Assembly: GCA_965153355.1 (NCBI GenBank)
Contig: OZ231126.1
Span: 36,332,001-36,396,000 of the forward strand
Direction of reading: 5' to 3'
From: Flaccisagitta enflata
Taxonomy: Eukaryota
DNA: 64,000 bases
Part shown: positions 1 to 64,000 of the stretch, piece after piece
Layout: every line of letters begins with the position of its first letter
Numbering within the stretch: the stretch's first letter is position 1
Translations under genes and position numbers: made by a program
The notes under the pieces: model-generated
Databases searched by the model: none
What the model was told of the DNA's origin: nothing
Seen by the model: the letters and a program-made list of their open reading frames with translations, nothing else

Positions 1-214
1 AAATCAATTACCGGCTTTATCAATCCGAAGTATCTAATTATCCCGTAGCTATGCAGGATTTTCAGATAGATATATCCTCTGTCTTTGCATAAAAGTAATA
101 TAGATTTAACACGGTAACGTTTGTCATCTAGTTTGGAAGCATTGTTGTCGATTTGAGAAATGAATTTGTAAATGTGTCCAAAATGCAAAAAGACAAGCAA
201 AAAGACTCTCTCTC

Positions 215-320
<106 letters not shown>

Positions 321-535
321 GAAAACACCATTTAGTTTTGATTAAACTTCCATCACGATCACGCATTTTGGAATCCATTGTGGATGATTTTCTTGGAAGA
401 TGCTTTAGAACGGTACAAAACCGGTTATCTTCCCTCTCCAGTCTCCGGAAACCCTCTGACTCAGGTAATATTCCTGGTTTTGCGTGTCGTTGGATAGCGT
501 CAATCTGGTATTTAAAGGTTGTAGGTTTCTTTGGT

Positions 536-633
<98 letters not shown>

Positions 634-884
634 AAGAGAAAAGATGTCCCCGTGTTGGACACTGGTTCGGAGAGAGCCGAAGAAGAGAGAAAGATCCGAT
701 CTGATGACTTGCACAATATTGGGTACAAAAAACGGGGGCGATTGGAAAATATTCCACGCGACAACGACGATGAGGATAGAGAGAGAGAGAGAGAAATGTG
801 TTTCTGGAATCAAAACGAACGTCAACCGAGTACAACGGAAGCGGTCTTCTCCAAAACCCGGTACTGCCCCCCTCAGAAACGATG

Positions 885-892
885 TATAAATA
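885..892 (+). promoter_or_regulatory. Putative TATA box of TNF ligand A
   Basis: TATAAATA about 180 bp upstream of the ATG at 1069, followed by an A-rich leader. Confidence 0.4.
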
Positions 893-1068
893 CGGCAACA
901 AATCGAGGAGAAAGCTCAAATCATATAGCAAACCAAAAGTGAAAATAAGAAGAAAAAAAAGCGGAAAATCTTACGAGCAAAAACAAAAATCAAAATTTCA
1001 AGAGCAAAATATTCAAAATTTCAAGAGCTAACAACTTCGCATCAAGTATCCGCTTCTGAAACCGAATC

Positions 1069-2273
1069 ATGGCATTTACAATCTCCTCGCCAAAACTTTC
1101 ACTCCAAGATAACGTCGAGAAGCAAAAGCCGACGACAGTTGACGACGTCGCGAAATCACACGTCGAGATGGAGAAGGCGTCGACGTCGTCATCGAACTCA
1201 AGCCTCCGTCCGTGGATGCGCGCCCTTTTGTACGCTTTCGGCGCCGCTGCCTTCATTTCACTTTGCGTCATTGTCGTCATTCTCAAAATTCAACAAGACG
1301 GATTGAAGAAAGAATTAGAAGGTAAGCCACGTGAGTGAATTCCAAAATCTGGAAATTCGAAAAATCAGAACACTCACAAAATTAAGGTTATAAAATTTAA
1401 AATTATTCATATTTTTCTCTTCCCACCACCTCCATCCAGTAGCTTTAAGTATGTTCACAATTTGGCTTCACCACGGGAACTTAGAGATGATAGGATGTAA
1501 CTGTAAGTGTAAGCTACATCAAAATGTGTTTCAAATTATTGAACTGAATCTCGACAATTCAATCTATGAACTTTATTCCATTTTTTTTTCTTTTTGAAAT
1601 GTGTTTTACAAAAGATATGACTCGAATCTACAATCTAATGCTGTATCTTAAAAAACAAACAACCTAATAACTATTCGATGTTCCTATCTTCTTCATGTTG
1701 ACAGAATCGCCACAACTTCTTGCTCTACCGAGCTTTCGAGGGAAAAGAGCTTCGCGCGGCGCCGACTCGGAAAATGTGTGCTCCTTCAAAGGTCCGATGC
1801 CCAGCCAGATGAAAAAGCCCACATTGCAGACAGAGATCGTGGACGCGGACGCAAGTTTGGGCGGGCGCAACCTTGTTACGATCAAAGACTGGGTACCTGA
1901 TTTTTGCCCCCCTTCCAAAAATTTCGAAGTGACGGACGCGGGCATAAAGGTATTGAAAGGAGGCGTCTACTTCCTCTACTCCAACTTCGCGTTCAGTGGC
2001 TGGGGCGCGAATGCAGAATGCGCTTACCGATTGAAATACGGCGCGGACAAGTTCAAGATTTGTCGATGGAAGACGGACAGCGCACCGAAGAACACTCCAG
2101 CGCGGAAGACCATCAGCAGGATTCAGCCCTGTTATTTGGGATTCGCCGCTGAATTGAAAAAAGATGATGTTGTGTCCATTGAATTCAACCACAACGAAAA
2201 ATGTCCAACGAACACACAAAACTTTATTAACTATCATTGGCAGAGCATGATTGGAGTTGTAAAGCAGTCGTGA
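1069..2273 (+). CDS. TNF-superfamily ligand A (Eiger/EDA-like type II membrane protein), 2 exons, ~273 aa
   Basis: Exons 1069-1321 (ATG...GAA G|gtaagc) and 1705-2273 (ttgacag|AA TCG...TGA); the phase-1 junction rebuilds GAA in frame. Layout: cytoplasmic N-terminus, TM helix ALLYAFGAAAFISLCVIVVIL, furin-type RGKR, then a C-terminal TNF homology domain with IKVLKGGVYFLYSNFAF (TNF signature-like) and CYLGFAAELKKDDVVSIEF. AATAAA at 2503-2508. Confidence 0.85.
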
Positions 2274-3671
2274 AATCGCAGTTGACTTAAAAGGAAATTC
2301 CAGTAATTCTTTTGTTACTAACGAGAGAGCCAGTCAAAAGATTTTACAAACTGCTGAGTTTCATTTTCTGAGAAAAAAAAATCACCGTGCATTCTTGTTC
2401 ACTTATTCAAGATCATTCATTTAAGGTATTTATCCTGAGTCTCTTCTCTGTTGCATTCTGTCATGTTCATGCGGCATTTATCACTGAAACAATTGCTTAC
2501 TTAATAAACCACAATTGAAAATTATTTTGATTTCATTCCCGCCTTCGATCTTATTTATTTGTCGTTATTCTTGCGCTTGAATTTCATGTGTTTTCATTAT
2601 CGACATTTTCTTGTTGTGTACAGCGTTGTGTACTGTGTGTTGGAGTGGTTATTTTACTTTTTATTATCCACTGTATATAAACCAAATGTCAAGATACTAC
2701 TCTCTATTTTTTTTCCCCCATGTTGTGACAAGCTTGGAAGAGGTAGTTATCAGCATCTGACAGCTAAAATCTAGAGCAAGCTTTTTGAGTATCTGGAATA
2801 AGATATGTATCGTAATGAGATCTTAAATTTCGCACCAAGTCAAGTCCTAAACTTTTTATTTAAATGACGTGGCCAACGAACCCGAGAAGATTGTGATTAT
2901 TGTAAAACGAAGCACCCACCGACTGCCCACCGAACCGTCTGCCCGACTATCCAATCGACCTGGTACTCGTAAAAAATCTCTTAGACTACACTTTCTTATA
3001 AGAGACATCATATTTTGAACTCAGCCTGGGTTCTCTAAATTTTTTTGGCATTTTGAGGCTCAACGTCTCTTAAACTGTTCTTAATTTTTTCGACGTGCAA
3101 AAAAAAGTGTGCAAATACATCATGTAGCAATCTTTAGTAAAAAACTTTCCTTAAAAATTTCCAAGACTGAATCTCAGCCTGGCCATTCTCTTATTTTGTT
3201 CTTAAAATTTTGGCGAATCTCAGGCTCATGTCTCTTTTGAGAAAGACGCTTGTTAAAAAATTGCAGTGTACCGCAAAGTTCCGCATGATCGAAATAGAAA
3301 ATGGTTAATTGGTGGTAATGCTGGTGCAACTGCAAAAGAAAAAAAAATACTGCAATAAAACTCTGAACATTTTGTCCATAATGCATATTGGTCTTCACCA
3401 TTTTGACGTGCAAACTACGGCTGAGCGATCAATTACATTTTTTATTCAATCTGCATGTTATGATTAGTTGAAGCACGCGAAAAAAAGACGCATTTTTAGT
3501 CGCTTTGTCCGTCGGTCGGTCGGTCGGTTGGTTACACTATACTTTTTTTATTCTTTTTATTTTTAAAAGTCATTTTAAGTCGTTATTGTCATTTTAGTCA
3601 ATAGAGTCTTTAATATTTTAATTCATTCTTAGTCATTCTAAGTCATTCTAGGTCATTTTAAGTCATTCTTT

Positions 3672-4459
3672 GAAAGTTAGACAACATTACTACTCAACCC
3701 TACTTTACCTAAGGATGAGAGCCTTTGGAGCTCTCACTGGTGTTTAATCCGGACCCATCACAACTATCCCTAATAATGAAAAACAACCAAGTCTATCTTA
3801 ACATTATCATTAAATCGTTCAAAAAAACAATTCAACCAAACAGAAAAAATCAATAATTTTAACCTGTTTGCTACACGTGCCAATGACAAGAAAGAGCGCC
3901 AGATGAGTGTGCTGAACCGGCGGGGCCTAATCCAAAGTCCCTCACATCCATCTGATCTTCCCACTGTAAAGGGCTCATGCAACCCACAACTTAAAATCAA
4001 AATCTTCTCCACTGACTGAGACAATTTTCTCAAACATTCCATGTCAACCCAAAATAAGAAGACGCAAAGTAGTCAGCATATCCCTATTGCTTATAGTGGA
4101 CAGATTACCAAATGATGATGATGATGATGATGATGATCCAACGATAATCTAGATATCAAAGGCAATGTTGTTAAAAACCATACCATTAGAGGCAAGAATC
4201 AAGAATCAACCATATGGGATCGCCGGCATTCTATACCATGGTACTGAAATATATGAAAGTTGGACAACATTACTACTCAACCCTACTTTACCTAAGGATG
4301 AGAGCCTTTGGAGCTCTCACTGGTGTTTAATCCGGACCCATCACAACTATCCTTAATAATGAAAAACAACCAAGTCTATCTTAACATTATCATGAAATCG
4401 TTCAAAAAAACAATTCAACCAAACAGAAAAAATCAATAATTTTAACCTGTTTGCTACAT
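3672..4459. mobile_element. Direct-repeat (pseudo-LTR-like) element; second copy in Akt intron 4 (~49647-51282)
   Basis: ~200-bp direct repeats at 3672-3875 and 4255-4459 contain the hairpin TGAGAGC-ctttgga-GCTCTCA. The same repeat-internal-repeat order occurs at 49647-51282, and a fragment lies at ~43112-43165. Confidence 0.55.
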
Positions 4460-5017
4460 ACCGTCATTCTTAGTCATTCTAAGGCGACTAGAAAGATACA
4501 ATTAGGAGTCAGGTCAATTCATTTATTTTAGTCTCGCACGCGACCTATAGGTGTTGGCCTTGTTAAATTGCCAATTTGGTTATTTACTCATTGATTCTAA
4601 ATAAAATGGAGGATAAAACTAAAAGATTGGAGAGCCCATTGGAAAGCCCATTTCTATAGTTTTCAGGATCAAAAAGAATAAGTTCTTAATCATGAGGCGT
4701 TCAGGTATAGTTAAAAAAAAGTTTCAAAGTAATAAATAATCGTTTTCAAAATTTCATAAGAGAAGAACTCTTAAAAACTAGCGTTTCACATTGCTGAGCT
4801 GTAACTAAAACCGATTGAGATGTACAGACTGGGGATTGGTCTAGAATGAAAGATCTTTGGAAAATCTACAAAATTGCTGTAACGGAAAAGTGCTGGTGAA
4901 AAAGATCAGTAATAATTCTATCAATCAAAAAAACTCCAAAGTCATTTATACTGAAAAAAAAATTTTGAACATTTTATTTGTTGTCTTTTTTGTCAATAAA
5001 TAAAGAGGTGCGTTGTT

Positions 5018-5798
5018 TTTAGATGCGTCCTCGCATCTCTAATAGAGGGTGTGTCCTTAGGTAATGAGAAAAATTCAGAACGCAATTTCTGAGGTTTTCT
5101 CTTTTCTCTTCAATTCTCTTCATTTCTCTTCATGTCTCTTCATTTCTCTTAATTTCTCTTTGTCTCATCTTTTTAGTTGCGGACACGCAACTCTATAAGA
5201 GGCTTTGTCCATCCGTCCGTCCGTCCGTCCGTCGGTCCGTCCGTCCGTCCGTTGGTCCCTAACCATCGAGTCAAAAAGTGGGAAAACGCGCATTTCCGCC
5301 CCTGCCCACCCGTCCGCAATTGATGGCCGTGTATCCGGCCTTGTTTCTTTCTGTCTCCATGTATCTCATCATGTGCCTCTTAATGTAACTCTTCCTGTGT
5401 CTCTTCATATGTCTATTCATATTTCTCTTCTTGTGTCTCTTTATGTGTCTGTTCATGTGTCTCTTAATTTCTCTCTTCATGTCTGGGGTATATCTTGATG
5501 TCTTGAATCTTGATATCTTTATCTTAGTGAATATTAACATCTTACATCTAAAGAGGACGCAACTATTGGACATCTGTTGGCCTTTTTAGTCGCGTGCTAC
5601 GCGACTCTACACCCTGCTTTGTCGGTCGGTCTGGTGGTCGGTCGGTTGGTTGGTCAGTCGGTCGGTCCCCTTTATACTTTTTCGGCGTTTTTGAGCTTTT
5701 TGAGCCTACTGCTCCTTTCCCAAATGCTGTGGTAACCTACCCCAGCACTTCTCCTGCCCACCCGCACGCGACTGGGGTAGCCGTGTATCCGGCCTTGT
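5018..5798 (+). mobile_element. Stack of three nested/adjacent HINE-like elements (5018-5582, 5172-5345, 5585-5798)
   Basis: Repeated TTTTAG(T/A)...hairpin (GTCGCGT..ACGCGAC)...(GTCC/GTCG)n...CCCTGCCCACCCG...GCCGTGTATCCGGCCTTGTT architecture, with insertion at T runs. Confidence 0.7.
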
Positions 5799-6457
5799 TT
5801 TTATTCGCATGGCAATGATCTAAATCTGGTTTGAATCACTTATTCTCAGGGATCAGATTCGTAATATTTTCTTTGTCACTGATCAGGGTACCTCGAAACT
5901 TACTCATCACCCAAAAGAATGCTACAGCAAAAGATGATTATGTCGAGCCCTATTCATACACACATTTATGGCATTGGATAGAACATTGAATGTGATGACT
6001 AAGGATAATTCAATTAGCCGCGGCGTGTTTTTCGTAATGACGCATAAACTATACGTACTCTTCAGAGAATGCCATTGTGACTTAAAGTATGAAAAATAGG
6101 AAAGAAAAAAAAAAGAAAGAAAGAAAGAGAGAAATAAAGAGCGAAAGAGAGACAGATAGACAGACAGATTTGGAATTGAAGAAGGCAGAGACAGAGGGTA
6201 ATAAGTAATAACGGGCTTAAGGGACAAAAGCGGTGCTCAGCGACCATATAAACCCCTCGCTCTCCACTTACCATTTGCTGATTGCTTGATAACAGAATTC
6301 TATTCAAACCCGAGACGCAACACGAGTCTTGTTGTGTTACACGACAACATGAGATAAACAAATGACGCATCAAAAAGTGATTTTTTCAAACAAGAACAAA
6401 AGACACATTTTGTCGATGGAGTTGTTTGTTTTTTTTGTTTTGTTTTTTTTTTGGGGG

Positions 6458-9400
6458 GATAAGGTTTCTCTTCTTCCGGTCTTGAGTTTCTTTTTGGCTC
6501 ATTCACTGATCACTTTCTTCTCCTCCATTATTTTTATGTCCGCCCCGTGATTGGTTTGTATCAAATCAAACGTCCCTACGCCCCCGCCTGTGCGTGATCA
6601 TACGGTTATACGATTTTTTTCTGCTCCACTGTTTATCGGCAAACAAGGCCAAGAGATGTCCAATAGATGCGTCCTCTTTAGATGTAAGATATTTTCATAC
6701 AAATTTTCAAGATATAAAGATATTAAGATATAATGATATGAAAATATAAAGATACAGAGATAAAGACAAAAATATTAACTGATTCCTCCCTTCCCCTCCT
6801 CATTCGACTCCCCGCCCCATCACCCTCTCACCTCCCCGCCTAACCCCATCCCATCCCACCCCTTCACCCTCCCCCGCCTATCCTCACAAAGAGACATGAA
6901 GGGACTTGGAGAGACATAAAGAGACATGAGGAGACATAAGACACATAAAGAGACATGAAGAGACATGAGAGACATAAGAGACCTAAGAGACATATGAGAC
7001 ATAAGAGATGTAAGAGATATAAGAGGCATAAGAGATATATGAGACATAAGAGACACACAGGAGACATATGAGACATAAAGGAGACATATAGGAGACAAAA
7101 GAGACAAAAGAGACAAAAGAGACAAAAGAGACAAAGAGACATGAGAGACTTAAGATACCTAAGATACATAAGAGAAATAAGAGACATAAGAGATATAAGA
7201 GACATATAGGAGACATAAGAGACATAAGAGACATATAGGAGACAAAAGAGACAAAAGAGACAAAAGAGACCAAAGAGACAAAAGAGATGAAAGAGACATA
7301 AGAAATATAAGAGACATGAAGAGACAGGAAGAGAAATGAAGAGAAAACCTTGAAAATCGCGTTTTGAAATTTTCGCGTGACACTCAGACAGACATTCAGA
7401 CAGACAGACCTACCAAGGGACAGACCCTCTTATAGAGATGCGAGGACGCATCTAAAAAGTCCATTTGCTGAGTCAACTGCCAATTTTGGACTTCAAGGGA
7501 CTCACCGGCAATTTGAGTTTAATTGACACAGGGGCCGACAGAGAAAATTCGGGCCTCTATACATTTTACACATCATACAATAAAAAAACTCCCCCCCCTC
7601 CCCCTTCGTCACAACGGATGGCGCAAACCAAAGCATTCAGTTTTTGTATAGAATGCTTATCAATTTTCGTTAATTCAATCAAAGGAAGAACTCCCTACAA
7701 ATGATGAACAATGTACTTTGATCTATAGCGAAAATACAAAAAAAATGTAGCAAGCAAATAAAAAGAAATAAAGTAAATGAATTAAGTAGGAAATAGGACC
7801 CCAAACTTTTTTCTAACCTTTTTTCTTTTTTATCTTTTTTTTTTTTTTTTTTTTTTTTTTTTCTTTTTTTCTTCCTTTTCCCTATTCTATCCTCTTCTTC
7901 TCTATAACAATTGAAGAGCCCCAGAGGCCCCCTGAGGCCCGGGCCCCTATTTTGTATAGGTTTTTTAGGCTCTGTCGGCCCCTGTTTGACACACGCACAC
8001 GCTCACGCTTTTTGGGCAGCGGCCCCGAAAGGGGTGATGACCTATGGTTTCACACGTATGGAGAATTTTCTTCTTCTCCTCCCTCCCTCTTCTCCGCCTC
8101 CGTCCCTCCCTCTCTAACTCAAATCTAGCCAAGAGACCCAAATCCTAGCTCAATTTCAAACCTTAGTCTTGAGACCCAAATCCCAGCTGCAAGGTGATAA
8201 GCTCAGCCTTGAGGCCTAAATGTCAATCACTGGAAGGAGATTCCTCACAATGAGTCATATGTGCAAAAGTATGGGTCATCGACTGCCTTCCTCCCTTCCA
8301 TCACAACCTACTTAGGCTGACCATCTAACGCTATTGCGACTTTTGGTCCTACACCCTCACCCGTGCGTGATTATGCGATTATACGATTTTTAATCGCGTG
8401 CACGCGACTCTACAACCTGCTTTGTCCGTCGGTTGGTCGGTCGATTGGTCAGTCACACTTTATTTTTTTATGATTTTATTTTTTTTTACCTCACTGCTCC
8501 TGCCCAAATGGTCTGGTGACCTCAAATATGGCCCCTGCCCACCCGCACGCGACTTCGGTAGCCGTGTATTTGGCCTTGTTTTCTGCTCCACCGTTTATTA
8601 AGAAAAAAGTCAGTCTTCGACTTTTTGACATATTCCAGAGAAACATGGTCTTTATTTTCTTATGAAGAAGTTCAGGCTCCTGACCGCCTGATTGGGCCCT
8701 CAAACAAAACTGATAGGTTAAGTTAGGTAAAGAAGTATGAGTTACTTCCTGACGTTTCTGAACATGGAATTTTTTCTCATCTACGAAACGTAAATTTGCG
8801 AAAAAAACTAGGGGGACTATAAATCATCAGCTTATGTCGTTTTCAAGTTATGTTGTAATTCATTATCAAAACTGAGGAAAAAATATGGTCAAACAATTGT
8901 ACGCTTATTTTCTAAAACTTGTCCTCACTCATCTTTCTCAGAGTCAAAGTTCCACTTCACATGTATCATTGCGCGTCATCAATCTTTGAAAAGCACGGCA
9001 AATCATAATAAAAATATTTCTTGGTGATAGTCTGATAGAAGAACGCTCCTCAATTCATGTCTGGCTACACGCAGCGGCAAGAGAAAAGCGATCTGGCGCG
9101 GAAAAAATCATTCCGCCCCTAATTTTATACACATGCGCAACATACCATAACAGAGTGAGACACGCAGATAGATAAGGTTTCTCTTCCGGTCTTGAGTTTC
9201 TTTTTGGCTCATTCACTGATCACTTTCTTCTCTTCCATTATTTTTATGTCCGCCCCGTGATTGGTTTGTATCAAATAAAACGTCCCTACGCCCCCGCCTG
9301 TGCTTGATCATACGGTTATACAATTTTTTTCTGCTCCACCGTTTATCGGGAAAAAAGTCCATTTGCTGAGTCAACTGCCAATTTTGGACTTCAAGGGACT

Positions 9401-11068
9401 CACCGGCAATTTGAATTTAATTGACACAGGGGCCGACAGAGAAAATTCGGGCCTCTATACATTTTACACATCATACAATAAAAAAACTCCCCCCCCCTCC
9501 CCTTCGTCACAACGGATGGCGCAAACCAAAGCATTCAGTTTTTGTATAGAATGCTTATCAATTTTCGTTAATTCAATCAAAGGAAGAAATCCCTACAAAT
9601 GATGAACAATGTACTTTGATCTATAGCGAAAATACAAAAAAAATGTAGCAAGCAAATAAAAAGAAATAAAGTAAATGAATTAAGTAGGAAATAGGACCCC
9701 AAACTTTTTTCTAACCTTTTTTCTTTTTTATCTTTTTTTTTTCTTTTTTTTTTTTTTTTTTTTTCTTTTTTTCTCCCTTTTCCCTATTCTTTCCTCTTCT
9801 TCTCTATAACAATTGAAGAGCCCCAGAGGCCCCCTGAGGCCCGGGCCCCTATTTTGTATAGGTTTTTTAGGCTCTGTCGGCCCCTGTTTGACACACGCAC
9901 ACGCTCACGCTTTTTGGGCAGCGGCCCCGAAAGGGGTGATGACCTATGGTTTCACACGTATGGAGAATTTTCTTCTTCTCCTTCTCCCTCTTCTCCGCCT
10001 CCGTCCCTCCCTCTCTACCTCAAATCTAGCCAAGAGACCCAAATCCTAGCTCAATTTCAAATCTTAGTCTTGAGACCCAAATCCCAGCTGCAAGGTGATA
10101 AGCTCAGCCTTGAGGCCTAAATGTCAATCACTGGAAGGAGATTCCTCACAATGAGTCATATGTGCAAAAGTATGGGTCATCGACTGCCTTCCTCCCTTCC
10201 ATCACAACCTACTTAGGCTGACCATCTAACGCTATTGCGACTATTGGTCCTACACCCTCACCCGTGCGTGATTATGCCATTATACAATTTTTAATCGCGT
10301 GCACGCGACTCTACAACCTGCTTTGTCCGTCGGTTGGTCGGTTGATTGGTCAGTCACACTTTATTTTTTATGATTTTATTTTTTTTTACCTCACTGCTCC
10401 TGCCCAAATGGTCTGGTGACCTCAAATATGGCCCCTGCCCACCCGCACGCGACTTCGGTAGCCGTGTATTTGGCCTTGTTTTCTGCTCCACCGTTTATTA
10501 GGAAAAAAGTCAGTCTTCGACTTTTTGACATATTCCAGAGAAACATGGTCTTTATTTTCTTATGAAGAAGTTCAGGCTCCTGACCGCCTGATTGGGCCCT
10601 CAAACAAAACTGATAGGTTAAGTTAGGTAAAGAAGTATGAGTTACTTCCTGACGTTTCTGAACATGGAATTTTTTCTCATCTACGAAACGTAAATTTGCG
10701 AAAAAAACTAGGGGGACTATAAATCATCAGCTTATGTCGTTTTCAAGTTATGTTGTAATTCATTATCAAAACTGAGGAAAAAATATGGTCAAACAATTGT
10801 ACGCTTATTTTCTAAAACTTGTCCTCACTCATCTTTCTCAGGGTCAAAGTTCCACTTCACATGTATCATTGCGCGTCATCAATCTTTGAAAAGCACGGCA
10901 AATCATAACAAAAATATTTCTTGGTGATAGTCTGATAGAAGAACGCTCCTCAATTCATGTCTGGCTACACGCAGCGGCAAGAGAAATGCGATCTGGCGCG
11001 GAAAAAATCATTCCGCCCCTAATTCTATACACATGCGCAACGTACCATAACAGAGTGAGACACGCAGA
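6458..11068. repeat. Tandem duplication, ~1.9-kb unit (6458-9170 and 9171-11068)
   Basis: Both copies start gataaggtttctcttc and end cagagtgagacacgcaga; near-identical with scattered substitutions. Copy 1 has an extra ~0.8-kb insertion. Confidence 0.95.
6641..7457 (-). mobile_element. HINE/Helentron-like non-autonomous element with internal 9-bp (AGAGACATA-type) minisatellite
   Basis: Present in duplicate copy 1 and absent in copy 2; inserted in an A/T run with no evident TSD. Ends AACAAGGCC...TAAAAA; subterminal inverted repeat TAGATGCGTCCTC/GAGGACGCATCTA; (CAGA)n core. Confidence 0.75.
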
Positions 11069-13264
11069 GTGACGCAGAAAATGCTTCTTAGAAGACCGCG
11101 CTACATTGGGTATTCATCCTCATGGTGAAGTAGATCGAGAAAGAAAAGTGAAATAACTTCTAGATCTGAAGAGAGAAATGAACATAAACATGAACATAAA
11201 TTGTTTTGACCATGGTATAGACGAAATACTTTTGCTTAAAAAAGCTATTGATTGACTGCTCTGTCGTTGACCTTTCAGTCCCTGGATTGTAACTCTGAAC
11301 AATCAAGTGTTTCTCCTTGAAGTAAACATATTTATATTTGTCTATCTCATTCAACACAATCAAATTGACGCTAAGTTTTCGTAAAGAGGGCCGCGAGCAA
11401 GCTCGTTTCTGTGTCAATTGAGACCAAGAGCGTCGAGATTGGTTGCAAATAAAGCCTGTAAGCACTTTCAACACTTCAGGGGGCGAGTTCCCTTTAAAAG
11501 TAGTTCCGTTCAATGTCGTATTAATTAAAATGAGAAGTTCACTACCTAGTTAAGTAAATTTGATAATTTTCTTTCATATGGCGCCAAGCAACTAGCTCCT
11601 TGACAAATATTTTTTAGTTATGAATCTTGAAAGATTTTTTTTACGAAAAATTCTAATCAAATTTTTCTCAATTTTTTTTTATGGTTTTGTCTAGGATCAA
11701 TAAAGGAGTGTATTTATGTTTGTTTAGGCATGCAAATGTAAGAAAACATGTTTATGAGCATAGCTGCTCATCTGTGAGGTTGTTTTTGAGCATTATGGCT
11801 GATTTACCTCATTTAGCTCTTCTTTTTTTTTCAAATACGATAAATGAATAGATATTTTGATATATGTTTGAGCAAGCAAATATGAGAAAGCATGTCGCTT
11901 AGCAAAGTGTTTTAGCTACTCTAGCTGATTTAGCTCATTTAGCTCAGTTTTCTTTTTTTTTATTCTAAATGGGATAAATCAATAAATGTTTTGATGTGAG
12001 CATGCAAATACGGGAAAGCATGTTAGTGACCATACCTGGTTGTCCGGTTGAGTGATTTGGGGTATTTTAGCTCATCTTGCTCATTTGGCTCAGTCGTATC
12101 TATCTCCGATTTTAAGTGCAATCAATATATACAAGTGCTCTTGATTCATTCTATAAAATAAAAAAAAATTGCAGTGACTGAAGATAAAAGATTGGCGAAA
12201 AGTGACCAATGCTTACGACTTTTTTCCCTACGGCGGTTGTCGCCATTACTGGTAACGAACATCATCTCTGTAGAAGAGATAGGCCAAGTAACCATTGCGT
12301 AAACGAGGTAGTTACAAAGTTATTTAACAATGCAATGCACGAAGGCATGATAAGAATTGCAGTCGTTTGCCCGGGGGCAGTGGGAGGTAGAAATCCCCTA
12401 TGTTTTTTCTCGACTGTTAAAGAAGAAAAAGAAGAAGAAGAAGAAGAAGAAGAAGAAGAAGAAGAAGAAGAAGAAGAAGAAGAAGAAGAAGAAGAAGAAG
12501 AAGAAGATTAAGTGGCGTGGGGCGACAATATCGTTGCGGACGGGTGGGCAGGGGCGTCCAAACCCCAACCACACCCAACGCCCTCCCCCACACATAGGAA
12601 ATTGGACCCCGTGTTGGGTATTAGGGGTCTGAATTATGTGGCCCTTGAAGCATGAGGAGTCCCGAACATTTGAAATTTGGACTACTACCCGAATTAAAAA
12701 GAACGCAAGTTTTTCATAGGATTGTTCAGATTGGACTATATTTCACTACTGAACGGCATTTTGATGGCTTCTGTCCATCAAATTTGAGAGTTTTAGTCAA
12801 TAGAATTCAGTAACTGATGAGAAAAAGCCGCGCGAAAGCATGAGGTATTTTGGAGAAAAAAATTTATGGTATTGGGAAATATCCATGTTGATTTGGGGGG
12901 TTTTATCACACTTACCCGCTACAAGTGATTCATTTTTCATGGCAGACATTGGGTAGCTTTCATATGAGCACCATGATTATTGACGAAATGAGTATAAATG
13001 CTTATTGGTTACAAAAATGACAACCATAGAGAAATAATTTCCAATTAGAAATGGCGTCTTTCTCCTCCAACTGCGAAATGAAATTTTGACTTGCACACCT
13101 TCATTTGAATGTAACTTCTAAACGAATAAAGCTACAAATGTGGGATTGCGCTCAAAAGAAAGTCCTTGAAAAAAGCTTCAATTTGGTCACCAATAAATTG
13201 TTTCTGAATTTAGCCAAAGGCGCGTAAATTGGCATAGAAAAAACTTGCGTTTTTTTTAATTCTG

Positions 13265-13640
13265 GTAGTACATGCTAGCTCGGATCTTAAAAACTCAACA
13301 TTGTCAGAGCCTTTATGTTCGGGAGATGAGAGCACTATTTCATGATACAAAGCACCAAAAAAAAAAATTGGAAGTCCTCAGATGTCAGGAAATTGGCGCC
13401 GCCACCCCCCTCATATTCCATAGAAAATATACAAGAAGGATTTTAACTTTTAATGTTCCCTATACTTTACTATGGAAAAGAGGGGGTATGGCGGCGCCAA
13501 TTTCCTGACTTCTGATGACCTCCAGATTTTTTTTGGTGCTTTATGTTGTTCCACCTATCATACCATGAAATGGTGCGCGCATCTCCTGAACTTAAAGGCT
13601 CCGATGATGTTTGGTCTTAAGGCTCCAGGCTACTATATGC
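13265..13640. mobile_element. Foldback/MITE-like inverted repeat
   Basis: GTCAGGAAATTGGCGCCGCCA...TGGCGGCGCCAATTTCCTGAC core with long imperfect arms. Confidence 0.6.
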
Positions 13641-13945
13641 CCAGAAATTATGTCAGGCCTCGACGAATGAACAGTACGCCGATTGAACAGGGTTGAAAAA
13701 AACTCGGAGAATCGCAAAAATTGTCCAATATACAACCTTCAACCGTAAAAGTACCCCATAGGAATCAAAGAACCGTAAAAGAATAAACCAGGCTAACTAG
13801 GCCAAGTAGATGCGCCGTATGGATCGTCAAACGAATGCGTGACCCAACCGACATACCGACCAACGGACACAGCCAGCTATAGAGGTGCTTTGGCGCACCT
13901 AAAACAAGGTCATTAGACCTAAGTCGCGTGCGAGGGCACTTTTAC

Positions 13946-14384
13946 ATAGTCGCAAAAGCGTTAGATGGTCAGCGGTACCCGTTGCCCCTATGTGAGTTTA
14001 TGTGGGTGTGAGGTGGTTAGAGGGGCAGCGGCCCCGAAGGGGCCGATGACCTATGCTGTTTTTATTTGAGCCTCAAGGCTGGAATTAGGGCCTTGAGGCT
14101 GGGATTTGAGCCTTGGGGCTGGGATTTGAGCCTCGAGGCTGGGATTTGAGCCTCGAGGCTGGAATTTGAGCCTCGAGGCCGGAATTTGAGCCTCAAGGCT
14201 GGGATTTGAGCCTCCAAGCTGGGATTTGAGCCTCCAGGCTGGGATTTGAGCCTGGAGGCTAGGATTTGGGTCTTGAGGCTGAGATATGAGCCTTGAGGCT
14301 GGGGGGGGGTACACTGAAAAGGGAGAAATTTCTGCATATGTGAAAGCATAGGTCATCGGCCCCTTCGGGGCCGCTGCCCAAAAA
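13946..14384 (-). mobile_element. Minisatellite-carrying element with ~35-bp inverted repeats (related copies ~8008-8345, 9911-10245, 19418-19938, 27916-28593, 36841-37368)
   Basis: GGGCAGCGGCCCCGAAGGGGCCGATGACCTATGCT and its reverse complement flank a ~20-bp tandem array (GGGATTTGAGCCTCGAGGCT)n. Confidence 0.75.
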
Positions 14385-15399
14385 GGCAGACAGACAGACA
14401 AATGGACTAAAACATTTAAAAAGACCTATGAACTAGCAACAAAAAGTCTTGAAAACAACTTTGTTACAAACCAATGGACAGACAGACGGACGGACGAACG
14501 GACGGACAGACGATCAAATAAGTGGCTTTTAGAGGTGTATGAATGACATAAAAACATTTAAGGATATTTAAAATGTCTTTGAATTGGCTGTAACACCCTT
14601 TGAACAACTTGTGACAGACGGACTGAAAGACCAACCAAAAAGTGGCTTATAAAGGTTTATAAATGCCTCAGAAACATTCGAAAACATTTAAAATGTCTTT
14701 ATTTTGTGTGAAAAGCCTTTTAAACAGTTTTGTTACCGACCGACCCACCAACTGACCGACCAACTGACCGACCGACCGATTGACCGACCGACCGACCGAC
14801 CGACCGACCGACCGACCGACCGACCGACCGACCGACCGACCGACCGACCGACCGACCGACCGACCGACCGACCGACCGACCGACCGAAAAGTGGCTTATA
14901 GAGTCGCATAACACGCGACTAAGAAGAAAGAGGAATCGTGAATATTCATCTCTGGGCGAAGAAGTCACCCTTCGATGCATCCGGGAATCATCCCCCAAAT
15001 CGTCTGATCGGGGACTCCCAATTCCTCCACCTAATCAGCATCCAAGATGATGACTTTTAAACTATTTTGCAATCCTGGAGAAATAGTGACAAATCCAGTT
15101 TAGAACCAGGGTTTAGAACACCCAGATTATGCCGCTCAATGTTTACTTAAACGTCGTTTGAGTTTCACATAAAAAGCGCGACAGATTGAAGCAAGTCTCA
15201 AATTCTCCGGATCCCCGAATCAAGTTACAATCCGAACGAGTTTGCGTTCATCAACATCATTTTTCGCAAAACAAGAAGAAAAAACAACAAACCAAAAACT
15301 AAAAAGTCAAACAAGAAAAAACGATTATCTTTGAAGATACGTCTATCCGTATCCATATCTCTAAAAAAAAAAATAAAAGAAAACAATAACAAGAAAAAG

Positions 15400-17534
15400 A
15401 TGGCTTCCAACAACACTAATTATGCCGACTTTAACAACACTGCTTGTATCGTTGAAAATCTTCAACTCCTTTCTGGTCAAGCTACGGATGCTCATAATAT
15501 GGATCTCCAACAAGAACTGACAAAATCCAAGCCAAAAATAGAGAAAAAGAAACTCGATCTGTCCGACTGGCGGCGTTGGATTCCATTTGGCGGTGTCGTT
15601 GTTCTCGCTCTTGGTGTTATTGTGGGCGTCATCGTCTGCATTGGTGGCAAAATTCGTCCAGATGCGCGAAATCAACTTGACGGTACGTATTTATTCAGAC
15701 AAGATTAAAACGAGTACTGGTAGACGTTTTACACATTTTCATCCAAAGCTACTATCTAGGAAATAAGTTTGGCAACACCCTTAAAAAGAGATATCTCAAC
15801 TTCTCATTCAGATAAGTAAACAAAATTTATGAGCATTTTAGTCTACGCCAAAAGATCTACTATCTGAGTTCAATATTGTTTCTGTGCATCAAACCATTCA
15901 AAAATACCCTTAGTTTGAAGTTGATCATGTATTTTAAAAAATAGCCAAACAGTTGGATTTCTTTTTTCTCCAACACTTCTATCTTTGAAACACTTTCAAA
16001 TCTTAATAAGAAATGATACAAATATGTGGATTGCACCACTGGTTAGAGCTTGAACTCTAGTTTTATAATCTCATGGATTTTTACTCAGATTTGTAAAGAA
16101 AAGCAACTCAATTTTACAGTTAAAATGACCAAAATTTATTGTTTGATAACCACCTCTTAGGTCCTTGGAGTTGTGATGAATAAACCTCACTTGTAGTCCC
16201 TAAATTGGATTGAAAATTGTTTTTCTCTTTTTTTATTTAGTATAAAGACAAAAATAATCAAAAACAATCAGGAACATAAATTTTGAGCATATGAGGGAGA
16301 AAGCACACTGTCAATCGAAAGTGTCGCCCAACTTTTATCCTAGATAGTACTGCGTGCAATGGCTAAAGAATTGATAATTTGAGAGAATATGCATAGTTAT
16401 TCTCGGTAACTGATAGAAATATGCGAGTAGCTTTGCTTTATCCAAGTATTGGAATTTAGCTGTTGAGCTGTTGCCGACATTTAACTCGTCTGCGAACAAA
16501 GCGTAATCCGAATCCACAATCTCAAGGCAAGATAAACTGTCTTAACGCTGTTGCATACTGGAATTCAGATGCCGTCGCTTTTTTCTTATTTGATTTTACC
16601 ATCATAACAGTCTCTGATGCTAGATAATAAGGAAACTACATGCTTAAACATTGAAAACTGATGAAAAATCGAGGAAGGGAGTTGTTGTCTTGTGGTTCCC
16701 TTCATTAGGAATTGTTTTTGCCTTTCCGCTTCAGCTTTAAAAAAAAAGATTCAAATGATTAACTTTTTTCAAAATCGTTGAAAGATGCAGGGTAATACCT
16801 CTTTTTAGGCTTCCCCAGCGGCGCTCTTCTTTACACATGCGCTAGCACTCCGCTTCTAGTAATGGTGTTATCAATTCTTAATTTTTGTCTAATTAACTTC
16901 ATACTTCACAGCTCCGTCTCCCCTTCCGCAATTGGCTCGTTCTGGAAGAGGAAGAAGGCACCTTCGCAATCAACCAGACGCTGGAAACGTTTGTCAACTC
17001 GAGGGTCTCAACTTGACCCAGCACGAAGTCGGTGACATCAGAACCAAAATATCCAAACAAGGAAATGTCACGATCGCCGATTGGCAGAGGGCCCCGTGGC
17101 TGCCAGATTCCGGCAAATGGAAGAAGAACTTCGCCGTCAAAAATGACGGAATTTTAGTCAAACGCGACGGGATCTACTTCGTCTATGCGAACTTTCCTTT
17201 TACCGGCAACGGCGGAAGTGGAACTGAATGCGCGTATCAACTGCGGTATGGCAACAACAACAACAATAACAACATGATCAACAACAACAACGCAATCAAC
17301 AACAACAACATAATCGACAACAACAAAGTTCGATATTGCCGATGGAAAATCGACGCAAGTACGGGTTCCCACACCATCGCCAATATCCATCAATGCTATT
17401 TGGGTTTCGTGGCGAGAATGTCGAGAGGCGACAGACTCAAAATCATTTTCAACCACAACGAAAGATGCAAAACAAATGTCCACCATTTTAAAAACAATCA
17501 ATTCCTTAGCGTCCTTGGAATCATCAAACAATAG
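15400..17534 (+). CDS. TNF-superfamily ligand B (paralog of A), 2 exons, ~301 aa
   Basis: Exons 15400-15682 (MASNN...GAC G|gtacgt) and 16912-17534 (ttcacag|CT CCG...TAG), with the same phase-1 intron after the TM helix (IPFGGVVVLALGVIVGVIVCIGG). Furin-type RGRR. TNF domain motifs ILVKRDGIYFVYANFPF, ECAYQLRYG, CRWK, CYLGF and FNHNERC are collinear with ligand A. Confidence 0.85.
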
Positions 17535-17962
17535 GAACAATGAGCGTTCATTTTATTACATTTCATTTCATTTTTTAAGCTTCGTTGAATTTGACTCTTT
17601 TCTAACGACAACGTATCATCCGATTTGAAGAACATGTTTCAACTTGGTTAAACATTTACTTTCTTTTCCAAAGAAAATTCATTTCCTTGTTAAGCCATTA
17701 TCACTCCAGTTCAACTACGTTCGATCTGTTTGCAACACAGTTTTTCACATTTGATTTTACAACTGTTGAATTTGGTCACTGTAATTTTAAAGAGCGTCCA
17801 TTTTAGCGTTTCATTATGACTTGTTTATAGGATTATCATAAATCTGATTCCCTTTCTTCTCTTTAACCCTACCAATGGCAATGCTTAGACAGGGTTAGAA
17901 CGAATAGGTGAATAGATGGAATTTAATAGAAAGAAAGGTTGCAAAAAAGAAAGATAAAATGA

Positions 17963-18014
<52 letters not shown>

Positions 18015-18068
18015 AACAAACAAACAAACAAACAAACAAACAAACAAACAAACAAACAAACAAACAAA

Positions 18069-18132
<64 letters not shown>

Positions 18133-18149
18133 CAGAAAGACAGAAAGAC

Positions 18150-18204
<55 letters not shown>

Positions 18205-18244
18205 CAGAAAGAAAGATGAAATGATTTTTTTGCGGTAACCTCGT

Positions 18245-20692
18245 TTACCAAAACGATGACGAATACGTTCGGGTCGTCGACCTCAGAGCGTAAGACAGAA
18301 TATCGATTAGTGGTGAGTAAGGCCAAAACTGATTTAATTCCTGATCGGAGAAGCAAGTGGCCATTCTGGAAAGAAGATCCCAAACCTGGTCAGTTGGGGA
18401 TACCCCACAGTCCATCAAATCCCACCCTGATGCGAAAAAAAAACACCAAACGCCACTTTATACCATTCAACCCACCTGCACAGTCCATCAAATCCCACCC
18501 TGATGGAAAAAAAAAGTTGTTTAATCTCGATCTTAGCTACGCATCGGCATCGCATTTAACTCACGCTTCATTGACATTGTAGAAACTGATAATGGCTCTT
18601 GTAAGGCGCTCAAATTTTGTACCTTAACAACATTTTTGAGTTGTTATTTTTTTTCTATTCTGTCTAATTCGAGGCTAACAATTGAGGCGCGATAACCGCT
18701 GATCTCTTTGCACCAACTTTTTTCTTATCTCAAAGGTCGAACATTGTTTTTGCCTTGAATCTTAAGAAGTGTTCCGGTAAAGAAGAACTAGTCCAGTCTC
18801 AAGCAAGAGGGCATGCGTACATGAATGATACTTGGCGTTGGAATGTAAACAAGTCCTGTTTGGTTGCTTGGGAACCACATTTCCCTATTTCTTCAGCTTT
18901 TTTAGGTGCGACAAAGCACCTCTATAACTGGCTGTGTCCGTTGGTCGGTCGGTCGGTTGGTAACGCATTCGTTCGACGATCCACACCGTCGCACCTATTG
19001 GCCTACTTGGCCTTGTTTACTTGAACAAGGCCAAGTTGGCCAACGATACGTCCTCTTTAAATGAATGTTTTCTCTATGAAAGAATGTATTCAGGCATGAA
19101 TAAATGATTCACTAAATGTATACTACTTTTAATGGGTTAGGCCCACTTTTCTGTTGAAAAATGCATGATTTCGATGTTTTTAATGAATGCATTACTGACC
19201 AACCGACCGACGGAAACAGTCTATTATAGAGATACGAGGACGCATATAAAAAAATCTTAAAAAAGAGTATGGGTCCGCGACTGGCCAAACGGCGTTGTCA
19301 AACTGCGTTTTCAAACGACGTTTTCAAACGACGTTTTAAACGGCAGTTGCAGTAAAGAGCGTCAATGTGAAAATTCCCACACAATATTTTACACATTTTT
19401 ATCCACTTTTTATCACCTTTTTGGGCAGCGGCCCCAAAGGGCCGATGTCCTGTAGGACACAGGGGGGAATTTCGAGACGTCCGTCCATCCTTCCGTACCC
19501 CCCCTTGCCCATCGGAGCCTCAAGTCTGCAGTCTCAGGCCTGATTTTGGCTCTCTGAGCCCTCAAATTAGCCCTTTCAGACCTCAATTTAGCTCTCAAGA
19601 GCTCAAATCAGCTCTCCAGACCTCATATCTGCCCTCAAGACCTCAAATCAGCCCTCCAGAACTCAAATCCGCCCTCCAGGCCTCATATCAACTCATCAGG
19701 CCTTTTATTTGTCCTCTAGGCCTCAAGCCTGCCCCCCAAACCTCAAATCTGCTCTTTTGAACTAAATTCTGCCCTCCCGACTTCAAATCTGCCTAAGGAT
19801 GTCTCAAAATTCACCCCTGTGTCCTACAGGACATTGGCCCTTTGGGGCCACTGCCCTGCTCTCACTCCACTATTTCACTTGATCACTCCAAGCAGGGCAT
19901 CGGGCACCGCTGACCATGTGCGATCCTTGGATGACTATAAGTTTTTGCAGAAGAACGGTTTGTCCGCTGGAACAATGTTTGCTGTCATTGGATCAACAGT
20001 AGTGTCTTTTTTTTAATTTGATAAGGTTAATATGGTAATAATAAAAAATGAAAAATATATCTAGAATTGTAAGACGCTTGTTATTAATTTGAGTATAGAC
20101 TTGACATAATATTTGTATTATACAAAAATTGTTTATCATAAAAATAATAACTAAAAAGTGAGAAAAAGCAGAAAATATCATCAAAAAGAGTCTCATTTGG
20201 CCAAACCATACGCAATTAATAATTTGAAATACCAAATTGTTTCTATTGAATCTCGTACAGCATGCTGTGTCAATGATTCAAGCAAAATTTGAGAAATTAA
20301 TTTTATTTCCTTAATATTTTTTTGAATGCATGAAATATTAAAACCTTGCATTGGCTAACTTCCTGTGCTTGCATCAAGCTGCACACCAAGATTCAACTAC
20401 CCCTAATATCTATCCACGCGTGTGCAAAAGCTTGATAGGATCTGTAGAGTCAGCTAGAGTCAGCTCGCGTTCAAGATATTCCTCAAATATGCAAATTAAG
20501 TAAATGCAATATGAATTTTTGTTTTGAGCAATTTGAATTCTTTTTTTTAGATTAAAGATAAGAAGGAAAACAGATATCTCTGTTTTTGTCTCTCTGTCTG
20601 TCTCTGTCTCTCTCTGTCTCTGTCTCTCTTTGTCTCTCTCTGTCTCTGTCTCTCTCTGTCTCTCTCCGTCTCTGTCTCTGTCTCTCTCTGTT

Positions 20693-20765
<73 letters not shown>

Positions 20766-21569
20766 ATCTCTCAGTAGTTTTAATCAGCCACTCTGTTTCT
20801 ATCTACAGAACAGATAGGCGGCAAAATATTCACTTGAGGGTCTTGTGATCGGAACGGACAAAAAAGGCTTCGATATTGCTAAAGATATATCATTTTCAGC
20901 TAGTCCGCAGTATTTTCGCCGGGGAATCCGAAAATCATAGTCTCGAAAGGCTACAGAAACCAATTCAATATCTTTTGCTAATACTTAATGACTAGTCATA
21001 GCCTATATCTCAGTTGTTTTTTAATGGATTTGAATATGGAACAGATGTTAGGTCAATATAAAAACTGTCATGGAATGTCGATTGATCAAAAACAATATGT
21101 TTACTGATGAAAATGAATTTGTTTATCATCAGATTATAGAAGGAAATACTGCTTTTATCAGTTTTAGGGCGAGAACCATTAGTTAGATTTTTGTTGGGAC
21201 ACTAATCTTGTCGGGACACAAATTTGGGGTAGCAGTATTAAAAAATCAGACTCTCCTACGCCCCTGGCCATGTACATCGAACCATCTGCCTTATGATAGT
21301 CATGACGGCCTTGGCATCAATGTGTTCTCCTCACGCTAGGCCCCAGTCATCGATCTAGTTTTGCTCTTATGCTGGGTCGGATATAGTTTACTCAATCTAA
21401 AACTAATTGTTCTTGATTCTTATCTATATAAAGAAACCTGACTCAAAACTGAACTATTTTTCGATATCTTTTGAAATAGTCTTGCCAAAATAGTCTCGCT
21501 AAAATGTGTCATCCGATGTGAACGAAGATGACGAATCGTGAAATGACACGTCCTATCTTGCTTCGAATT
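18245..21569 (-). CDS. Candidate orphan coding exons (unknown helical protein fragment)
   Basis: Exon 21569-21438 (ttctttctcacag|...CAG|gtttct, 44 open codons) and phase-compatible exon 18385-18245 (ctgaccag|GTT TGG...TAA). Joined: ...MTHFSETILARLFQKISKNSSVLSQVWDLLSRMATCFSDQELNQFWPYSPLIDILSYALR... No family recognised. Confidence 0.25.
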
Positions 21570-21761
21570 CTGTGAGAAAGAACCAAAAAGGCGATTCTAC
21601 GGCGATCTATCTGAGCGTTTCCCGCCATCAATTAGCGCGGGAACAGTTAGTCACGAATTACTCAGATGAAGAGAATTACAACGATAAAAACGCCTTTGCA
21701 TACAGTAGTCAGTAGTCAGTAGTCACATGACTTTGCCACCTAGAATTCTTTACTTTTTTTC

Positions 21762-21866
<105 letters not shown>

Positions 21867-22220
21867 CGAGCGTGGGTGTTAAGGAATAGGGGCGGGGGTT
21901 TGTACGCTCCCGCTCAACCACCCGCGACGATATTGGAACCACGCCGTGGTTCTGAAAGATAACTTAGCACGGTTCTATGATGACATGAGACAAAATAATC
22001 TTTACACAAATTCGAGAGCGGAATTTTTTGTTGTGTACCGTCCAAGTCAGTTTTTAAGTGCGTCCTCGCACTTCTATAAGAAGTCATGCCCGTCCGTCGG
22101 TTGGTCGGTGGGTTGGTTGGTTGGTTGGTCACGCAAACGTGAAATGTGCAAAACGGCTGATTCTGACCTATTTCTTCATTCCTATCATTAATTCATTCAT
22201 TTATTTATTCAAACAAACAG

Positions 22221-22359
<139 letters not shown>

Positions 22360-22885
22360 ACTGATTCCTATTTAGTAGCGGACCCGCGACTCCATAACGG
22401 TCGTTGACCGTCTGTCATTCTGTTAGTTGGTCGCTCTGTCCGTCAATCGGTCTAACAGTCCGTAATGATTAAAAGTGAGTTTCTGTATTTGAGAGAGGGT
22501 GTGGAGGGGGGTTCTACGCCTCTGCCCACCCCCCCCCCCCCCGCGACGATTTTGTAAGTTTTTAACCCCGCGTTACTTGTTAACGATGATGACTACTGAT
22601 CTAATAACAACAGCAACAATAGAGATCCAGCTCTATAATTTCGCTTTAAGTCGCTTTATGTGGCGTTCCGGTTGGTAGCGTATTTAGAAAAATGTTTCAT
22701 CAATAACCATCAATCTTTCAAACAAATGCAGCGATGAAAAACATAACCCGAAACAGTAAGTGAAAAGCACACAACTAAATATATTAAAGCCGGGCAAACC
22801 GACTGACGAGTCGTGCGAACGCAATTTTAGAAGAAGGACAACAGAAAGAATGATATATCTCGAAAGTCAAGACAGAAATGAAGAG

Positions 22886-22952
<67 letters not shown>

Positions 22953-22956
22953 AAAT

Positions 22957-22991
<35 letters not shown>

Positions 22992-23280
22992 TAAAGAAAA
23001 AAGAATGCAAATGAAACGGGAAAATTAAGCCAGGTCAGACAAATCGATGCGATATTCGTGCGACCGACGGACCAATAGATGGTTGCATGTAAGGACGGAC
23101 GGACGGACCAACAGACGGAGGCTAAAATCAAGAGATTTAGAAGAACAGAAAACAAAACAAGGAAAAAACTGGAAATCGACCGAGAGGTCCAACAGAAGAC
23201 AATCTATACACGCTCCAAAATTCTTGACCTTTCACTCTGCATTTTCAAAATTCTTTTTTTGATATAATGTCATTTCGATA

Positions 23281-23898
23281 TTAAAAAAGCGTTAAAACGG
23301 CGAGACTGACGAAGATTTTACACATTTGCCAGGCTTCTGAAAGGCCAAGAAGGAGTTTTTGCGCCATTTCTTTGCCGTTGTCTTCGGTGAGATTTCCGAG
23401 GCGACTCGTCGTAGGAGGCGGCAAGGAAGTTCGCGATGACGCGACGCCGAATCTTGTATTGAAAAATATCATTTTAAGAATCAGGCGTCATAAACACCAA
23501 GAAATCATTATCATAACACACAGATGATGGAACAGAAAATGTTTGAACGCACGTGCACTCACGTGCAGTCAAACACATGAACACACCGTTAAACACATGA
23601 ACCCAAACATCCAAAAAACATGCGCGCACACACACACACACGTACACCCATATATATACTATCTTGCTAATAAGTATATCACCATCTGAAAAAAAGCATC
23701 AACTTTGGAAAAATGCTGATTCTGAACAAGTAAAGCTACATTTGCCAGATTGGTCATATTTTATAGAGTTTAAACAAATATTTGAAATGATACCAATCCG
23801 GTAATCATAGCTTTATTTATATAGGAGCAACACTCTTCCAAAGTTGATGCTTATTTTCAGATGGTGATATACTTATTAGCAAGATAGTATATATATAT

Positions 23899-23933
<35 letters not shown>

Positions 23934-23941
23934 TCACTCAC

Positions 23942-24016
<75 letters not shown>

Positions 24017-26691
24017 GAAAAGAAACCTTTTTGTGGTGGAGAATTTGTGCGGATTTTGCGTTGGCGTCGAAAGAAAAGGGTCAAAAAGCTCGACCTCAGA
24101 ATCTGAGTCGATTTCCTTTTCGCCCTCTGCCGGCTTTCCCTGTGATAGAAACATTTACCATTTTTATAGTCGTTGCCTAAGCAACTCTATAAGAGGATGT
24201 GTACGTTGGTCGGTAGAAAACGCGAAATTTGAGATGAAGCAAAATCGACTAGAATATAAATAGTGATATTTCAGCACGACTGCTTCTGCCCTTCCAAATA
24301 ACAGCTCCCACCCTGTCCCTGCCCTCCCGCATTATTGACCAGGCCACCCGCCAGCGACTACTGATTGGCCGTGTATCCGGCCTTGTTAATTGGAATTTCT
24401 CTTCATCATTTCATTTTAGTCGCTGATTCACGACTTTTTCAGAGATTTTGTCCGTCCATCGGTCCGTCCATTGGTGTACAATAGTCGAGTTGGAATCGGA
24501 TTACAGATGCCTGAGTTCTCACTTACTGCAAGCCAGGCAATTAAGACCATGAAATGGTTTATGGATTTTTAATGTTAAATAAGTAAGCATAGTGAGGGAT
24601 ATTTTTCTACAAAGAATAGCGCCAATGTATCAACAAGTGACGCGGGGTCAGAATATCGTTGCGAACGGGTGGGCAGGGGCGTCCAACCCCCATCCACAGT
24701 GGGCCTTAGTTGAGTACGAGTTCAAAAAAATCCCCAGTGATAGTGACTTGTAGGTAGAATTTATAGTTAAGAATTGATGTAAACCTTTCCCTCGAAAATT
24801 TTTAGCAAAAATCGTTAAAAAGTATTGATTTTCTCATATATTTACATATAGATCTCAAGGATATATCTATTTTGAAATTTTGATCCAAGATTCCAATCCA
24901 ATCATTTTATAGATCAAACTATATACTTTCATGAAAAAATAAGATTTTCATATTTCAGGCTACTATTAGTACCGTTACTTTCTTTGTAACGGTGGCATAG
25001 AAAATGAAAAAAAAAATTTTGATGAATACTGTATATAATATATACTTATAGTGCGACCTATCAAATGATTGAAAATTTTACTAGGAATATGAATCGTGAA
25101 TCAGAAATTCAAAACACATAGATCGTAAAGTTTTATATCAAATATTTGAAAAATTCAAAACATTTTAGTGATTTTGGCAAAAATTTTCAAGGGAAATTTT
25201 TTTTTAAGGGTCGACTTCAATCCTCCACTATAAAATGTACCTACTGATGTAAGTCAATACCTTGGATTTTTTTTTTAACCCATATCCAATCAAGGCCCAC
25301 TGTGCATCCACACCCCAACCCCCAGCGGCGTAGGGCAGGAAAATGGACAGGGGCGTCAGGCCCCAATCTGTGTCCGACTGAATGCAATGTCCGACTCACT
25401 GTGTAATTAGATTACAGTTGAAAAAAGTAGGTAAAAAACTTATAAATTCAATATTTCAGGAGAGGGGTGCAGGTATCAAGACAGTTTAAGTATTTAAATT
25501 ATATCTAAGTTTTTAGAAATATTACAATATGCCAAATGTTTAAAACTTTTTTAACTGATTTTTAAAAAAGAGTACAAAAAATTTATGAGAAAAAAATTTA
25601 TAAAATATAAAAATAATATAAAATGAAAAAAAAACATTAATTGAAAAAAAAAATATAGGTGAAAAAAAGTTTTAAAAGATGAAAAAATCAAAAGACAAAA
25701 TCAAGTTATGAAAAAAAAATGAATAGAACAAATTCATACAATAAAAATTTTATTCAATCTTAATGATTGTAACAGTTTACTCATCTTTGCTTGTGTACCT
25801 CCCCTGTCCATATTCCTTTGTTGGGAATCCATTTTAATAATGTTTTTTTTTTTCCAGTCATTTTGATCAAGTTAAAGGTGGTACAATCCATGGTTACAAA
25901 AATGACTGATGTAACATTGTAACAATTACAAACACCAAGATCCTGAGAGAATCAAGCTTAATTAAGCAAAAAAGATTTTTCTTTCAACATCTTATAAACC
26001 TCAGCACATACTCAGACAGACAAAGAAAGTATCTAAAACGCTTGTTTCCCCACTTGATAACTCGATCATTGCCTACAGACAGACGGACAGAGACAGCCTC
26101 TTATAGAGTTGCGTGTCCGCAACTGAAAATATCGGGGAAAGACCTAACCAGTAAACTACACTCACTTTTGAATACTCGATTAAAGAAAAGAATTACCTTT
26201 TTGTCGCAGATATCTGCGGGTAAATTCCTTTTCCACTCGCAGGCGAGTCTTTTCTGATTCCAAGCGAGATCGCCGTCACATTTCATCGGTGATCCGACTT
26301 TGCCGATTCCAGTGCAAATGTAATAAAGGCGACAGTCGGACTCGTCACCGAAAAACCCGATGCCCGGACACGAGAAGGAGAAATCAGCGCCATCTGCGAT
26401 GGGCGCTTGGAATTGAGCAAAACATGATTCGGAAACAGTTGCCGTTATAGATTGAGTCAAGATGGAGGGGAGGGGGCGGTTTGAAGTTTCAAAACGCACC
26501 CCAAACCCGAGAAAAATCCTAAATTTTGAACTAAAACAAGCCATCAGACTCTCGGAGTTGTCACGTCATCAACACTTAACAGTCACATCATCTTTGCCAA
26601 ACTTTTACTTACGAGTTACTCCGATTATGCCGAATAAAACGCTGAGGAACGGAAGGCTCAAGCTTGATGTTAACTGCGTAAAATCAATCAT
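23281..26691 (-). CDS. Secreted peritrophin-A/CBM14 chitin-binding protein with S/T/P-rich stalk and hydrophobic C-terminus, 4 exons, ~190 aa
   Basis: Exons 26691-26613 (signal peptide MIDFTQLTSSLSLPFLSVLFGIIGVT, C|gtaagt), 26405-26197 (six-Cys CBM14: FSCPGIGFFGDESDCRLYYICTG...KCDGDLAWNQKRLACEWKRNLPADIC, AAG|gtaatt), 24139-24027 (AG|gtttct) and 23452-23281. Phases 1, 0 and 2 are all compatible. The exon-2 acceptor could be 12 nt downstream, and the last exon is the least certain. Confidence 0.75.
23659..23887. mobile_element. MITE with CTATCT termini and TA TSD (related: 15752-16347 in TNF-B intron, 28939-29530)
   Basis: ~50-bp TIR CTATCTTGCTAATAAGTATATCACCATCTGAAAA...; the other two copies are TA|CTATCTAGG...CCTAGATAG|TA. 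Confidence 0.8.
24695..25304. mobile_element. CAC...GTG MITE with 4-bp TSD (Chapaev/Transib-like)
   Basis: TIR CACAGTGGGCCTT/AAGGCCCACTGTG flanked by CATC on both sides; inserted in a HINE end. Confidence 0.7.
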
Positions 26692-27246
26692 GTTTTTAGA
26701 CGTTAGTCTTGCCACTCGGTGGTTTCGGGGTTACTTTTGTCTTTAAATATACTATTTTTTATTCTTTTTTGAATATTGGAGAGGCGGTGGCAATTACATG
26801 ATGACACGTTGACGTTGTAACGACAAACGAATTCGAAGATCCTGCATTTGACGGTATAAATCATATCGTTAATGAGCGTAAAACGCTGATGCGGAATTTA
26901 AAATAGATGTACGGCTTTTTAATTCTCCCCACCAGCCCCCTCCCCACCTCCGGGTAGCTGGTTTTCTATATTTTCTTCCCCGCCTTGTTGAATTTTTCTC
27001 CAATTTTTTCCACCAAAAGGCATAGCTATGGTAATTTTTTTTTGTCCAAATCGAGCCATCCAAAAGATGAAATAGGAAGAACAAATAGCGCGGGTTATGT
27101 ACAATTTATCGTCGCCTTTTATCGTCGAGGACAGATGGGCATTGGGCAGGGGTGTGTAAAACACACACACACACACACACAACCCACACACGACCCACAC
27201 ACACACACACAACCCACCCACACACTCACACAACCCACACACACAC

Positions 27247-27351
<105 letters not shown>

Positions 27352-28590
27352 TAAAGGCGAGTTTTAGAAGTTTTCAAGTCAAGCGCGACCGACGGACCAA
27401 CGGCCGGACAAAGCCTCTTATAGAGTCGGAAGTCCGCGATGAAAAAGTGGACGGAAACAGATTTTTCGAAAGAAGCTTTTCTGCGAGCTTTCCTCCTGGT
27501 CAGAAAGAAGAATGTAAATAAAACAAGGCCAAGAAGGCCAACGATGCGTCCTCTTTGAATGAATGTTTTTAGGTGCAACAAAGCACCTCTATAACTGGCT
27601 GTGTTCGTTGGTTGGTTGGTCTATCTGTGGGGTAACGCATTCGTTCGACGATCCACACATCGCACCTTATTAGCCTACTTGGCCTTGTTTTCATGAATGA
27701 ATGTTTTTTTTATGAATGAATGTTGTTTATGAATGAATGAATGATTTAATGAATGAATTATTCAATGTATGCTACATTTACTGAGTTTGTACAAATTTTC
27801 TGATGAAAAAATGCAAGATTTTTATACTTTTTACGAATGCGTTACCCGACAGACAGAAAAACCAACCGACTGACCGACGGACACAGCCTATTATAGAGAT
27901 GAGAGGACTCATCTAATAGTCGCAAAAGCGTTAGATGGTCAGCGGTACCCGTTGCCCCTATGTGAGTATATGTGGGGTGTGAATGTGAGAGGGGCAGCGG
28001 CCCCGAAGGGGCCGATGACCTATGCTTAGTAAGTTTTGAAGCTCTAGGATTGAATTTGAGCTTCAATAATGGGATTTGAGCCTCAAGGCTGTGATTTGAG
28101 CCATGAGGCTGTGATCTGAGCCATGAGTCTGTTATTTGAGCCTCGAGGCTGTGATTTGAGGCTTGAGGCTGGGATTTGAGGCTTTAGGCTGGGATTTGGG
28201 CCATGAGGCTGTGATTTGAGCTTCAAGGCTGGGATTTGAGGCTTGAGGCTAGGATTTTAGGATTTAGGCAGGGATTTGAGCCTTGAGGCTGGGATTTGAG
28301 CCTTGAGGCTTGAATATGGGCCTCTAGACTGGGATTTGAGCCTCAAGGTTGGGATTTGAGCCTCAAGGTTGGGATTTGAGCCTTAAGGTTAGGATTTGAG
28401 CCTCGAGACTAGGATTTGGGCCTTGAGGCTAGAATTTGGGCCTCGAGACTAGGATTTGGGCCTCAAGACTAGGATTTGGGCCCCAAGGCCAGGATATGAG
28501 CTTCAAAGGGGGTGGACGGAGGAGCAGAAGAAGAAGAAGGAAAAATTTCCCCTATGTGTGAAAGCATAGGTCATCGGCCCCTTCGGGGCC

Positions 28591-28682
<92 letters not shown>

Positions 28683-29543
28683 CTACTGTCGCCAAGTGAG
28701 GATAAAATGATGAGGATGAAAATAAGGAACATTTTCTCGTAATTGCCGAAGTGAAAAACAATTGAGTTTGCCAATTTCATTGGCAAATGGCAAACCGTGC
28801 TTAGAATGAGATAGAAAAATGAAACAGGGTCAGTTCATACCAATAAGGACGAGGCAGCATTTGCTGTGGGAAAAAATCGCAACGTAAATCGCGACGTAAT
28901 TGCGCAACGCAGGGTGTAATAAATAGCATGATATGATACTATCTAGGCGGAAAAAATGTTTCGTCCTGTAACAAAAATGTATTCATTGGCCTAAAAATGA
29001 ATACAAATCAATTACAAATCCATCAAAAATTATTGTTAGTTCCCTTTGACTGAGTCAGAGCAGCAATTTGTCTCGGAAGCGATTTGTAGAGCAGTTAGAG
29101 TTACTCAGGAGTGAATGCTTTCCAAATCTTTCTTGTGATTTCTTATTATCTATTCTTTCACTACATTTGAACACATAGCTTTGAAAAGAATCATCAAATC
29201 ATAGAAAAATTGGTGACATAAATGAAGCCCTTCGAATTTGCAAGCAGGCTACGCAAACCGCATCTGTCTAACTCAAGGCGTTTAGAAGTAATCAAAAAAA
29301 GAGTGAAATGATATCATCAGAAGATTGTGGGAAAATGGCAAAAGTGAAACTCAAGTATTTCAATCAAAGTTGAATAGTTTTTGAACGCATAGAGCTAGAG
29401 GGATGCGGTTTGCGTCAATATCTTTCAAATTTGAAGAGCTTTAATTATCTCACCAATTTTTTTATGTTTGGTTGATTCTAACCTGAGATAAGCATGTAAA
29501 CGTACCGAAAGATTTTTTCCGCCTAGATAGTATGTTCGATAGA

Positions 29544-29621
<78 letters not shown>

Positions 29622-29739
29622 GCATTCTTTAATTTTTTCAAACATTCGCAAGATGATAGGAAAACTAATTCCCTATGCTAAATTTTTCAAAAAATCGACA
29701 TTCGATGTTTTTGTTGATGATAAATATATGACTGCAACA

Positions 29740-30004
29740 AATGGGTGCTTCACATGGCAAAAATTTGGAGTTTTACTATACCTTGCTTAGGTAATGTGAA
29801 AGAGCACAAATCCAAAAGATAACCATTTGCTTTTTTTTCAAAATTCCTTTATCTTACATTTTTGTTTTGGCCTTTAAGTTCCTACCAAAAAAATCTTGAA
29901 ATCAGCAAAATCCTGCATAGTTAGTAGCGTCTTAAAATTAACTACTCCACATAAGGTCAATAGGGTGAAAAGAAATAACCAACTTTTGCTATGTGAAGCA
30001 CCAA
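29740..30004. mobile_element. Same 9-bp-TSD family, internally deleted copy
   Basis: TSD ACTGCAACA at 29731-29739 and 30005-30013. Confidence 0.75.
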
Positions 30005-31903
30005 ACTGCAACAGCAAAAGTAAAGTACTTCGGTCCACGTTATCCGACGTGAAAGGAGACGTTGGCTTTCTTTGAAGAATGAAGTAAATCTCAATATTAG
30101 TCGCCTCTTGAACAAATACTATTCCAAAATGAGAGTGATGATGACCTAGATTTAGCCGCAGGTGAGAGAGAACAAATCCTAAGGCTAAGAAAAAGAAGCT
30201 CTAGTTTCGCTTTGCCAAGATGCGTTGAATATCTCACATAATCGGGACAAATTTTGCACCTTTTCTAACTGAATAAATTTGAAAAATAACGGAAAGTGGA
30301 TGGTGAATTTCTTTACTCCCGGTAGGAAGGATTTGGTCCAATCTTCTAGATAGCCTATTACAACACTTTGTGCTTCCTTTTGCTCAAAATTCCAAATCGT
30401 TAAAAATAGTATTAAAAATGATGAATCAATCTGATTTTTTCAATCAGAATACTATCTAGGACCAAAAAAATAGAAACCCAAAATTTGGGCGACCCAGCAT
30501 ATCGGGAACCACCCAAACCACCCAAACCACCCAAAATGAGGAGGAGGGGGAAAAAGAGCAAAAAACTGACTTTCTCCAAACCTGCTGAAATTTTCAGGGT
30601 AGTTAAAGGACACCTAGGGCTGTCTAAAACTAATTTTGTTTTGGCCAGAAAGTGATTTTTTGCGGAGTTATACTTAATCAAAGGTACGTAAATAACAAAG
30701 AAATAACTACTTGAAACCCCTCTAGGAGGTCAATATTTTGTATTTTTAGGGGTCAGGTACCCCCCTTGTCCCCCTTTTTCTTTTTATGCATTCATTAATT
30801 AGGTAGTTAGGAAGCTCCACAAAAAAAATTGGGACGGATACTCGACGATACTTTTTTTTACGGCCATTTTTAACGAAATATAGAGCTTCATTTCATATCG
30901 CCAATGAAGTAAAATTTCATCTAAGTTGCTTAAATAACTAGATTTGCTTTCATTATAATAACATGAAACCCCTTGATGAATAGCAACACTACATAAATGT
31001 TGTATTAGATATCTTGTTGTGGTGGGGGTAGAGGAGGAGGAGGAGGAGGAGGAGGAGGAGGAGGAGGAGGATGACGATGTATAAGATGTTGATTGTTCAA
31101 GTAAATCAGGAAAAAAGAGAGCAAAACAAATGTTGGGTTCATAAATAAGAGAAAAAGAGGAAGAAGGAGAAGAAAAGGAAGAAGAAAAAGAAGAAGAATA
31201 AAAACAAGAAGAAGAAGAGGAAGAAGAAGAAAAAGAAGAAGAAGAAGAAGAAGAAGCAGCAACGTGCAGTTTGTAAAGCAGAGTAGCATAAATTGGCACA
31301 TTGTCTTAAAAAAATGCTGTTTTCACTAGAATTAGAAGAGGGAATAAGAGGATGAGGGAAGGAATAGAGGAAGAATGAGAAGAAGAGGGGGAAGAGGAAG
31401 AAGGAGGAAGAAGAAGAGGGAGGAAGAAGAAGAAGTGTACAAGAACAAAGAAGGGAAAAAAGAGGTAGAAAATGAAAAAAAAATATAAAACATAGGGTAT
31501 CAAAAAGAGGGAATAGTAAGAAAAGAAGAAGAAGAAGAGGAAGGAGAGCAAGAAGAGAGAAATAAGAAGGAGAAGAAGAAGAGGGAAGAAAGAGAAGAAG
31601 AAGGAACAAGAAAAAGAGGGAAGAAGAAGGAAAAGAAGAAGAAGGAAGAAGAAGGATAAGAAGAAGAAGAAGAAGAAGAAAAAGAAGAGGGAAGAAGAAG
31701 AAGAGGGAAGAAGAAGAAGAAGGAGAAGAAGAGGGAAGAAGAAGAATTAAATGTTTATTTTTAAAATGCCTGTGCACAATATTTTTAATAAGCAGCGATG
31801 TATGGCAAGGGACTTCAGGGACATCACATGACGTCCCTGCTGTCGGGCTTGAAAGTTTGTCGGGCTTGAAAATGTGTTGTGAACAAATTTTGAAGAAAAG
31901 GGG

Positions 31904-32050
<147 letters not shown>

Positions 32051-32626
32051 GACAGACAGACAGACAGACAGACTGACAGATAAACACAACAGAAAAACTT
32101 CATTGAATCAAATACTATGGGGGAAATAATAAACTAGTTTGCAAAACGAAATGAGGCATGGGCTTGATTGATATGTGATAATGATTATTATGCTTTGCCC
32201 TCACCTACCTGACAGTTTTTCTAGATACTTTTTTTGCACAATACATTAAAAAGTATGAATCAATGGAAAACAGATCTATTTGAAAAAGAAATAACCATCT
32301 AGATGAGAATCACTTGTTTATTTGTTATGTTTTGTCTAGTATTGGCTTAGAAAGCATAGAAATCATAGCAAACCAGTGAAAACGCTGTTGTGCTTAGATT
32401 TGCTGTCGTGCTTGGAATTGGCTTTGAAGTCCCTAGGCTCCAAGCTGCCATACATCGCTGTTAATAAGCATAAACTTAAATGCTCTAAAAATCTAAATTT
32501 GATGTTTTTTAGTTGCCGCGCCATGAAATGGCCCCAGAAACAGTTCCCTGGGGCCCCCAGACCTCCTTGAATATATTTTACTAATTAAGGTTTACTTTGA
32601 TGGTGCTTAGTCACAATTCTTTACTA

Positions 32627-33110
32627 AAGAAATAAGCTTGAATGCTCTAAAAATCAAGATTTTCAATGATTTTAATTGCCGGGCCATGAAATTGCCCCAT
32701 AATAGCCCCCTGGGGACCCTCTGGGGACCCCCCAAATGTATTTTTGTTTCTAGTTGTATGTTTGTCTGGTCCCTGTCCACCATTCTGACCAAAGAAATAA
32801 GCTTGAATGCTCTAAAAATCAAGATTTTCGATGATTTTAGTTGCCGGGCCATGATATCCCCCCATAATAGCCCCCTGGGGACCCCCTGGGGACCCCCTGA
32901 CCCCCCAAATGTATTTTTTTTCTAGTTGTATGTTTGTCTGGTCCCTGTCCACCATTCTGACCAAAGAAATAAGCTTGAATGCTCTAAAACTCATAATATT
33001 AGTCGCCGGGCCGTGAAATCACCCCAAAATAGTCCCCTGGGGACCCCCTGACCCCCCAAATGTATTCTTTTTTTCTAGTTTCATGTTTGTCTGGTCCCTG
33101 TCCACCATTC
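32627..33110. repeat. ~165-172-bp tandem repeat, ~2.5-3 units
   Basis: AAGAAATAAGCTTGAATGCTCTAAAA recurs at ~32627, 32792 and 32964. Confidence 0.8.
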
Positions 33111-33287
33111 TGAGCAATAATAACCAACTTTTGGGATAGTTGGAATTGTAAGCCACCTTTACATTGGAGCGGCACAGAGTGTACAAGGGAGCACAATCAT
33201 ATTATTTTTTGGAGTTGCAATTAGTGCATAGTTGACAAATTTCAAATAGACATATTTAGTCGAGAGCTACGCGACTCTACACCCCGT

Positions 33288-33802
33288 TTGGGTGCTTCAC
33301 ATAGCAAAAGTTGCTTATTTCTTTTCATCCTCTTTACCTATTGTGGAGTGGGCAATTTTAGGACCCTTACCATTTTTCTTTTGTCAAAAATTGTCCATCT
33401 TCCGTTTTTTAGAAAATTGTTTTTGAGAGCCTAATTTGTATATTGCAGTGGGATAAAAAAGTATGCTGATCTTCTCTGAATTAGCTTTTATAAACTTCTG
33501 CTCTTTAAAGAATTGTTAACCTGCTTTTTCACAAGCTCTTGCGTAACTTATGCTCTGATATTTTGATTTATTTTCACAAAAATCATGGTTTTCAAAAACT
33601 AACAATTGTTCCTTTTGTAACAAGACTACACAGGATTTTGCTGAATTCTGGGAAATCTGAGTAAACTTTAAGGCCAAAACAAAAACGGAAGATGAAGGAA
33701 TTTTGAGAAAAGGAAAACGGTCATCTTCATGATTTTTTTCACTCCATGTTGGGTTAGCGGGACGAGAAGAAAATCAAATTTTTTGCTATGCGAAGCACGC
33801 AA
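33288..33802. mobile_element. Same 9-bp-TSD transposon family, inserted in a HINE
   Basis: TSD ACACCCCGT at 33279-33287 and 33803-33811. Confidence 0.8.
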
Positions 33803-35345
33803 ACACCCCGTTGTGTAAATTTGTTGAGCCAATAGTTGGTCGGTCAGTCCCTTTCACTTTTTTTTTTTTATGATTTTTGGGTCCAAATTCTCTGATGACT
33901 TCCCGCTCGCGTATGGGGTAGCCGTGTGTCCGGCCTTTTTTTTTAATTTCTTGCCCAAAATAATTTGCATCACAACTCAATGTCAACTCATGATCATGTG
34001 TGGAAGAGAGTACCGTTGGGAGGAAAAGGGTCTTTACCCTATGTTTTTTTGGTTGCGGACACGCAACTCTATAAAAGACTTTGTCGTCCGTCCGTCCGTC
34101 CGTCCGTTGGTCGGTCGGTCGGTCGGTCCGTTGGTGAGCACGAGTCAAAAAGCGGGAAAACGCACATATCTACCCCTGCCCTCCCGTCCGCAACTGGTGG
34201 CCGTGTATCCGGGCTTGTTTATCAAAAAGCTGATCGTTTAGATTTTTAAGAAAAATTCAATAGGAAAGCAAAAAACGATTTTTGATGAAAAAAAAAAAAA
34301 AAAAAACCATTGTAACCATGGCAAAGAAAAAAAAGACAGTAATTTCAATATACTCCTACGCGCTTATTTTTTTCATCTGCTTAAAATCCTCTTAGGGAGT
34401 AATAATTAATCAAATTACCTACTCAGCAAAAAAATCAGAACTCAAAAAAGTTAATTTTTGAGCCCGTAGCATCATTTTTTGTGAAAAAACATCAGAAATT
34501 AAAGAAGGGAAAAAACTCCATATTTACAACTTTTAGAAAATTCATTTTGACAACTTTTACAAAAATTTATGCTACAGGTACAAAAATGAACTTTTAAGAG
34601 TTCTGATTTTTTTGCTGAGTCACAAAATCAACATACTATGAACGCCTGAGAAGATTTTTGAGGCTGCTTAAAAAAAAAAGCTTGCAGTTACAATTGTATG
34701 TCAAGTGAAAATCATACGCCATTGACGAATCATCATTTGACAAATCATTCAAAAATTGTCGCTACAGCCACAAAAATCCACTTTTTTGAGTTCTGATTTT
34801 TTTGCTGAGTCACAAATTTGTCATACTACTACCACCTAAAAGCAAAAGGATTTGAAGTTTTTTCCAAAAAATGGGCTTGTAGTGCCACTTTGAAAATTAC
34901 TGTCTTTTTTATTTTTGCCATAGTAAAACATCACCTTTTTTTAAAAAATTTTCAATAATCAGATATATTATTAAGCATATTGAGCATATAAAACTATTTT
35001 TATAAAAAAATCGAAAAACGGAAACGGTGGTACACGAATCCCGGTATGCGGAGTACGTCGATTCAGGCATATAAATCCTCGCCTGCCGTAGAAATGACAA
35101 ACTGAATTGAAAATTCAAATCTTGCGGAGTGATGAGGAACTTCAGGGGAGAAAATGACGAAAATAAGGGTGACACAATGATACAGACTGCGGGAAATAGA
35201 GCTCGAGCGAGAGACGAATTAAATCAAATCCGAAAAAAGATAGAGTCTGAATTGATGATGAGACACGGAGGAGTGAGACCAAGAGCAAAGGGCAATGGAA
35301 TTTCAAACGACAAAAAAAAAGAGTGAGAGTCGGAAGGCAACAGCG

Positions 35346-35536
35346 CTGGGCCGGAACAACCTATAGGCACAATAGGCAGTGCCTAGGGCCCCGCGCCTAA
35401 GGGGGGCCCCGCGCTTCAGGGGGAAAGGAGAAAAAGAGGGAGAAAGAAAGAAGGGGAAAAAAAAGAGAAGGGGAAAAAAAAGAGAAGGGAAAGAGAAAGA
35501 AAAAGGGGAAGAAAAGAGGGAAGAAAAAGGGGAAGA

Positions 35537-35568
<32 letters not shown>

Positions 35569-36248
35569 AAAAGAAGAAAGGAAAAAAACAAAGGAAAAGG
35601 AAAAGGAAACAGATGAGAGGAATGGATTTTTTTTTCTCCAGAGAAATCTGCACTCATTGCTACTTTGTTTTCTCTCAAAACAAGGCCAACACCTATAAGT
35701 TGCGTGCGAGACATAAACAACTGAATTGACCTGACTCTTTATTGTATCTTTTTAAACACCATGACTGAATAGGGAGAAAAATACGAAATGAGTAAAATGA
35801 CCAGCAGAGTTAAACAAGCTGACTTAAATAAGCTGACTTAAACCAGCAGACTTAAACCAGCAGACTTAAACCAGCAGACTTAAACCCGCAGGCATAAACC
35901 AGCAGACTTAAACCAGCAGACTTTAACCAGCAGACTCAAACCAGCAGACTTAAACCAGCAGACCAAAAAACAAAACAAAAAAAACCCAAAAAAACAATAA
36001 AACAAAAACCAAAAAACCAAAAAACCAAAAAATCAAAAAACCAAAAAACAAAAAAAACAAAAAACCAAAAAACCAAAAACTCAAAAAACAAAAAAAAACA
36101 AAAAACAAAAAAAAACAAAAAAACAAAAAAACAAAAACAAAAAAACAAAAAACACAAATGACCAAAACATAGAAAAAAACCATGTTAAATGATCAAAAAC
36201 CAAAAAAACAAAAAACCAAAAAAACAAAAAAACAAAAAACAAAAAAAC

Positions 36249-36279
<31 letters not shown>

Positions 36280-37487
36280 ACGACCAAAACATACCAAAAA
36301 ACCATGTTAAATGAACAAAAATGACCCAAAATGTCCCAAAGTGACCGAAAATGACTTAAAACCATTTTAAATGCCCAAAAACGACACAAATGACTTAAAT
36401 GAACAAAGTGACATAAATGATCAAAAGTCACCAAAAATAACAAAAAGCAACCAAAGATGATCAAAAACAAAAAAAAAGACTCAAAATAACCCCAGACGCC
36501 CAAAAATGACCAAAAAGAACGCAAAAAAGCAAAGTGTTATCAACTGATAGACGGACAAACAGACCGATAGAGTGACGTAAATGATCAAAAATGACCAAAA
36601 GCAACCAAAAACGACCAAAAAAACAACTCAAAAATGACTTAAAAAAACTTCAGATGACCCGAAATGACCAAAAACGACGCAAAAAAGCTAAGTGTAACCG
36701 ACCAACTGACGGACCAACGGACCGACCGACCGACTGACTGACCAACCGACTGACTGACGGAGCCGGTTGTAGAGTTTAATGTTTTTGCATTGGGTGTTAG
36801 AATTCTTGATCAAACAGCTATGGCTTTATCTTAATTACAACTAGTCATCCAAGGATCACACATGGTCAGCGGTACCCGATGCCCTGCTTGAAGTGATCAA
36901 GTGAAGCAGTGGAGTGAGAGCAGGGCAGCGGCCCCAAAGGGCCGATGTCCTGTAGGACACAGGGGGGAATTTCCAGACGTCCATCCGTCCTTCCGTCCTG
37001 AAGATTAGAATTGAGGTCTGGGGTCAGGCCTGAGACCTGAGGGGCCGATTTGAGGCCTGAGGGGCACATTTGAGGCCTGAAACTCTGATTTGAGGTCTGG
37101 AAAGCAGAATTGAGGCCTGGAGAGCTGATTTGAGGCTTTGAGAGCTGATTTTAGGCCTGGAGAGCTGATTTAAGGCCCTGAGAGCTGATTTAAGGCCTGG
37201 AGAGCTGATTTGAGGGCTCAGAGGGCCTGAATCAGGTCTGTGAGGATATGAAGCCTCGATGGCCAACAGGGGGGGGGACGGAAGGACGGACGGAAGGACG
37301 GACGGACGTCTGGAAATTCCCCCCTGTGTCCTACAGGACATCGGCCCTTTGGGGCCGCTGCCCAAAAAGCAATACAAATATTTTGCCTCAATCACATGTT
37401 TGCTTCAACCTTGCAACATGTAGCATCTAGTGGGGGGCCCCGCTACCTTAAGTGCCTAGGGCCCCGCACACGGTTGTTCCGGCCCAG
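35346..37487. mobile_element. hAT-type non-autonomous element (8-bp TSD) carrying nested repeats
   Basis: 16-bp TIR CTGGGCCGGAACAACC/GGTTGTTCCGGCCCAG; TSD CAACAGCG at 35338-35345 and 37488-37495. Contains a HINE-like element, a 14-bp minisatellite and a minisatellite element. Confidence 0.8.
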
Positions 37488-37501
37488 CAACAGCGAAGAA
37501 T

Positions 37502-37600
<99 letters not shown>

Positions 37601-37736
37601 GAAAAGGGGGAGAAAAAAAAAAAGAGTCTATTCCGAAACCTCCTTGAGCAAACTCATCTTTAGCCAAAGCCGTTCTTGGTCCTGGAGGGTTCCGAATGAA
37701 AATGGTTCCACAGCGCAAATGGCTGAGTGAGTGACT

Positions 37737-37855
<119 letters not shown>

Positions 37856-37930
37856 CGGTTACTTCGCAACAATCTTTCCTGCGCCGGGGGATGCGGACGC
37901 CTGCTTTAATTCTATACTACATTGTACACT

Positions 37931-38532
37931 CACTGCTATCTCACAAAAGGTTTGAGACAAGAATAATACAACTAAGCGGTTTTCTGCATTTTTACATAGG
38001 TAATGGGCATATTAACCAAGAACCATCAAGTAGAAAATCTTTCCTAAAGCGCTTTTTGAAATGAAAAATTCAATATTTTTAGCTTTATTTTTCATAGACA
38101 ATTTTTCAGGTTGGTTTGACCTATCTTTTGACAGTATATTATTAACCCTGATAATATTCTGATTCGTTTGATAGGTCGCACTATATGGTTTTAAAAAGAA
38201 AAAAATTTTTCGTTTTTTAGGCCACCGTTCTAATTTTGTAACGGTGGCTTTAAAAATGAAATTTTTATTTCTTTTGAAAACCGTCAAATGAATCAGAATT
38301 TTATCAGGATTAACATTATGCTGTCAAAAAATAGGTCAAACCAACCTGAAAAATTATCTAGACAAAAAAACCCTAAAAATCTTGAATTATTCATTTTTTT
38401 CAAAAAGCGCCTCAGGAAAGATTTTCTACTTGTTGGTTCTTGGTTTGTATGCTCATGACCTATGCAAAAATGAAAAAAAAAACGCATAGTTATATCGTTC
38501 TTGTCTCAAACCTTGTGTGAGACACAGCAGTG
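37931..38532. mobile_element. CAC...GTG MITE with 4-bp TSD CACT (Chapaev-like)
   Basis: TIR CACTGCT(A/G)..TCTCACA.AAGGTTTGAGACAAGAA; shares the internal motif ATAGTGCGACCTATCAAA with the 24695-25304 element. Confidence 0.7.
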
Positions 38533-39272
38533 CACTGTACGCTATTTATATTCATAAGAAATAGCTTTCAATAACATGATGCTTTATATAGTGACATTAC
38601 TGACATACCCCTAGAATCATGTATCTTGTATTAGTTTTACTAGTGGTTATCTCTGTCTCAATTTTTGAGGATTAATTTGGAAAAAAGTCGAGATTCGAAG
38701 ATTCAAAGACTTTTTGATTTCCGCGAAGAAAAGTTGTTTTCCCTTTTTTTCTTGAAGCGTTTGGGGAAGTTGGTAAGCTTTTGGGCCCGAATGGTACTAC
38801 GCATGAAATTGATAGCTAAGAAAGAGCCAATTCTCCTCTTTCAGATGACGCCAAGCAGAATTCTGTGCGATCAATAGTTTTGGAGCTATGATTTTTTGAA
38901 TCTTTTTTTATTTTTCCGCATTTTCCCGAAAAACGAGGAATTGAGATAGTCTACTTGAACTTTGAAATGTACAAGATGGTAATTGTGCATCCTGGCAGCA
39001 CAGTCTCTCTCTCATCTCAACTACGGACTCAATGAGAGGGTTTGTCTGTCAGTCCATCCATCGGTCTGTTGGTCCGTCTGTCCATCCAAGTTGAAAAGTG
39101 GAAAAACAAGCAGTCTAGATGTGTGTGGGGGTTGGGGTGTGGATGGGGGTTGGATGCCCCTGTCAACAACGATATTGTAACCCCGTGTTACATATTCTTC
39201 TCTGTTTCTCTCTCTGTCTCTCTCTTCCCCTCTGTCTCTCTCTCCCCCTCTGTCTGTCTGTCTGTTTGTCTT

Positions 39273-39374
<102 letters not shown>

Positions 39375-39562
39375 TCTCTCTTCTCAGCATTTACGACTTT
39401 TTTCCTACGGCGATTAGCCGCCTTTATTGGGAATAAAAGACGTTAATTTAAAAAAAAAGGCAAACACCTATCAGTCGCGTGCGAGACATTCATTTAGAAC
39501 AACTTGCGGGGTGTAGAGTCGCGTGAACGCAACTAAATATAACGTATCACACTCTGAAAGGA

Positions 39563-39635
<73 letters not shown>

Positions 39636-39998
39636 TAAAGAGAGAGAGACTAAAAGAGTGATGGATTGCGACAGACTGGATGTGACCCACAGAGTCAGAG
39701 AGAGACAGGCAGTGACTCTGAAAAAAGAACGGATATGATAATATTAACTGTTAATGTGTCAAGATGGACGTCCACGTAACATAAATAATTGTATGTTGCT
39801 GTAATTATTGATTGAAATAAAAAGTGTTGCCTTGTTAACATGTCTCCTTTGATTCTTGGTGTATTGATGTCATGTAAGCCCGGTTGAGTTACAAAGGTAT
39901 ATGATAAAGCAGCAGGTATTTATATTTCGTTATATATCTTATTGCTGCTAAGGTTTTCTACGTGACTACGTTTCGTTCAGTAAGTTTACGTGTCCTGG

Positions 39999-40506
39999 TT
40001 GGGTGATTCACATAGCAAAAGTTTGGAGTATCCCTTACCCTACTTGGGTAATGTGGAGAAGCAAAAATCACAAAGATGACCATTTTCCTTTTTTTAAAAT
40101 TCTTTTATCTTCCGTTTTTGTTTTGGCTCTAAAGTTTCCACAGATTTCCCAGAATTCAGCAAAATCCTATGTAGTTTTATTACAAAATTATTTGTTTTAG
40201 AAAATCATGATCTTTGTAAAAATAAATTAAAATATCAGAACATAAGCTATGGAAGATCTATTGAAAAGGCAGATTAACAATTCAATCAAGAGTAGAAATT
40301 TATAAAAGCTAAATTCAAAGAATATCAGCATATTGTTTTATGCCACTGCATTATGCAAATTAGGTCCTCAAAAGCAATTTTCTAAAAAACCAAAGATGAA
40401 CGATTTTTAATAAAAGAAAAATGGTAAGGGTCCTTAAATTAACCACTCCGCATTAGGTAAAGAGGGTGAAAAGAAGTAAGCAACTTTTGCTATGTGAAGC
40501 ACCCAA
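39999..40506. mobile_element. Same 9-bp-TSD transposon family
   Basis: Matching TIRs; TSD GTGTCCTGG at 39990-39998 and 40507-40515. Confidence 0.85.
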
Positions 40507-42507
40507 GTGTCCTGGATGTAGAATATTTTGTTTTGGAATCTTGTCCAAGACACGGTAAAGAGCAAAACGTATCCACCGATAATTTCCTACTGTTTTGCTG
40601 CCATTTTGAGACCGTACGGGTCAAGATTTCTTATGCAAAAATCGAGGGCGCTTTGATCTTTGGTTTTTCGTTTACGAGCCAAAGCAGAACTTCAAGCTCT
40701 ATCCATTGGCGCCACTGCTTGGATTTTTAGTCGCGTGCACGCGACTCTACAACCCGCTTTGTCGGTCCGTCGGTCCGTCCGTCGGTCCGTCCGTCACACT
40801 TTACTTTTTTGTACTATAACGTTAACTCTTAGGTCATTTTAAGTTGTTTTAAGTCATTTATAATTATTCTAAGTCATTTTGAGTCATTCTAAGTCATTTT
40901 AAGTCATTTTAAGTCAATTTAAGTTAAATTAAGTCATTTTTGGTCATTAGGGTTTTTAGTCATTTTATGTCAATTTTGGTCATTTTAGGTCATTCTGAGT
41001 CATTGAAAGTCATTCTAAGTCATTCTAAGTCATTCTTTGTCTGTAAGTCTCGCACGCGACTTATAGGTGTTGGCCTTGTTGAAGCTGGCGCGGCGTTTGG
41101 GCGTAACGGCGTTATCTTACACGCAGTTAAATTTGATTTCAGCGCAAAATCGCAACTATTCCGTGCTACAAGCAATACTTTTTCAAACCCTACCAAGGGG
41201 TTTAATCTCACAGCTTTACACTACAGATCACCATCATCACCTAGTGGGCCAGGCCACTGACAGGGTTATAACTGTCTGGAATGTCTGGATGTTAGAACAA
41301 AAGGACGGACCAACAGACGGTCTGACAAAGCGGGTAATGTAGTACCACATGACTACAGAAGTAAAATATCTAAGGCATAACTGCGTGACTTAATTGGGTG
41401 TAAATTCAATTGAGGCAAAATTTTACCAACGAGGTCAAGCTTTTAATGGTGCGAAAAAAGTCATCAATTACTTGAGGGCATGTGTCCAACGTAAACAAAT
41501 CAATAAGCAACGATACGAAAGCATTAAATGGAGAAAAATCAAATATAAAAAAAGAATAGGGGTCCGCGACGGCGAAGTCAAACAACATTGTTAAATCGCA
41601 TTATTAGGTTAACTTAAATTCTTTTAAAATCAAAATATATATAGAATTATTCTATTTTAGGTTTCCATACCATTTTATTTTAAGTGAATAAATACCACCA
41701 CAATAAAGGCAGTATTTGCTTTTAAAAAAATCAATTGTGCATTCTTTTTATTAATTTGTTTCCCCCCCTTACCTTTTTTATTATAAATTCAAGATAAATG
41801 ATTCAACCCCTTCAATTTTGTCTTTTATAGCCCTTCCATTTCTATTTTTTTGTTGTCCACATTTTTTACTTAAACTGAAGAGTATTAGGTAGCTAGCCAG
41901 TTAGCAACTTAAAATTTTCCTTTAACAAACAATTGTTAATTCTTTTTTTTTTTTAGTCTCAGAACCAAGTTTCAATCAAAGATTGTGAAAGTTTTAAACA
42001 TTTTTCAATAATAAACCAATAATCGTAATATATTTTGACAATTTAACATACTGAAATCTTTATAAATCACATGCATATGTTTTTTCAATTTCAATCCAAA
42101 ATTCAACTAAATTGGTTAAAAATAGATCCCTGTTTTCATTTTTAAACTGATTCCATATGGGTAATCACATTATAACACCTGCATAAGCCTTACTCTAAAA
42201 CAACTTCTCTCTACATATAACACAAATCAGTCAAAGTTTTTAAAAATAAATCCATTTTTAAAATTGCGAGCGACAACGACAACACCCACCTGCCTTGAAT
42301 TATAGTCCGCGTCGGAATGATATTCCGTCGCGCACAAAAAAAAACAAACGAGGACTAGTAATGAGCCTGACATCAATAAGACAATAATCCGTGAGACCAA
42401 AATAAGCACCTTTAACCACAGAGGAGCCAAACAGAATTGTTCAATTTAATACAATGCATTAAAGTAATATAATACCCCCCAAATAAGTTAGTTCAGCGCG
42501 GTTCCTT

Positions 42508-45004
42508 CTAATCGTTGGGATGTTCCGGGCAAGAGCGATTAACTTCAAACCACTTATCGATGCAACTGAGAGAAAAAAAGTACTTTAAGTAATGATGTGA
42601 AAGAATATTACATTAATCCTGTAAATACGTTATCAAACCAGGAGAAAACCGGCCGCGAGCCTATTTTGACAAGAACTGATAGATACCATGAATTTCTTCT
42701 TTTTTTTTTCAATTTTGCATTACCCCCGTATACGTGAATTTCCCCATTCAAGAGTAATTGTCTTGAACTGAACTAGATAGAGGTGCTAGGGATAAAGTAA
42801 AGCGAGTCCATACCTTTTATGATAAATGCAAAGACAAGGCAAACGAGCAATATTATCTCCGGATTCCATATCTTCAAAACATATTATGCATTCGCCGGCT
42901 GAGCTGGACAGAATATCCTCTGAAAGGAAAAGACCAAGTTGAATGAGGGCCGCAAGGTTTTTTCTTCGCATACGCCAGGCTGAATGATTTTTTTACACGG
43001 CTACATAAATGATTCCAACTAAACAAATTCCATGGGACTTACAGTACAATCATCAATCATCATCATCATCACCATCATCATTTCAGTCCAAAAGAGCGAT
43101 CAGCTTTTGTGAAACTTGGACAACATTATTACTCAACATTAAGTAAGGACAAGAGCTTTTGAACTACTTACCGTTATAACTTATCCTCGGTTTAGTTAGG
43201 CACATGATGAGATGACATTCTATTTCGTCGGGCAGGACAAATTTAGAGCAAACGGGGCATTTGATACCTAGAAGAGTAATTTAAGATCGTGAGTTCTGGG
43301 TCGAACTACACTCTTTTCTTTGACAAAGAACCTTGTTTATAAGAACATTGAGGCTCAGATTTGAAAAAAAATAAGAACAATTATAGGAGCATCGTCGGCC
43401 TCACTATAGGGAGGATTATAAGAACATTCTTACTGATTTTGCTCTAGGTTAATGAGGGAACTGCTGTAAATAAAAAGAATTATGATAGTGTTATTATGGC
43501 TTACATCAATCAGTCTTACACTTTGTTTGTGATTGATATTTTTGTTCTCATATCCTTTTACACTCATTTGTTTTTATAAGAACATATATTTTTTTTCTGA
43601 GGCTCATTGTTCTTATTTTTAAGTCAATTTGAGGCTCAAATTGTTCTTATGATGTTCTTATTTTTCAATTCGCCAGCCAGAGCAAAAATGTCATACCCTC
43701 GAGTGATTTGTTGAAGTATGGTTAATTAAGCATAGCTCATGATTACTTTTGGTAAGCAGCTTGCTTATGGCCTAGATTAGATGGGATGTTTTCCAGATTG
43801 TGTTTTCTAGAAAACTAGGAGTGGTGCGCGTATTAACTAGTCAGGGTTCATCAAGCCCTTTTCCATCTATTTCAGTTTGAGTATAGCGAGGGATATTGAT
43901 CCACCTATCATAGAAGGGATTGTTCTTAGCGGTAACAAATGAGGTTCAGATGTTCTTAGATTCCCCCACATTTGAGGCTGACGATGTTCTTACGATTGTT
44001 CTTATTTTTTTCCTCATCTGAGCCTCAATGTTCTTATAAATAAGGTTCTTAGTCAAACATATGAGTGTAATTAGAATTAGATCATTCTTGTAAAAGCTGA
44101 CAATTAGAAAAAATAAGAACATCTTAAGAACAATGTGAGCCTCAAATCGCTTTAAAAATAAAAACATTGAGCCTCAGAAAAAAATAACATGTTCTTATAA
44201 GAAAAAAAGAGTGTAAAGACTACACTAGTGTAGTATTCAAAGTTTTCTGAGACAACATGACTTAGGATGTTGTGCCGCAAACATTGATCTTTTTCAAAAC
44301 TACCTAAGTACGGGTGTATATAAATAGGTCGCCTGCGAACACCCCCCCCCTCCCTCCCTCCTTCGGCCTTCCCTGCGACGGGTCGCGTTACATAATCCGT
44401 AGTACATACAGCAGAGACATCTTAGCTGTTGATCAGTCCGTTATGAAACCATTCACAGTTATATTTGCTGTGATCGGAAAATCAAAAAGGCCACGGACCG
44501 TGGCCCACAGTCATTCATAGAAAAAAATCTTTAGAATCAAGCTTATTCAAATGGCGATGTCAAAGCTCACGCCCTACCTGGTAGCGAGAGGAGGTGGACT
44601 GGTAATGACTGTGCGTGAAAGACTCTTCCTGGTGCAGGTAAGTTCGTATCCTCTGGAGTCGAAGATTCACTCGCAACCACGTCGGCATTCCCATAAGCGC
44701 CATCCTCATTCGGTATTTGTCCTGAAGTGTTTGTTAGTGTACTATGGGGTTGAACGTGGATGGGCAAAGGCAATCCCGGTCCTTGGGCTCCTGGAATGCC
44801 GACGGGATGCCCATTTTCGACGCCTGAATTTTGAGGGACGCTTCCCATACTCCTGGTTCGAGACCGGGCACCCGGAGGTTCGAGTAACGCGTTGTGGTTC
44901 GAGTCATTGTCAACGACGGCGGATGCTGAGGCACTTTCGAACTGTCCCGACTGCGGTGAGACGAGTCGGGGGCCACTAGTTTGTGCGCTTTGTTTCGCAC
45001 CCAT
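42508..45004 (-). CDS. ZNRF1: E3 ubiquitin ligase ZNRF1/ZNRF2 homolog, 4 coding exons, ~228 aa
   Basis: Exons 45004-44578, 43267-43172, 42919-42814 and 42565-42508; all GT-AG and in frame. N-terminal myristoylation motif MGAKQS; zinc finger GIKCPVCSKFVLPDEIECHLIMCLTKPRISYN; RING-H2 ECIICFEDMESGDNIARLPCLCIYHKSCIDKWFEVNRSCPEHPND. Likely a single invertebrate co-ortholog of ZNRF1/2. Confidence 0.93.
43309..44213. mobile_element. TA-flanked CACT...AGTG MITE(s) in ZNRF intron 1 (related: ~48074-48572, ~2989-3268)
   Basis: TA|CACTCTTTT...AAAAGAGTG|TA; rich in GTTCTTA/TAAGAAC and GAGGCTCA inverted motifs. Confidence 0.65.
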
Positions 45005-45403
45005 CACGTTTCACTCCGTAAATATTACGGATGCGTAAGAGGTGTTTCCATTAGAGTCATGTAATTAAAGATCCGCTTTTCCAGTTGGTATTTCAAACGT
45101 CAAAAACATCTTAAAAGGCCCAACCATGCAGTTTTTAAACTAAAGACGATCTTAATCATTCTTTTTTCCCTTGAAAATGTATTGATAGTAATGATAGTGT
45201 AATGGAGTATTCTGGCCTCCTTTTAAAAAGGCATTGATAGGCATCGTTGTTCCAACTATCATACGTCAACGCTGTTGAACTAGAGACTCTCTATATTCTC
45301 TTTGTTTTCTCTCTTTGTTTTCTCTCTTTGTTTTCTCTCTTTATTTTCTCTCTTAATTCTCTCTTGATCTCTAATCACTTTTTTGGTTCTCTCTCCATCA
45401 CCT

Positions 45404-45510
45404 CTTTTTAGTCGCGGACGAGCGACTCTATAAGAGGCTTTGTCCGTCCGTCTGACCGTCCGTCCGTCCTTCGGTCCGTTGGTGAGCACGAGTCGAAAAG
45501 TGGAAAAACC
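45404..45510 (+). mobile_element. HINE-like short element (other copies ~8391-8581, 10292-10481, 24163-24387, 34046-34219, 40724-41080, 55130-55330(-), 56083-56226(-))
   Basis: Shared termini TTTTAGT(C/T)GCG...CTCTA and GGCCTTGTT plus a (GTCC)n microsatellite core, as described for DINE-1/HINE elements. Confidence 0.7.
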
Positions 45511-46151
45511 AGCGTTTCCGCCCCTGCCCACCCATCCGCGACTGGTATTGGCCGTGTATCCGGCCTTGTTTTTATCTTATTCTCTCTATCTTCTCTTTTC
45601 TTCTCTTTCTCCATCTTCTTTTTTTTTTTCGCCCTCTCTCCATCTTCTCTCTTTTTTTCCACTCTCTCCATCTTCTCTTTTTTTTTCCTCTCTCTACATC
45701 TTCTTTTTTTTTCTCTCTCTCCATCTTTTCCTCCATCTTCTCTTTTTTTTCCCTTTATCCTCTCTTTTTAGTCAGATGCTGCGCAACTCAATAATCCACT
45801 AAGTTGGTCGGTTGATCGATTATACTTTGCATTTTCGGCATTTACAAGCGGTTTTTACATTACTGCCCCTGCCCCATTTCTTAATGGGCCCTTTTTACCA
45901 CTGCCCCTGCCCACCCGGACGCGATTCTTCCCCTCTTTCCTCCTAACGCCCTTTTCCTCTCTCTCTCTCTCTCTCTGAAGAAGACAGAGAAGAGGCCGAG
46001 GAGCTGTCATTTTTTTGGCGACGAGTAGAGAAGAGAAACTGTCACTTTCTTTGTAGCAACAATTGACCAAATCAACTATGTGAACATTACTTAATACGCA
46101 CATTTTGATACGGTAACTCTGTAGAGTAGAGTAACACTAAAGAGACGATGG

Positions 46152-46163
46152 TGTGACGTCACA
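46152..46163. promoter_or_regulatory. Palindromic CRE (TGTGACGTCACA) in the ZNRF/Akt divergent intergenic region
   Basis: Perfect TGACGTCA at 46154-46161 within a 12-bp palindrome, in unique sequence between the two divergent start codons. Confidence 0.5.
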
Positions 46164-46696
46164 AATATTTACGTCTGAAAATTGTTTTTGTTTCATAAGT
46201 CACCGAATATAGAGGTCAATACGGTCTAGCAGTCACGCTTAAGTTTTTTCATCCAGTTGCTCTTTTGTCTGTAATCGTGGGTAGTTGACTCCTCCAGGAA
46301 AAAAAACGTAAATTATTTATTTTCTTTCAATATTTTCTCATTATTGTAGCGTTACGCGGCATAGGTCCATGGTGCGCACTTTGTTTATGCGTTGTAATAC
46401 TGTAATGGCGAGTAATTGAATTGAATTTGACCATTTTAGCCCTTTTGGGACCTACAGACGAAATTTGTTACCCCTCCGTTTTTGAGGCGCTTGGGACGAA
46501 GTACATACTGGGCGACAAAACGAGATCATGCACAACATGGTCTCCGCACCTTAACTGTCAAAATAATAATACTCCTGGAAGATAGTTTAAAACTGCTTTA
46601 CAACCTGAAGATGAATATTTGGGAAACATGATTTCGGGAGGGCTACATTCTTCATCAAGCTTAAGAACGCGTCGGCATTAATCTATCATCGTAACG

Positions 46697-54235
<7,539 letters not shown>

Positions 54236-56904
54236 CGGTACAAATTTACATAATTGCTGTTTTCATTGACTCTGTAATTTGACTAGTAGATGCTGTTACG
54301 AATGTAATGTCACAAAATGAATGCTTCATTCGGGTCAACTGATTTTGTTTTCTACCTGCGTCTATGGATTGATACTGGATGGGGTTTGCTGGTGCAATCA
54401 ATTCTCCTGGCAATAAAAGCCAAAATTGATAAAGATTTACGTTATTTTCAGGATTCTCAAAAAGGTTTTCCCCGAATTGTAATTATCGATTCCCGAAAAT
54501 AAAAACGTTCGTTTGATTGTTACCCTCAAATTTTTGTCAGAACTAGCACTTGATTAAACTGATGCATTTCATGCTACTTGCGCGACTCTTGTCAAATCAA
54601 TCTACACTCACACATTTTAAACTATATAAGGATCAATAAAAAAACGGATAAGGTTAGCAGCGCCCCCTGCAGGTCATGATCCCATTTTTTTTTTTAATTT
54701 TTTTTTTAATTGTTAGTTTATATTTAGTCGCGGACATGCGACTAGAACTAGCTGTGTCGGTTGGTTGGTTGGTCCGTCAATCAATCAGTATTTTTTTTTT
54801 TGGAATATGAGTTTTTACAATATTTTCCCTTTCCACCCTTACAAGACTGTGGGAGGAAAGTGTATACGGCCTTGTTAGACTACGCCTTTGTTCTTGAGAT
54901 ATTGCACGCAGTTTTTTGTTCATGAGAGCTGCACTTTTCTGGATACCTAGGGGTAATTTGCTGTTGTTGTTGCCGGGTGCTAGTGAAGATAGAGGGCGGA
55001 ATTAAGGTCAGATACACGGTTGGGCAGGGGCAGTAATGCAAAAATAGTTTGCAATTTAAAAATATTTTGGAAGAATGGAGGGATGGATAGTCGGACGCAC
55101 CGGCACGGCAAGATGAAGTCGCGTGTCCGCAACTTAACACGGCCAGATACACGGCTGCCCAAGTCGTGTGCGGGTGGGCAGGAGCAGTGCTGGAGAAGGT
55201 CACTTGGGCATCTGGGCAGGAGCCGTAAGCTCAAAAAGCTCAAAAACGCCGAAAAAATAAAAAGGGGACCAACCGACCGACCGACCGACCAACCGACGGA
55301 CCGACATAGCGGGGTGTAGAGTCGCGTAGCACAAGTAACCAGTCTTTCAATGAAACCTCACATGACCTTGTGAAGGTTGTATTGTAAGCTGTAGGGCTCT
55401 CTAGGCCAGGGAGAGGTGCTTCACCATTTAGGTGATTCTCACGTATTTCAAATGAGTGTGTATATATTATGGATGTTATCCTGGCTCATAGTCTAGCCAA
55501 ATTTGCTCTTTATTTAGTTAGTAAGGGTTAATGTTAGCAAATCATTAAGGTGTGTCCGTCCGTCGGTCTTTGGCACCTTGTTGCGACGATATTTGCATTT
55601 CCGCCTATATAGTTAAATAAACCATACCCCCCTGCCTATTTGCCTTAGACTGAAGTCAATTGTGTCCAACCTAGTTTTTCTCTCCAGGGATGTTCACCAT
55701 TTCAACAAAGTAGCTTGAACCATCAACCTTGAACTTTTTAAAATCTAATTAGCCAATGCTTGAGTGAATTTAGTTTCATAACTATAGCTTAAACAGTAAC
55801 TGTTAACCAAGAAGAAAAAAAGTTAAACCCCCAGAGCTGGATAGAAGAGAGAATTGCTGGATAGAAGGGAGAATTGCCTAAACCAACTATCCAAGTGAAG
55901 TCGGCTACACTATCAACAGAGCACACTGGCACAGAATGACCACCTAAATCAAGGGAATTACCTACCTCGGCTTTCACCACACCTAATCATTTTGCGCCCG
56001 GGGCCTGGATGTATAGAGTCGAGGGGCTTTGGATCTCTCTGCCCATCCCCCCCTCTTTGATATCCGTCCTCGGCTGGTCGAAACAAGGCCGGATACACGG
56101 CAGGACAGTCGCGGACGGTTGGGCAGGGGCAGAAATGCAAAAACCACTCGCGATTCAGAAATGTTATGAACGGACCGACGGACCGACCGACACAGCAAGG
56201 TCTAGAGTCGCGTGTCCGCGACTAAAATTGAAATTTCTACTCCATAGAGCATAACAACTGTCATAACAACTCTTGATTCCAAAACATTTATGACATGCCT
56301 TACTGAGAGGTTGAATATTACTCTAGAACCAGGTTTCTGTTGTGTATTGTGTGCCACAATAAATTGATAACATTCTCTCCAATTTCGGAAATGGTATTTC
56401 GTCCAGTTATTATCAAGTTCCTTACTATGTCTGCAGTGTTAATCTACATTTGAAATTTCTTATAGGTCACCACATCGAACTTTTCTTAGGGTCGCTGCGG
56501 ATTGCATTGCTCTTGTGTTTTAAAATTCTTCGATGAGGTCGACTGGTTGAATGGCACCATTTCAGTTCTCTCCTGATCCTGGTCTGATGATACACTGCGT
56601 CGCATTCCAGAAAAAGAATCTAATAAAAAAGCAACAATCGATGACACTACGCCCTGACTCTTGCATGCATACTTGACATAAGGATTCTTTTACCCTTTAG
56701 ACATTGAACGATGCATCTTTTAACGATGTCTCCCAAATTCGGGAGACGTAGATCTTAAAGGTGGCCGAATTAGTAAGGTCTCCCCTCGGCGACGGGTTTG
56801 GCCACGAAATCTCTTCGGGGCTTGCCTCAAATAAGGACAATCGTGTTGGCTTGGAATCGTTGGAAGAAGGCGGCGGAAACGAGGGTGGGATCGTCGCCGA
56901 CGAC

Positions 56905-61056
<4,152 letters not shown>

Positions 61057-62022
61057 GTAAGCATTTTGTCATAATTGGATTCGCTTTTCAGTCGCGTATT
61101 AGTTGGGGACAAAAACGCTACATAGAAGTTTTTGATCGACGGACCGTATGACCTGCCGAATATTACTTAATAGGGGCTCGTGCGCTGCACACTGGGGCGC
61201 TTGTTAGAAGCCCAAATTTTTTTGGACGTCTACGGAGCTCAAAATATCTTCCATTAACCACAGAAACCCCAAAATTTCAAGGAAAGTGATCACAGGTAAT
61301 TACCGGCGTTGCGCACCAAGGGTATTGGAATGTGAGGAGGTGCTAAAAAATGATTCAGCTGCGTAGGTGCACCTCCATTGCACTTGGGTCAGTATGGAAC
61401 TAATAGCCCATTTGTCGTATAGTCTATTTGATTTTGATGTGTGTCATCGTCCAACGATAAGAGATCATGTCTGTCGGTCGGCCGGTTGGTTGGTCTGTCC
61501 ATCGGGCAAACGTTAAAATCACGCAAAACCGACGATTCCGACGTCTTTTTCAATCTTTTTATTTCTCATGTCTTCCCTCTTTCATTCAGTTGTTCATTCA
61601 TTCATTCATTCATACATTCATTCATACATTCATTCATTCATTCATTCATTCATTCATAAATTCATTCATTCATAAAATTCAAAACGTTCATTGATCAATA
61701 ATGCTCATTGACATTTAGTCGACCTCAGTAAATCGGCTTGTGGAACCTGTGACTGCCCTTCCTTGGTGATGAAAGAACATGAATTTTTGGTCAAGGGTTC
61801 CTTGATATTATCAAATGGCTAAAAAGAAATGCAGAATGTTAAGAAAGATTCCAATTATTCAATGTGAGCGTTGATAGAATAATCATTTACTGCTTGGTGC
61901 TTGAACGATAAATGATGATTTATGTAGGGAAGAAAAGATAAATAAGTAAATTTGTAAGCATTACAAATATTCTATAAAAAATTACAATTGATGATCGGTT
62001 GGAATGGATAAAAGACAGCCCC

Positions 62023-63500
62023 ATATGGGTGTAAACCAGCAGAAATCCCAATTTTCACACTTCAAAATGATATCACTGTAGCCCTACTAGGAAATCCATT
62101 GAGATGTAAAAATTCCAGCTGCTGACTACTCAAACATTGTTCTTTCACTGAACCTAGTCAAATTTGTTCAATCTTTCCATTAACACCTCCATTTAGACCC
62201 AGAAAGTTTACACATACTGACTGACAAACCTCACACCGAGGCTAAAATCTTGCCTCACAACAATTGCAGGCCCTAAATCTTTTTAACACTATCAACAGAA
62301 TGGCCACAGACAGCAATTCTATGAATTTAAAGGAATTCCACGCGGCCACAGTAGAGCAATCTCATTTTATATCTTAAAATTGATAAAAATCAATGTTTTT
62401 GCATACTACTGACGTCTTAGAAATGAAGCTCTAGTCCATGTCCAAATCGTTTTTTGAGCGGGGTCATTTGTTTTTAAACCTAGAGAGGGAGTCACTACAG
62501 CCGTTTCAACATGATCTAAGATTTTGAGAGCAACGAATATAGAAAAAAGAACAATGAGAACTGAGACGTAAGGAAACGCCTTAATTTGAAGATGGCTTTC
62601 ACTCTTTAAACAGTTTTGAGATGTAGACTTTTTGTCAAAAAATGAAAAAAAATGTCATTTTTCAGAATTTTATTTCAATTTCTATCATAATCAAGCTATA
62701 AATCAAAGTAAAATACCTTAAAACAGTTTTTAAAAAAAAAAATTCATGTCACCTTGCCCCTTTAAACAGTTTTGAGATGTAGACTTTTTGTCAAAAAATG
62801 AAAAAAAATGTCATTTTTCAGAATTTTATTTCAATTTCTATCATAATCAAGCTATAAATCAAAATAAAATACCTTAAAACAGTTTTTAAAAAAAAAAATT
62901 CATGTCACCTTGCCCCTTATATGGGTGTAAACCAGCAGAAATCCCAATTTTCACACTTCAAAATGATATCACTGTAGCCCTACTAGGAAATCCATTGAGA
63001 TGTAAAAATTCCAGCTGCTGACTGCTCAAACATTGTTCTTTCACTGAACTTAGTCAAATTTGTTCAATCTTTCCATTAACACCTCCATTTAGACCCAGAA
63101 AGTTTACACATACTGACTGACAAACCTCACACCGAGGCTAAAATCTTGCCTCACAACGATTGCAGGCCCTAAATCTTTTTAACACTATCAACAGAATGGC
63201 CACAGACAGCAATTCTATGAGTTTAAAGGAATTCCACGCGGCCACAGTAGAGCAATCTCATTTTATATCTTAAAATTGATAAAAATCAATGTTTTTGCAT
63301 ACTACTGACGTCTTAGAAATGAAGCTCTAGTCCATGTCCAAATCGTTTTTTGAGCGGGGTCATTTGTTTTTAAACCTAGAGAGGGAGTCACTACAGCCGT
63401 TTCAACATGATCTAAGATTTTGAGAGCAACGAATATAGGAAAAAGAACAATGAGAACTGAGACGTAGGGAAACGCCTTAATTTGAAGATGGCTTTCACTC
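62023..63500. repeat. A-B-B-A direct duplication (A ~582 bp, B ~156 bp)
   Basis: A at 62023-62604 and 62919-63500; B at 62605-62760 and 62761-62916; all in the same orientation with few mismatches. Confidence 0.9.
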
Positions 63501-63585
63501 ATATGACCTAAGCAAAACCTCTAAAAGAAAATTCAGACACGCGCGATAAAAATATTTGAGGACGCGCACTCTCATCAACGCCTTC

Positions 63586-63871
63586 ACAGTCAGTGGACAT
63601 TTCCATATTTGTAGATATGTCAGCAGTTTGGCATATCTCAACCCCTTGAGATCACTCATTCTGGGATATTTCACATGCACATGCACATTTCAACATGTTG
63701 AGATCTCTCATGTCCAAGATTTATCTCAGTTGAATGAGAGATCTCAACGCGTTGAAATGTGCCAGAATGAGAGATCTCAACGGGTTGAAATATCTCAGAA
63801 TGAGTGATCTCAAGGGGTTGAGATATGCCAAACTGCTGACATATCTACAAATATCGAAATGTCCATAGACT
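63586..63871. mobile_element. Foldback inverted repeat with internal ~30-bp tandem units
   Basis: ~85-bp arms (GGACATTTC.ATATTTGTAGATATGTCAGCAGTTTGGCATATCTCAACCCCTTGAGATCACTCATTCTG) in inverted orientation. Confidence 0.75.
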
Positions 63872-64000
63872 GTTCAAGACCGACCAGGGAATTGACTTGG
63901 AGGAAAATCCGGAGGAAATCTTACTTCGTCTGGCGCTCACACCAAGAAGACAAAGTTGATGACCAACCTTGCAGATGCTCCTTTAGCCACACCGCCCAAC

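What the first reader, a model, noticed from the sequence alone, without database searches (positions are those of the whole stretch)
1069..17534. Tandem pair of divergent, Cys-rich TNF-superfamily ligands in an invertebrate
Seen: two same-strand genes 13 kb apart with identical architecture (cytoplasmic tail and TM in exon 1, phase-1 intron, furin site RGKR/RGRR, entire TNF domain in exon 2). Their N-termini show no obvious similarity, while the TNF-domain motifs are collinear. Five Cys are shared (NVC, ECAY, CRWK, CYLG, NE[K/R]C), more than is usual for a TNF domain. Established: Drosophila has a single TNF ligand (Eiger), and furin shedding of type II TNF ligands is known for EDA/BAFF/APRIL. 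Inference: a lineage-specific expanded cytokine family, possibly heterotrimerising or binding different receptors, with extra disulfides. The genes are hidden in the ORF track because exon 2 has no true start codon.
Basis: partly seen in the sequence, partly recalled or inferred. Interest (0 to 1): 0.8.

Follow-up and report, generated by a model that had tools for sequence, protein, structure and literature searches.

The report
Two neighbouring TNF-family cytokine genes
Two neighbouring genes in a marine invertebrate genome encode divergent, membrane-anchored TNF-family signalling proteins from a little-described four-cysteine branch of that family; they look real, but they are an ordinary kind of gene.

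Summary
Both loci are two-exon, same-strand genes with an ATG-started exon 1 (tail plus one strong transmembrane segment), a GT-AG phase-1 intron, and an exon 2 holding a dibasic RxK/RR site and a whole TNF homology domain. Both exon-2 products pass Pfam TNF (PF00229) above its curated cut-off, and no C1q match was returned. AlphaFold models are confident, and their best structural matches are BAFF, APRIL, EDA, TL1A and Eiger, above the first C1q-type chain.

The two domains are 36% identical and belong to a clade with four invariant cysteines. All relatives found are unnamed marine metagenome or metatranscriptome proteins. The fifth shared Cys (NVC) is limited to this pair and one relative.

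Gene 2 carries a 24-residue Asn-rich insert, encoded by a CAA-type repeat, in the D-E loop. A 2:1 mixed trimer model passes its controls, but this cannot separate homo- from heterotrimers.

Splicing is not verified. A neighbouring AKT gene places the host beside pancrustaceans.

Verdict: real paralogous TNFSF ligand genes, a new member of a known kind, of moderate interest.

The parts
1069..1321 (+). Gene 1 exon 1 (CDS): 51-residue cytoplasmic tail, transmembrane anchor (about 1222-1284), start of stalk; phase-1 donor at 1321/1322
1322..1704 (+). Gene 1 intron (383 nt, GT-AG, 31% GC)
1705..2273 (+). Gene 1 exon 2 (CDS with stop): stalk, RGKR site, TNF homology domain (about 1761-2270)
1737..1748 (+). 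Gene 1 dibasic proprotein-convertase (furin-type) motif RGKR
   Evidence: motif column shared with P0003, P0004, P0005, P0007, P0020, P0022, P0024
2503..2508 (+). AATAAA polyadenylation signal of gene 1; an RNA-library contig covers 2247-2404 of the 3' UTR
15010..15019 (.). Palindromic kappaB-like decamer 381 nt upstream of the gene 2 ATG (a single match, a lead only)
15400..15682 (+). Gene 2 exon 1 (CDS): cytoplasmic tail, transmembrane anchor (about 15577-15648), start of stalk; phase-1 donor
15683..16911 (+). Gene 2 intron (1229 nt, GT-AG, 34% GC)
16912..17534 (+). Gene 2 exon 2 (CDS with stop): stalk, RGRR site (16947-16958), TNF homology domain
17252..17326 (+). In-frame CAA-type repeat (period 3 and 18) encoding the Asn-rich insert in the D-E loop of gene 2

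Best explanation
These are two paralogous genes, each encoding a type II membrane TNF-superfamily ligand. Each has a short cytoplasmic tail, a single signal-anchor helix, a 27-residue stalk ending in a dibasic RxK/RR site, and a C-terminal TNF homology domain (THD) of the EDA/BAFF/APRIL/Eiger structural type.

Shown here:
- the sequence features and the family assignment;
- the predicted fold;
- conservation of four cysteines and of the dibasic site across the clade.

Inferred:
- the precursor sits in the membrane with the THD outside;
- a furin-type convertase cuts after RGKR/RGRR and releases a soluble THD;
- the THD forms the usual threefold trimer through its A/C/F/H sheet;
- the Cys in strands E and F form the disulfide known from Eiger, EDA, BAFF, APRIL and TWEAK, and the other conserved pair (start of strand D, G-H loop) forms a second, clade-specific bridge;
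- the trimer signals through TNF receptors, most likely single-CRD receptors of the Grindelwald/Wengen kind.

The paralogs are old (36% identity) and probably differ in receptor contact, because gene 2 carries a 24-residue repeat-encoded Asn-rich insert in the D-E loop.
For: - Pfam TNF above its curated cut-off for both exon-2 products, and for 19 of 21 clade members at E<=0.01, with no other family returned.
- PDB profile search: the 60 listed of 81 matches are all TNFSF ligands.
- AlphaFold2 models: pLDDT 84.9 / pTM 0.80 for gene 1 and 83.6 / 0.78 for gene 2, both with jelly-roll strand order.
- Foldseek on PDB ranks EDA-A2, EDA-A1, APRIL, TRAIL and Eiger first.
- VIA-align over 48,161 chains: BAFF Z 15.5 (rmsd 2.3, 132 aligned), EDA-A1 14.4, TL1A 13.5, APRIL and S. 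frugiperda Eiger 13.4; the first C1q-type chain (Cbln1) has Z 12.2 at rank 13.
- Four invariant Cys in 21 sequences. By the model's secondary structure, C119 lies in strand E and C142 in strand F, matching the E-F bridge described for Eiger (PMC6684607, passages).
- The dibasic motif sits in the same alignment region in at least seven relatives.
- One hydrophobic anchor per exon 1, equal 27-residue stalks and same-phase introns, and an exon/intron GC contrast.
- A distant relative, P0024, is a contiguous ORF with TM, polybasic site and THD.
- Three short contigs from RNA libraries of one study lie on gene 1 exon 2 (1953-2111, 2003-2180) and its 3' UTR (2247-2404), with 2 differences each.
- Complex model of two gene 1 THDs plus one gene 2 THD: score 0.79, best of 3 controls 0.00. 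The mark was reached by 51 of 78 solved complexes and 2 of 108 mismatched pairs. Runs agree in at least 82% of contacts and partner pLDDT is at least 70. The interface uses strands A, C, F and H. Because TNF trimers are solved, this pass shows likeness only.
Against: - No read or contig bridges 1321/1705. Exon 1 has no RNA cover.
- A polyA RNA-seq run offered as 'organism A' gave no read on gene 1 in the roughly 6% of it that was read.
- RNA libraries can hold DNA, so the three contigs are weak evidence of transcription.
- Gene 1 passes Pfam TNF by only 0.7 bits.
- Both nucleotide differences seen in exon 2 are nonsynonymous, and the exon differs about as much as the UTR. The metagenome variant P0001 differs at 5 of 188 residues. 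At this shallow depth there is no sign of purifying selection, though the numbers are small.
- Disulfide pairing, cleavage, trimer state and receptor are all inferred. No model coordinates could be inspected.
- No AATAAA or ATTAAA lies within 1 kb downstream of gene 2.
Confidence: 0.75

Rival explanations
1. One copy, most likely gene 2, is a silent or decaying duplicate rather than a working cytokine gene.
For:
- It has no near-identical counterpart in the protein collections.
- No canonical polyA signal lies within 1 kb downstream.
- A repeat expansion sits inside its domain.
- The gene 1 variants seen are all nonsynonymous.
Against: - Both frames are intact over 273 and 301 codons, with canonical splice sites and good start contexts.
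- All four clade-invariant Cys and the core motifs are kept in gene 2, which scores higher on Pfam TNF than gene 1.
- The insert is in frame, lies in a surface loop, and leaves the predicted fold confident.
- 36% identity with retained motifs implies long survival of both copies.
Confidence: 0.12
2. The THD exons are real but the proposed first exons are wrong. The true products would then be secreted or multidomain proteins that use other upstream exons.
For: - Distant clade members are fusions or carry N-terminal signal-like starts: P0008 has THD+EGF+VOMI, P0009 has SRCR+THD, P0017 has an F5/8-C-like domain+THD, and P0015 is a further example.
- No junction-bridging RNA was seen.
- The exon-1 products have no detectable homologues and no similarity to each other beyond the hydrophobic stretch.
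Against: - In both genes the nearest upstream ATG-started frame on the same strand ends at a consensus donor in the phase the THD exon needs. It also holds one anchor helix followed by 'KI' and yields an identical 27-residue stalk.
- Exon-1 GC matches exon 2 rather than the intron.
- Type II topology is the family norm, and P0024 shows it in one ORF.
Confidence: 0.1
3. The two products are obligate partners that form mixed trimers, in the manner recalled for lymphotoxin alpha/beta, rather than two independent homotrimeric ligands.
For: - The genes are adjacent and on the same strand.
- The mature part of gene 2 has an odd number of Cys (5) against 6 in gene 1.
- The 2:1 model scores 0.79 against a best control of 0.00 (51 of 78 solved complexes and 2 of 108 mismatched pairs reached the mark), with at least 82% contact agreement and partner pLDDT at least 70.
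Against: - The controls were unrelated proteins. The tool states that close relatives of a true partner also pass (10 of 12), so the pass does not separate hetero- from homotrimers.
- No homotrimer model was run for comparison, because the cap was 1 job.
- Co-expression is unknown.
Confidence: 0.1
4. The domains are C1q-like or another TNF-like jelly roll (lectin or structural head) rather than TNF ligands.
For: C1q-type heads share the fold and score Z 11-12 against the gene 1 model. A C1q-bearing cluster appears at rank 26, score 0.82, in the protein atlas.
Against: - No PF00386 match was returned at E<=10 for either gene, or at E<=0.01 for any of the 21 members.
- TNFSF ligands fill the first 12 VIA ranks, with Z up to 15.5.
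- All listed Foldseek rows and all 60 listed sequence-profile hits are TNFSF ligands.
- There is no collagen stalk, and the N-terminus is a signal anchor with a dibasic site.
Confidence: 0.02

Closest known systems
Eiger (Drosophila melanogaster; Spodoptera frugiperda structure 6I50; Eiger-Grindelwald complex 6ZT0)
   Same: Type II membrane TNFSF ligand of a protostome with a jelly-roll THD (VIA Z 13.4 and 12.4; Foldseek ranks 11 and 13). Cys are present in strands E and F, where Eiger has its single disulfide (PMC6684607, passages).
   Different: - Only 14-19% identity in the structural alignments.
- The profile E-value to Eiger (3.4e-4) is no better than to TL1A, CD40L, EDA or BAFF, so there is no sign of orthology.
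- There is a second conserved Cys pair.
- There are two neighbouring paralogs, whereas Eiger is described as the sole ligand in Drosophila (PMC6684607 passages; PMC8024323 abstract in the listing).
Vertebrate EDA / BAFF / APRIL / TWEAK group
   Same: These are the best structural matches (BAFF Z 15.5, EDA-A1 14.4, APRIL 13.4; EDA tops Foldseek). They share the E-F disulfide position and a dibasic site in the stalk. Furin shedding of EDA, BAFF and APRIL is recalled, not checked in any call. BAFF also has a functional long D-E loop, the 'flap' (PMC5865128, abstract only).
   Different: 12-18% identity, no collagen region as in EDA, an extra Cys pair, and a gene 2 D-E insert that is a low-complexity Asn repeat.
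Darwinula stevensoni A0A7R9A6L1 (ostracod), three TM+THD units in one gene model
   Same: It is the nearest printed case of several adjacent TNFSF units in a crustacean, and it is discussed as a possible heterotrimer (bioRxiv 10.1101/2024.07.27.603686, section 4 read in full).
   Different: That record is one fused model of three units. Here there are two separate genes 13 kb apart, each with its own start and stop. Its sequence could not be compared, so it is unknown whether it belongs to the four-Cys clade.
TNF / LT-alpha / LT-beta tandem cluster of mammals (recalled)
   Same: Adjacent TNFSF paralogs, some of which form mixed trimers. The LTa1b2 structure 4MXW appears at Z 11.3.
   Different: There is no orthology, and mixed trimers are not shown here.

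Membership tests
TNF superfamily ligands (Pfam PF00229) | Sequence match to the TNF homology domain above the curated threshold | tested here: met
   Gene 1 scores 23.7 bits and gene 2 scores 30.7 bits against a cut-off of 23. 19 of 21 clade members match at E<=0.01.
TNF superfamily ligands (Pfam PF00229) | Ten-strand jelly-roll fold closest to solved TNFSF ligands | tested here: met
   The models have pLDDT 84.9 and 83.6. TNFSF ligands fill VIA ranks 1-12 (Z 15.5-12.4) and all listed Foldseek rows.
TNF superfamily ligands (Pfam PF00229) | Type II topology: N-terminal cytoplasmic tail, single signal-anchor, C-terminal THD | tested here: inconclusive
   The predicted exon 1 of each gene holds one hydrophobic segment (Kyte-Doolittle 2.65 and 2.95), in phase with the THD exon. 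The exon join is not confirmed by RNA.
TNF superfamily ligands (Pfam PF00229) | Assembly into a threefold trimer | tested here: met
   This is a prediction only. The 2:1 model scores 0.79 against a best control of 0.00 (51 of 78 solved complexes and 2 of 108 mismatched pairs reached the mark), with at least 82% contact agreement and partner pLDDT at least 70. The interface lies on strands A, C, F and H. The pass may reflect likeness to solved trimers.
TNF superfamily ligands (Pfam PF00229) | Binding to a TNFR-type cysteine-rich-domain receptor | not testable with these tools
   No genome is held, and no receptor candidate was seen in the window.
EDA/Eiger/BAFF/APRIL/TWEAK subgroup | Disulfide linking strands E and F | tested here: inconclusive
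   Invariant C119 lies in model strand E (115-122) and C142 in strand F (140-150). The bond itself could not be checked because no coordinates were available.
Eiger orthologue | Closer to Eiger than to other TNFSF members | tested here: inconclusive
   Profile E-values: TL1A 7e-6, CD40L 4.5e-5, EDA 1.3e-4, BAFF 1.7e-4, Eiger 3.4e-4. No tree with named TNFSF sequences could be built, because no reference sequences were available to the tools.
C1q domain (PF00386) | Sequence match to the C1q model, or best structural match to C1q heads | tested here: not met
   No C1q match at E<=10 for either gene or at E<=0.01 in any of 21 members. The best C1q-type chain has Z 12.2 against 15.5 for BAFF.

The most novel reading that the evidence does not exclude
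The pair belongs to a so far unnamed four-cysteine (two-disulfide) TNFSF clade of marine arthropod-like plankton, separate from Eiger. In this reading the neighbouring paralogs co-assemble into mixed trimers, and a repeat-encoded, length-variable Asn loop in the receptor-facing D-E loop tunes receptor choice. That would make it an invertebrate counterpart of the lymphotoxin alpha/beta or BAFF/APRIL arrangement.
Probability: 0.1. Interest if true: 0.6.

Novelty: new member of a known kind. Interest (0 to 1): 0.35.

Why it matters
Arthropod TNF biology rests on a single ligand, Eiger. PMC6684607 calls it the sole member described in arthropods (passages). A recent survey reports that many arthropod proteomes have just one homologue (bioRxiv 10.1101/2024.07.27.603686, section 4).

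A second, structurally distinct ligand type with an extra disulfide would widen that picture. It is present as two old paralogs in an animal whose AKT groups beside pancrustaceans, and it is common in marine plankton sequence data. It would also give candidate cytokines for zooplankton immunity and stress studies.

The clade includes fusions of the THD to EGF/VOMI, SRCR and discoidin-like domains. These are unusual for TNF ligands and worth a separate look.

Tried and rejected
- Whole-genome paralog search: no genome is held for this window.
- RNA test of splicing: one lay on window 660-3600, covering gene 1 only. I chose it because the cap was one call and the 13-kb spacer holds long repeats. 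No joint at 1321/1705 appeared. Only three specific short contigs lay on exon 2 and the 3' UTR. One depth-2 piece at 1452-1550 continues for 255 letters unlike the window and was taken as a repeat. In the polyA run X4, 7 reads were laid, all 90-95% alike and all on a repeat near 3.5 kb. Gene 2 was never laid.
- Word-indexed homologue search: 2 hits with gene 1 and 4 with the alignment, all unnamed.
- Cluster look-ups: 20 clusters, with only ENA, JGI/IMG and Logan as sources. Two carry the name 'hypothetical protein'.
- Related loci: alignment A1 was too divergent for the tool. A2 in metagenome contigs gave 182 pattern matches, none confirmed. P0002 gave two weak loci (28-31% over 52 residues), which I judged chance and did not use. 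A2 in viral contigs gave 13 pattern matches, none confirmed.
- C-terminal half of gene 1 against PDB, to see the Cys aligned with Eiger or EDA: only a chance helicase hit at E 1.2.
- Model coordinates for checking disulfide geometry: not available in the script box.
- Taxon from the AKT exon: too conserved, with sponge and coral at 93% and insects at 88-90%. The full-length AKT tree was used instead.
- kappaB-site scan: 23 matches against 8.1 expected, but most lie in repeats at 32.7-33.0 kb. Only one lies upstream of gene 2 and none upstream of gene 1.
- Literature searches found no paper describing a four-Cys TNFSF clade or copepod/zooplankton TNF ligands. Subscription journals and bioRxiv supplements, including the sequence lists of 10.1101/2024.07.27.603686, were not visible.

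Full report
**Observation**

I read both loci and assembled them in a script.

| Feature | Gene 1 | Gene 2 |
|---|---|---|
| ATG | 1069 | 15400 |
| Exon 1 | 1069-1321 (253 nt, phase 1) | 15400-15682 (283 nt, phase 1) |
| Donor | GAAG\|GTAAGC | GACG\|GTACGT |
| Acceptor | pyrimidine-rich, ending ...GACAG\| before 1705 | ...TTCACAG\| before 16912 |
| Exon 2 | to the stop at 2271-2273 | to the stop at 17532-17534 |
| Spliced product | 273 aa | 301 aa |

- Each exon 1 has one strongly hydrophobic 19-residue window (Kyte-Doolittle 2.65 and 2.95).
- In both products the hydrophobic segment is followed by 'KI' and then exactly 27 residues up to the last Arg of RGKR or RGRR.
- Exon GC is 49/50% (gene 1) and 45/46% (gene 2), against 31% and 34% in the introns.
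- The exon-2 products are 36% identical (E 5e-40). They share NVC, ECAY, CRWK, CYLGF and NE[K/R]C.
- The exon-1 products share only the hydrophobic stretch.
- tblastn finds no third copy in the 64 kb.

Gene 1's exon-2 frame has an in-frame ATG just inside the intron, and a metagenome gene caller used it (P0001).

**What the domains are**

- Both exon-2 products pass Pfam TNF (PF00229) above the curated cut-off: 23.7 and 30.7 bits against 23. No C1q match was returned at E<=10.
- A profile of 21 clade members searched against all PDB sequences gave 81 matches. The 60 listed are all TNFSF ligands: an APRIL-BAFF single chain at 5.9e-13, TL1A 7e-6, CD40L 4.5e-5, EDA 1.3e-4, BAFF 1.7e-4, Eiger 3.4e-4 and TNF-alpha 4.3e-4.
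- AlphaFold2 models are confident: gene 1 has pLDDT 84.9 and pTM 0.80; gene 2 has 83.6 and 0.78.
- Foldseek ranks EDA-A2, EDA-A1, APRIL, TRAIL and Eiger first.
- An independent all-against-representatives alignment gives BAFF Z 15.5, EDA-A1 14.4, TL1A 13.5, and APRIL and S. frugiperda Eiger 13.4. The first C1q-type chain (Cbln1) has Z 12.2 at rank 13.
- The protein atlas gives TNF clusters at 0.92-0.90 and a partly C1q cluster at 0.82.

**The clade**

phmmer of gene 2's exon 2 against 1.84 billion representatives found 23 proteins at E<=0.001 and 11 at E<=1e-10. I looked up 20 of their clusters. All come from ENA, JGI/IMG or Logan assemblies, and none has a name beyond 'hypothetical protein'.

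In the alignment of 21 sequences, seven columns are invariant. Four of them are Cys: C105, C119, C142 and C166 in gene 1 exon-2 numbering. 19 of the 21 hit Pfam TNF at E<=0.01, and no other family was returned.

- The NVC cysteine occurs only in the two window genes and P0002; the others have Phe there.
- After the dibasic site, gene 1 has six Cys and gene 2 has five.
- By the model's secondary structure, C119 is in strand E and C142 in strand F. This is where Eiger, EDA, BAFF, APRIL and TWEAK carry their single disulfide (PMC6684607, passages).
- C105 opens strand D and C166 follows strand G. I infer that these form a second bridge special to the clade. Without coordinates the pairings remain inference.
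- An RxxR or RxK/RR motif lies in the same region ahead of the domain in P0003, P0004, P0005, P0007, P0020, P0022 and P0024. This supports convertase shedding as a family trait.
- P0024 has TM, polybasic site and THD in one ORF.
- More distant members are fusions: THD+EGF+VOMI, SRCR+THD and F5/8-C-like+THD.

**Relationship of the two genes**

I built a tree of 23 rows: the two window domains, 19 relatives, and the domain slices of P0008 and P0017. I left out P0001 and P0025 (near-identical to gene 1), P0009 and P0021.

- Gene 1 pairs with P0002 at 100/99.
- Gene 2 is their sister at 80/88.

The duplication is therefore older than the split from the source of P0002. It is not a recent private expansion.

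**Gene 2's insert**

Gene 2 carries a 24-residue Asn-rich insert encoded by an in-frame CAA-type repeat (17252-17326, periods 3 and 18). In the model it lies between strand D (105-113) and strand E (138-145), with pLDDT 51-73. From memory, the D-E loop contacts receptors in several TNF ligands. In BAFF it is the functional 'flap' (PMC5865128, abstract only).

**Assembly**

I ran one complex job with two gene 1 THDs and one gene 2 THD.

- Score 0.79, best of 3 controls 0.00.
- The mark was reached by 51 of 78 solved complexes and 2 of 108 mismatched pairs.
- The runs agree in at least 82% of contacts, and partner pLDDT is at least 70.
- The contacts lie on strands A, C, F and H, the usual trimer face.

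TNF trimers are solved and the controls are unrelated proteins. The pass therefore shows likeness and compatibility of the two protomers. It does not show a preference for mixed trimers.

**Expression**

The run search returned three marine metatranscriptome runs of one study and one polyA run of a coded organism. I laid them on 660-3600.

- The three metatranscriptome runs gave one short contig each: on exon 2 at 1953-2111 and 2003-2180, and on the 3' UTR at 2247-2404. Each has 2 differences.
- Nothing lay on exon 1 and no contig bridged the junction.
- The polyA run gave no read on the gene in about 6% of its reads.

This is weak evidence that gene 1 is transcribed, because DNA in the libraries is not excluded. 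It is no test of splicing.

Both exon differences are nonsynonymous when read: 2036 A>T changes K to N, and 2106 A>G changes K to E. P0001 differs from the window at 5 of 188 residues. The numbers are small, but there is no sign of purifying selection at this shallow depth.

**Host and surroundings**

No genome is held.

- The window is full of microsatellites.
- It contains a CBM14 chitin-binding exon at 26.1-26.6 kb on the minus strand, and an AKT-type kinase gene at about 47.3-53.6 kb on the plus strand.
- A metatranscriptome protein, P0047, matches the window's AKT exons. In a tree of 18 AKT proteins it is sister to Artemia plus five insects at 96/93. No lophotrochozoan, nematode, chelicerate, copepod or malacostracan row was available, and P0040 was left out.

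The host is thus a marine protostome, most likely a crustacean, but the taxon is not settled.

**Comparison and novelty**

- Drosophila has one ligand, Eiger (PMC6684607 passages; PMC8024323 abstract in the listing).
- A 148-proteome survey reports that many arthropods have one homologue, while molluscs have up to 27. It also reports an ostracod gene model with three TM+THD units (bioRxiv 10.1101/2024.07.27.603686, section 4).

Multiple and adjacent TNFSF units in invertebrates, even in a crustacean, are therefore in print. My six literature searches found no description of a four-Cys clade or of zooplankton TNF ligands. Supplements and subscription journals were not visible.

Noticed in passing
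window 47319-53637 (+): An AKT/PKB-type kinase gene in several exons (PH-domain region, Pkinase, Pkinase_C). A metatranscriptome protein, P0047, matches its exons.
   Followed up: partly
window 26101-26565 (-): An exon encoding a chitin-binding Peritrophin-A (CBM14) domain, E 1.4e-9.
   Followed up: no
window 7454-9350 and 9352-11250: A tandem duplication of about 1.9 kb at 97-100% identity, in the spacer between the two TNF genes. It may be a very recent duplication or an assembly artefact.
   Followed up: no
window 15010-15019: A palindromic kappaB-like decamer 381 nt upstream of the gene 2 start. None lies in the 1068 nt available upstream of gene 1.
   Followed up: partly
window 2036 and 2106: Both differences seen in RNA-library contigs over gene 1 exon 2 change the amino acid (K to N, K to E). 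The exon differs about as much as the 3' UTR.
   Followed up: partly
proteins P0008, P0009, P0017: Distant members of the same four-Cys clade are fused to EGF+VOMI, SRCR or F5/8-type-C-like domains. These are unusual architectures for TNF domains.
   Followed up: partly
whole window: Very high density of di-, tri- and tetranucleotide microsatellites (CT, GT, AAG, AGAA, ACCG and others) and low gene density, with about five genes in 64 kb.
   Followed up: no
window 1-1068: Gene 1 starts only about 1 kb from the window edge, so further paralogs upstream cannot be excluded.
   Followed up: no
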